Shown here: positions 1 to 64,000 of the stretch, piece after piece
Layout of the letters: the number at the start of each line of letters is the position of its first letter
How positions within the stretch are numbered: the first letter of the stretch is position 1
NCBI GenBank assembly: GCA_030390025.1
Contig: CM059432.1
Location: 95,978,001 to 96,042,000 of the forward strand
Length of the DNA: 64,000 nt
Origin: Squalus acanthias
Taxonomy: Eukaryota
Direction: 5' to 3'
Made by a program: the position numbers and the translations under genes
Notes under the pieces: model-generated
Told to the model about the DNA's origin: nothing
Seen by the model: only the letters and a program-made list of their open reading frames with translations
The model's database searches: none

Positions 1-1290
1 GACTGCATTATGATTTTCCAAATGCCCTGCTACTGCTTCCTTAATGAAGGACTCCAGCATTTTCCCAATGACAGATGTGAGACTAACTGGTCTATAGTTT
101 CCTGCTTTCTGTCTCCCTCCTTTCTTAAATAGGGGTGTTACATTTGCGGTTTTCCAATCCGCTGGGACCTCTCCAGCGTCCAGGGAATTTTGGTATATTG
201 CAACCAATGCATCCACTATCTCTGCAGCCATTTCTTTTAAGACCCTGGGATGCAAGCCATCTGGTCCAGGGGACTTGTCATCTTTTAGTCCCATTATTTT
301 ACCAAGTACTATTTCCTTCGTGATAGTGATTGTCTTTAGTTCCCCCCTCCCTGTGGCCCCTTGATTATCCATTATTGGGATGTTGTTCGTGTCTTCTACC
401 GTGAAGACGGATACAAAATATTTGTTCAGAGTCTCTACCATTTCCCCGTTCCCCATTATTAATTTCCCAGTCACATCCTCTAAGGGACCAACGTTTACTT
501 TAGCTACCCTCTTCCTTTTTATATACCTGTAGAAGCTCTTACTATCTGTTTTAATGTTTCTTGCCAGTTTACTCTCATAATTCATCATCTCTCTCTTTAT
601 TTTTTTTAGTCATCCTTTGCTGGTTTTTAAAAATGTCCCAATCCTCTGGTCTCCCACCAATCTTGGCAACATTGTATGCCTTCATTTTCAATTTGATACC
701 ATCCTTTACTTCCTTAGTTAGCCACAGATGGTGCTCCCTTCTCTTAAAATCTTCCTCACTGGAATATATTTTTGTTGAGAGTTATGAAATATCTCCTTAA
801 ATGTCCGCCACTGCATTTCAACTGTCTTACCCTTTAATTCATTTTTCCAGTCCACTCATGCCATTGTAATTGTTCTGCCCTCATGCCATTGTAATTGCCT
901 TTGTTTAAGATCAGGACACTGGTTTGAGATACAACTTTCTCACCCTCCAACTGAATTTGAAATTCACCATGCTATGATCACTCTTTCCTAGAGGATCCTT
1001 TACTATGAGATCATTTATTAATTCTGTCTCATTACATAGTACCAGATCCAAGATAGCCTGCTCCCTGGTTGGTTCCATTACATACTGTTCTCGGAAACCA
1101 TCCCGGATGCACTCTGTGAACTTCTCCTCAAGGCTACCGTGGCCAATTTGATTTGTCCAATCAATATGGAGATTAAAATCACCCATGATTATTACCGTAC
1201 CTTTTTTACAGGCCTCCATTATTTGTTGATTTATACTCTGTCCAACAGTATTGCTACTGTTCGAGGGCCCGTAGACTACACCCACCAGAG
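1..1290 (-). mobile_element. CR1 LINE ORF2 fragment (APE endonuclease and linker), decayed, runs off window edge
   Basis: ORF 911-1285 has IIMGDFN, EPTREQAILDLVLCN and LGKSDH endonuclease motifs; the rest matches other CR1 copies in the window. Confidence 0.85.
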
Positions 1291-1291
1291 A

Positions 1292-3010
1292 CTTTATATA
1301 ACGCCTTTAACGTATTAAAAAGCCCCAAGGCGCTTCACAGGAGCGTTATCAAACAAAATTTGACACTAAGACACAATGAGATATTAGGACAGATGACCAA
1401 AAGCTTGGTCAAAGAGGTAGGTTTTAAGGAGCGCCCTAGAGGAGGAGGGGAGAGAGAGAGAGAGAGAGGCGGAGAGGTATAGGGAGGGAATTCCAGAGTT
1501 TAGGGCCTAGACAGCTGAAACCACGGCTGCCAATGGTGGAGCAATTAAAATAGGGGATGCACAAGAAACCAGAATTGGAAGTTGAGATCTCGGAGGGTTG
1601 TAGGGCTGGAGGAGGTTACAGAGATAGGGAGGAGCGAGGCCATGGAGGGATTTGAAAACAAGGATGAGAATTGAAGCGTTGCTGGATCGGGGGCCAATGT
1701 AGGTCAACGAGCACAGGGTGATGGGTGAATGGGACTTGGTGCGAGTTAAGATACGGGCAGCAGAGTTTTGGATGACCTCAAGTTTACGGAGGGTGGAAAA
1801 TAGGAGACCGGCCAGGACAGTGTTGGAACAGTCAAGTCTAGAGGTAACAAAGGCATGGATGAGGGTTTCAGTAGCAGATGAGCTGAGGCAGGGGCGGAGT
1901 CAGGTGATGTTACGGAGGTGGAAGTAGGCGGTCTTGGTGATGACAAGGATACGTGGTCGGAAGTTCATCTCTCTGTCAAATACAACACCAACGTTACAAT
2001 CGGTCTGGTTCAGCCTCAGACATTTGCCAGGGCGAAGGATGGAGTCAGAGACTAGGAAATGGAGTTTGTAGCGGGGACAGTGGTTTTGGTTTTCCCAATA
2101 TTTAGCTGGAGGAAATTTCTGCTCATCCAGTACTGGATGTCAGACAAGCAGTCTGATAGTTTAGAGACTGTGGAGGGGTTGAGAGAGGTAGAGCTGGGTG
2201 TCGTCAGCGTACATGTTTTTGGATGATGTTGCTGAGGAGCAGCATGTAGATGAGAAATAGGAGGGGGCCAAGGATAGATTCTTGGTGGACTCCAGAGGTA
2301 ATGGTGTGGGAGTGGGGAGAGATGCCACTGCTGATGAGTGTCTGGCTATGATTGGATAGATAAGAATGGAACCAGACGAGTGCATTCCCAACCAGCTGGA
2401 CAACGGAGGAGAGGCATTGGCGGAGGATGGTGTGGTCAACCATGTCAAAGGCTGCAGACAGGTCGAGAAGGATGAGGAGGGATAGTTTACCATGGTCACA
2501 GCCACATAGGATGTCATTTGTGACTTTGATAAGAGTCATTTCAGTACTGGTACGGGAATGATTCAAACATGGAGTTCTAGGAAATGTGGGCACGGATTTG
2601 GGAGGTGACAGCACATTCAAGGACTTTGGAGAGGAAAGGGAGATTGGAGACGGGGTAGTAGTTTGCAAGGACAGAGGGGTCAAGGGTGGGTTTTTTTTAG
2701 GTGAGGGGTGATGGCAGATTTGAAAGGGAGGGGGACAGTACCGGAGGAGAGAGAACCATTAGCAATATCAACTAACATGGGGGCCAGGACAGGAAGGGAA
2801 GTTGGGTGGTCAGCAGTTTGGTGGGAAAAGGGTCGAGGGAGCAGGAGGTGGGTCTCATGAGCAAGATGAGTTTGGAGAGGGCATGAGGGGAGATATAAGA
2901 AAAATTAGAGAGAGATGCGAGTTCTGAGCTTGGGCAGGGGGGAACCTGAGATGACGTTTGGCCTGGTGTGCTAGGGGAAGGGAGGGAAGCGGCAGAAACA
3001 GCTGAACGGG
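1292..3010 (-). mobile_element. L2-clade LINE, 3' portion (RT domain to 3' tail)
   Basis: LLILLDLSAAFDMVDH, LGPLLFLIY and YADDTQLY motifs; tail 'tttatataacgcctttaacgt' near 1294. Confidence 0.85.
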
Positions 3011-3545
3011 CATGAACAAAGAACAGGTACTGATAGATGAAAACTGACACTGATCTGGTGTGGGATGCCTTGATGCTGGGGTAAAGGCAATATATTGTGG
3101 ATTAGAGAGAACTTTGCTCTTCATTTGACTAGTGTTATTGATTCTGACATGATTGGCAATTCCATGCTCCTAATGAGAAGCTGTATTCACAAAGAACATG
3201 GGAGAGTTGGGGCTTCAATGTTGTACTCCTATGTTTGTGCATGCTTCCTGTAAGTGTGGCTTCCCACTGGAGTCACAGAATTACCCCGGTAATGCCCAAA
3301 GTAACATTAGGCCCTAGCATTTCTCAGGCCCCCTGTGAGATTCGCCCTTATAGGTGTATAAAATGTAATTTTTAAATATTTTTTGGTTTATTTCCTATTT
3401 GTGAATTATTTGATGCCCACTGTATATTAAGTAGATATCCGTGAGTGAGTACTTCATTGTAAGGTTTTTAAGATTTTACTTTAACTGTTGTATGCACAGT
3501 TTTGGTTTGCATTGTATTTTGAACTATCTATTGTAATTCTTTTAA

Positions 3546-3948
3546 AATCAAAATTCTCATCCTTGTTTTCAAATCCCTCCATGGCCTCACCCCTTCCTAT
3601 CTCTAATCTCCTTTAGCCCCACGACCCCCCGAGATATTTGCACTCCTCTAATTCTGCCCTCTTGAGGATCCCTGATTATAATCGCTCAACCTTTGGTGGC
3701 CGTGCCTTCTGTTGCCTGCGCCCTAAGCTATGGAATTCCCTGCCTAAACCTCTCCGCCTCGCTACCTCTCTTTCCTCCTTTAAGACGCTCCTTAAAACCT
3801 ACCTCTTTGACCAAGCTTTTGGTCACCTGCCCTAATTTATCCTTATGTGGATCGGTGTCAAATTTTTTGTCTTAAAATACACCTGTGCAGCGCCTTGGGA
3901 CGTTTTACTACGTTAAAGGTGCTATATAAATACAAGTTGTTGTTGTTT
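3546..3948 (+). mobile_element. L2 3' end fragment
   Basis: GGRAFCCLRPKLWNSLP...FKTLLKTYLF followed by tail 'gctatataaatacaagttgttgttg'. Confidence 0.8.
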
Positions 3949-4929
3949 TGAAAAAAATTAAACTGTTTTTGAAAAAACTGGTTGCCACATAAGTACCCAA
4001 AATTTAGCACCTAATTTTGTTGAGATAAACATTACATAGTGTAAATGGTACATGTGAACTTTGTCACAGCTTCAGTTGGTTGTTTGAGATATCATTTAAA
4101 CTGCTGCCCCATCTGTCTCTATATCTCTTTATATTCATAAAGTTGTATTCTAGAGTTGCCAGTGCTGTGGAATTTACCACGATTATATTGCAGAGCAAAT
4201 TCCATATCATTGGAGCAACAAAGAACTGCAAGCTTGTAAATGTGTTTTGAAGTTGCCATTTTGTTTGAGTATTGGACGTTCTCCAGTGGCTGGCGAAAGT
4301 AAATACAAGCCAGCAAGTGAAAAATTACTTTGCTGACCAGTATGGGTCAGCTGAGAGCCTCGGAAGATATGGCAGCCTGCACCTCCAGAGTATTTATTGT
4401 CGTAATACTGCTGTATTTGGAGGTGCCACCAAAACCAGCTTTACAGTGGTGTTGACGATAAATGCAGCATAACTTGCGTCATATCTAGTATTAGATTGGA
4501 AGCTTATGCCTAATAGACATATAATGTAATGTTGATGGAAAATGCAAGTGTAACAGTCTCATAGAACTGAGAAAAGTCTCCTAGAACTGAGATTGATAGA
4601 TCTCTAAAATGATGAAAGGGATGGATAATGTTTAGATTGACTTTGATTGCGGAACAAAAGGGTGCGAGTGCATATTCACGTGCTTCCTTTCAGAGCTCTA
4701 AGATCAGATTGAAGATTATCCGCACAGACATCAATGATAAAATATTATACTGAACATGATTGATCTTGTGCCAGCTGCTTAGAAGTGAATAATGTAATTT
4801 GTAAAGTTGGATTAACAGCCTGGAAATTTGCTTGATTACCATTAGGATTAGGAGCAATTTCAGAGATTTACCTTCTTGGAACTTTCACCTTTAGTTCAAA
4901 CAGCTGCACTTTAAAACTCCAAACTGTCT

Positions 4930-5185
4930 ATAACAATATCTTGCACTTATATAAGCACATTTAACGTAGTAAAATGTCCCAGGGTGCTTCACAAAAACGT
5001 AATCAGACAAAAATTTACACCAAGCCAAAGAAGGAGATATTAGGATGGGTTGCTAAAAGCTTGGTCAAAGAGATAGGTTTTAAGGAGCATCTTAAAGGAG
5101 GGAAGAGAGAGGTGGGGGGGTTTAGGGAGAGAATTTGGAGCTTCGGGCCGAGATGGCTGAAGGCACAGCCGCCAATGGTGGGGTG
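4930..5185 (-). mobile_element. L2 3' end fragment
   Basis: Reverse complement resembles the tail at 3700-3948. Confidence 0.7.
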
Positions 5186-5194
5186 AAGCATCGA

Positions 5195-5555
5195 TGGCCA
5201 CGCCGGCATTTATTGCCCATCTCTAGTTGCCCTGAGAAGGTGGTGGTGGGTTTTACGTTTGATACAACTGAGTGGCTATATCAGAGGGGAGTTATTAGTC
5301 AACCATGTTGTGTGGTACTGGAGTCACTAGAAGGCCAGACCGGGATTTCCCTAAACGACATTAGTGAACCAATTGGGTTTTTATGACAATCGGACAGCTT
5401 CATGGTCACCTTTACTGATACCAGCTTTTTATTTCCAAATTTTATTAACTCAATTCAAATTTTCAAACTGTCAAAGTGGGATTTGAACTCTCCTCTGCAT
5501 TATCAGTCCAGGCCTCTGGATTACTTGTTCAGTAGCATAATCACTACACTACTGT
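5195..5555 (-). mobile_element. tRNA-derived SINE with LINE-derived 3' tail
   Basis: B-box-like GAGTTCAAATCCC on -; head resembles 26731-26960; tail 'atttattgcccatc...gagaagg' is shared with the LINEs at 7265-7958 and 26961-27925. Confidence 0.65.
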
Positions 5556-5559
5556 AGGC

Positions 5560-6110
5560 CGTGCCATGGCCCTATTTATCAAACCCAAAATGCCTTTTGT
5601 CATTTTAAGCCTTTATTTATCTGCACTTGCATTTTTCAAGGAATTACCTATTTGTACCTCTAGATCTCTCTGTTCCTCTACATCCTTCAGGTCTTTCCAT
5701 TTAGCTTATATTCCCCTTTCTGGTTTTTCCTCCCAAAAGGTATTGCCTCAGAATTCTCCACATTAAATTGTATCTTCCGCCTGTCCAGTCATTCTGCCAG
5801 CTTCTGTGTCTTTCTGAACTCTCTTACAGTTCTCTTTGCTGTTTTCCAAACTCCCTACTTTTGTGTCATCAGCAAATTTTGATAGCATGCTCCTTAAACC
5901 CCAGTCCAAATCATTATACAAGAATAAAAGTGGACTTTAGCCTTGGAGCTGGATTACACTTCCAATCCTAAATCTTTATTTCTTGTCGGGCAACCAACTT
6001 TCTATTCAAGCTTCTACATTTCCTCTTGTAACATCCACCTGAATTATTATAACAGGTTATAACAATCAAGCACCTTCTGAAAATCCATATACATGTGTAG
6101 CACCTTCTTC
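5560..6110 (-). mobile_element. Old CR1 RT fragment
   Basis: Degenerate KFADDTK-like 'tttgtgtcatcagcaaattt' and DFQK-like 'ccttctgaaaatcc'. Confidence 0.55.
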
Positions 6111-6157
6111 CTCCAGTGAGGCAGTTGTAAATTAGTATCAGCAAGAATAGTTAATTA

Positions 6158-6510
6158 CAGGAAACTCTTTGGTATCCGGCACCGACGGGACTGGGGTGGT
6201 GCCGGTTGATTAAAAATTCTGGATGACGGAGAGGGTTATCTACCGAGGCTATTTTTAACAAACAAAAATAAAAGAATCAAGAAATGTGCAGTATACAGTA
6301 ATTGGGTACTCACCTACAGAATGTTGTGTTAAATGGATGGTGGAAGATGCTTGATTAAATACAGTACTACCAGTTGCGGGTAATCCATAACTCTTTAATT
6401 ACTTAACAGTAAAACAAAACGGTTATTGGGGTGGTGTTTTCGGAGTATGAATTTTGCCGGTTAATAGAGAATTCCGGATATTTAGGTGCCGTTTAAACGA
6501 GAGTTTCCTG
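6158..6510. mobile_element. Tc1/mariner (Tigger/pogo-like) MITE
   Basis: Imperfect ~26-bp TIRs CAGGAAACTCT...CGGCACC at both ends, with TA at 6156-57 and 6511-12. Confidence 0.8.
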
Positions 6511-6519
6511 TAGTATTTT

Positions 6520-6870
6520 CTGATGGATCAGCTGCTTAATCCAGTAAGTAATTAATACATGCAGAGAGGGAAGATCCCACATTTGATCACCAGTCTCTGC
6601 TGCGTTTACTCATCTCAGCTGGGGTAGTAGTAGGAATGCTGCATTTGATCGCACGCCCCTGAGTTGGTAAGGGAAATATTGTCAGAGTTCCTGCTCTAGA
6701 TTACTGTTCTGAGCCCTTTTTGAAGTGTGGATGTAGGTGAGGACAGGATCAGACTTGGATCTAATGCTTCCTAGGTCAAATAGCCTGTGCAGGCTTACAT
6801 ATGAATAATGTCCACTTGAGACAGATTCTGGTAGGTGGCTGGTGCCTGTGAAACAGTACCCCCCCCAACA
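6520..6870 (+). mobile_element. Ancient SINE-like repeat (family uncertain)
   Basis: Degenerate B-box-like 'atcccacatttgatcacc' and a body resembling old vertebrate SINEs; recognition only. Confidence 0.35.
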
Positions 6871-6884
6871 GGGTGTGTGTTTTC

Positions 6885-8337
6885 TTTATTCATTCTCAGT
6901 ATATATTTATTGTCCATCCCTAGTTGTCCTTGAGAAGGTGATGGTGGGTCTTGAACTGCTGAAGTCTGTGTGGTGATGGTACTCCCATAGTGCTGTTAGA
7001 TAGGAAGTTCCAGGATTTTGACCCAGCGACGATGAAGGAATGACACTATATGTCCCAAGTTGTGATGGTGTGTGACTTGGAGGGGAACTTGGAGGTGATG
7101 GTGCTCCCATGCACTTGCTGCCCTTTTCCTTTGAGGTGGTGGAGGTCATGGGTTTGGGAGATGCTTCTGAAGTAGCCTTGGTGAGTTACTGCAGTATATC
7201 CTGTAGATAGTATAGTATACACTGCACACCTGGTAGAACGATGGTGGAAGTTTGTTTAAGTGTTCAGTTCCATTCACAACTCCTCAGATAATGAAGCAGT
7301 CCATGCCCACATGCAGCAAGACCTGGACGACATTCAGGCTTGGGCTGATAAGTGGCAAGTAACATTTGCGCCGCACAAGTGCCAGGCAATGACTATCTCC
7401 AATAAGTGAGAATCTAACCACCTCCGCTTCAGGAGTGTGATGGAATACTCTCCGCCTGCCTGGATGAGCGCAGCTCCAACAACACTCAAGAAGCTTGACA
7501 CCATTCCAGGACAAAGCAGCCCGCTTGATTGGCCCCTCATCCACCACCTTAAACATTCACTCCCTCCACTACCGGCGCACCGTGGCTGCAGTGTGTACCA
7601 TCTATAAGATGCACTGCAGCAACTCGCCAAGGCTTCTTCGGCAGCACCTCCCAAACCCACGACTTCTACCACCTAGAAGGACAAGGGCAGCAGGCGCATG
7701 GGAACACCATCATCTGCAAGTTCCCCTCCAAGTTACACACCATCCTGACTTGGAAGTATATCGCCATTCCTTCATCATCGCTGGGTCAAAATCCTGGAAC
7801 TCCCTCCCTAACAGCACTGTGGGAGTACCTTCACCACACGGACTGCAGCAGTTCAAGAAGGTGGCTCACCATCACCTTCTCAAGGGCAATTCGGGATGGG
7901 CAATAAATGCTGGGCCTTGCCAGCAACGCCCACATCCCATGAACGAATGGAAAAAAAAGCTGGTGGATGGGGTACCGATCAAGCGGGCTGCTTTATCCTG
8001 GTTGATGTCAAGCTTCTTCAGTGTTGTTGGAGCTGCACCCGCCCAAGCAAGTGGAGAGTATTCTATCACTGACTCCTGACTTATGCCTTATAGATGGTGG
8101 AGAGGATTTGGAGAGTCAGGAGGTGAGCCACTTGCTGCAGCATATCCAGCATCTGACCTGCTCCAGTTGCCATGACATTTATGTGGCTGGTCCAGTTGAG
8201 TTTCTGGTCAATAGTGACCCCCAGGATGTTGATGGTGGGGGATTTGACAATGATAATGTCATTGAATATCAAGGGGAGGTGGTTACGCTGTCTCCCGTTG
8301 GAGATGGTCATTGCCTGGCACTTGCGTGGCACGAATG
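6885..8337 (-). mobile_element. CR1-group LINE 3' portion, interrupted by an antiparallel copy of the same family
   Basis: NILGVTIDQKLNWTSHIN and STIYKA (ORF 8081-8377); host reads 'gtttaag|g(c)tggtggatgggg' across the 7265-7958 insert. Confidence 0.75.
7265..7958 (+). mobile_element. Same-family LINE 3' fragment nested in the opposite orientation
   Basis: QDKAARLI...KSWNSLPNS motifs; 3' tail 'cccatgaacgaatgg' followed by an A-run. Confidence 0.8.
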
Positions 8338-9223
8338 TTGAGAAGTGGGGTGGGGAGAATATTGACAAAGGAAACAAATGCGTAATTTACAGAGTGAGGT
8401 AAGTTGGCAGATTGTTGATAAGTGAGCTTTAAAACAGATGCACCATGCCTGTCTAACCATTGGTCTAAAGGTTACTGAAAGGCAAGATTTGTGTACACAT
8501 CTTTTCTTTATCTGATTAAGCTACAGGGTGAATCTCCAAATTAAAACTGATAAACAGTTGAGCTTACAATTATACTTCTGATGCAAAATAAAGAGCTTTT
8601 TTGAAGCCTTAAGGGATTAATGCTTAAAGATGCTCCTGTTGGTAAAAATCCTATTGAGTATTTTGCAGGCACAATTATTTTACTTCTACACTAGTTTCTC
8701 CATGAGGCAATGTTCATTGTTGCTGACAGTTCCCTTGTTTGAAGTGATCTGTAGAAAAATGCTTCCTGTTCCAGCTAGGTCACTGGTTCTGAGCCACCAT
8801 TTTTAATTGAGGTCTGAGCTTGATACTTGGAAGAAAATCTGCTTTAAGCAAACCGCCTACCTAACTGTATAAATGGATAGTCAGACTGAACATTAGTCCA
8901 ATGCTCAGTTTTTAATAGCAGCTAAAATATTAAACTTGTTTAAACTCACTTGTGATGCTTGAAATAAAGTTTTCAGCTTTTTTTCCCCTCTTTCTATCAT
9001 GACAGTTTAGTAATTGTTTTTATTCCTCTGCTATTAGATTATACTAACCAAAAATCCCTGGGAGCATCTCCTTCATGTGATGTTGTTGAACCCCAGGTGG
9101 CTAACTATCTTCTAGCTCTTTTGCAAAACAAAAGCATCGTATTTAAAATTATTTTAATAAATTGCTTTAGCTGTTAAAGAATATAAAAGAATATGCTAAT
9201 GCTGCATTATTTTTTTCCTCAAG

Positions 9224-9302
9224 GTCTGGAAGGGGTAGGAAATTGAGTGGAGACCAAATAACCTTGCCAACAACGGTTGATTATTCATCTGTTCCTAAAC
9301 AG
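9224..9302 (+). CDS. EBAG9: EBAG9 (RCAS1) internal coding exon, 79 bp
   Basis: AG/GT flanks; encodes (R)SGRGRKLSGDQITLPTTVDYSSVPKQ, matching vertebrate EBAG9. Confidence 0.95.
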
Positions 9303-9660
9303 GTATCCATTTTCAAAAATTGCAGTCAAGTAAATAGTCATGTTTTATTGAGTGTTTTATTTTGCTGCAGTTGGGTATAATACAATGGGAATTTGAAAGT
9401 AAATTAATTCAGATTGACTTTCCGCGGCAGATAGTAGTTTAATTTCCAAAGTTTGCAGTTACACCCACTTTTCAAACTGCATTTGAAGCTTTGTTACACT
9501 CCAGCGGCATTTTATATTGGCAGTGTGGCGGGGATGAAAAATGTCTGCACCATGCTAGGTGCTTTTACATTTGGTGGTTCTGTAGTTCACATCGTTGAAG
9601 GAGCGATAGCTACCCATTGTTAAAACTGATTCTATCCCAACAGCACAATCATACATCTGT

Positions 9661-10102
9661 TAGCTGTGGCTCAGTGGGTAGCACACTCGCCTCAGAGTCA
9701 GAAGGTTGTGGGTTCAAGTCCCACTCCAGGGACTTGAGCACATAAATCTAGGCTGACACTCCTGTGCAGTGCCGAGGGAGTGCTGCACAGTCGGAGGTGC
9801 CGTCTTTTGGATGAGACGTTAAACCGAGGCCCTGTCTGCTCTCTCAGGTGGACGTAAAAGATCCCATGGCTCTGAAGAAGAGCAGGGGAGTTATCCCCGG
9901 TGTCCTGGCCAATATTTATCCCTCAATCAACATAACAAAAACAGATTATCTGGTCATTATCACATTGCTGTTTGTGGGAGCTTGCTGTGTTCAAATTGGC
10001 TGCTGTGGTTCCCACATTACAACAAGTACTTCATTAGCTGTAAAGTGCTTTGAGACATCCGGTGGTTGTGAAAGGCACTATATAAATGTAAGTCTTTCTT
10101 TC
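9661..10102 (+). mobile_element. tRNA-headed Deu-domain SINE (SacSINE1/AmnSINE1 superfamily-like)
   Basis: A-box TGGCTCAGTGG, B-box GGTTCAAGTCC, central 'gatgagacgttaaaccgaggcc...aaagatcccatggc...ggtgtcctggccaatattt' Deu-like core, L2-type tail. Confidence 0.8.
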
Positions 10103-10685
10103 ATCTGCAAAAATATACAAGTATGGTCTATGAGAGGTTCAGACTTTAGTGCTAATTAATATTACTGCTGATTTCAGGACATTTGTAAATATTACTCTTA
10201 TATCAACAGTGTACAGGTTAAACTATAAGCTTTCTCAGGGGTAAGCATGCCTTATTCTGGAAAGACAAGTGTCTGGAATCTCATACCGAGGTGATCTATG
10301 AGAATATTCTTCGATACAAACAGTTGTGAACTAGCTTTAAAAAAAAAAGTACATAAAAGTCAACTTGGATTTTATGTGACCAGATTGTCTTTGCTAAAGT
10401 AATGTGTCTCTGTGCATACAAACTTCTTTAAAAGTATTTAAATAGCATTGTTTTTTTACAAATTACCTGAAGTGAATAGAGTGCATATTTCCTATAGTTG
10501 GCAGTTGGCACTAATGGGATTACGTCGTCAATTGCTTTGCTATTGGATTGTTGTGTGTCAGCATTTATTCTGCTGTGGCGATCTGAGTGATGGGCAAAAA
10601 ATATAAAATAATGTGTTTTCATATATCTGCGCTCTCCCTCCCCTATTTCCTAAATTATATTTGGCTCTCTTACGTTATTAATTAC

Positions 10686-13035
10686 ATAAGAACATAAGAA
10701 ATAGGAGCAGGAGTAGGCCAATCGGCCCCTCGAGCCTGCTCCGCCATTCAATAAGATCATGGCTGATCTGATCCTAACCGCCAATCTACTATCTACTATC
10801 ACAGAACCATCTCCTGCATCTAACAGAATTGCACACACGAAATAGGAGCAGAATCAGGCTACACGGTCCCTGGGCCCGCTCCACTACCCACAGGGCCATG
10901 ACCGATCCGAACCTAGACTCATGTCCAAATTCCTGCCCGCTCCCCGTAACCCTTAATGCCCTTTACTTCTAGGAAACTGTCTATTTCTGTTTTAAATTTA
11001 TTTAATGATGTAGCTTCTACAGCTTTTTGTGGCAGCATATTCCATGGACCTACCACCCTCTGAGTGAAGTAGTTCCTCCTCATCTCAGTTTTGAAAGAGC
11101 AGCCCCTTATTCTAAGACTATGTCCCCTAGTTCTAGTCTCAGCCGTCATCGGGAACATCCTCCCCGCATCCACCCGATCCAACCCCTTCACAATCTTATG
11201 TTTCAATAAGATCGCCTCTCATTCTTCTGAACTCCAATGAGTAGAGTCCCAATCTACCCAACCTCTCCTCATATGACCACCCCCTCATCCCCGGGATTAA
11301 CCGAGTGAACCTTTTTTGCACTGCCTCGAGAGCAAGGATGTCTTTCCTTAAGTAAGGACACCAAAACTGTATGCAGTATTCCAGGTGCGGTCTCACCAAT
11401 ACCTTGTACAACTGAAGCAATACCTCCCTATTTTTATATTCTATCCCCCTAGCAATGAAAGCCAACATTCCATTTGCCTTCTTAATCACTTGCTGCACCT
11501 GCATACTAACCTTTTGAGTTTCGTGCACCAGGACCCCCAGATCCCTTTGCACTTCAGTACTCTCCAGTTTCTTGCCATTAAGATAATAAATTGCTCTAGG
11601 ATTTTTCCTGCCAAAGTGCATCACCTCACACTTTCCAGTGTTGTATTCCATCTGCCAAATCTCTGCCCACTTACTTAGCCTGTCTATGTCCCCTTGCAGG
11701 TTTTTTATGTCCTCCTCACTCACTACTTTCCCTCCCATCTTTGTATCATCTGCAAATTTTGATATGTTACACTTGGTCCCTTCCTCCAAATCGTTAATAT
11801 AGATTGTAAAGAGTTGGGGACCCAGCACTGACCCCTGTGGAACACCACTAGTTACTGATTGCCAGTCTGAGAATGAACCATTTATCCCAACTCTTTGCTT
11901 TCTGTTAGATAGCCAATCCTCTATCCATGCCAGAATATTACCCCCAATCCTGTGATTTTTTACCTTAAGCAATAATCTTTTGTGTGGCACCTTGTCAAAT
12001 GCCTTTTGGAAGTCTAAATACACTACGTCCACTGGTTCCCCTTTATCCACTCTATATGTTACTTCCTCAAAGAACTCCAGCAAATTTGTCAAACATGACT
12101 TCCCCTTCGTAAAACCATGCTGACTTTGTCCTATTAAATTATGATTATCCAAATGTCCTGTTACTGTTTCCTTAATAATGGACTCCAAAATTTTACCTAC
12201 CACAGATGTTAGGCTAACCGGTCTATAGTTACCAGCCTTCTGTCTACTGCCCTTTTTAAATAAGGGTGTTACATTAGCAGTTTTCCAGTCTGCCGGGACC
12301 TTAGCGGAATCCAGGGAGTTCTGAAAAATTATTACCAATGCATCTACAATCCCTACCGCCACTTCCTTCAAGACTCTAGGATGTAAGCCATCAGGTCCAG
12401 GTGATTTATCCGCCTTGAGTCCCATTATTTTACCGAGTACCACTTCCTTAGTGATTTTGATCGTGTTTAGCTCCTCTCCCCTTATAGCCCCCTGTTTGTC
12501 CAGTGTTGGGATATTCTTAGTGTCCTCTACTGTAAAGACTGATACAAAATATTCATTCAGTGTTTTTGCCATCTCCATATTTCCCACCATTAATTTCCCG
12601 GTCTCATCCTCTAAGGGACCAACATTTACTTTAGCCACCCTTTTTCTTTTTATATAACTATAAAAACTCTTACTATCTGTTTTTATATTTTTTGCTAATT
12701 TACTTTCATAATCTATCTTCCCTTTTTTAATCAATCTTTTTGTTATTTTTTGCTGCCTTTTAAAGTTTTCCCAATCCTCTGTCCTCCCACTAGATTTCGC
12801 TACCTTATATGCCCTTGTTTTTAGTCGAATACTATCCTTAATTTCTTTACTTAGCCACGGATGACTGTCCTTTCTTTTACACCCTTTTCTTTTCAGTGGA
12901 ATATATTTTTTTTGGAAGTTGTAAAATAACTCCTTGAATGTACACCACTGATCATGTGTCGTCTTACCCTTTAATCTATTTTCCCAATCCACTCTACTCA
13001 ATTCCGCTCGCATACCTTCATAGTCTCCTTTATTG
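10686..13035 (-). mobile_element. Young 5'-truncated CR1 LINE with an uninterrupted 605-aa ORF2 segment
   Basis: ORF 11196-13013 has [30 protein letters not shown] and KFADDTK; frameshifted C-terminus 10919-11206; 3' UTR and tail to about 10686. Confidence 0.92.
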
Positions 13036-14499
13036 CATCAAGTCAGAGACCATGCCCTGGCTAAAGCTTTAACCCTTCACAGTTTGTAATAACTCTTTTG
13101 TTGGACTAGATAAGGGTTCATTATTTAACGTCACTGTTGATCTGTCCCACTTATACCATGTTAACCATTCCCCCTACTTTGAACAATTGAAGAGGAGAGG
13201 AACAGCTGAGCTCATTTCTTCCTTTGCATTAAGTGCAGAGTCAAAGGGCCTCAGCGATGCCTCGGAAATGTGCAAAGGGAATGTAGAACTTCTGTATCTA
13301 GATATCTTTCAGCATATCTTTCTATTCCCTTTTCTCTCATGTTATTATGTTATTTATGGTATTATAATTTACATTAATATAAGCAGCAAACCCATGTTTG
13401 AGTAGCATTAATGATAGAATAGATTACACAAAGACTTTATGGGCCATATGGTATTTTCTCATTTCTTGATTCCTCGTATTCTTCTCGTTACTTTTTTCAT
13501 TATTTGTCTTGAATGATCATGAATTCATAATCTTTCAAAATGAGAAAACATATTTGTTGAAAAGCTATAAATATGACCGTGCCATCACAAAGTTCAGTAC
13601 TGCTCTACCAACCTGATTTTTAAAAATTGTTTTTAAAGATTTTTCATTGTTGCACCCACATGGAGAACCCACATAAACAATATATTAAATGGTCTTCAAC
13701 TTATTCCAGACAAAACTCCAAACACGGTTGTGTGTATAGAACTGAGCTACCGGGGTAAACAGTATCTTTCTCTTTCTCGGGGACAGAGCAATGTGAGGAC
13801 TAAGTATCTCAATCATTGGAGTTCCCCTCAGGCCACAGTAGTTTACCAATCTCCTCTGATTTGAAGTCAGATGACCCAAACTGCAACATCCCACCAGGGG
13901 CTTGGTGCAGACAGTGTAATTCTCCTTCAGACACAACTTCTGAAGATTTTGTCTTTCCCCACCCATTGGTAGTATCTCTGTTAACTGAGTATTGGAAAGT
14001 GACACAGAAGATAATGATATTGATGAGGGTGAAGATGAGAACTGTTTCCCATCTGGAGTAACCACATGATTTTCTGGAACTTTTTTTGTCTAATCCTCCA
14101 TGAACTTTTTCCCATGTCCAATGCACTGTACTCTCTACAAATCCTTGTAGATAGAGGATCATTTAGCCACGATACCTTACATGGACATTGACCTAGGATG
14201 AGTCCTTACTTTAACTAAAATTTGAACAACTTTATTTGTCGTAATGTATCTTTTGGCTGACATTCCATAGGCAAATGGTATTTTCCTAGTAGGTACATAT
14301 CTTCCAAAATCATCTGCAGGTGGGCCTTGCAGGGACCAACAGACTCTCCAAGTCAAGAGGGGTTACAGGGTTACTAAATGCTTTTCAGAGAGGATAAATG
14401 CAGTGTATCGTGATGTGGAGCTCCGATAGCCAAAATCAGCAATGCCAAGTTGCTCTTGGTACATAGGCCTAATGCCATGTGCAATGTGAAAGGGTTAAT

Positions 14500-16710
14500 T
14501 AATAACCTTGTAGTAAAGGGGCCTTTAGGGAAGAGTGACCATAATATGATAGAATTTTATATTGAGTTTGAAAGTTTGAAATTTAGTTAAATCCGAAACT
14601 AGGGTAAATCTAAACAAAGCGAACGATGTAGGTATGAGGGGCGAGTTGGCTAAGGTAGATTGGGAAACAACATTAAAAGATATGATGGTAGACAAGCAAT
14701 GGCTAGCATTTAAAGAATTAATACATGATTTACAACAAATGTACATTCCTTAAGGCACAAAAACCCCACAGGAAAAGTGGTCCAACCATGGCTAACAAGA
14801 GAAGTTAAAGATAGTAATAGATCAAAGGAAGAGGCTTATAATCTTGCCAATAAGAGTAGTAAACCTGAGGATTTTAGAATTCAGCAAAGCAGGGCCAAGA
14901 CATTGATAAGGAAAGAGAATAAAAAATATGAGCGTAAATTAGCAAGAGACATAAAAACAGATTGTAAACGTTTCTATAGGTATGTAAATAGGAAAAGATT
15001 AGTGAAAGTAAACGTGGGCCCATTAGAGGCAGAGACAGGAGAAATTATAATGGCAATAAGGAAATGGCAGAGACATTAAACAAATACTTTGTATCTGTCT
15101 TCATGGTAGAAGACACAAAAAAAATTCCGAAAATAATGGGGAACCAAGGGTCTAGAGAGAATGAAGAACTTAAAGAAATCAGTATAAGTAAATACATAGT
15201 ACTGGAGAAATTAATGGGACTAAGTGTCGACAAATCCCCTGGACCTGACGACCTGCATCCTAGGGTTTTAAAAGAGATAGTTGCAGAGATAGTGGATGCC
15301 CTGGTATTAATCTTCCAGAATTCCCTAGATTCTAGAACAGTCCCCAAGGATTGAAAGGTAGCAAACATAACCCTGCTATTTAAGAAAGGAGGAAGAGAAA
15401 AAACGGGGAACTATAGGCCAGTTAACCTGACAGCAGTAGTAGGCAAAATGCTAGAATCTATTATTAGGGACGTGGTAACAGGGCACTTAGAAAATCATAA
15501 TATGATTAGGCAGTGTCAACATGGTTTTATGAAAGGGAAATTGTGTTTGACAAATCTGTTAGAATTTTTTGAAGATGTAACTACTACGATGGATAAGGGG
15601 GAACCAGTGGATGTAGTGTATTTGGATTTTCAAAAAGCATTCGATAAGGTGCCACACAAGAGGTTATTACACAAAATTAGAACTCATGGTGTTGGGGGTA
15701 ATATATTAGCATGGATTGAGGATTGGTTAATGGACAGAAAACAGAATAGGAATAAATGGGACTTTTTCAGGTTGGCAGGCTGTAACTAGCAGGGTACCGC
15801 AAGGATCAGTGCTTGGACCTCAGCTATATACAATCTATATTAATGACTTTGATGAAGGGACTGAGTGTAATGTATCCAAATTTGCTGCTGATACAAACTT
15901 AGGTGGGAAAGTAAGCTGTGAGGAGGATGTAAAGAGGCTGCAGAGAGATATAGACAGGTTGACTGAGTGGGCAAGAACATGGCAAATGGAATACAATGTG
16001 GGGAAGTGTGAAGTTATCCACTTTGGTAGGAAAAACAAAAAAGCAAAATATTTTTTGAATGGTGAGAGACTGGGGAATGTTTACACTGAGGGACCTGGGT
16101 GTCCTTGTACATGAATCACAGAAAGTTAATATGCAGGTACAGCAAGCAATTAGGAAAGCAAATTGTATGTTAGCTTTTGTTACAAAGGGATTAGAGTACA
16201 AGAGTAAAGAAGTCTTACTACAATTATTCAGGGCATTGGTGAGGCCACACCTGGAATACTGTGTACAGTTTTGGTCTTACCTAAGGAAAAACATACTTGC
16301 CTTAGAGGGAATGCAGCGAAGATTCACTAGACTGGTTCCTGGGATGGGGGGGATTGCCGTATGAGGATAGATTGAATAGACTAGGCCTATGTTCCTTAGA
16401 GTTTAGAAGAATGAGGTAATCTAATTGAAACATATAAAATTCTTAAGGGGCTTGACAGGGTTAATGCTGGGAAAATGTTTCCTCTGGCTGGGGAATCTAG
16501 AACACGGATTTACAGTCACAGATTAAGGGCAAGACCATTTAGGACTGAGATGAGGAGAAATTTCTTCACTCAAAGGGTTGTGAATCTTTGGAATTCTCTA
16601 CCCCAGAGAGCTGTGGATGCTCAATCGTTGAGTATATTCAAGACAGAGGTCGATACATTTTTGGGAACGAAGGGAATTAAGGGATGTGGGGATAGTGCGG
16701 GAAGGTGGAG
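14500..16710 (+). mobile_element. CR1 LINE ORF2, decayed
   Basis: Consecutive frameshifted ORF pieces 14777-16726 with CR1 RT motifs. Confidence 0.9.
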
Positions 16711-18162
16711 TTACATAGAAACATAGAAGATAGGAGCAGGAGTAGGCCATTCGGCCCCTCGAGCCTGCTCTGCCATTCAATGCGATCATGGCTGATCATC
16801 CAAATTCAGTACCCTGTCCCTGCTTTCTCCCCATATCCCTTGATCCCCTTAGCCTTAAGAAATATATCTAACTCCTTCTTGAATATATTTAATGAATTGG
16901 ACTCAACTGTCTTCTGTGGTAGAGAATTCCACAGGTTCACCACTCTCTGGGTGAAGAAATTCCTCCTCATCTCAGTCCTAAATGACTTACCCCTTATCCT
17001 TAGACTGTGACCCCTGGTTCTGGACTCTCCTGCCATCGGGAACATCCTTCCTGCATCTAGTCTGTCTAGTCCTGTTAGAATTTTATAAGTTTCAATGAGA
17101 TCCCCTCTCATTCTTCTAAACTCTAGCGAATACAAGCCTAATTGACCTAATCTCTCTTCATACGTCATTCCTGCCATCCCAGGTATCAGTCTGGTGAATC
17201 TTCGCTGCACTCCCCCCATGGCAAGAACATCCTTCCTCAGATGAGGCGACCAAAACTGCACACAATACTCAAGGTGTGGTATCAACAAAGCTCTGTACAA
17301 CTGCAGCAAGACCTCCTTGCTCCTGTACTCGAATCCTCTCGCTATGAAGGCCAACATACCATTTGCCTTCTTAACCACCTGCTGCACCTGCATGCTTACC
17401 TTCAGCGACTGGTGCACAAGGACACCCAGGTCTCGTTGCACTTCCCCTTTTCCCAATCTATTGCCATTCAGATAATAATCTACCTTCCTGTTTTTGCCAC
17501 CAAAGTGGATAACCTCCCATTTATCCACATTATACTGCATCTGCCCAATTACCCAACCTGTCCAAATCATACTGGAGTTTCTCTGCATCCTCCTCACAGC
17601 ACACACGCCCACCCAGCTTTGTGTCGTTTGCAAACTTGGAGATATTACATCTAGTTCCCTCGTCTAGATCATTAATATATATTGTGAATAACTGGGGTCC
17701 TAGCACCGATCCCTGCGGTACCCCACTAGTCACTGCCTGCCACTCGGAAAAAGACCCGTTTATTCCAACTCTTTGCTTCCTGTCTGCCAACCAGTTTTCT
17801 ATCCAAGACAGTACCTTACCCCCAATCCCGTGTGCTTTAACTTTGCACGCTAATCTCTTATGCGGGACCTTATCGAAAGCCTTCTGAAAGTCCAAATACA
17901 CCACATCCACTGGTTCTCCTTTATCTATTCTACCAGTTACATCCTCAAAAAATTCCAGTAGATTAGTCGAGCATGATTTACCTTTTGTAAATCCATGTTG
18001 ACTTTGTCCGATCCTGTCACTGTTTTCCAAGTGCTCTGCTGTTACATCTTTTATAATGGACTCTAGCATTTTCCCCACTACCGATGTCAGGCTTACCGGT
18101 CTATAATTCCCTGTTTTCTCTCGACCACCTTTTTTAAATAGTGGGGTTACATTAGCTATCCT
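16711..18162 (-). mobile_element. CR1 LINE 3' portion, tail-to-tail with the previous copy
   Basis: ORFs 17530-18078 and 16806-17633; 3' UTR 'ggcccctcgagcctgct' and tail. Confidence 0.9.
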
Positions 18163-18377
18163 TAGGTTAACATTTTGGGTGTATTCTGTTTATAAGAACT
18201 CAGATTACAACGTGTGACAGTCCAGAAATAACCAGGTTCTCACAGTAGCAGTAAGTCTGTATTGTGCCTGACGTTAAAAAAAGGTTTTCTATGATTCATA
18301 GCTTTCTTTGTACTTGGTGCCTTTCAATTAACAAGATCATAATGGGCTCTTTTTACATTTTAGTGTTTCTTTCTATA

Positions 18378-18517
18378 GGCTTAATTCTACAATCCAACAC
18401 TCCCATTGGGGAAGCTGCACGTGGGTTGGAGATAGGGCTACAACATCGACCCTTCAATTTTCCAATCAGTTATGAGTGCGGCTTCCTGCTGAGAACATAG
18501 AGTTGTAGAATTATCCT
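18378..18517. mobile_element. Short MITE, probably Harbinger-type
   Basis: Ends GGCTTAATTCTACAA / TTGTAGAATTATCC are imperfect inverted repeats. Confidence 0.45.
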
Positions 18518-19544
18518 GTAAAAACTAATGAGCATGGAGTAACTTTGGCATTGATCATTTTACGTTTGTATCATTGCAAATGTTGATAGTTTTTGCGTAT
18601 TTTTTGTATTACTTCCTTTTTGCTGTACACGTTTTGCCATTCAGAAAAATAATGGCAATGATTGCAACTTCTCAGTTAAAGGTGAACTTTTTTGTCGTTC
18701 TGTTGTCATACTTAATGACTTTTGATATTGAATTATGTCAAATGGGTTGGTTTTATTGACTCACACTTATGACTTGCATGCCTAGTAAAGTGGACCATAA
18801 AAACCGATTTGCCATTTCTCAAAAGATTGCGTTATTGTTTGTGTGTAGAAACATATTCACCAGCCATGTTGGTTCCTTAATAACCTTTTACCTTGGGGAA
18901 GGTAGGTGGGGCGTCTTTGGGGTTGAAATGGCTCCAAGATGACATGATTGGTGATGGAATATTGGAAGAGGGTCTACCCTCCTTGGGAAGAGACTATAAT
19001 TTGATAAATGAGCCAGGCAAGTCCACAATACAACACTGCTGATTATTAAAGTAGTTGCCTGGAGGGTTAGACCTGTCACTGAAGGAGGTGAGATTTTCCC
19101 CACTCTAGATAACCCTGCAAGCCAGTGCTTTAATGGGTACAATGATCCTGATTGGACAAGGAGCAGGAAGCTTATCAGTGCCTTGGGTTTTATGGGGGGG
19201 GGGGGTGGGGGTGGGGGGGTAAACTGCGTGGTTTTAACCTGTGTACTGCTTGAGGGCCTCTAATGCTTGGCTGTTGCCAATTTGTGTCTAACACTCTGGA
19301 CTTCGATAAAAGGATCATTTCCCTGCGGGGAGGGAGTATGCACTCAATATTAGGCAAAAGAAAACTCTACCTGTATGAATTTGCGTTATTTGGTTTGGAG
19401 ACTCGTCAATACGGTGAAGGGTTTCCAGCAAGTAAGCTGACAAAACAAAATAAAATCACAAAAAAGCATTTGATCATGTGATAATATGCAGGTTGCTTAT
19501 TTGGATTCTATTAAAAAAAATATGTATCTTTTCTATCTTCCAAG

Positions 19545-19706
19545 CCTGAGGTAGAAGAATGGAGTTCCTGGGATGAAGATGGTCCAACCAGTGTTAAGAT
19601 TGAAGGGGGCAATGGTAATCTGGCAACACAACAGAATGGTACTGGAGAGCATGAAGAACCTGATTATTTTAAGGACATGACGCCAACCATACGAAAACCT
19701 CAAAAA
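19545..19706 (+). CDS. EBAG9: EBAG9 coding exon, 162 bp
   Basis: AG/GT flanks; PEVEEWSSWDEDGPTSVKIEGGNGNLATQQNGTGEHEEPDYFKDMTPTIRKPQK. Confidence 0.95.
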
Positions 19707-20079
19707 GTGTGTACTATTAATAATCTCCAATTTACAGTACAGAATGAAAAATATTCTTTGCAGTTTAAACTGCATGAAATGTAATTTTTGCTTAGAAAAT
19801 TATTGTTATTTGTAAGATTTCAAGTACCATTTAGTTTTTTTTTCTTTTTTTACTCTCAATATTAAAGACATTATCCAATGCAGATATATATTTTAAACAT
19901 CTTGCAGCCGAGGATTGATACCGAATTTTAATTTGAATATGTACTACTGAGATTGATTGGACTTGGACAAGTTTTGAATTGAATAGTGTAAAGTTCATTG
20001 AAGAGTGTAAAATTCTTAAAATCCTATCTTGTATTCAATAAGTCTGTGTTTAGAATAAAACAATTTTATTATTTCTTAG

Positions 20080-20187
20080 ATTATTATTAAGAAGAAAGAA
20101 CCATTAAATTTTGGAATCCAAGATGGCAGCATGGGGTTTTCCAGTAGACTAGCAGCTACACAGGACATCCCTTTCAATCAGCCATCA
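20080..20187 (+). CDS. EBAG9: EBAG9 coding exon, 108 bp
   Basis: ttcttag/gtaagt flanks; IIIKKKEPLNFGIQDGSMGFSSRLAATQDIPFNQPS. Confidence 0.95.
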
Positions 20188-20979
20188 GTAAGTATTTTCA
20201 TTACTTTTCATTTAGTTTTTTTCCCAATGATTCCCAGCAAAAACACTGGAGAAACTGACTGATCAGGACTAGGCTGTGCTTCATGGTGTTTGGAACAGTA
20301 GAATTTGTATTGCAGAATTAAAACCAACAGTTATTCAGAACAAGATCATTCTAATTGACCATCGTTTATAACATTTCACTTAAAGTTCTATAGTGTATGT
20401 TTGCCCACAAGTGTTACCTAATTATGGGAAAGCAAAATCATTGGAATTGGACTTTGTTGCCAGTAAAATTATTTAGGCATTAAATAATCCAAATTTTGGA
20501 TAAAGCAAGTTAGAACATTATATTTTGAAGCTTGGAATTAAATCCCTTTGAAGTGCTGAAGCCTAATAGCTGTTATAATTCAATCTTTTCACAAGTTGTT
20601 GATTAAATTGTCTCACATTATCTCACCCTCTTAAGAAAAGGGAGGGTAATACAGTCTGTATTACCCAGTATTATAAGTATGGGTCTTGATGGATCCAATT
20701 TTTCCCAGTATCACAGCTTTGTTTCCCTTGGTCTTATTGCCTACAAAACAGTGATTACACTTCAGAAGTAATCAGTTGGCTGTAAAGTGCTTTGGGGATC
20801 CCTGTGGACATGAAAGGCGCTATATAAATGCAAGTTCTTTTTTTCTTTATCCAAAATTCAGAAATGTCTAAATTTAAAACTTCATTTTGGAAATTTAATT
20901 TTCTATGGTGGATAATACCATACTGTATTATAGATTTTAATTACAGGAAAAATGACTGATGTCATTTGTTCTTTTGCAG

Positions 20980-21071
20980 GCTGAACTGGGGGATTTTGAC
21001 ACTTGGCAGGAAAACACTAATGCCTGGGAAGAAGAGGGAGATGCCACCTGGGAGGCAGAAGAAGTGCTGAG
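20980..21071 (+). CDS. EBAG9: EBAG9 coding exon, 92 bp
   Basis: ttgcag/gtaccc flanks; AELGDFDTWQENTNAWEEEGDATWEAEEVL(R). Confidence 0.95.
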
Positions 21072-22049
21072 GTACCCAATTTTAGCTTCTTTATTGGCAC
21101 TGGAAGAATGTTGGATGTAATGGCTTACAATATTGTTTTTTGTCTTGATACCCTAACCAAAGCATATAGACATTAAACAACAACAACTTGCATTTATATA
21201 GTGCCTTTAGCATAGTAAAATGTCTCTCAGGAGCGTAGTCAGACAAAAATTGACGTCGAGCCAAAGAAGGAGATATTGGATGGGTGACAGCTGCCAATGC
21301 TGGGGTGAAAGGAGTGGGGGATGCAAGAGAGGCCAGAGTTGGAGGAACGCAGAGTTCTTGGAGGGTTATTTTTCCTTATTTACTCTATTTCCATACAATT
21401 AGGAGTTCCCTCCCTCCTAAGCGGAGGATCGGGGAGGCTGCCTCTTAAAATTTTCACACATATTCAAAAACCTCCATTTTGACCAGAATTTCAATTAATT
21501 TTCCTCTATTAATCAAATGTGGTTTTATGTGTTGTACTCTCAAAATCAAAAGTTCTCTGTTTTTCAATTCTTTTGCAAACTGTAATTCAAACTTTCATTA
21601 GATGCCAAAGTTGTTTTTGTTATCTTACTATTTAGTTTGCTTTTTTATTTTCATGTTTATTTTAACAATTTGAATGAGATTTTTTTTGGTGGTATACTGG
21701 TCGACACTGACTCTGTCTTGGTGTAAAGACCTTGATATGAACCCTATAAGGATAGCCCTTTTGCTGTTACCTATCCCTTCCCATTTCCACTCTCCATAAA
21801 TTGCAATTCATTTAGAATGCTGCTCCCTGCTTCCTTACCTACTTAAAGTCACATTTTTATTCCCCTAGTTCCTGCCTGTGCCCCTCTATTATTTTTTAAA
21901 TCCTTGTCTTTGGTTTCCTTTATATAGTGCCTTTAACATAGTAACCTGTCTCACAGGAGCGTAGTCAGACAAAAATTGACACCAAGCTAAAGGACATAAT
22001 GGACGGTTGTCAGCTGTCAATGCTGGGGCGATAGGAGTGGGGGCTACTA

Positions 22050-23740
22050 TACTCAGCAATCACCGCCCCTCTCCACATCTTCCTCCAGAATGTCTGTTCA
22101 CTTGTGAACAAAGCCCTTGCCATCTATGAGCTTATTGTGGATGATTGCATTGACATCATGGCCTTGATGGAAACCTGGCTGAGGGGTGATGACACCTTCT
22201 CCTTAAATGAAGCTTCTCCGCCTAGTTACACCTTCCACCACGTGCCCCACCCAGACCGTTGAAGTGACGGTGTGGCGCTCATCACCAAATCACACCTTGG
22301 TCTATCCCTCAACTCCTCTGGCACTTTCTTCTCCTTTGAGCATCTCGCCTTGTTCCACACCTCTCACCTCATTTAAAATCCTCGTTCTCTACCATCCACC
22401 CAAGTACCACAAAAATATTCTCTCCGACATATCTTCACTGCTTTCCTCCCTCAGCCTCTGCACCGAGCGACTTCTCATCCTCGGCGATTTCAACCTCCAT
22501 CTCAATTCATCCTGTTCTCTCTCCTTCGAGTTCACTGACCTCCTATCGTCCCTTAATTTCTCCCTCCATGTAAACTCCCCAACCCATAATCATGGCCAAC
22601 TCCTTGACCTTGCTATCCCATGTGGCCTCGCTACTCCCATTGTGTCAGTCGCAAATAAGGCCATCTCTGATCACTTCCTTGTATCGCTCTCCACCCACAT
22701 CCCCCTTCCCTCTCCCATCCCTACTTCCTTCTGTGTCCGCCCCAGGAAAAAAAAAAGGCTCCCAATTCACTTACAACTGCACTTTCAAAATCCCAACTGT
22801 CTAGCCTTTGGCCCTCCATTCACCATAACATTTCTGCAGCTACCGATCTGCTCAACCACACCCTCACCTCCACCTTTGATGCCCTAGTCCCTATTAAAAC
22901 CATTACTCTCTCTCACCCTGGCCATTATCACGGTACGCCCCGCATCTCTGCTCCCTTAAAACCAAGGGATGCAGACTAGAGCGGAGATGGCAGACAACTG
23001 TTTAGCCATTCACTGCCAGATCTGGCTGGACCGTAAAAAGCACTATTGGGTCCTGCTCTCATCTACCAAAACTGCTAACTATTCCAGGATCATTCTGGAA
23101 TGCAAAGATAACCCCCCGGCTTCTTTTCTCTACTGCAAACCGTCTTCTTAAACCCCTCTCCTCTGTCTCCTCCACCCCCACCTCCATCAACATGTGCGAG
23201 GAGCTCATGGACTTTGTCTGTAAGATTGAGACCATCCGATCAGCTGCCTCTGCTACTTCCCTACCTTCCCCTAGCAGACCAGGCCAATCTTCCTCTAAGG
23301 TTCCCGCCTGTCCTAGCCCTGAACTCGCATCTTTCTCCAGTTTGTCTCCGCTCTCTTTCCCCACCCCCTCTCCGAGCTCATATTGTCTATGAAACCCACA
23401 TCCTGCTCCCTTGACCCTATTCCCACTAAAGTGCTGACCACCCAAGTTAGCTGGCATTGTTAACGGTTCTCTCTCCTCAGCTACTGTGCCACTCTCCCTC
23501 AAATCTGCCATCATCAACCCTCTCTTCAAAAATAAAACCCTTGACCCCCTCCGTCCTTGCAAACTACCGCCCCATCTCCAACCTCCCTTTCCTCTCCAAA
23601 TCCTTGAATGTGTTGTCGCCTCCGAAAACCTGTGTCCATCTTTCCTGGAACTCCATGTTTGAATCCCTCCGATCAGTTTTCCGCCCCTGCCACAGTACCA
23701 AAATGACATCTTATGTGACTGTGACAAACTATCCCTCCTG
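22050..23740 (+). mobile_element. L2 LINE ORF2 5' part (endonuclease to start of RT), decayed
   Basis: ETWL, LILGDFNLH, ISDHFLV and NYRPISNLPFLSK motifs. Confidence 0.85.
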
Positions 23741-24286
23741 GAACTTGCATTTATATAGCGCCTTTAACGTAGTTAAATGTCCCAAGCGCTTCACAGGAGT
23801 GTTATGAAACATAATTTGACACCTAGGAGAAATTAGGGCAGTTTACCAAAAGCTTGGTCAAAGAGGTAGGCTTTAAGGAGCATCTTAAAAGAAGAAAGCG
23901 AGCTAGAGAGGCAGAGAGGTTTAGGGAAAGAATTCCAGAGCTTATGGCCTAGGCAGCTGAAGTCACGGCCACCAATGGTTGAGCGATTAAAGCAGGGATG
24001 CTCAAGAGGCCAGAATTAGAGGAGCGCAGATAACTTGGGGGTGGGATTGTGGGGCTGTAGGAGGTTACAAAGATAGGGAGGGGCGAGGCCATGGAGGAAT
24101 TTGAAAACAAGGATGAGAATATTAAAATCTAGGCGTTGCTTAACCGGAAGCCAATGTAGGTCAATGCGCACAGGGGTGATGGGTGAACGGGACTTGGTGC
24201 GAATTAGGACACGGCAGCCGAGTTTTGGATGACCTCAAGTTTATGTAGGGTAGAACTTGGGAGGCCAGCCAGAGTGCATTGGAATA

Positions 24287-24989
24287 AAAATGAGAAGTCG
24301 CACAACACCAGGTTATAGTCCAACAGTTTTATTTGAAATCACGAGCTTTCGGAGCGCTGCTCCTTCGTCAGGTAAAGTGAAGGAATACAAATCAGCAAAG
24401 CATATATAGACAGAGAACAATGTGTAGCGTACAAAGCGTTCTCCAAGGCGGCCTTCGAGACACACGACAACACAAAATCATCGAGCAGAAACTGATAGCC
24501 AAGTTCCGCACCCATGAGGACGGCCTCAACCGGGATCTTGGTTTCATGTCACGCTACATGACGTAGAGTCATCCAGACTCGAGTCGTTGTTGGCTTGTTC
24601 ACAGATGTGATTTCCAGTTTTTTTTTAAAAAAAAAGTAAAAAGCTTAACCATACAGACTGCAGCATTTGACATGTTGGACCCCCTGTGACCCCACCTCAT
24701 TGTCTTAGCTGTATTTTGCTGTGTCTTTGATGTAATGCCTTCCTGACTGGCCTGATTGTATCTCTGCCGAGGTGTGATGGAGGGCAGTCAGAAAGTCGTC
24801 TGACATTGTACGCTACACATTGTTCTCTGTCTATATATGCTTTGCTGATTTGTATTCCTTCACTTTACCTGACGAAGGAGCAGCGCTCCGAAAGCTCGTG
24901 ATTTCAAATAAAACTGTTGGACTATAACCTGGTGTTGTGCGACTTCTAATTTTTGTCCACCCCAGTCCAACACCGGCATCTCCGCATCA
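24287..24989 (+). mobile_element. 5'-truncated Penelope-like element with inverted pseudo-LTR
   Basis: 12-bp TSD TGCATTGGAATA (24275-86, 24990-25001); 149-bp inverted arms 24286-24434 / 24806-24954; GIY-YIG C-terminus SVLQGGLRDTRQHKIIEQKLIAKFRTHEDGLNRDLGFMSRY at 24435-24566; 35-nt 3' tail. Confidence 0.88.
24865..24901 (+). ncRNA. Minimal type I hammerhead ribozyme (PLE-type); mirror copy on - at 24339-24375
   Basis: TTAC-CTGACGA-A-GGAGC-agc-GCTCC-GAAAG-CTC-GTGA: intact core, 5-bp stem II, palindromic AGCT in place of stem III. Confidence 0.8.
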
Positions 24990-26730
24990 TGCATTGGAAT
25001 AGTCAAGTCTAGAGGTAACAAAGGCATGGATGAGGGTTTCAGCAGCAGATGAGCTGAGGCAGGGTCAGAGACGGGCGATGTTAGAGGTGGAAATAGGCGA
25101 TCTTAGTTATGGTGCGGATATGTGGTCGGAAGCTCATTTCGGGGTCAAATATGACACCAAGGTTGCGAACAGTCTGGTTCAGCCCCAGACAGATGCTAGG
25201 GTGAGGGATGGAGTCGGTAGCTAGGGAACGGAGTTTGTGGCGGAGACCAAAGACAGTGGCTTCGGTCTTCCCAGTATTTAGTTGGAGGAAATTTCTGCTC
25301 GTCCAGTGCTGGATGTCAGACAAGCAGTCTACAATTTAGAGACAGTGGCAGGGTCAAGAAGTGGTGGTGAAGTAGAGCAGGGCATAGTCAGTGTACATGT
25401 AGAAACTGACTGTGTTTTCAGATGATGTCGCCGAGGGACAGCGTGTAGATGAGAAATAGGATGGGGCCAAGGATAGCTCCTTTGGGAACACCAGAGGTAA
25501 TGATGCGGGAGCAGGAAGAGAAGCCATTGCAGGTGATTCTCTGGCTACGAGTAGATAGATAAGAATGGAACCAGGCGATGCTGTCCCACCCAGCTGGACG
25601 ACGATGGAGAGGCATTGGAGAAGGATGGAGTGGTCAACCGTGTCAAAGGCTGCAGACAGGTCGAGAAGGACGAGGAGGGATAGTTTACCTTTGTCACAGC
25701 CACATGTCATTTGTGACTCTGATAATAGCCGTTTCGGTACTTTGGCAGGGGCGGGAACCTGTTTGGAGGGATTCAAACATGGAGTTCCAGGAAAGATGGG
25801 CACGGATTTGGGAGACGACAACACGTTCAAGGACTTTGGAGAGGAAAGGGAAGTTACAGATGGGGTGGTAGTTTGCAAGGGCAGAGGGGCCAAGAGTTGG
25901 TTTTTTTTTTGAGGAGAGGGTTAATGACGGCAGATTTGAAGGAGAGGAGGACAGTAGCTGAGGAGAGAGAACCGTTAATAATACCAGCTAACATGGGAGC
26001 CAGAAATGGAAGTTGGGTGGTCAGTACTTTAGTGGGAATAGGGTCGAGAGCAAGATGAGCGTGGAGTGGGCATGAGCGGAGATCAGAGAGAAACTGGAGA
26101 AAGATGCGAGTTCAGGGGTAGGGCAGGGGGGAACCTTAGAGGAAGTTTGGCCTGGTGTGCAAGAGGAAGGAAGGGCAGTAGCAGAGGCAGCTGATCGGAT
26201 GGTCTCAATCTTAGAGACAAAGTAGTCTATGAGCTCCTCACATTTCTTGTTGGAGGTGGGGGTGGAAGAGAAAGGGGAGACGGGTTTAAAAAGACGGTTT
26301 GCAGTAGAGAAAAGAAGCCAGGGGTTATCTTTAATTTCCAGAATGATCCTGGACGAGTGAGTAGTTTTGATAGATGAGAGCAGGACCGATAATGCTTTAT
26401 GTGGTCCAGCCAGATCTAGCGGTGAATGGTTAAACCAGTTGTCCACCATATCCGTTCAAGTCTGTGTCCCTTGGACTTACGGGAGCGAAGATGAGGATCG
26501 TACCAGGGGAACGGCCAGGGTGAGGGAGAGTAATGGTTTTAATAGGGACTAGGGTATCAAAAGTGGTGGTTGAGCAGATCGGTAGCTGCAGAAATATTGT
26601 GAATGGAGGGCTAAAGGCTGGACAGTTGGGATTTCGTAAGTGCAATTGTAAGTGAGTTGGGAGAGAGGAAGTAGGGTTAAGGTGGGGGTGGTGGGCGGGA
26701 AGGGGGATGTGGGTGGAGAGCGATACAAGG

Positions 26731-26960
26731 AGGTACGGTAGCATAGTGGTTATGTTACTGGGCTAGTAACCCAGAGGCCTGGACTAATGATCCGGAGACA
26801 TGAGTTCAAATCCCACCATGGCAGCTGGGGAATTTAAATTCAATTAATTAAATAAATCTAGAATTAAATAAAAAGGCTAGTATCAGTAGTGGTGGTCATG
26901 AAACTAACTTTAGGGAAGGAAATCTGCCATCCTTACCCAGTCTGTCCTATATGTGACTCC
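26731..26960 (+). mobile_element. tRNA-derived SINE head
   Basis: A-box-like TAGCATAGTGG, B-box GAGTTCAAATCCC; same family as 5195-5555. Confidence 0.7.
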
Positions 26961-27925
26961 TAGGCCCAACCATCTTCAGCTGCTTCATCAATGACCTTCC
27001 CTCCAACATAAGGTCAGAAATGAGGATGTTCGCTGATGACTGCACAGTGTTCAGCGCCATTCACAACTCCTCAGATAATGAAGCTGTCCATGCCCGCATG
27101 CAACAAGATCTGGACGACGTTCAGGCTTGGGCTAATAAGGGCAGGTAACATTCGCGCTACAGAAGTGCCAGGCAATGACTATCTCCAACAAGCGAGACTC
27201 TAACCACCTCTCCTTGACATTCAATGGCATTACCATCGCCGAATCCTCCACTATCAACATCCTGGGGGTAACCATTAACCAGAAACTTAACTGGACCAGC
27301 CACATAAATACTGTGGCAACAAGAGCAGGTCAGAAGCTAGGTATTCTGCAGCGAGTGTCTCATCTCCTGACTCCCCAAAGCCTTTCCACCATCTACAAGG
27401 CACAAGTAAGGAGTGTGATGGAATACTCTCCACTTGCCTGGATGAGTGCAGCTCGAACAACACTCAAGAAGCTTGACACCATCCAGGACAAAGCAGCCCG
27501 CTTGATTGGCACCCCATCCACCACCTTAAACATTCACTCCCTCCACCACTGGTGTACCGTGGCTGCAGTGTGTACCATCTACAAGATGCACTGCAGCAAC
27601 TCACCAAGGCTTCTTCGGCAGCACCTCCCAAACCCGTGACCTCTCCCACCTAGAAGGACAAGGGCAGCAGGCGCATGGGAACACCACCACCTCCAAGTTC
27701 CCTTCCAAGTCACACACCATCCTGACTTGGAAGTATATCGCCGATCCTTCATCGTCGCTGGGTCAAAATCCTGGAAAACTCCCTAACAGCACTGTGGGAG
27801 TACCATCACCACACTGACTGCAGCGGTTCAAGAAGCAGCTCACCACCACCTTCTCAAGGGCAACTAGGGATGGGCAATTAAGTGCTGGCCTTGCCAGCGA
27901 CGCCCACAGCCCATGAACGAATTTT
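26961..27925 (+). mobile_element. CR1-group LINE 3' portion (same family as 7265-7958)
   Basis: MFADDCT; ORF 27175-27639 TIYKAQVRSVMEYS; 3' tail 'cccatgaacgaattttttt'. Confidence 0.85.
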
Positions 27926-28732
27926 TTTTAAAAAAGTCCAGTGCAGAAGCGTTGTCTTGATGTCCAGAGAAGTCCAGGAATTCAGAAGCCAAACTTGAGA
28001 TCCAGCAGCTCAGTGAGAGAAGCAGAGAGCAGGCATAGGGGTTGGGGGATCGGTAATGGTGGTTTAAAATAGCAGTTAACTTGTAGTTAGGGCTAAAATG
28101 CACCAACTAGTAGAGCTCGGGGAACTTGAACAGTGGAAGCAAGGAGATTTGGGAAAGAAAGGGTAAAGGATGGCAGCAGATTCCCATGGATAGAGGTAAA
28201 TCAATGAGGAGCTCCCTCTGGAACTGCCAGCTAGGAGCAGCCATCTGGTCATCAAACAATAAACCAAAGTGATTTTTTTTTCATTGTTAATGCAGTAGTT
28301 GGACTGAGTGTAGTGATAGTCTAATGTAAAACTATTATACTGTTTTAAAATGTGTGTGCTGATTGAAGGTGACTTTTTAAAAATTAAAAATAGGCATTTA
28401 AAAAGTCAGATTTTGTCACAAAATATCTTAAATATTAATGTTAATTTGTGCTTGAATTTTTAATTCTGTGATTTGAAATGTCTAGTTAAGCATCAATATT
28501 GAGGTATCATCTAAAGTAATCCCATATAGTGCAATACAATTATATGTTTCACTGTACAAGTTTATCCTTTTTTCATCCATTTGTTTTTATGTAAGTTTCC
28601 TTGTCAATAGAACCATGTATTAGTTTTTCCCTTTCTGCTAAATAAGATGCGAAACAATTTTCTGTGTAAGTGTATAATTTCTTGCTCCCTTTTCTCCTTT
28701 AACACTTCTTCCTATTTTTCCCCACCCCTTAG

Positions 28733-28853
28733 GCAGCAGAAGCTTGCAGAGAGGGAGAAGAGGTCAGCTGAACAGCAAAGGAAGAAGATGGAAAAGGATG
28801 CACAAAGGTTACTGAGAAAGGAACAGAACAAAATTGCTGTAAAACTTTCATAA
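28733..28853 (+). CDS. EBAG9: EBAG9 last coding exon (coiled coil, stop codon)
   Basis: Long pyrimidine tract plus AG; (R)QQKLAEREKRSAEQQRKKMEKDAQRLLRKEQNKIAVKLS*. Confidence 0.96.
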
Positions 28854-31120
28854 CCGTGAGTGATATGTGGACCCGTCACTGTCAGCAGAAGAGCAGGATA
28901 TGTTACTGCCATGGCAACTATGACCAGTATACTTTGGTGAAGAATGTTTTTATAAGTAGTTGCTACTGATGGTCATTTGACCAATGAGCATGCATTCTAG
29001 CTCAAGTCACCATCTGATGCTTGGAAATCTTCATGGATTACTGGAAGTCGTTGGGATAGATACAAGATTTTACAGTATATATACATTTTGTTCCACGCTG
29101 TCCAGTCAGTGCATTGTTGGGTGCAGTACTTTACTGCACCAATTCCTGAACATCCTAGTAGATTATTTACTGGAGTTCTTTTCTGATTCTCCAGGTTGAA
29201 TATAGGAATATTTGTAGCTGGATGGACATAATTTATCTGCTGTGTGTAAAATATCTTTTATTTGGAATTATATTTAAGCATAAAAGTGTGTTGGTCTGTC
29301 TGGATTTACAAGTTATCCATCTGTTCTGTTACTGCCGGACACTGAAATATTACCAATGAAATCAATGAATTATCAAAACATGGGAGTTTGTGCTGTATAT
29401 ATTCCTTTAAACAGGTTACTGAGAGAATGATAAGTATAAAAAAATGACTAAATGCATTTGTATATATCTGGTAAAATGTCTGTTTGGGGGTGATTGACAT
29501 CAGCTAAATAGAGGACTGTTCCTGAAACTCATTTTTGTTTTTTAATTCATGACTTTTGGCATTCTGAAAGTTAGCATTTCAGTCGCAATTACTGTACAAA
29601 TTAAAGTACAAATTCTGCAGGAAGCAATGAAGAATATAACTACTACAATATTATTAAGCCTAGTGTGTGCGTCTATATTCGTAGCCAGTCACTTATAAAG
29701 TACATAATCGCCTTGGTGGCAGTGCTGCAAAATTTGAAATTGTATGTAATGTACAGTTCTGCAGCATCTGCCATATTTGTGTCTTTTGGAAGCTAGCAGA
29801 ATCAGCTTGCATTTGTTAATTTTTGTTAAACTTTTTGCATGTTTCTTTTAACTACTTTAAAATGATATGAATGATGCCTTGAATGAAATTGTGTATCTTA
29901 AATGAAAATGGTCCATATTCTGCTGTAGGTTGATACCTATTTGTAGTCTTATGAATTCTCTAATCCACAATTAAGAGCAGAACATTTTTAATATTGCCTG
30001 AAATAAGGTTAAACCGCTGCCTAATTCTACAATTGGAAAGGAAACCAGCTTTCTTTATTTTCTTTACTACATGCTGTATTGCTATTCCTGCCCACCTGTT
30101 TTGAAATATGCTTATTGTACAGCTAAAATTCAATTAACTGGCGATGAGCGTATCATTTTTCATAAATAAGGTGCTCCTATTTTGGGCCCGTTTTCCAATG
30201 TGATAGTGCATATTTAGTGTTGATCACTTCAAGATCTGTTCTACTAAAACCTTTCCCATCCAATGTATACTTGGGTTTTGGAGCAATATTTCAAAATAAA
30301 ATGATGAGTTACATACAAAAAGTATGTTGGTACACTAAAAATAATTTAACGTGTATCATCTTGATCAAAAGCTGACAAAATAATTTGTAAATGATGTTTA
30401 AGATCTCTTTTGTGATGGGGTACTTATTTCAATCTATGCTGTTCACCTTGCAGTTAAACATCTTGCAGTAACATTTTCTTCCTGATTCAGTACTACTTCA
30501 AATCTGTTATTACTTCATACAAATTTGGTGAAAGTATTACCAAAATCAATAAATGATCCCTTATATCCAAAACTATTATAACTGTTTCAGTAATGGCATT
30601 GGACCGTAAACTGAAATCTTGTGACCACATCAGATATCTTTGCAGGTAGAATTGTAAGAATACAGATTACTTGTCAAACTGATAATCACTGATCCTTAGA
30701 AATATAATTGTTTTCTTTAACATAAGTAACAATTTCTTTCCACATACTGCTTTACTTCTTTTCAGCAACCTTTATAAGTAATGTAAATTGTATAAATTTT
30801 CCTAAGTCTGTAAAATACCTATGTTTAAATCTATTGCGCAGTCCATTGTACAGTATTAAAAAAGGGTAATTGAAAATTCATGGTCTTTTTGTTCTCCATG
30901 AGTTGGGCACTTAATGAAACTTGGAGCAAGAGTGTTAATTATAGCTAGTGTCATCTGATCTTCCTGTGAAACCTACCCATCTTCATTTTTCTTACCATTG
31001 GTGGCAAATCAAATCTGCATAAGAAAACATTTTGCAATTATTACTATGCTTTTTTTTGCTTGCATTTTAAAGTCAATCCTTTTTGTTAAAAAATAAATGT
31101 TTTGGTTTTAAGTTTTATGT
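28854..31120 (+). other. EBAG9: Probable EBAG9 3' UTR with candidate polyA signals
   Basis: AT-rich tract with no recognisable repeats; AATAAA at 30295, 30548 and 31092 (the last followed by GT-rich sequence); actual end not determinable. Confidence 0.5.
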
Positions 31121-32869
31121 CCAGTTTTGATTTCAGAAAGGGAGCAAAGAGGCTCCTTTCTGTGCACTTTCCACATTGTAGTGGTGCATAACAACATAAG
31201 TCACTAATGATGTGCTTTTAAGATGTAATTCATACTGGGATGCCATACGAAGCTTCTGTGATGCATTTAGGAAAAAGCCTCCCCAGGAGTAGTCGGTTCT
31301 TTGTTGCTAGCCTTAGACATTTAGCTGTGGCTCTCCATGGTAGTCAAGAGTTTGTACCTTAGTGTTTGATTAATGGCTACTTCTGGATAATACTATTCCA
31401 ACAGTTTATCATAGAAATTTACAGCACAGAAGGAGGCTATTCGGCCCATCTTGTCGGTGCCGGCCGACAAAGAACTATTCACCCTAATCCCGCTTTCCAG
31501 CACTTGGTCCGTAGCCTTGTAGGTTACGGCACTTCAAGTACATATCCAAATACTTTTTAAATGTGATGAGAGTCTCTGCCTCTACCACCCTTTCAGGCAG
31601 TGAGTTCCAGACCCCCACCACCCTCTGGGTGAAAACATTTCTCCTCAAATCCCCTCTAAACTTCCGACCAATTACTTTAAATCTATGCCCCCTGGTTATT
31701 GACCCTTCTGCTAAGGGAAATAGGTCCTTCCTATCCACTCTATCTAGGCCCCTCATAATTTTATACACCTCAATTAGGTCTCACCTCAGCCTCCTCTGTT
31801 CCAAAGAAAACAACCCCAGCCTATCCAATCTTTCCTCATAGCTAAAATTCCCCAGCCCAGGCAACATCCTCGTGAATCTCCTCTGCACCCCGTCTAGTGC
31901 AATCACATCCTTCCTCTAATGTGATGACCAGAACTGCACGCAGTATTCTAGCTGCAGCCTAACTAGTGTTTTATACAGTTCAAGCATAACCTCCCTGCTC
32001 TTATATTCTATGCCTCGGCTAATAAAGGCAAGTATCCCGTATGCCTTCTTAACCACCTTATCTACCTATCGTGCTACCTTCAGAGATCTGTGGACATGCA
32101 CTACAAGGTACCTCTGATCTTCTGCACTTCTCAGTGTCCTACCATTTATAGTGTATTCCCTTGCCTTGTTAACCCTGTAATGCCTGTACGTCGTGATTGT
32201 TGAGTCTTGCATCACTTCTAAATCTTTCTCACTTTCATCACTTATATCTGAGCTGTTGAATCAAATATGTAACATTCAGATATCAAGATATCTTCTTGCA
32301 AGCTGCAGGGATTTATCTTTGGCCCACTCATCATCTTCATTGACTTTAGATATTGAAAGATGATTTGTTTTTCTTACTGATGCCTGCTGCGAAAGGTTGA
32401 CTTTGTTGGCTGCCTATCTCTCTTCCATAAGGTGCTACTAGTTAAATAATATCTTGTTGATAGTAGCATATAAGCAACAAGGGGAAGACAGGAAAAGGTG
32501 GCTAAAAATCTGGTCGATATAGAAATTTTGACCATTTTTGTCACTGTCAGCAGTATTCAGCAGCCTATATCTGTCCAATAATGCAATATTATAAGTCTTT
32601 TGAACAGGCTACACTGCACATTCATCTCTTTCTTCTAAATGTTGTGCCAGAAACTAACAACACTTTTAGTGTATATGAAGAGTTGGCCGACTACCCAAGT
32701 CCATTCTCTGCAGCATCGCAGAGATGCGATAAGACTGTCAGTTGTCTACAAAATACTGGCTGTTAGTTATTTGCACTTAACTCCGAATTTTATTGTGCCA
32801 TAAGTGCAAGAACGTAAGTTGGCTGGAACTCTGTACAGTATATGCAGAATGATGCTTTTAAACTACTTG

Positions 32870-33790
32870 TTCTAAAATTTCTACATTTGTGGATGACATC
32901 AAATTGGGCGGGATAGTCAATACTGAGGAGGACTGCAACAAGTTACAGGAGGACATTAATAAACTTGCAGAATAGGCATATAATTGGCAAATGAAGTTCA
33001 ACACAGATAAATGTGAGGTATTACATTTTGGTAGGAAGAATAGGGAGGTCACTTGGAGGGTCCGAGTCTAGGTGGGGTGGAGGAACAAAGGGATCTCTGA
33101 GTACAAATACACAAATCACTAAAAGTTGCGACACAGGTTAGCAAGGCATTAAAAAAAGCAAACCCAAGCACTAGGGTTTATTTCTAGAGGGATAGAATTG
33201 AAAAGTAGGGAAGTTATGATAAAACCTGTATCGAACCTTGGTTAGATCACACTTCCGAGTAATGTGTACAGTTCTGATCGCCATATTATAAAGGATATAG
33301 AGGCACTGGAAAGGGCGCAGAGAAGATTTACAAGGATGACACCAGAAATGCGAGGGTATACATATCAGGAAAGGATGAACAGGCTGGGTCTCTTTTCTCT
33401 TGAAAAAAGAAGGCTGAGAGGGGTGACCTAATAGAGGTCTTTAAAATTTATGAACGGTTTTGATAGAGTGGATACAGAGAGAATGTTTCCACTTGTGGGG
33501 AAGAGCATAACTAGAGGCCATCAATATAAGATAGTCACCAAGAAATCCAATAGGGAATTCAGAAGAAACTTCTTTACCCAAAGAGTGGTGAGAATGTGGA
33601 ACTCGCTACCACAGGGAGTGGTTGAAGCGAATAGTATGGATGCATTTAAGGGGAGGCTAGACAAGCATATGAGGGAAAAGGGAATAGAGGATTATGCTGA
33701 TAGACTTCGATGAGGAAAGATGGGAGAGGCTCGTGTGGAGCATGGACTGGTTGGGCCGAATGGCCTGTTTCTGTGCCCTATATCCTATGT
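32870..33790 (+). mobile_element. CR1 3' fragment nested in the opposite orientation
   Basis: FVDDIKLG-like motif; ORF 33450-33713 RNFFTQRVVRMWNSLP; 3' UTR. Confidence 0.85.
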
Positions 33791-35969
33791 AATCCCTCCC
33801 CAAATGCATTACCTCACACTTCTCCAAATTGAATTCCATTCTGCCCACCTGACCAGTCCATTGATATCTTCCTGCAGTCTGCAGCTTTCTTCCTTATTAT
33901 CAACCACACAGCCAATTTTTTGTATCAAAAAGCAAAAGATCCAGTACTGAGCCCTGCGGAACCCCACTGGAAACAGCCTTCCAGTCACAAAAACACCCTT
34001 CAACCATTACCCTTTGTTTCCTGCCTCTGAGCCAATTTTGGATCCAACTTGCCACTTTGCCTTGGATCCCATGGGCTTTTACTTTCGTGTCCAGTATGCC
34101 ATGTGGGACCTTATCAAAAGCCTTGCTAAAATCCATATAGACTACATTAAATGCACTACCCTCATTGACCCTCCTTGTTACCTCAAAAAAATTCAATCAA
34201 GTTAGTCAGACACGACCTTCCCTTAACAAATCCATGCTGACTGTCCCTGATTAATCCGTGTCTTTCTAAATGACGATTTATCCTGTCCATCAGAATTTTT
34301 TCCAATAATTTTCCCACCACCGAGGTTAGGCTGACTGGCCTGTAATTACTCTGTCTATCCCCTTCTCCCTTTTTAAACAACGGTACCACGTTAGCAGTCC
34401 TCCAGTCCTCTGGCACCACACCTGTAGCCAGAGCGGATTGGAAAATGATGGTTAGAGCCTCTGCTATTTCCTCTCTTCTCTTAACAGTCTGGGATACATT
34501 TCATCTGGGCCTGGGGATTTATCCACTTTCAAAGATGCTAAACTGCTTAATACTTCCTCTTTCACTATGTTTATTCCATCTAATATTTCACACTCCTCCT
34601 TCCTGATTGCAATATCTGCATCGTCCCTCTTTTGTGAAAACAGTCGCAAAGTATTCATTAAGAACCATACCCATGTCTTCCGCTTCCACACACAGGTTAC
34701 CTTTATGGTCCCCAATAGGCCCTACTCTTACTTTAGTTACTCTCTTGCTCTTAATGTATTTATAAAACATCTTTGGGTTTTCCTTGATTTTACTTGCTAA
34801 TATTTTTTCATGCCCTCTCTTTGCTTTCCTAATTTCCTTTTTGATTTCACCCCTGCACTTTCTATACTCCTCTCTGCTTTCTGCAGTATTGAGTCCTCGG
34901 TATCTGTCATAAGCTTCCCTTTTTTTCTTTATCCTACCCTGTATGCCCCTTGACATCCAGGGAGCTCTAGATTTGTTAGTCCCACCCTTTTTCTTTAAGA
35001 GAACATACTTGCTATGAACCCTCACTATCTCCTTGAATGCCTCCCACTGCTCTGACACTGATTCACCTTCAAGTTTCTGTCTCCAGTCCACTTTGGCTAA
35101 ATCACCTCTCAGCTTAGTAAAATTAGCTTTTCCCCAATTGAGAACTTTTATTCCTGGTCCATCTTTGTCCTTTTCCATAACTACCCTAAATCTAACTGAA
35201 TTATGATCACTACCACCAATATGCTCTCCCATTGATACCCTTTCCACCTGCCCAGCTTCATTCCCGAAAACTAGGTCCAGAACTGCCCCCTTCTCTTGTT
35301 GGGCTTGCTACGTACTGGCAAAAAAAGTTCTCCTGAATGCATTTTAAGAATTCTGCTCCCTCTATGCCTTTCTCACTAATTTTATCCCAGTTAATATTAG
35401 GGAAGTTGAAAACCCCTACTATTACTGTCCTATTTTTGCACGTCTCAGAAATTTGCCTACATATTTGCTCTTTTATCTCCCTCTGACTGTTCGGAGCTCT
35501 ATAGTACACTCCCAGCAGTGTGATTGCCCCTTTTTTGTTTTTCAGTTCAACCCATATGGCCTCATTTGATGATCCTTCGAAGATATCCTCCCTCCTCACA
35601 GCTGTAATTGATTCTTTAATCAATATTGCGACCCCCCCCCTCCTTTTTTTATCCCCTTCTCTATCTCGTCTGAAAACCCTGTAACCAGGAATGTTGAGCT
35701 GTCATTCCTGCCCCTTCAGCCATGTCTCAGTGGCTATATCATACTCCCACGTGTCTATCTGTGCCCTCAGCTCATCTGCTTTATTCCCTAGACTCCTTGC
35801 GTTGAAGTATATACCATTTAGCACTGCCAAACTCCCTTGTTGTCTATTTTCTAGCCTTTGTTTCCTCTGCCTACCAAACTCGCTTACTAATTTTCTGCTT
35901 TCCATTTCTAGCTTTGCTTCTCTCCCTTCTGAATCCACTCTCAGGTTCCCATCCCCCTGCCAAGCTAGT

Positions 35970-36910
35970 TTAAACCCGCCCCAACAGCATTAGCAAACCC
36001 CGCCGCGAGGATATTGGTTCCGGTCCTGTTGAGGTGCAACCCTTCGGCTTGTACAGGTCCCATCTCCCCCAGAAACGGTCCCAATGCCTCAGGAATCTAA
36101 AGCCCTCCCTCCTGCACCATCTCTCCAGCCACGCATTCATCTGCTCTATCCTCCTGTTTCTGTACTCACTAGCATGTGGCACCGGGAGTAATCCGGAGAT
36201 TACTATCTTTGAGGTCCTGCTTTTTAATCTCTTTCCTAGCTCCCTAAAATCTGACTGCAGAACCTCATCCCTCTTTCTACCTATGTCGTTGGTACCGATG
36301 TGGACCAAGACCTCTGGCTGTTCACCCTCCCCCCTCAGAATGTCCTGCAGCCGTTCAGTGACATCCTTTACCCTGGCATCAGGGAGGCAACATACCATCC
36401 TGGAGTCACGTCTGTGGCTGCAGAAACGCCTGTCTATTCCCCATACTATCGAATCCCCTACCACTATTTCTCTTCCACACTTCTTCCTCCCCACCTGTGC
36501 AGCTGAGCCACCCATGGTGCCGTGGACTTGGCTTTGGCTGCACTCCCCAGAGGAACCATCGCCCTCACCAGTATCCAGAACTGAATACTGGTTGGTGAGC
36601 GAGATGCACTCGGGGACTCCTACACTACCTGCCTGGTGGTCCTCTTCTGTCTGGCAGTCACCCATTCCCTCTCTGCCTGCAAACTCTTAAGCTGTGGGGC
36701 GACCACCTCCAGAAACGTGCTATCCACATAACTCTCAGCCTCGCGGATGCACCGCAGTGACTCCAGCCGCCGCTCAAGCTCCAAAACCCGGAGCTCGAGC
36801 TGCTGTAGCTGGTGACACTTCCTGCACACGTGGTCCAGGCTACGGGAAGCGTCCATGATTTCCCACATGGCACAGGATGTGCATTCCACGGGGCTGAGCT
36901 GCCCTGCCAT
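35970..36910 (-). pseudogene. CR1 ORF1 (zinc finger/leucine zipper plus esterase), frameshifted
   Basis: MAGQLSPVECTSCAMW...VCRKC...LELRVLELERRL, then IVVGDSIV...VCCLPDARVKDV...VHIGTNDIG. Confidence 0.85.
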
Positions 36911-37130
36911 GCCTCTATATAATATACTATGAACTACCTTGACAGAAATAAACTTAAAAAACACTCACCAGCTACTCACCAATCAGCTCTCTCCCTCTAA
37001 TAGGCTATGAACTACTTAGCAGAAATACACTAAAAACTTAACAGAAAATACCCACCAGCTACTCCCCAATCAGTTCCCTTGTGCCGACGTCACTTCTGAA
37101 TTCTGACGTCACTCCTATGTTGAGTACCTC

Positions 37131-38045
37131 TCTGTGCCTCTCGCAGGTCCGCCACTCAGCTCCGGTCCCAGGCCTCCTCTCCGCGCTCCTTTTATCCTCC
37201 TCTCGCCGACTCCGTGCCTCTCACAGGTCCGCCACTCAGCTCCGGTCCCAGGCCTCCTCTCCGCGCTCCTTTTATCCTCCTCTCGCCGACTCCGTGCCTC
37301 TCACAGGTCCGCCACTCAGCTCCGGTCCCAGGCCTCCTCTCCGCGCTCCTTTTATCCTCCTCTCGCCGACTCCGTGCCTCTCAGCTCCGGTCCCAGGCCT
37401 CCTCTCCGCGCTCCTTTTATCCTCCTCTCGCCGACTCCGTGCCTCTCACAGGTCCGCCACTCAGCTCCGGTCCCAGGCCTCCTCTCCGCGCTCCTTTTAT
37501 CCTCCTCTCGCCGACTCCGTGCCTCTCGCAGGTCCGCCACTCAGCTCTGGTCCCAGGCCTCCTCTCCGCGCTCCTTTTATCCTCCTCTCGCCGACTCTGT
37601 GCCTCTCACAGGTCCGCCACTCAGCTCCGGTCCCAGGCCTCCTCTCCGCGCTCCTTTTATCCTCCTCTCCGCGCTCCTTTTATCCTCCTCTCGCCAACTC
37701 CGTGCCTCTCACAGGTCCGCCACTCAGCTCTGGTCCCAGGCCTCCTCTCCGCGCTCCTTTTATCCTCCTCTCCGCGCTCCTTTTATCCTCCTCTCGCCAA
37801 CTCCGTGCCTCTCACAGGTCCGCCACTCAGCTCCGGTCCCAGGCCTCCTCTCCGCGCTCCTTTTATCCTCCTCTCCGCGCTCCTTTTATCCTCCTCTCGC
37901 CAACTCCGTGCCTCTCACAGGTCCGCCACTCAGCTCCGGTCCCAGGCCTCCTCTCCGCGCTCCTTTTATCCTCCTCTCCGCGCTCCTTTTATCCTCCTCT
38001 CGCCAACTCCGTGCCTCTCACAGGTCCGCCACTCAGCTCCGGCCT
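37131..38045. repeat. GC-rich minisatellite, about 10 units of 80 bp (one 65 bp) and 103 bp
   Basis: Unit tcacaggtccgccactcagctccggtcccaggcctcctctccgcgctccttttatcctcctctcgccgactccgtgcctc. Confidence 0.95.
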
Positions 38046-39711
38046 CAGTTCTTGTAAGAAGCCACAGAACATTGGTCCTGATGCTTCTGAATTGACTCAC
38101 TTACTAACATCACTCATAAGGCTGGAAATTACTATTGGTGATATCAGCAGAGGAGCACTAAGTGTTTGTATTACATTACTCTTGACATTTCAGCGGGTGT
38201 AAATCTGTTTATTGTAAACGGGTTTTAAAGTAGTGGACAGAAAATGCCCTAAAAATGTTAACTCTGGCTGATATTACAGGATGAACCTGTAACACATTCA
38301 TATGACATTCCTCTGTTAGCTATTTTAATGAAAGCTTTAACCTGTTTAAAATAAACTGGTTTAACACCTCCATTAAAATAGCAGACACAAGCATGCAATA
38401 CAAATGCATGGAGCATTTGTCCTCTAATATCAACAGTAATTCTAGCCTCTAGTTTTCCTTTGAGCCATTACAAACATGCGGGGAAGGAAAAGGTAGATAA
38501 CAGATCTCGTACCTTACACCGCTTTGAATTTATGTTTTAAAGTGAGCCCCAATCGCAACATTCTAAGTACAGTACTCAGAGCACAGTTGATTGTAGCTTA
38601 GGCCAGAATAACAATTATCTAGTCCTTTTCACTGCTCCAGTGCAAACCATTGCACATCCTTTATGCAAAGGATGTCACTGAACCTTTAAATGCAGGTACA
38701 AATTAGGTTTAGCTACAAAAAAATTCCTTTGCAGGGAGGTAGCAGCAAATTGTGAAATGTCAGTGGCTCACCTTAAGTGGAGAATTACCCATCCTGCATC
38801 ATTCTTTGAATAATATGAATCCACTGCACATTGCAGGAGTAAAGCTTAATTTCATTGGTTCTGAGGAAATCATGATTAGCACATGTAAAATGTCATTGAT
38901 ATTGTAGTTCGGTGGTGCTGCACTTAAAGTAAAAGGACAAGTGAAGGAATGGTAGGGCCGTTTAGGGACAACAAAAGGAAATCTTGTGGTGGCAGAGGGC
39001 ATAGCTGAGGTACTGAATGAGTACTTTGCATCTGTCTTCACAAAAGAGGATGTAGTTAATAAAAGCAAAATGCTGGCAATACTCAGCAGGTCAAGTAGCA
39101 TCTGTGGAGGGAGAAACAGAGTTAACGATCTTACATCTTTAACTTTTTCCAGTTCTGATGAAACAGGTTTTAAGCAAGTACAGAGGCAGGGAAAGGCAGG
39201 AGGGAGGATGAAGTTAATGTTGCAGTAGAGGAGGAGGGAGTAGAGATATTGGATAGAATACAAATAGATAGAAAGGTGCTAAATAGATTGGAATCACTGT
39301 TCCATCTAAGGTGCACCCCTGCCCGGTCGCACGCATGTTCAAAAGCTTGCGCGCACTTCAAACTAAATGCTGCGCAGAGAACTGGACAGTAGCTGGGGCA
39401 GGGGAGGGACCCAATACACAATGGCCCCGGGAATCCAGACTCATTTGTGAGTCTTACAACCTCAGAACCGATCCCAATTACAGCTCTTAAAATGTGTGAT
39501 CCGATGATAGATGGGTTGTTGTGTAACGCGGGGCGGGGGTTTGATTTTCTCCCTTGACCTTTTAGCGGGAGAATCCCCCGCACTCTGATCATTCGCTTTT
39601 CAGCCTTCAGTGCCGGCTCGCGGGATACCGGAGCCGCGCATGTGCTGTATCCAGGTGGGCCACGCTTTCGTCGGCTCTGTGCAGAGGTCAGGTGATCTGT
39701 TGGTGGATGGT

Positions 39712-40180
39712 GGGGGGGAATCGGAGGGGACAGAGACTGGGGAGAGGAGGAATTGGAGGGGGAGAGACACGGGGTGGGGGGGGGGGGGACAGGGAATCGG
39801 AGACGGGGTGAGAGATGGGGGGGCGAGAGACTGGGGAGAGGGGGAATCGGAGGGGTGAGAGACTGGGGAGAGGCAATTTGGGGTGAGAGACTGGGGAGAG
39901 GGGGAATCCGGAGGGGCGAGAGGGGGAATCCGGAGGGGGGAGATCGGAGGGGGGAGAGGGGGAATCGGAGGGGGGATGGGGGAATCGGAGGGGGGAGAGG
40001 GGGAATCAGAGGGGGAATCGGAGGGGGGATGGGGGAATCGGAGGGGAGAGAGACTGGGGAGAGGGAATCGGAGACGGGGAGAGGGAATCGGAGACGGGGA
40101 GAGGGAATCGGAGACGGGGTGAGAGATTGGGGGGGCGAGAGACTGGGGAAAAGGGGACGGAGGGAGATAGAGGGGGGTGA
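39712..40180. repeat. G-rich degenerate minisatellite (GGGGGAATCGGAG / GAGAGACTGGGG units)
   Basis: Direct inspection. Confidence 0.9.
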
Positions 40181-40732
40181 GGGTCCAGACACATGTAGTC
40201 CGTTCCCAGGGACTGAGCGGCGGCTGCATTTTGGAACAACACAGGTGGAGGTGCAGCACATATACAATGGCCGCTGGAAGGAGGTCTTGAAGTCAAACAC
40301 TTTTAAAGAGGCTCTGAATTGCTTAAAACATTTTAAAATTGAAATTTCTCAATATTTGATTTTGAATGATCAACTGAAGTGAGTAGCTTTACACAAACAT
40401 GCAACCATGCTGTTGAGGAGGGTGAGGGCGGGGAGGAGTTGTAGGAGTTACATATTACTTTTGATTGACTTCTTAAAAAATATTAAGACATTTAGGAAGA
40501 GAACCAAAAAAGGGGAAAAACACAAACCATTTTATTTTGTCTGTCATTCTATAGTCCTAACGAGTCCCAGGAATAATGTAAATATAGATTTTCTCCTAAA
40601 TGTTTAGTGGAGTGTTAATAGAAACACGAGTTATGTAATGATGTATAAAAATTGCAGGAAGCTACTTTAAAAGAAACTATTTGTTTATTGAGAAAGACAC
40701 AAAATACTTTAATAAAACTGATGATGTACAAT

Positions 40733-41333
40733 ACGATAGCAAAATACTGCGGATGCTGGAAATCCGAAATAACAACAGAAAACGCTGGAAAAACTCAGCA
40801 GGCCAGGCAGCATCTGTGGAGAGAGAAAGAGAGTTAACGTTTCAGGTCGATGACCTTTCATCAGAACTGGGAAGAGCCGGAAATCAAATAGATTTAAGGC
40901 CAGGGTAAAGCTGGGAAAAGGGGGAGGGGATAAAGGAACAAAGGGGGAGATGAAGAGACATTAAGAGATATGCAAGGCTAGAGGTGGTGTTAATGTGACA
41001 GATTAAGGCTGAATGAAGTGTGAAATCCACTGGCAGAATAAAGCTGGCAGCTGTCCTTTATTCTGCCAGTGGATTTCACACTTCATTCAGCCTTAATCTG
41101 TCACATTAACACCACCTCTAGCCTTGCATATCTCTTAATGTCTCTTAATGTCTCTTCATCTCCCCCTTGGTTCCTTTATCCCCTCCCCCTTTTCCCAGCT
41201 TTACCCTGGCCTTAAATCTATTTGATTTCCGGCTCTTCCCAGTTCTGATGAAAGGTCATCGACCTGAAACGTTAACTCTCTTTCTCTCTCCACGGATGCT
41301 GCCTGGCCTGCTGAGTTTTTCCAGCGTTTTCTG
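40733..41333. mobile_element. Non-coding palindromic Penelope-like insertion
   Basis: Arms 40775-41043 / 41056-41334 with a 12-nt loop; 14-bp TSD TGATGATGTACAAT (40719-32, 41334-47); arms homologous to the 3' UTR of the PLE at 45331-45752. Confidence 0.88.
41241..41277 (+). ncRNA. Minimal hammerhead ribozyme; mirror copy on - at 40832-40868
   Basis: AGTT-CTGATGA-A-AGGTC-atc-GACCT-GAAAC-GTT-AACT: stem I AGTT/AACT, palindromic ACGT. Confidence 0.8.
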
Positions 41334-43244
41334 TGATGATGTACAATGTTGATTTGGTATAAATGTTTGAAATAGGAAATTAAAAATTGAGAGTACAATG
41401 AAGTTTGTTTCCCACTATTTAATTGGGAAGTACCTAAAATAATTCAACACTTTTCGTGCTAAGAGCAGGGATTAATATTGTGGAGAATGTTTGAGAGAAA
41501 AACATTAGAAGCGAAATTCGTAAATTAACATCTTTACGTCAACATAATAGTAAACATTTCCAAGTCAATCTGATTGGTTCTCCTGTCAAGGAAGAAAGAT
41601 GAATGTTTATTCTGTTAAATCATAGCTTTTCCTGCTTTTTGTTTTTAATTCAGTGATGCAAATTGTGTATGTGTTTTTCTGCACTTGTGAATAAGTGCTG
41701 CATTTCTGACATGTTACATGGGGGGTGTGCTGGTTCAAGACGTTTATTAATGGAAGTAATTGAAGTTGGAAATATGGATACCCGTTTTTGTTCAATTCTT
41801 TTTAATACTGTGAACTAAAGAAATACAGCACTTTATATTTGTTGGTTGTCTGGTTGCATTGTGATTAATATTCTAATTATTTATGTGGACGTACAGCACC
41901 ATAGGAAAGCTGCTGCTCCTGCTGCTTGTGCAGTCATTGCTATAGTGACCTGAGGGATGGGCTAATATGTTAAAAACTTTAAAATTAATACAAATTGCAT
42001 GAATAGATACGCCTCTTTCAGCTCACCTTGGGCTTTTGGATTGTTTGCCGATGCATAACTGTGTAACTGAGTGATGTTTCTGAAGTGTTAATGCATTATT
42101 ATGTAGTTCTTTTATATTCCAATCATTGCTGACGAGTAATTTTTTATTAGAGTTTGTACATGGTGAACTAAAAGCTTTTAATTAATTTTACCATAAGCAA
42201 ACTTGCAGAATGGGCATGTAAATGACAAATGAATTTCAATATAGATAATTGTGAGGTGGTACATTTTGGTAGGAGGAATAAGGAGGCAACCTACTCCTTG
42301 GGAAAATAAGAGTCTAAATGGAGTAAAGGTGCAAAAGAATCTAGGGGTATAGATTCACAAATCATTAAAAGTAGCAACGCAGTTTTAAAAAAGCCATAAA
42401 AGCAAACAAAGCACTGGGGCTCATTTCTAGAGGAATAGAATTCAAAAGCACAGAAATTATGCTAAACTTGTATCTGATTGTCTCATGATTTGAGACGGTG
42501 GGGTGGCAAAATGGCATTACTGTATATATGCTTTTAAGTGGTTGCTGTTGTTGTAAAAGTAGTTGTTTTAAAATTTGCTCACGGACAAAAAGGTCACGCT
42601 CAAAGGAGTTCGTCACCCGTTCAGTACAAAAAAAAATTAGAGGGAACATTGGTTGGAATCACTTAAAATTAAGTCACCTGTCCAAATGGGATATATCCTA
42701 GGTTGCTGAGGAAAGCTAGGGTGGAGATAGTAGAAGCTCGGACCACAATTTTTCAATTCTCCTTGGATATGGGAGTGGTGCCAGAGGATTGCAAATGTTA
42801 CACCCCTGTTCAAAAAAGGGGACAGGGATAAACCTGGTAACTACAGGCCAATCAGTCTAACACAGTGGCTCTCAAACTTTTTTGGTTAAAGGACCCCTTT
42901 TCAAATGGATCAGTAATCATGGACCCCCCATCTAAATTATAATACTATAAACTCCTTGCACATTTACATTTCTGAATGTAAAGTTCATCAGTGTCCTGTT
43001 AAAGGGACTTGCATGAAATTTTGCCAGGGCTGTCTGATATAATGAACACTGATGTGATTGGTGATGTGAAAACTTTTATCTTCCCTTCAGCTGAAAGGTA
43101 ACCCTACAGGTTCAGCAACATGCCTATTGAATACTTCACTGCACAACAACAACTCCCTGCTCTTCCTGGAGTGGGGTTAGGCCCGGTGGCTCCTGTTGGG
43201 AACACTGGCACCGTTTCCATCCACCGCCTGCCAACTCACTGCAT

Positions 43245-44830
43245 CTCTCGCTCTGCACCCCATCCCTCTCGCTCTGCACCCCATCCCCTCGCTCTGCACT
43301 CCATCCCTCGCTCTGCACCCCATCCCTCTCGCTCTGCACCCCATCCCCTCGCTCTGCACTCCATCCCTCGCTCTGCACCCCATCCCTCGCTCTGCACCCC
43401 ATCCCCCTCGCTCTCCGCACCCCATCCCTCTCGCTCTCCGCACCCCATCCCTCTCGCTCTCCGCACCCCATCCCTCTCGCTCTCCGCACCCCATCCCTCT
43501 CGCTCTCCGCACCCCATCCCTCTCGCTCTCCGCACCCCATCCCTCTCGCTCTCCGCACCCCATCCCTCTCGCTCTCCGCACCCCATCCCTCTCGCTCTCC
43601 GCACCCCATCCCTCTCGCTCTCCGCACCCCATCCCTCTCGCTCTCCGCACCCCATCCCTCTCGCTCTCCGCACCCCATCCCTCTCGCTCTCCGCACCCCA
43701 TCCCTCTCTCTCCGCACCCCATCCCTCTCTCTCCGCACCCCATCCCTCTCTCTCCGCACCCCATCCCTCTCTCTCCGCACCCCATCCCTCTCTCTCCGCA
43801 CCCCATCCCTCTCTCTCCGCACCCCATCCCTCTCTCCGCACCCCATCCCCCTCTCTCTCCGCACCCCATCCCTCTCTCTCTCCGCACCCCATCCCTCTCT
43901 CTCCGCACCCCATCCCTCTCTCTCCGCACCCCATCCCTCTCTCTCCGCACCCCATCCCTCTCCGCACCCCATCCCTCTCTCTCTCCGCACCCCATCCCTC
44001 TCTCTCCGCACCCCATCCCTCTCTCTCCGCACCCCATCCCTCTCTCTCCGCACCCCATCCCTCTCTCTCCGCACCCCATCCCTCTCTCTCCGCACCCCAT
44101 CCCTCTCTCTCCGCACCCCATCCCTCTCTCTCCGCACCCCATCCCTCTCTCTCTCCGCACCCCATCCCTCTCTCTCCGCACCCCATCCCTCTCTCTCCGC
44201 ACCCCATCCCTCTCTCTCCGCACCCCATCCCTCTCTCTCTCCGCACCCCATCCCTCTCTCTCTCCGCACCCCATCCCTCTCTCTCCGCACCCCACCCCAT
44301 CCCCTCTCGCTCCGCGCCGCACCCCATCCCCCTCTCGCTCCGCGCCGCACCCCCCCCTCTCGCTCCGCGCCGCACCCCATCCCCCTCTCGCTCCGCGCCG
44401 CACCCCATCCCCCTCTCGCGCCGCGTCGCACCCCATTCCCCTCTCGCGCCGCGTCGCACCCCATCCCATCCCCCTCTCGCTCCGCACCCCATCTCCCTCT
44501 CGCTCCGCACCCCCATCTCTCTCTCTCTCTCTGCACCCCCATCTCTCTCTCTCTCTGCACCCCCATCTCTCTCTCTCTCTGCACCCCCATCTCTCTCTCT
44601 CTCTCTGCACCCCCATCTCTCTCTCTCTCTCTGCACCCCCATCTCTCTCTCTCTCTGCACCCCCATCTCTCTCTCTCTCTCTGCACCCCCATCTCTCTCT
44701 CTCTCTCTGCACCCCCATCTCTCTCTCTCTCTCTGCACCCCCATCTCTCTCTCTCTCTCTGCACCCCCATCTCTCTCTCTCTCTCTCTGCACCCCCATCT
44801 CTCTCTCTCTGCGCCCCCAGCTCTCTCTGA
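43245..44830. repeat. Pyrimidine-rich minisatellite of about 19-27-bp units (CTCTC..CGCACCCCATC)
   Basis: Direct inspection; unit length varies with the number of CT dinucleotides. Confidence 0.95.
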
Positions 44831-44927
44831 ACCCCATCTCCCTACCCCATCGCTCGCTCTCTCTCTCTACCCCATCTCCCTGTCACTCTCCACCATCTCT
44901 CTTCCCCCACCCATGTCGCACCCCCAC

Positions 44928-45029
44928 GTTCAGCAGATCGCATTCGCTGACTGCCAAACTGCTCGAAAAACGCCTGGACCTTGTCCCGCCGCACCTCTGG
45001 GGACAGCTGACCCCGAGGAGCTTCACCAT
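44928..45029 (-). pseudogene. RBM4-like RRM1 N-terminal fragment, two frameshifts
   Basis: gaggATGG start; MVKLL-x-GQLSPEVRRDKVQAFFEQFG-x-VSECDLLN is colinear with recalled RBM4 [35 protein letters not shown]. Confidence 0.6.
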
Positions 45030-45104
45030 CCTCGCCGTGCGGACGGGTAATCAGCACCGTTACAACGCAGCTCGTCCTGTGGAATAGAGAAACGCAGAGC
45101 CCCC

Positions 45105-45305
45105 ATTCGCAAAATGGCGGCCTGCGGCACCGCCTTCCTCGCTCTTCCATTGGCTGCTCTCCGTCACTTTGCTCTGTGATTGGTTCCCTCTGCTGTCAAT
45201 TACTTGCCAGACCTGTGAAATGCTGATTGGCTGTCAATCAAAGAATGTTACAGCTGATTGGCTGTCAATTAAAGACTCTTACAGCTGATTGGCTGTCAAT
45301 CAAGC
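45105..45305 (-). promoter_or_regulatory. CpG-island-type promoter fragment: YY1 site, 5 CCAAT boxes, 3 TGATTGACAG-type TALE motifs
   Basis: AAAATGGCGGC 45111-21; ATTGG at 45149, 45179, 45226, 45257, 45288; CTGTCAATYA at 45231, 45262, 45293. Confidence 0.55.
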
Positions 45306-45330
45306 ATCTACTGGCCCACATTCTTCCCCT

Positions 45331-46320
45331 AATAACAACAGAAAACGCTGGAAAAACTCAGCAGGCCAGGCATTGGTGGAGAGAGAAACAGAGTTAACGT
45401 TTCAGGTCGAAGACCTTTTGTCAGAACTGGAAAAAAGCAGGAAATGGAATAGATTTTAAAGCAAGTTTAGGGGCTGGGAAAAGGGAGAGGGGATGAAAGA
45501 ACAAAAGGGAAGGTCAGTGATAGGATAGCGAGCAGGAGCGATTAAGAGACATTGAGAGACATTAAGAGATATTCAAGGCAAGAGGAGGTGGTAATGGGAC
45601 AGGTTAAGGAACAAAGGATGGCTCTAGATGAAGTGTGAATTGTGCTGGCAGAATGAAGGACAGCTGCCATGTGGGAGGGAAGAAAAAAAGGGCCAAACCA
45701 AAAGTGTGGATAAAAAAAAAATATATATATATATATGTGATAGGGGCCGAGGTTATGATCTGAAATTGTTGAACTCTATGTTGAGTCCAGAGGACTGTAG
45801 AGTGCCTAATCGAAAGATGAGATGCTGTTCCTCGAGCTTACGTTGAGCTTCCGTGGAGCAATGCAAGAGGCCTGAGGACGGTGAGGTCTGAGTGGGAGTG
45901 AAGCGGTAAATTAAAGTCACAGGCCAACTGGAGCTCGGGGTCCCCCTTACGGACTGAACGGAGGTGTTCCGCAAAGCGGTCAGCCAATCTGCGTTTGGTC
46001 TCCCCAATGTAGAGGAGACCACATCGTGAGCAGCAAATACAGTGTACTAAATTGCAAGAAGTACAAGTAAATCGCTGTTTCACCTGGAAGGGGTGTTTGG
46101 GGCCCTGTACAGTGGGAAGGGGGGAGGTATAAGGGCATGTGTTGCATCTCCTGCGCTTGCATGGGAAGGTGCCGGGCGAAGGGAAGGGGTGCTGGGGGTG
46201 ATAGAGGAGTGGACTAGGGTGTTGCAGAGGGAGCGGTCCCTATGGAATGCTGAAAGGGGAGGTGAGGGGAAGATGTGTTTGGTGGTGGGATCACGCTGAA
46301 GGTGGCGGAAATGGCGGAGT
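45331..46320 (-). mobile_element. 5'-truncated Neptune-type Penelope-like element (Cys linker, GIY-YIG endonuclease, 3' UTR with mutated hammerhead)
   Basis: FPCKRRRCNTC linker; FTCTSCNLVHCICCSRCGLLYIGETKRRLADRFAEHL; RKLEEQHLIFRLGTLQSSGLN; TTCCCCT repeated at both flanks. Confidence 0.88.
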
Positions 46321-48461
46321 CTTTTCCCCTCCCTGCTTCTCCTCCTGCTCTTGCAGCGCATGGCCGCTGCTGCTGCCGCCGCCATGGTAACCATTCAGCA
46401 GCGCCCAGCCACTCCTCTCTGGTACGGCTCGCGCTCCATCACCGATTGGGTTTTTTTTCGCGGACCCATTGAAAATCTCTATGGGCCCCCAGGGGTCTAA
46501 CGTCAGTGCTGGGAAAACTAGTAGAGACCATTGTCAAGGACAAAATTAATTCTCACTTGGAGAAGCAAGGGCTAATAAGGGGCAGCCAGCATGGATTTGT
46601 TAAAGGCAAATTGTGTCTGACTAACCTGATTGTCTTCGAAGATGCAGTAACAGAGGGTCGATGAAGGTAGTGCAGTAGATATATATATATATATATATGG
46701 ACTTTCAAAAGGCATTTGATAAAGTACCACATAACAGACTTATTCGGAAAATAGAACCACATGGGATTAAAGGGACAGTAACTTGAGTACATAACTGGCT
46801 AAGGAATAGGAGACAGAGCGTTGTGGTCAACAGATGTTTTTCTGAATGGAGAGAAGTATGCAGTGTGGTCCCCAGGGGTCTGTATTAGGACCATTGCTTT
46901 TATTGTTCTATATAAATGAGTTGGACTTGGGTATAGGGAGTACAATGTTGAACTTTTAGGATGATGACGGCATAGTAAATAGTGAGCAGGATAGTAGACT
47001 TAAGAGGACATAGACAGACTGGTGAAATGGGCAGACACATGGCACATGCAATTTAATGTGGATAAGTGTGAAGTGATGCATTTTGGGAGAAACAACATGG
47101 AGAGGCAGTATAATCTAAACGGGATTATTTTGTGGGGGGTGCAAGAGCAGAGGAACCTGGGGGTGGATATTCACAGATCCTTGAAGGTAGCAGGGCAAGT
47201 TGATGGGACAGTTAAGAGAGTGTATGGGATACTTGGCTTTGTAAATAGGGGCATTGAATACAAAAACAAGGAAGTCAAGCTAAGCCTTTACAAATCACTG
47301 GTTAGGCCTCACTGCAGTATTGTGTACAATTCTGGGCACCACACTTTAGGAAGGATGTCAAGGCCTTGGAGAGGGTGCAGAGAGTTTTGCTAGAATGGCA
47401 CCAGAGATGAGGGACTTCAGTTACGTGGAGAAATTGGAGAAGCTGGAATTGTTCTCTTTAGAGCAGAGAAGGTTAAGGGGAGACCTAATAGAGGTATTCA
47501 AAATTATGAGGGGTTTTGATAGAGCAAGTAGGGAGAAACTGTTTCCTCTGGCAAGTGGGTCAGCAAACAGAGGTCATAGATTTAAAATAATTGGCAAAAG
47601 AACTAGGGGGGAAATGAGGAGAAACATTTTCACACAGATGATTATGATGATCTGGAACGCACTATCTGAAAGGGTGATGGAATCAGATTCCATAGGAACT
47701 TTCTAAAGGCATGTATTTGAAGAGAACTAATTTGCAGGGTTATGGGGGAAAAAGCAAGGGTGTGGGACTAAATTGGACAGCTCATTCTAAGAGCCGGCAC
47801 AGGCATGACAGACTGAATGGCCCCCTTCTGTGTTGTAAGATTCTATGATTCTATGCACATACTCTATTCACCTGTTGTATAAAGTCTCCGACTCTTGTGG
47901 ATATTTGTTTTAACCTAAAGTCAAACTAAAATGAACTAATTAATGTAGCAAACTACTTACCCACCCAAAAATCAATGCCCTTACTGGGTCTGAGGGAATA
48001 GTTTAGTGTGTTGTAGGATGCATGTTATTTGAATAATCAAGATTTTATACGGTAATCTATCTTCATTTAAGCAACTAATAGGAGTATATCACCGTAGGAA
48101 ACAGGGCTCCCCTCTCCCTTCGGTTCACCATTCGTGGCAGAACATTCAGCTGCTTCAGACCTATTCCCAATCAAACCTCCTCATATTAACTCAAAGTGTT
48201 TGCATTCAGTTAATGTTTGGGTAGTATTTGAACACATTGTGCACGCCAATGGCAATTATCCATGAAGCAGCTTTACTTTCATTATGCGGGCTGTACATGG
48301 TGTCTGCATAATTTGAAGAAGATGTAACACCGAATGGATGGTTCTTAGGCTATCCTCGGCAGCCATGGCTGACACACTAAGAAACCCCTTAACAGCAGAG
48401 GAGCGTCTTGTACTAATGCCTTTACAAAAATATATAAAACTTTGAAAAGAAGCTCCTACAG

Positions 48462-49310
48462 TAGGCTGACCAGACGTCTCCGTTTTCTGGGGACAGTCCC
48501 CGGATTTGGTAATGTGTCCCCGGACAAACAATGTCCCCGAAAGAGTCCCCAGTTTAAAAATCTCGTCCCCGATACTGCGTCTTTGATTTTTTCAATGCTA
48601 ATGCACAGAAACCAGTTTCTCGGAGATTCACAGCCCGTTTGAGTTCAGGAACGAATTCCTGGAGCGGGTTTAATGGAGGTGTCAATGGCGACCCCGCCTT
48701 CCACAATGCAATGCGGCTGAGAAAAGGCCCTATCTATAGCTCTGGCCGCACTGCACTGTAGGGGATTGAGTCACCTGATTAGTGTTTCATCCAATGGTGA
48801 CTGGCCAGAGGGCGAAACCTTGAAATGCGTGGGAGAAGCCAAGGTAGTGGTGCAAGCTGGTGGGTGAGTGGATTTGATTTACCAGTTCACCTGTATGGTG
48901 CATTGTGGTTTTTTTTATTGAATAAGGAAAGGCATGCTCTAAATTCTCCCACCGGGAAGAAGTTTGTGAATCTGAAACCTTCTGAGGCAGAGGGTGTTTC
49001 ATGCAAAATCTCAGTCTGTTGGGAACCGATTTAAAATTGAGAAATTAAAATTTAGGGTATTCGGGGACGAGTAGATGGTATAGCACTATTGCCAGAGCAC
49101 ACACAAAATTTGTGTATCTAAGCTGTGCAGCCCCACCCAGCCCGTGACCAGCTTTTCCCATGCACGAAACTTTGAATGTGAAACTTCGCCCATGCACGAA
49201 ACTTTGAATGGGCCGCACAGCCCGTTAAAGGGGCCGCGCACCCAAAAACAATTGCGGGGGCACGTTGCCTGTGTGCCCCCGGATTTGTTTTTTAAAATAT
49301 GGTTACCCTA
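48462..49310. mobile_element. Non-autonomous hAT (Blackjack-like)
   Basis: TIRs TAGGCTGACCA / TAGGGTAACCA (reverse complement); subterminal GTCCC repeats; TSD TCCTACAG/GCCTACAG. Confidence 0.8.
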
Positions 49311-49604
49311 GCCTACAGGAACCAAAGGAAAAAATGGCAATATTAATTTTTTTATAAGTGCTTCTCACGCAGTGAATTGGAAGCATTCAAATTGCTGTTG
49401 ATAGTAGGAAAAATGATTGAAAATGACCACCAGGGGGCCCTCTTACTTTGATAGGAATAAAAGGCAATTTTGTGCCGCCTCAAAGCCTCTTAAAGGAACC
49501 ATCCCTCTGATTTCCAAGTTAGATGAAGGAACTTGTTAATGATATAAGTCGAAATGAAGGAAAGCCAATTTTTAAAAACTTGGGCATAGCAATTAATATG
49601 TATA

Positions 49605-50225
49605 GGGACAGGAGTAGGCCATTTCAGCCCTCGAGCCTGTTCTGCCATTCAATTAGATCATGGCTGATCTGTACCTCAACTCCATTTACCCATCTTTGCT
49701 CCATATCCCTTAACACCCTTAGCTAACAAGATCTATCTATCTCACTTTTGAATTTTTGAATTGATTCAGCATCAACAGTTTTTTGAGGGAGACTTCCAGA
49801 TTTCCACTCTTTGTGTGGAAAAAGTGCTTCCTGGCATCACCTCTGAACAGCCTAACTCTAATTTTAAGGTTATGCCTTGTTCTGAATTCCCCCACCAGAA
49901 GAAATAGTTTATATCTACCCTATCAAATCCTTTAATCATGTTAAACACCTCAATTAGATAACGCCCTTAATCTTTTACACTCAAGGGAACGTAAGCATGC
50001 AACTTGTTCTCAATTTAACCCTTTTAGCCCTGGTATCATTCTGCACCCCCACCAAGGCCAATATATCCTTCCTGAGGTGTGGTGACCAGAACTGAATGCA
50101 GTACTCCAGATGCTGTCTAACCATAGCTTTAAACAACTGTAGCATAACTTCCACCCCTTTTATATTCCAGCCCCCTTGAGATAAAGGCTAATATTCCAGC
50201 AGCCTTTTTAATTATTTTTGTACCT
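49605..50225 (-). mobile_element. Old CR1 3' fragment
   Basis: CR1 3' UTR 'ggagtaggccatttcagccctcgagcctg' and decayed ORF2 end. Confidence 0.75.
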
Positions 50226-51040
50226 GATGCAAATAGATGATATGTCAACAAACAGTAGCTAATATTGCAAAATATTGTATGACACATGAGAGAATTCTAA
50301 CGATTGTCAGAAGATAGCAACCATACAGGAATCAATGGTAAACACAGGCACATACAAATAATTATAGTTAATTGTCGTAATGTCCTTGTAATTTCAGGCA
50401 TTCATCTCTAAAGGCTCAGCTTCCAAAAGACTATTGCTAAAGTTCCACTTGAAAAGCTCAAACTCAAAGTTGTGGAGATTCAGGATAAACCCTGTGAATG
50501 GATAAGAAACTGATTGAAGGGGAGGAAAGGAGTGCTGGTTAGAGGAGTTTGGAGAGAGTGAGGGAGGAGTACTCAGCGGGGTGCCTCGAGGCTCAATGCT
50601 GCAACAACTACAGTTTCTAATTTACATAAATAACCTGGATTCAGAAACTTAATGCAAAGTAGTCAAATTTGCAGATAATACCAAACTAAGGGGATGTGGA
50701 ATCAAAAGTGGCAGCTCACAAACGTACTGAGTTGGACAATGGCAGATTAAATTTAATACAGGCAAATGTAAAGTTATACACATGGAGTACATGTGTGACA
50801 ACACATGTACTCCATGAATGATGTTGAAATAGCTAAGCATAAACTTGAAAGAGCCCTAGGAATCTTAATAGACTCTGCTAAATATTTCCAATCAATGTAG
50901 AGCAGCAATCAATGAACATAGTCAAAACAGTAGCATGTAAGTCAGGAGGTAATGATTAAACTTTATAGTGCACAAGTTAGACCACGTCTTGAGTACTGCA
51001 TCCAGTTTTGGTTGTCAAGAAACAAGAGAGGCATGTAAGC

Positions 51041-51224
51041 ATCAGAGGCAGTGTAGCGAAGAGCCACAAGGCAGATCCCCCAATATCAGAGGCAGTGTAG
51101 CGAAGAGCCACAAGGCAGATCCCCCAATATCAGAGGCAGTGTAGCGAAGAGCCACAAGGCAGATCCCCCAATATCAGAGGCAGTGTAGCGAAGAGCCACA
51201 AGGCAGATCCCCCAATATCAGAGG
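51041..51224. repeat. Four perfect 44-bp tandem copies plus 8 bp
   Basis: (atcagaggcagtgtagcgaagagccacaaggcagatcccccaat)x4 followed by atcagagg. Confidence 0.95.
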
Positions 51225-51256
51225 TTTGAATTAAAAAGAAAGACTGGAGAAACATG

Positions 51257-51397
51257 GACCGGGAAATTCCTTGAAGCTGCTCCCATTCACCAGAAATGTG
51301 GAGGAAACCCTGCTTACGCATGTAAACACAGTATCCCCTGCACTTCTGGCAAAGTAACGCTGTTAAACAAGGAGAAGCTCCGAGGAATTTCCTGGCC
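51257..51397. mobile_element. Harbinger-type MITE inside the old CR1
   Basis: About 27-bp imperfect TIRs (GACCGGGAAATTCCTTGAAGCT vs GGCCAGGAAATTCCTCGGAGCT); 3-bp flanks ATG/TTG. Confidence 0.6.
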
Positions 51398-52431
51398 TTG
51401 GGATATTCAGCCTGGAGAGGAGGCAACTAAAAGTTGATCTTATATAGGTATATAAGATTGTTATGCATACAGAAAAAGTTAATCCAGAATATTAAGTTCA
51501 AATAAATGCTCAGATGGAGTAGTGGAAACATTTTGAAAACATTTAAGAAACAATTAGGTGTTACAATAGGGAGATTAGGATCTTTCTGAATGGATAAATC
51601 AAGAAGGGCTGAATGGCCTTCATCAGTAATTATCTTATGACAACACTTCCAAATGAAACACTAGGGTGGAATTCCATAGCGCTGAAAAATGGGCGCGGGC
51701 ACCGCGATGCGCGATATGCCCGCGCCCGTTCAAGAAGCGCAGGCAGCATGTCAAGTTCGTGCTGCCTGCTAATTATAATGATTGTAGCTGCTGACAGGCT
51801 GTGCACTCAGCAGGGGGATGAAGTTCATGGTGTTCGAATGATGCTAGCTTTACTTAAAGCTAGCCTGTGCCTCTTAAAGGCAGTCTGCACCTCTTAAAGG
51901 TGAGCTGCCTTCTACTGATCAAAAATGGTAAAAGTGCTTCAGCATTCACAAATGGCTCAACAGGCCAGGGAAAGGGCACCCAAGGTCTTGGACGCAGCAC
52001 TCACGCTTTGTGCAGGGGATGAACACTGGAAGAGAGGTCCTCTACCCACAGGGGGCCAGGAAGCCCTCCAGAAAGGATGTGGGACAAGATCGCCAAGGCC
52101 GTCACTGCCAGCAGTGCCACCCCCAAGACCTGGCTCCAGTGCCGAAAGAAGTTTCATGACCTCAGACGAGTGGTCAAGGTCAGTGAATGCTTCTTCAAAA
52201 GCCGTCTCCAACCAACTGCACCACTAGCCTCACACACTGCGCAATGCACGCCCCCGCCCCCCCCCCAATCACTCACCCATCAACAATCTGTACCAAACAT
52301 GAGCACACCTTACATTCCTAGCTTCACTTCACCCCCTTGGAGCAAATGGTGCTGGCCATTCTTGGCAGGAGCATGGCTGAGCCCTTGGCCAGCGGCAGGG
52401 TTGAAAGTATACAAGATGCTGGTATCCTCAT

Positions 52432-52593
52432 CAATGTTCCCACTAAGCTAAGCAGACGCGCAGCGGTCTGGAGGTCCCGTGCAGGCCGCTCACCGGCTTC
52501 TAGAGGAAAGAAACCGCGCATGCACGGAAATTTGAATGGGCCATGCACCCAGTTAAAGGGACCATGCACTAAAAAAAATTAGGGGGTACATTG
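52432..52593. mobile_element. hAT MITE (CAATGTTCCC TIR family)
   Basis: TIRs CAATGTTCCC / GGGTACATTG; TSD ATCCTCAT/ATCTTCAT; absent from the paralogous site near 63075. Confidence 0.85.
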
Positions 52594-54025
52594 ATCTTCA
52601 TGTTATCCTCCTTCTCGCATCTCACTTTCCCCTCATCCCACAATCTCTTCTGATTTATAAGGTGCACATGGTGTAAGCCTGCACCTCTTGCTTTCCTGCC
52701 CTCCCATCACCACAATCTTACCCTTGCACCTTTCTCATTTCAGACACCCAGGAAATCCAGCCTGCCCAGCCAGTGGGTCAACCAGAATAGGGAGAGGAGA
52801 GTGAAGAAGAAGAAACATCGTCAATCAATTTCACACTCCCAGCCACGAGCTCTTCAAGGTCGTCCTCCAAGGCCATCTGCAGTCTCATCCACTGAAAGTC
52901 AGCAGCCTTCCACCAGAAATGCTGCAGCCACTGGGGTAGCACTGCATAAGAGCACTATGATAGGCAAAGGCACACGCAAGACACTCACTAAGGAAATGCA
53001 CAAGGGTGATTAGTTGATTTTTTGATGTAATATTGGATGCTTATATGGATAAAGTTGGATTGGAAAGTTTGCTTTGTGGTGGGTCGGGCATTTAAGACTG
53101 AGATGAGGAGGCATTTCTTCACTCAGAGGGTTGTGAATATTTGGAATTCTCTACCCCAAAGGGTTGGGGATGCTAAGTCATTGAGTATATTCAAGGCTGA
53201 AATAGATAGATTTTTGGACTCTAGGGGAATCAAGGGATATGGGGATCAGGTGGGAAAGTGAAGTTGAGGTTGAAGATCAGCTATAATCATATTGAATGGC
53301 AGAGCAGGCTTGAAGGGCCGTATGGCCTACTCTTGCTCCTAATTCTTACGTTCTTATGTGGCTTTTATTTCAGCATTGTGGCCAAGAGGACACTGTCATA
53401 GTCAGTAACAGAGGGAAGGTAAGGTATGGGACAAATGTTGAAAGGGGAATTGAGGTTGTGGTCACTGGTACCGAAGGCGGATGATTCAATCCCGTATATT
53501 CTGGGCAGAAAAGAACTGTCTGGGTTGCCTCCTTCCTTCAGCATCCTCCTCTTCTGCATCCTCCTCTTCTGCTTCTTTCTCTTCTGCTTCTTCCTTGTCC
53601 TTCTCCTCCCTCTGTAAGCAGCTTGTCTCCTTTGCTGCCTCTGCTCCACCTCCATGTCATTCTGCAGGCCAAGGGGGACTGCAACTAGAGCCCCCAAGAC
53701 TGTGAGCAAGCGGTGTTCTCAGAGGCCTTCCTTTAAGAGCCAAAGCCTTGCAAATGTCCTGAACTCCCTTCTTTAACTCCCACTTTAACAACTTTTTAAA
53801 TGTCTTACACCAAGCCACTACTCCAATAAAATGTAAAGAAACCAGTACAAAAGCAAAAATCTAAACTTACCTGAAAGTTGCGAGTGTCCCTTTAAGAAGC
53901 ACTGGTAGGGGGTCCGTTGTACAGCTGCATGTAGGTTCTGCTGTGCGTGCTTTAGAGAAGGCATTAAAAGGAGCGGTGATGTCCAAAATAGCAGGCTGTG
54001 CGTCAATTCAGCGTTGCACGCTAAA

Positions 54026-55473
54026 CATAGACATAGCAACATAGATGATAGGAGCAGGAGTAGGCCATTCGGCCCCTCGAGCCTGCTCCGCCATTCGATG
54101 AGATCATGGCTGATCATCTAAACTCAGTATCCTGTACCTGCCTTCTCCCCATATCCCTTGATACCTTTAGCTTTAAGAAATATATCTAACTCATCCTTGA
54201 ATATATTTAATGACTTCGCCTCAACTACCTTCTGTGGTAGAGAATTCCACAGGTTCACCACTCTCTGGGTGAAGAAATTCTTCCTCATTTCTGTCCTAAA
54301 TGGTTTACCCGTTATCCGTAGATTATGACCCCTGGTTCTGGACTCTCCGACCATCGGGAACATTCTTCCTGCATCTAGTTTGTCCAGACCTGTCAGAATT
54401 TTATATGTTTCGATGAGATCCCCTCTCATTCTTCTATACTCCAGAGTATAAGCCCAATCGACCCAATCTCTCCTCATATGTCATTCCTGCCATCCCAGGT
54501 ATCAGCCTTGTGAATCTTCGCTGAACTCCTTCCATGGCAAGAACATCCTTCCTCAGATAAGGTGACCAAAACTGCACACAGTACTCAAGGTGTGGTCTCA
54601 CCAAGGCCCTGTACAACTGCAGCAGGACATCCCTGTTCCTATACTCAAACCCTTTCGCTATGAAGGCCAACATACCATTTGCCTTCTTCACCGCCTGCTG
54701 CACCTGCATGCTTACTTTCAGCGACTGGTGCACAAGGACACCCAGGTCTCGTTGCACTTCCCCTTCTCCCAATCTATTGCCATTCAGATAATAGTCTGCC
54801 TTTCTGTTTTTGACACCAAAGTGGATAACCTCGCACTTATCCACGTTATATTGCATCTGCCACGCTTCTGCCCACTCACCCAACCTGTCCAGATCATCCT
54901 GGAGTTTCTCGCTATCCTCCTCGCTGCACACACTCTCACCCAGCTTTGTGTCATCTGCAAACTTGGAGATATTACATTTAATTCCCTTATCTAGATCATT
55001 AATGTATATTGTGAATAGCTGGGGTCCAAGGACCGATCCCTGCGGTACCCCACTAGTCACTGCTTTGCCACTCGGAAAAAGACCCATTAATTCCTACTCT
55101 CTGCTTTCTGTCCGCCAACCAGTTCTCTATCCAAGTCAATACCTTGCCCCCAATCCCATGTGCCTTAACTTTACCCGCTAATCTCTTATGCGGGACCTTA
55201 TCGAAAGCCTTTTGAAAGTCCAAATACACCACATCTACTGGTTCTCCCTTATCTATTTTCCCAGTTACATCCTCAAAAAATTCCAGTAGATTAGTCAAGC
55301 ACGATTTACCTTTTGTAAATCCATGTTGACTTTGTCCGATCCTGTCACTGTTTTTCAAATGCTCAGCTATTACATCCTTTATAATGGACTCTAGCATTTT
55401 CCCCACTACCGATGTCAGGCTTACCGGTCTGTAATTCCCCGCTTTCTCTCTACCACCCTTTTTGAATAGTGGG
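54026..55473 (-). mobile_element. CR1 3' portion (same subfamily as 16711-18162)
   Basis: ORFs 55053-55613 (part), 54434-55087 and 54124-54477. Confidence 0.9.
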
Positions 55474-55889
55474 GATCTAATTTCCATATCACGAGCGAAC
55501 GCAGGCAACAGCAATGCTGCCGACCTGCCCAAAATGGCAGGAAGTGGGCTGAAGCAAGGCGGCTGCCATTTTTTCATCCAAACCGACCTTAATAGCTGGC
55601 GTAAACGGGCCAAATTTCAAGGCCAAGATATGATAGTCTGGTCCAACTGGTATTAGCTGTTCTTTTCTCATTTTCATTTGTCTCTTGATTCTACATCATG
55701 CAAGCTATGTTCAGAGTGAAAGATAGCTTTGAATTAATCTTCTAAAAATCAGCTATGGTACATTTTTTTTCTGACATTTACATTATTTGCCAAATAAATA
55801 AAGAGGTGTTTTTGGTTTTAAGAACATGGAACCATCCTTAGAGTTTATAGAAATTTATGGTGACTCTTTAATTTATAAACCTTAGTAAC

Positions 55890-56650
55890 TAGGAACATAG
55901 GAAAAGGAGTGGGCCATTTAGCCCTGCGAGCCTGCTCCGCCATTCAATGAGATTATGGCTGATCTGCGACCTAACTCCATATACCTGCCTTTGCCCCATA
56001 TCCCTTAATATCTTTGGATAACAAAAATCTATCAATCTCAGATTTAAAATTAACAACTGATCTAGCATAAATTGCCATTTGCGGAAGAGAATTCCGAACG
56101 TAACCACCCTTTGTGTGTAGAAGTGTTTCCTAATTTCACTCCTGAAAGGTCTGGCTCTAATTTTTAGACTATGCCCCCCTAGTCCTAGACTCCCCAACCA
56201 GCGGAAATAGTTTCTATCTACCCTATCTGTTCCCTTAATATCTTGAAAACTTCGATCAAATTACCCCTTAACCATCTAAATTCCAGGGAATACAACCCTA
56301 GTTTGTGTAATCACTCCTCGTAATTTAACCCCTGGAGTCCGGGTATCATTCTGGTAAACCTACGCTGCACTCCCTCCAAGGCCAATATATCCTTCCTAAG
56401 GTGTGGTGCCCAGAACTGCTCACTACTCCAGGTGTGGTCTAACCAGGCCTTTGTATCGCTGTAGCATAACTTCTACCTCCCTTGTATTCCAGTCCTTTAC
56501 ATATAAAGGCCAGCATTGCATTAGCCTTTTTAAAAATTATTTTCTGTACCTGTTCATGACATTTTAATGATCTATGTACCTGGACTCCCAAGTCTCTTTG
56601 GACCGCCACTGTTTTTAAGCTTTTTACCATTTAGAAAGTACTCTGTTCTA
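55890..56650 (-). mobile_element. CR1 3' fragment
   Basis: QRDLGVQVH and RKHFYTQRVV motifs; 3' UTR and tail. Confidence 0.8.
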
Positions 56651-57891
56651 GCTGACGAGCTCAGCTAGAGACTATAGAAAGGTTAGTGTGGGAAATAGAA
56701 AAAAATGTGAGACTGGTGCAGGATGGGGGAGTCCTCTTCTGAGTTTGAGATTGAGGTACATTATGCAGCAGAGTACAGGGAGTTTTAGTCTGTATACTTA
56801 ACCTGGATGTATTTGATATGAACAATGGACCCTGATTTTAATGAGGATAAAATTCACACAAAAAAGGTTTTAAAAATTGAATTTGGACACAAGGCAAGAG
56901 ACAAAAGTTCAGGTAACTTTTTGGCATGCTTTAATTTAATAAATTTATAACCTTTAATTTAGAAACATCTGAAGTACAGTAAAGAAAAGTAAAAGCAAAC
57001 AATTCAGCAATATTGCACATGGCTCGAACACAACACATAAATCATGAAAATGCTATTTTTTGTAAGAAGCAAATACATAGAAGCATCTTGTTCATTACTT
57101 TAAAACATGTCCATGGACTGTACATAGCAACACTTATACAAGTCACTGTAACATTAATCGCTTCAACTAGTTGATGCTTGTACTGATGCAACACAACAGT
57201 AATAAGAGGTTCCACGTTTCCAGTACACACTCGCGTACTACTGAAAACATACAGACAGCAAAAGGCCAAGAAGCTTTGGTTTCATCCAATTTTATCATAA
57301 ACATAAAAATACAGCATAACCATTAAACTGTAGCTCCTTAAAACAGCAACAACATACACAGCTGAACCATAACAAAATCTTGAAAATTAGGTTTAAGCAG
57401 ATTCTCGAGCCAGCTGCCTTAGAAGACTGAACATTCAGTATCTTCTGTTCAAAACCTTGAAGGCAGTTTTCACTATCGGGAATTAATCTGTGCTTAGAAC
57501 AGTACTTTAGTAATTACAATAGTGTTTAAAATCGAGTTCCAGGCCCATACACTTAAAAAAAAATACATCACTTTTCCATGCCTTTTTTAAAATGTAACCA
57601 CTACTAAGTCTATTGGTATATTGCTCAGTAGTGGGTCAACTTTGGCCACTTCAATTTCTTTTTTTCTCTCACTCAAGGGAAGCATTCACATTTATAAATT
57701 ACCCATTCTTCAAAAGCAACTTGCAACACTGTAAACTGATATCACCTTAAGTCAAGTAATATATCTATACTTATCAACAGTGCAAATTAAACCTCACTGA
57801 TGTGATGAAACACATCTAGCCACATACGAAGACAACTCAATAAGCTAATTCCAGTACTCTTCAAGTATCCTAAACTAAAATTTAAGTGCAA

Positions 57892-59110
57892 TTAGTGGGA
57901 TTCTTTTTTTGTAGCTGGGTGGCGAAACAGTGTGCGAGGTGCATGGCGCAAAGAGTGCAAGGCAACCAAACAGCACCCACGCAACAGAGCACCAATATTG
58001 TACAGTGGCTCTGTTCCTCCTCTGTGTGTGGAAAATACCCATGCCAAAGTAGGTACTACAGGTGCAGCCACTGCCAACAAATCAATAATAAAATGGCTGC
58101 TCCAATAGCTTCTCTGACATACTGCAGATGGCTGCTCCTCTGAGACACTATATTCATTATCATCTGTTTCATCAAACATAGATGTGAAAGTAAGTTCCGT
58201 CATATCGTTTACTATAGGCAAGTGCTGTGCTTGTTCATTGTACGTAAATGCCTGAGGGCTCATGAAATGGTTAACAGATTCTAATTTAGACACCAGAATT
58301 GCAGTATTAGGATTGTTTGGAGTCAAATCCATCAAAGCATCGGTGACTACTCTTTCAAACTCTGGTGCACATGCTGCTTGACCAGCATCTGACACCCAGG
58401 TTGAAGATGTGGGGCTGACTGGGCTGTTATGTTGTGATTTCAGGATGTGTAGAATGAGTTTCTGTACATCTGGGCTATATGGTACTATGTCAGTCTGGAT
58501 AGCCTGCTCCCTGACCAGCTTATTATCATCCGTCACAAAGATCATACCACTTTGAGCAGAAATCTCAAATGTTGCACTGTTAACAAGCGTTGCCTGCATT
58601 TCATTAGCTTGTGACCAAGAGCCATCTCCGGAGCTACTTTCAGCGGGTTTTGACCTCAGTATTTGGTCAAAGAGATCTGTTCTGCTTGCCATATCATCAT
58701 TGGCAAGCAGACCACTATCAGCCATTTCTTCAACAGCTTGATCTTCTAGGCCCATGGCTTCAGCCATTTTTGTGTAGGTTGTGCTACGTGCCAATGACTT
58801 CACTGGTGATGGACACATGCAGTCCAGGGATGAATCATCCCTTGAAGCACCATTCTGAGCCAACTCCATGCTCTGCAGCAAAGACTCAAGTTTCTTGTTT
58901 TGGATATTAATGTCGACAAAGTATTTTTGAACCCCTTTGTCCTTCTCCACCAAACTGTTCTTCATGGTGTCAATCACCTCACGGAGTTGTTTGATCTCCT
59001 TTCGAGCTTCCTTTAGCGCCAGCTGGGCTTCAACTCGATGACATTCTTCTTCAATCCAGTCTTCACGCATGCGAGCGAGCTGGGACTTGAGATCTGCAAC
59101 TTCGGATTCC
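57892..59110 (-). CDS. SYBU: Syntabulin last coding exon (coiled coil to C-terminal membrane anchor)
   Basis: Acceptor tttcaatAG at 59112-59111; (R)ESEVADLKSQLARMREDWIEEECHRVEAQLALKEARKEIKQL...YWSSHFIIDLLAVAAPVVPTLAW...GALLRGCC; adjacency to EBAG9 favours SYBU over its paralogue SNPH. Confidence 0.92.
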
Positions 59111-61753
59111 CTATTGAAAGAAAAGGTTTGATAAACATAAATAAAGTTTGGAAACTGTTAAATTTACAAAATAATATGGGTAGATCCAAAAATGTATTGG
59201 AAACCTGGATTCCGTACAGTGTGCATGTCTGGTTTTAAGTGCTTAGAAATTGTGTAAAATCATCTGCCAATTAAACAGAGAGGATGTGTAAATTCCTGGC
59301 AACTTGCAATAAAAGACCTCAAATTAATCACATAAATTTAAGGCTCATGTTCATAGTAACAAAACAAATACTGAGTCTTTTGAATGCACCCTAATGAAGT
59401 TTTGTATTCTGTTTTGTGGAGAAGACAATACTGGGTATTATCAGTATACTGTAGTAGAACCAGATTGGTATATAAGTTGGAAAATCTTTGTTGGAGCCGC
59501 AACAAAAAGCTTTAAAAAAATAATTGTACAAATTAGCTAAAACTGTTCCAACACAACATTTTTTGTGCATCTTCCTCTTAAGACTCAGATTATAGTATTA
59601 AAATAAGCTTTATTCATTTATATTTAAAGTTCTTCACTAATTGAAGTTTCACTGGTTCACACACAATAACATTTTGAATAGGAAATGAAAGTGCGAAGTT
59701 TACTTTAGGTTTATTTTTTGACTTCATCCACAAAAAAAATGTATAAATCCCATAATTTTAATGGACAAAAAAATCCTGCGGCCTGCTAATCTCTGTGTCT
59801 AAGTCCCCAGTACAGCCAATATTATGGACCCTGAAGTGCCAGTACTGTTCAGGCATTGTGTGTAACTGTGCCGATAATGCGAGGTCAGCTCATTTGAATA
59901 ATTTTCTGGCACCTAATTATTTGGATACAGATTTATACTGATGCACATAGCATTCTACTTGTGGTCCAGCATTTCTACATTTTAAGCCTAAAGATTACTG
60001 TTGTTAATATTAGCGTACAACGCTTAATTCACTTCTTTGATATTCCTCGGTCTGTTACTTTAACACAAGCATCAACTCATTTATTTTAAATTAATGAATG
60101 CCTCCACTAAAACAGCAGGTGGGAGGAGTGGCATATGATCACATTAAGTTTTCAACTACTGATGTCACTAATAATAATTTCTAAGCTTTAATTGTGTTGC
60201 ACAATGTTAACGCAGTTTGTTTCATGCGCTTTTAATGTTTTTGTTTACCAGAAATGCTGGTGCAATACCATCGACAAACCTTTTAACTGCTCTTCTCTCT
60301 TCCTAAAGAGTAAAACCCTAATGACATGAGGACAGAGTAGTGTGGCATAATGAGGAGACTTGATGCCTCCTAGCAATGGAGTGCGAGCTGTATCCAGCAT
60401 TCAGCACAACTGAAATTTTTTTTTTTTTGCCAAACTATTAGCGATCTAGTACAGAATTCAACCACCCCACAATGCCAGGTCTGTATCACAGAAAATTCTA
60501 CATGCACTGCGGAGATAAACATTGTAGCAGGCAGCAGTGGCACCGCTGCAAACATTATGATGAAAGAGGTACAGTACTGGGTTTTCATGCAGAGCCAATG
60601 GTACTGGCAACCATCAGTGGTGAGCCCAATCAAAGCAGAGGTCTCGGGACCCAGACAACAATGAAGATGACAGAAAGAATGTGAATTTCTCTGTAGCAAT
60701 CAACTGCTCCCAGCTCGACTCTTTTCATAGGACGAGGCTGAGTTCAAGATCCAGCACTAAACAAGCAACACACAAACTTCACTTTACCTTAACTGATAAC
60801 AAGCACCAAACCATGTGCACTCTGGTCATGTCCACACATCCAGTTCTTGTGGAAGAAGATCCAAGAGGCTACCAGGACCAAGATGGGTCTCCATGTTCCT
60901 AGATTTTACCCCATGACTACTTGGTCTGCTTTCAACAAGAGTCTTCCACAGTTTGTGGACTTGCTCACATTTCACAATAAAACATAGGAACAAAGCAACT
61001 GCAGAATATTTGCCAGTCTGAGCAAGTGATGCACGGGCTGTGCATGGAACTGATAAACACTGTGAGGCGTAGGCTCACTTTCTACGGGCCCATTACATCC
61101 ACAGCCCCCCTAATCTTACACAGCTGAGGGGAGCCAAGGTCCATTGTTTGACCAAAGAGACTCCACCCTCCCACATCAGCATCCTAAAATATTACACAGT
61201 GCCCAAATCCTCACCAGAACCACCTGTCAGCTTCCCTGACCCAACTTCCTCACCTGACACAAGTCTCTCTCTAACAAATAAAGATCTGGCTCTATAAATC
61301 CTCAATACTAAAAGGTACATATACCTCATTGTATATACCTGCAGACACCATGTAATATACCTGTAATGTATTATAACCTCACAAAATTGTGTAATTGTGA
61401 ATCCAAAAACTTTAATCAAAAATTGGTGACATGTTTTCTAAATTTCTTCACAGTTCTCCACCATTTATTTTATCTATGGGAGACAGCAGTACACAATGGG
61501 GCAAACAGTCAAAGAACAGGGAAAGATTTAAAAAAATGAAAGACAAAAACTCATTCTGTGAATGCAACAAGAATATTATAGAACATTTTGAAATAATAAG
61601 TTTTCAATGATTTTTGAGGGAAAAGATGGAATGTAATAATGATGGAAGAGGACAATGTGCAAAGGTTCCACAAGCCACTGCAAAATGGATAAGTAACATC
61701 GCCTAGCTGATGAATCTGCACTGTGATACAACTATCTGTCACCAGAACTCAAT

Positions 61754-63240
61754 GGCCTAGAAATTCCATACCTGAGCGCTGGCCATTAATGCTGGTTTGC
61801 TGGGAAAAAATGGCGGCTGCCTTGTTTTCGGCCGCCTCCGGCGCGAGACACGGCAGCCACCATTTTGGTAAGGGCCATAACGCTGTCTTTGACATAACAC
61901 ATGGCGCTGGCCCCTGAAATGTAAATGAGCAAATTGTGACATCAATCAGTGTGCAACACCTGACTTGACGCCATGTCTGTAAACTTGGATGTTCTCGCTC
62001 TATTTCACGGCGGGTCCCAAATACGCTCAGAAAAGCGTGCATGAAGGAGCCCTGCAGAGACGCCATCAGTGCTTCTTAAAGGGACACACACATCTTTCAA
62101 TTAAGTTTGGATTCAAGCTTTTGGACTTTAAAAAAAATATTTTATTGATGTAGTGGCTTGGTGTAATAGAGGTTAACAGTTTTTTAAGTGTGCAGGGAGT
62201 GCTGCCAGACGCTTGAGAAGACAGCAAATGCTGGAAATACTCAGCAGGTCAGGCAGCATCCGTGGAGAGAGAAACAGAGTTCACGTCTCAGGTCAAGATG
62301 CTGCCTGACCTGCTGAGTATTTTCAGCATTTTCTGTTTTTATTTCAGATTTCCAGCATCTGCTCGCAGAGGGAAGAGGAAGACACAGAAGAGGAAGAAGC
62401 AGAAGAGGAAGACGCGGAAGGAAGGATGCAACTCAGACAGCCCATTGCTGGCCGGGATATCCGGGATGGAATCATCCGCCTGCGGTACCAGTGACCACAA
62501 CCCCAATTCCCCTTTCAACATTTGTCCACACCTTACCTTCCCTCTGTTACTGATCATCACCGTGTCCTCTTGGTCACAATGCTGAAATAAAAGCCACCAC
62601 AAAGCAAGCTTTCCAATCAAACTTTATACATCTAGCTATCCAATATGACATCAAGAAATCAACTAATCACCCTTGTGCATTCCCTTAGTGACTGTCGTGC
62701 ATGCGCCTTTGCCTATCCTAGTGATGTTACGCAGTGCTACCCAGTGGCTGCAGCAGGGCTGGTGGAAGGCTGCTGACTTTCAGTGGAGGACACTGCATAT
62801 GGCCTTGGAGGATGACCTCGAGGAGCTGGTGGCTGGGAGTGTGAAATCGAGTGATGGTGTTTCTTCTTCTTCTTCACTCTCCTCTCCCTCTTCTTGGTCA
62901 ACCTGGGCAGGTTAGATTTCTTGGGTGTCTGAAATGAGGAAGGCACACAGGTAGAGATGTGGTGAGGGGAAGGCGGGAAAGCAAGAGCTGCATGCTTACA
63001 CCATGCGCACCTTGTAAACCAGAAGATATTGTGGGTTGAGGGGGAAGTTGGATGTGAGAAGGGGGATAACGTATGAGGATACCAGCATCTTGTATCCTTT
63101 CAGCCCCGCCGCTGGCCAAGGTCTCAGCCATGCCCCTGCCAAGAATGGCCAGCACCGTCTCCTCCAAGAGGGCGAGTGAAGCTAGGAATGTGAGGTGTGC
63201 CTCGTGTTTGGTACAGATTGTTGGTAGGTGAGTGATGGGG
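61754..63240. mobile_element. Second, inverted copy of the deleted Harbinger family (partial)
   Basis: End GGCCTAGAAATTCC; 62363-63240 is homologous to the reverse complement of about 52270-53620. Confidence 0.75.
62221..62362. mobile_element. Miniature inverted Penelope-derived insertion
   Basis: 40-bp arms 62221-60 / 62297-336 (2 mismatches) plus a 3' tail; same family as 40733-41333. Confidence 0.7.
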
Positions 63241-64000
63241 GGATCGTCATGTTTGATAATGCTCCTGTGAAGCGCCTTGGGACGTTTTATAAGGTTATAG
63301 GGGCTATATAAATGCAAGTTGTTGTTAACTAGTTCATTCAATTATTTAGTTAATTTAATCTCTTGGACTTTTTAAAAAGTGCTGGATACAGATGAATGTG
63401 GTAGGGAACATGTTCAAGATAGGTAGGAAGTATGCAGTAGTTCTGAGGAGAGGCTGTGTGGTTTGAAACTGTTAAAAGGGTGGTTCCAGAATCTGGAAGG
63501 TATGAGAGGGTCGTGGAGAGGCTGTGATGGAAATTGAATGGTATTGAGGTCAAAGGGCATTGGGCGGAGAATCTTTTGGTGTTGTGAGGGGTTCCAAAGT
63601 GTGGGAGTAGAGGGAGTGGTGCAACAGTGATGGGATGGGGGGCTTTGGGTTGTGACAGTGCTCGGAAGGTAGTGCTGGGGTGTGATGTTGGGATCTCAGT
63701 CCTCAGGCGTAGCATTATTGGAAAGGCTGGGATCATGGGGTGTGAGCACTGGGTGGAGTGGAAAGATGTTGGTGGGGTGAGGTGCGGGTTCCTGGTGTTT
63801 CAAGTGGACTACCAAGATCTAGTAAGACTGGGAGTGGGCGACCAGGCATGTGGCAGGAGTTGGATAGAGGTACCGAGGTACTGGAGCATGGGGAAGGGGA
63901 TCCTTGCAGTGGGAATAGTGGGGCAGTGGAGGGGGAGGGGGATGTTGTGGCTGTTACACAGAAAAGTGTGGCAATGGGATAGCAGCTACGGATGCTCAGT

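Follow-up and report, generated by a model that had tools for sequence, protein, structure and literature searches.

A non-autonomous hAT-type transposon family in Squalus acanthias that very probably carries the starts of three host genes

Introduction

What lies between the ends of a transposon-like insertion in the shark Squalus acanthias, and how was it brought together? The window analysed here is a stretch of 64,000 nucleotides, whose segment 42863..46494 had been read in a preliminary description as a hAT element holding the captured promoter and start exon of an RBM4-like gene. Multicopy gene capture by cut-and-paste elements is held to be rare in vertebrates: the consulted parts of Tan et al. 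2021 (PMC8277862) give four cases of multicopy Pack-TIRs in 100 animal genomes and none in the elephant shark. Our analysis indicates that the segment is very probably a dead member of a multicopy family of hAT-type DNA transposons, which is non-autonomous and carries the starts of three host genes.

Results

The window element occupies 42863..46494 between 8-bp target duplications, GTCTAACA at 42855..42862 and GTCTAACG at 46495..46502 (7/8 positions agree), within a CR1-like LINE that runs uninterrupted through the corresponding point in another LINE copy (flank of L006). The Charlie-like left end described before is present as the TIR CAGTGGCTCTCAAAC, which starts at 42863; with its subterminal region this 15-bp TIR forms the left end of a set of termini that we call shell A (42863..42947, plus strand), common to the sister MITE families M1 and M2. 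The right end, previously defined by its TSD, keeps that duplication and a subterminal region (46453..46494, plus strand), while about 29 bp beside the TSD are missing and with them the right TIR, which sister copies have. Only about 85 bp on the left and 70 bp on the right are hAT-own sequence, and no transposase was found between the ends, as had been noted. We take the termini of shell A to be of the Charlie kind.

The interior is a mosaic of three genes, all on the minus strand: MYDGF in the left arm, the RBM4-like gene in the middle and PANK in the right arm. A fragment of MYDGF intron 1 (42948..43243), a remnant of M2, can be aligned with L180, the locus of MYDGF (E 3e-37 and 2e-20). A minisatellite of 21-26-bp units follows at 43244..44880; it is found in the window copy only, derives from the GA-rich intron 1 of the RBM4-like parent, which it resembles, and takes the place of an inner TIR and a unique intron part retained in other copies. 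Next come the start of RBM4-like intron 1 (44881..44927, donor GT at 44927-44926), the coding part of exon 1 (44928..45029), the 5' UTR with promoter (45030..45308) and an inner piece of PANK exon 1 (45309..45330). The captured start of PANK exon 1, a remnant of M1 with its ATG at 46439, lies at 46320..46452 and can be aligned with L186, the locus of PANK (E 3e-6). Between the two PANK pieces sits the 3' fragment of a Penelope-like retroelement (45331..46319, minus strand), a later insertion that other copies lack and whose target duplication, about 11 bp long, is imperfect; its GIY-YIG match (E 0.005) does not reach Pfam's cut-off. The MYDGF piece, the PANK piece and the second shell described below are additions to the preliminary description.

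The RBM4-like parent was located at C26:20057596+, where it is multi-exon and spliced in RNA contigs, and its 5' end matches the window cargo at the DNA level with E 4.9e-55. The local score between window and parent is 244, against a maximum of 26 among 200 shuffles and 33 for the neighbouring RBM4 paralog. Pfam and PDB searches find RRMs in the parent protein, with RBM4B and RBM30 as top matches, that is, the RBM4/LARK family; exon 1 has RBM4B as its best PDB match (E 4.4e-9). A CCHC knuckle follows the two RRMs, with a spacing judged by eye, since the Pfam-scanned stretch ends before it. Pfam gave no match on the frameshifted reading frames of the window cargo itself. What the cargo has taken from this gene is the promoter together with exon 1, its splice donor and a portion of intron 1. 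The minus-strand ATG at 45029 has the strong Kozak context reported earlier, and the two small frameshifts in exon 1, which has 35 codons in the parent, are a -1 and a -2 that compensate each other. The codons had been said to break off into the minisatellite; they stop at the exon 1 splice donor, so the break is not random, and the donor reads AAC/GTGGGG, weaker than the parental AAG/GTGAGG.

Upstream, the promoter-like block seen before can be specified at 45111-45292: five CCAAT boxes on the minus strand (45149, 45179, 45226, 45257 and 45288), a YY1-like motif (45111-45121), a GC-box-like motif (45128-45134) and GTGACG (45162-45167). The labels CCAAT, GC-box-like and YY1-like are our own presumed assignments. 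Deep RNA cover of the parent begins downstream of these motifs, at a point that contigs do not fix exactly. The cargo retains donor and intron, includes the promoter and has neither poly(A) nor a TSD of its own, and so lacks the marks of a processed retrocopy.

The other two parents are also multi-exon genes, MYDGF on C19 and PANK on C2. Positions 87-943 of M2 align to exon 1 and intron 1 of MYDGF, and positions 98-645 of M1, its interior only, align to PANK at 81%; in both, the captured piece starts just 10-20 bp ahead of the ATG and has no promoter. M1 and M2 are Charlie/Buster-type families with 165-316 PANK-carrying and about 60 MYDGF-carrying candidates, respectively. The M1 ORF, without a match in a single-sequence search and in Atlas, was identified as PANK by alignment search. 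A profile search of the genome with PF10572 did not detect MYDGF, and the locus was recovered with a shark MYDGF protein as query; the M2 peptide had no Pfam match and a best PDB match of only E 1.1. A sequence at C7:131.32 Mb, considered as the M1 parent, is itself a copy. No TIR match was found close to exon 1 of the RBM4-like gene or of MYDGF.

Cargo-bearing copies occupy at least 58 loci, 57 in the main count (18 with shell A, 38 with a second shell, B, and one without outer ends) and one further B copy, which brings shell B to 39. The same chimeric structure recurs at several loci with distinct TSDs, and host sequence with identified parents lies between the TIR ends. Capture at the DNA level and multicopy spread, as first proposed, are thus borne out; what the preliminary description named as refuting its reading, a missing RBM4-family match or a cargo with its own TSD or poly(A) that is absent elsewhere, was not encountered. 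With at most one mismatch, shell A shows an 8-bp TSD in 8/11 two-ended copies and a 6-bp TSD in 0/11; shell B, whose TIRs of about 14 bp differ from those of shell A, shows a 6-bp TSD in 16/25 copies and an 8-bp TSD in 0/25, with one perfect 5-bp case. TA stands at positions 4-5 in 42/61 distinct shell A-type flanking 8-mers, against a background of 6%.

Shell B copies enclose an A-type TIR and MYDGF intron, the inner TIR being kept in 24/38, and two of them retain the RBM4-PANK junction of shell A. The right junction of the main B group is unlike that of these two PANK-bearing copies, and two different right junctions would require at least two exchanges. A copy on C13 that still has the MYDGF exon is an intermediate with full M2. 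Wherever it could be read, the inner TIR adjoins the same intron 8-mer (37/37 copies). This 8-mer has a central TA and, by a weak score, ranks in the top 10% of intron 8-mers and the bottom 13% of real sites. Divergence is about 6% and equal in Pack copies, M1 and M2. The cargo tree, from which 13 copies with fewer than 250 aligned bases were left out, is star-like, with A basal at low support; one A copy falls within B, and two B copies fall within A.

Discussion

These structures are likely the product of stepwise assembly by MITE insertion and template switching, with a later handover to a second transposon family. One Charlie/Buster-type shell would have supplied the starting material, as it contains MYDGF exon 1 and intron in M2 and PANK exon 1 and intron in M1. 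A copy of M2 probably then landed in the first intron of the RBM4-like gene, since the RBM4 intron begins at the inner TIR tip in every copy that shows this junction; the allele would since have been lost, and the present-day parent has neither MITE nor footprint at the junction position. On a slight balance of probability, repair synthesis then passed the right TIR of M2 into the intron, exon 1 and promoter, and switched at a short microhomology (judged by eye at the RBM4-PANK switch) to the right half of M1, which provided the new outer end. Internal deletion would account for the loss of the MYDGF exon still present in the C13 copy. The hybrid of about 1.9 kb transposed, making 8-bp TSDs, and a shell with 6-bp TSDs probably took over its interior and amplified it to elements of about 2.3 kb; re-capture is the most likely route of the cargo into this second shell. 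The copies have since decayed neutrally with fast CpG loss, a loss that suggests methylation. The window copy in addition lost its right TIR, gained the Penelope-like insert and expanded the minisatellite.

The switching step may be replaced by a composite transposon, in which M2 and M1, in the same orientation, flanked the RBM4-like 5' end and moved it by their outer ends, the left half of M1 having been deleted first; this is a possible though less favoured course that departs from the stepwise assembly at that step only. Its geometry has been put forward for Pack-CACTA in Arabidopsis in the consulted part of PMC6379663, and the left arm does come from one Pack family, the right from another, with the inner TIR retained. 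It needs two insertions and one deletion, however, the left end of M1 stands between promoter and PANK piece in none of the sampled copies, and most other junctions of the family are internal, as expected for template switches. An origin at the RNA level, with LINE machinery reverse-transcribing unspliced pre-mRNA into a MITE, could suit the promoterless MYDGF and PANK pieces, for which RNA templates are conceivable. We regard it as very unlikely, because the RBM4 piece extends about 200 bp beyond the upstream limit of deep RNA cover in the parent, as far as contigs map starts, adjoins the TIR tip and is without poly(A) or its own TSD. The direction of the handover could also be reversed, shell A being derived from shell B: B copies outnumber A copies in the sample (39 vs 18), and the introns of A and B have diverged equally (5.0% and 5.2%). 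The A-type TIR and MYDGF intron inside B copies, the PANK junction in two of them and the full-M2 intermediate make this order improbable, and we retain the stepwise assembly from A to B.

Does the family also disperse working promoters or alternative first exons that aid its spread? Promoter sequence is present in 44/57 loci and exon sequence in 41/57, many retaining CCAAT boxes and donor; exon 1 is intact in 15/34 copies, the window copy with its compensating frameshifts being excluded. The best-preserved copies lie at C5:22.78 Mb and C15:44.25 Mb. Contigs derived from copies turn up in each of the three RNA-labelled runs, and bat Helitrons with 5' gene pieces attain higher copy numbers according to the consulted part of PMC4224331. 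Against this, those contigs have a depth of 2-5 and run upstream through the promoter instead of starting there, and the one deeper copy (depth 14-63) lacks the RBM4 promoter and lies within an intron of a Mab-21-family gene. In three small contig-only RNA runs, none of the copies showed an RNA start, contigs being unable to map starts. For the window copy no RNA holder is listed, which speaks neither for nor against transcription. The splice donor of this copy has been damaged, and a scan of 103 ORFs, which short exons escape, revealed no host exon downstream. Decay is neutral: CpG sites undergo transitions at a rate of 0.21, about five times the 0.038 of other sites, CCAAT boxes are not better preserved than background (permutation p 0.19), and the class-matched nonsynonymous/synonymous ratio is 0.83, with rates close. 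A raw pN/pS of 0.53 was rejected as a selection signal, being a mutation-class effect that vanishes after class matching. The proposal that the family spreads ready-made promoters stands in the physical sense only, and promoter function is not supported by the decay data; an advantage from working promoters seems improbable to us. A wider reading, which we consider unlikely, is that sharks have a vertebrate counterpart of the rice Pack-MULE system: a network of hAT MITEs that time and again takes up the CpG-island beginnings of housekeeping genes, fuses them into chimeras and passes them from one transposase family to another, some copies now acting as promoters or first exons.

By its structure, the shark element appears to belong among the multicopy Pack-TIRs. 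Within the consulted parts of PMC8277862, the nearest case is Pack-hAT-N8_XT of Xenopus tropicalis, with the CAPSL 5' UTR in 3 copies; both hold host sequence between hAT ends, far from the parent and with distinct TSDs, and a template-switch origin has been proposed there too. The shark family differs from the cases of that study in its at least 58 copies, three genes per element, full promoter-exon-donor unit and two shells. It resembles the plant Pack-TYPE/Pack-CACTA hybrids, in which the ends of two Pack elements enclose host DNA and cargo comes from several loci, and differs from plant Pack-CACTA and Pack-MULE elements as a vertebrate hAT with surviving intermediates; the crossing of cargo into a family whose TSDs differ in length is absent from the plant Pack accounts in the parts consulted (PMC6379663, PMC8903248). 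HelibatN3 and other bat Helitrons likewise amplified promoter, 5' UTR, exon 1 and partial intron 1, with sequential capture and a 5' bias; as described in the consulted part of PMC4224331, they are rolling-circle elements without TIRs or TSDs that reach up to thousands of copies, some of which contribute to transcripts, whereas no such function is seen for the shark element. A search of mostly open literature, with supplements of Tan 2021 only, found nothing relevant on cross-family recapture or a shark Pack case.

The tentative superfamily calls for both shells are based on termini and TSDs. Shell A would be a hAT of the Buster/Charlie group by its short TIRs and 8-bp TA-centred TSDs, which it shares with the Buster group (nnnTAnnn in the consulted part of PMC3517528). 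Shell B, with short TIRs, resembles hAT6 in its 6-bp TSDs (likewise 6 bp in the part consulted of PMC12730594); IS3EU has 6-bp TSDs as well, but TIRs of >30 bp against about 14 bp in shell B.

A single shell took up the first exon of each of at least three genes, and every one of these was multiplied to tens or hundreds of copies. With parents and intermediates still in the genome, the debated mechanism of capture (template switch vs hybrid ends) becomes testable by sequence alone. If the cargo did move across families with unlike TSD lengths, host fragments can outlast the transposase that first moved them. Annotation calls for caution, as decoy first exons of RBM4, MYDGF and PANK number in the hundreds in this genome.

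Results

A multicopy Pack-hAT with RBM4-like cargo

The window element is a copy of a real, multicopy Pack-hAT, that is, a transposon carrying captured pieces of host genes. We searched the 3.7 Gb genome of Squalus acanthias with 44890-45330 of the window (C8:95978001-96042000) and obtained 45 matches among the best 40 of 55 candidates, representing 39 distinct copies (window copy included) and one TIR-less locus on C26. This locus is a gene, with an exon 1 of 35 codons up to a GT donor, an exon 2 that follows after about 6.4 kb, and an exon 3 showing CCHC spacing. The top match of exon 1 is RBM4B (E 4.4e-9), exon 2 matches RBM30/RBM4B, and contigs joining the two exons occur in 3/3 RNA-labelled runs (presumed to be RNA) at depth 16-52. 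Deep RNA cover begins near L033:9518, as judged from contigs, which do not map starts, and the five CCAAT boxes of the gene lie upstream, at 9258-9452. Against this parent the window piece reaches a score of 244; the score is 33 against a second RBM4 paralog lying head to head 22 kb off, and does not exceed 26 in 200 shuffles. Together with the exon 1 match, this supports the RBM4 identity that had been proposed for the cargo. The head-to-head genes (L031:7376-7480 and L033:9596-9700) have a common first intron position; of the two, the one that gave rise to the cargo has diverged further.

The cargo runs from the parent's promoter to intron position C26:20062038. It holds promoter, donor and intron and was therefore captured at the DNA level, as the preliminary description had argued. 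Up to the last codon, the majority exon of the copies differs from the parent at three positions, all synonymous.

RBM4-like cargo was found at 57 of the retrieved loci: 18 within hAT-type outer ends (shell A, window copy included), 38 within a second set of ends (shell B) and 1 without either. This is a lower bound, as half of each end's match list was retrieved and the best 40 candidates were scored per search; one further shell B copy lies beyond the 57. The termini are CAGTGGTTCTCAAAC for shell A and CAGTAATGCCAAC for shell B. Two-ended shell A copies show 8-bp TSDs (at most one mismatch) in 8/11 and 6-bp TSDs in 0/11, and shell B copies show 6-bp TSDs in 16/25 and 8-bp TSDs in 0/25, part of the misses being mis-called ends. 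With TSDs at so many loci, the suspected spread by transposition is borne out. Shell A thus resembles Buster, whose signature in the available text is a TA-centred 8-bp target site (PMC3517528), and shell B resembles hAT6, defined there by 6-bp TSDs (PMC12730594), both shells being classed here by their ends and target sites.

The 1281 first-look candidates for the shell B left end make additional cargo genes in this shell likely. In one shell B subfamily (L099, L108, L111, L114, L188/L192-L193) another promoter-like piece stands in place of the RBM4 promoter and the greater part of exon 1; we take its motifs to be ETS-like and ZNF143-like, and its parent gene was not found. More shell B families have different interiors (L103-L106, L109, L113; L081, L083, L087; L110, L112, L116), and in one of them a CpG-rich stretch contains a ZNF143-like motif.

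Two MITEs supply the arms

For each arm of the element, 20/40 matches were retrieved, most of which are smaller MITEs that share the element's termini: M1 (~0.7 kb) and M2 (~1.0 kb). A search with five aligned natural M2 peptides gave 11 proteins, every one of them MYDGF from a shark or ray (best E 2.3e-19). The MYDGF gene is located on C19, and its exon 1 and intron 1 match M2 positions 87-943. For M1, eight aligned peptides matched two proteins, each of them a pantothenate kinase from a shark (E 5e-31 and 6e-14). The PANK gene lies on C2; its exon 1 and intron 1, with the donor, match M1 positions 98-645 at 81%. A first look gave 60 candidates for the M2 interior and, for M1, 165 by DNA or 316 by protein. 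The RBM4-like, MYDGF and PANK captures each comprise a first exon and first intron in the same orientation; this 3/3 share comes from a small set of cargos sampled non-randomly, which is no proof of a bias.

In the assembly, PANK exon 1 (L186, about 8400-8440) is frameshifted relative to shark PANK proteins and M1, through either an assembly error or a variant. The M1 copy at L156 (about 5900-6270) is broken by a coding sequence that we read as histone H2A-like.

Proposed origin of the element and probable change of shell

The inner right shell A TIR adjoins the same intron 8-mer in 37/37 copies retaining the spot, the trace expected of an M2 insertion into the RBM4-like intron. M2 is likely to have inserted there, leaving the inner TIR beside the 8-mer. 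The 8-mer has a central TA but a weak score as a target site, and no MITE or footprint was seen at the junction in the present-day gene. A C13 copy has a complete M2, MYDGF exon included, ahead of the same junction, and one deletion is common to the other copies that retain the inner TIR. The C13 copy (L165-L166, 47.72 Mb) is missing both outer ends and adjoins a CpG-rich promoter-like stretch.

At the right junction the RBM4 promoter is fused to the M1 interior at a six-letter stretch that, as judged by eye, is common to parent and M1, where a template switch from one into the other may have taken place. Template switching, the model of Tan et al. in the text available (PMC8277862), is cautiously favoured, since the junctions of this network are mostly internal. 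Two MITE insertions around the RBM4-like 5' end, a composite corresponding to the Pack-CACTA model as outlined in PMC6379663, could have given the element instead, which we consider possible and rather less probable than a template switch.

The cargo has probably changed shell. The shell A inner TIR lies within 24/38 shell B copies and the RBM4-PANK junction within two, which points to passage from A to B, shell B having presumably taken over cargo first carried by shell A. The cargo tree is star-like, with weak support for a basal shell A and three misplaced copies, and so is no proof of this direction and no argument against it. At L167 a complete M2 element is nested within a shell B element, so the two families have been in physical contact. 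Two pairs of neighbours, L134/L138 (C3:142.58 and 142.65 Mb) and L008/L121 (C1:229.74 and 230.09 Mb), group as sisters (support 100 and 99) but have unlike flanks, which suggests late transposition over short distances or gene conversion.

In the text available, Tan et al. report that 100 animals yielded 370 Pack-TIRs, of which just four are multicopy, and the accessible supplement has none in elephant shark (PMC8277862). Similar cargo is described for bat Helitrons, with promoter, exon 1 and part of intron 1 captured sequentially (PMC4224331), and plant Pack elements often combine several loci (PMC8903248). In the literature searched, with incomplete coverage, we found neither this family described nor a case of cargo passing from one TIR family to another. 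The present Pack-hAT stands out by its copy number, three traceable parents, surviving intermediates and probable change of shell.

Age and promoter function

Median divergence from the majority sequence is 6.5% at non-CpG sites over promoter plus exon (n = 40 copies) and 5.1% over the intron (n = 39); copies of M1 and M2 diverge by ~6% (n = 11 and 8). These values suggest a single old burst. CpG transition rates are 0.206 (synonymous) and 0.195 (nonsynonymous), and non-CpG promoter transitions 0.038.

The preliminary description had also proposed that the family spreads ready-made promoters, and here the sequence evidence leans against function. Nonsynonymous/synonymous exon changes are 229/131 observed vs 238/112 expected (ratio 0.83), and changed CCAAT sites amount to 26/558 vs a background of 253/4307 (p 0.19). 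RNA contigs matching copies on C13, C10, C3 and probably C16 have depth 2-5, and three of these contigs run upstream across the promoter. One deeper-covered copy, without the RBM4 promoter, lies between Mab-21 exons, and the length of its contig places the contig's start outside the element. Read-through fits this RNA best, in a sample of three small runs of one study that rare or tissue-specific starts could escape.

The window copy

The window copy is inserted within a LINE that we take to be CR1-like, some 11 kb beyond a large minus-strand exon of the syntaphilin family (57895-59157, Pfam E 8e-90). As described, it has the left TIR, the 8-bp duplication, the ATG at 45029, the promoter motifs and two frameshifts; at the proposed right end the duplication stands and the TIR is missing in this copy. 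The LINE target is uninterrupted in another LINE copy, where the 8-mer occurs once. Within the element, 42948-43243 aligns to the MYDGF intron and 46320-46452 to the PANK start, and 45331-46319 is a Penelope-like fragment absent from other copies. The copy retains 17/24 CpGs, above the median of 0.56 among copies, and is despite this among the more diverged. The window holds two further CpG-rich minisatellite arrays (37130-38042 and 39800-40150), and LTR-retrotransposon ORFs lie on either side of it (L197:2741-6622 and L200:2-3708), one of them an open frame of 1294 aa that includes RT, RNase H and integrase.
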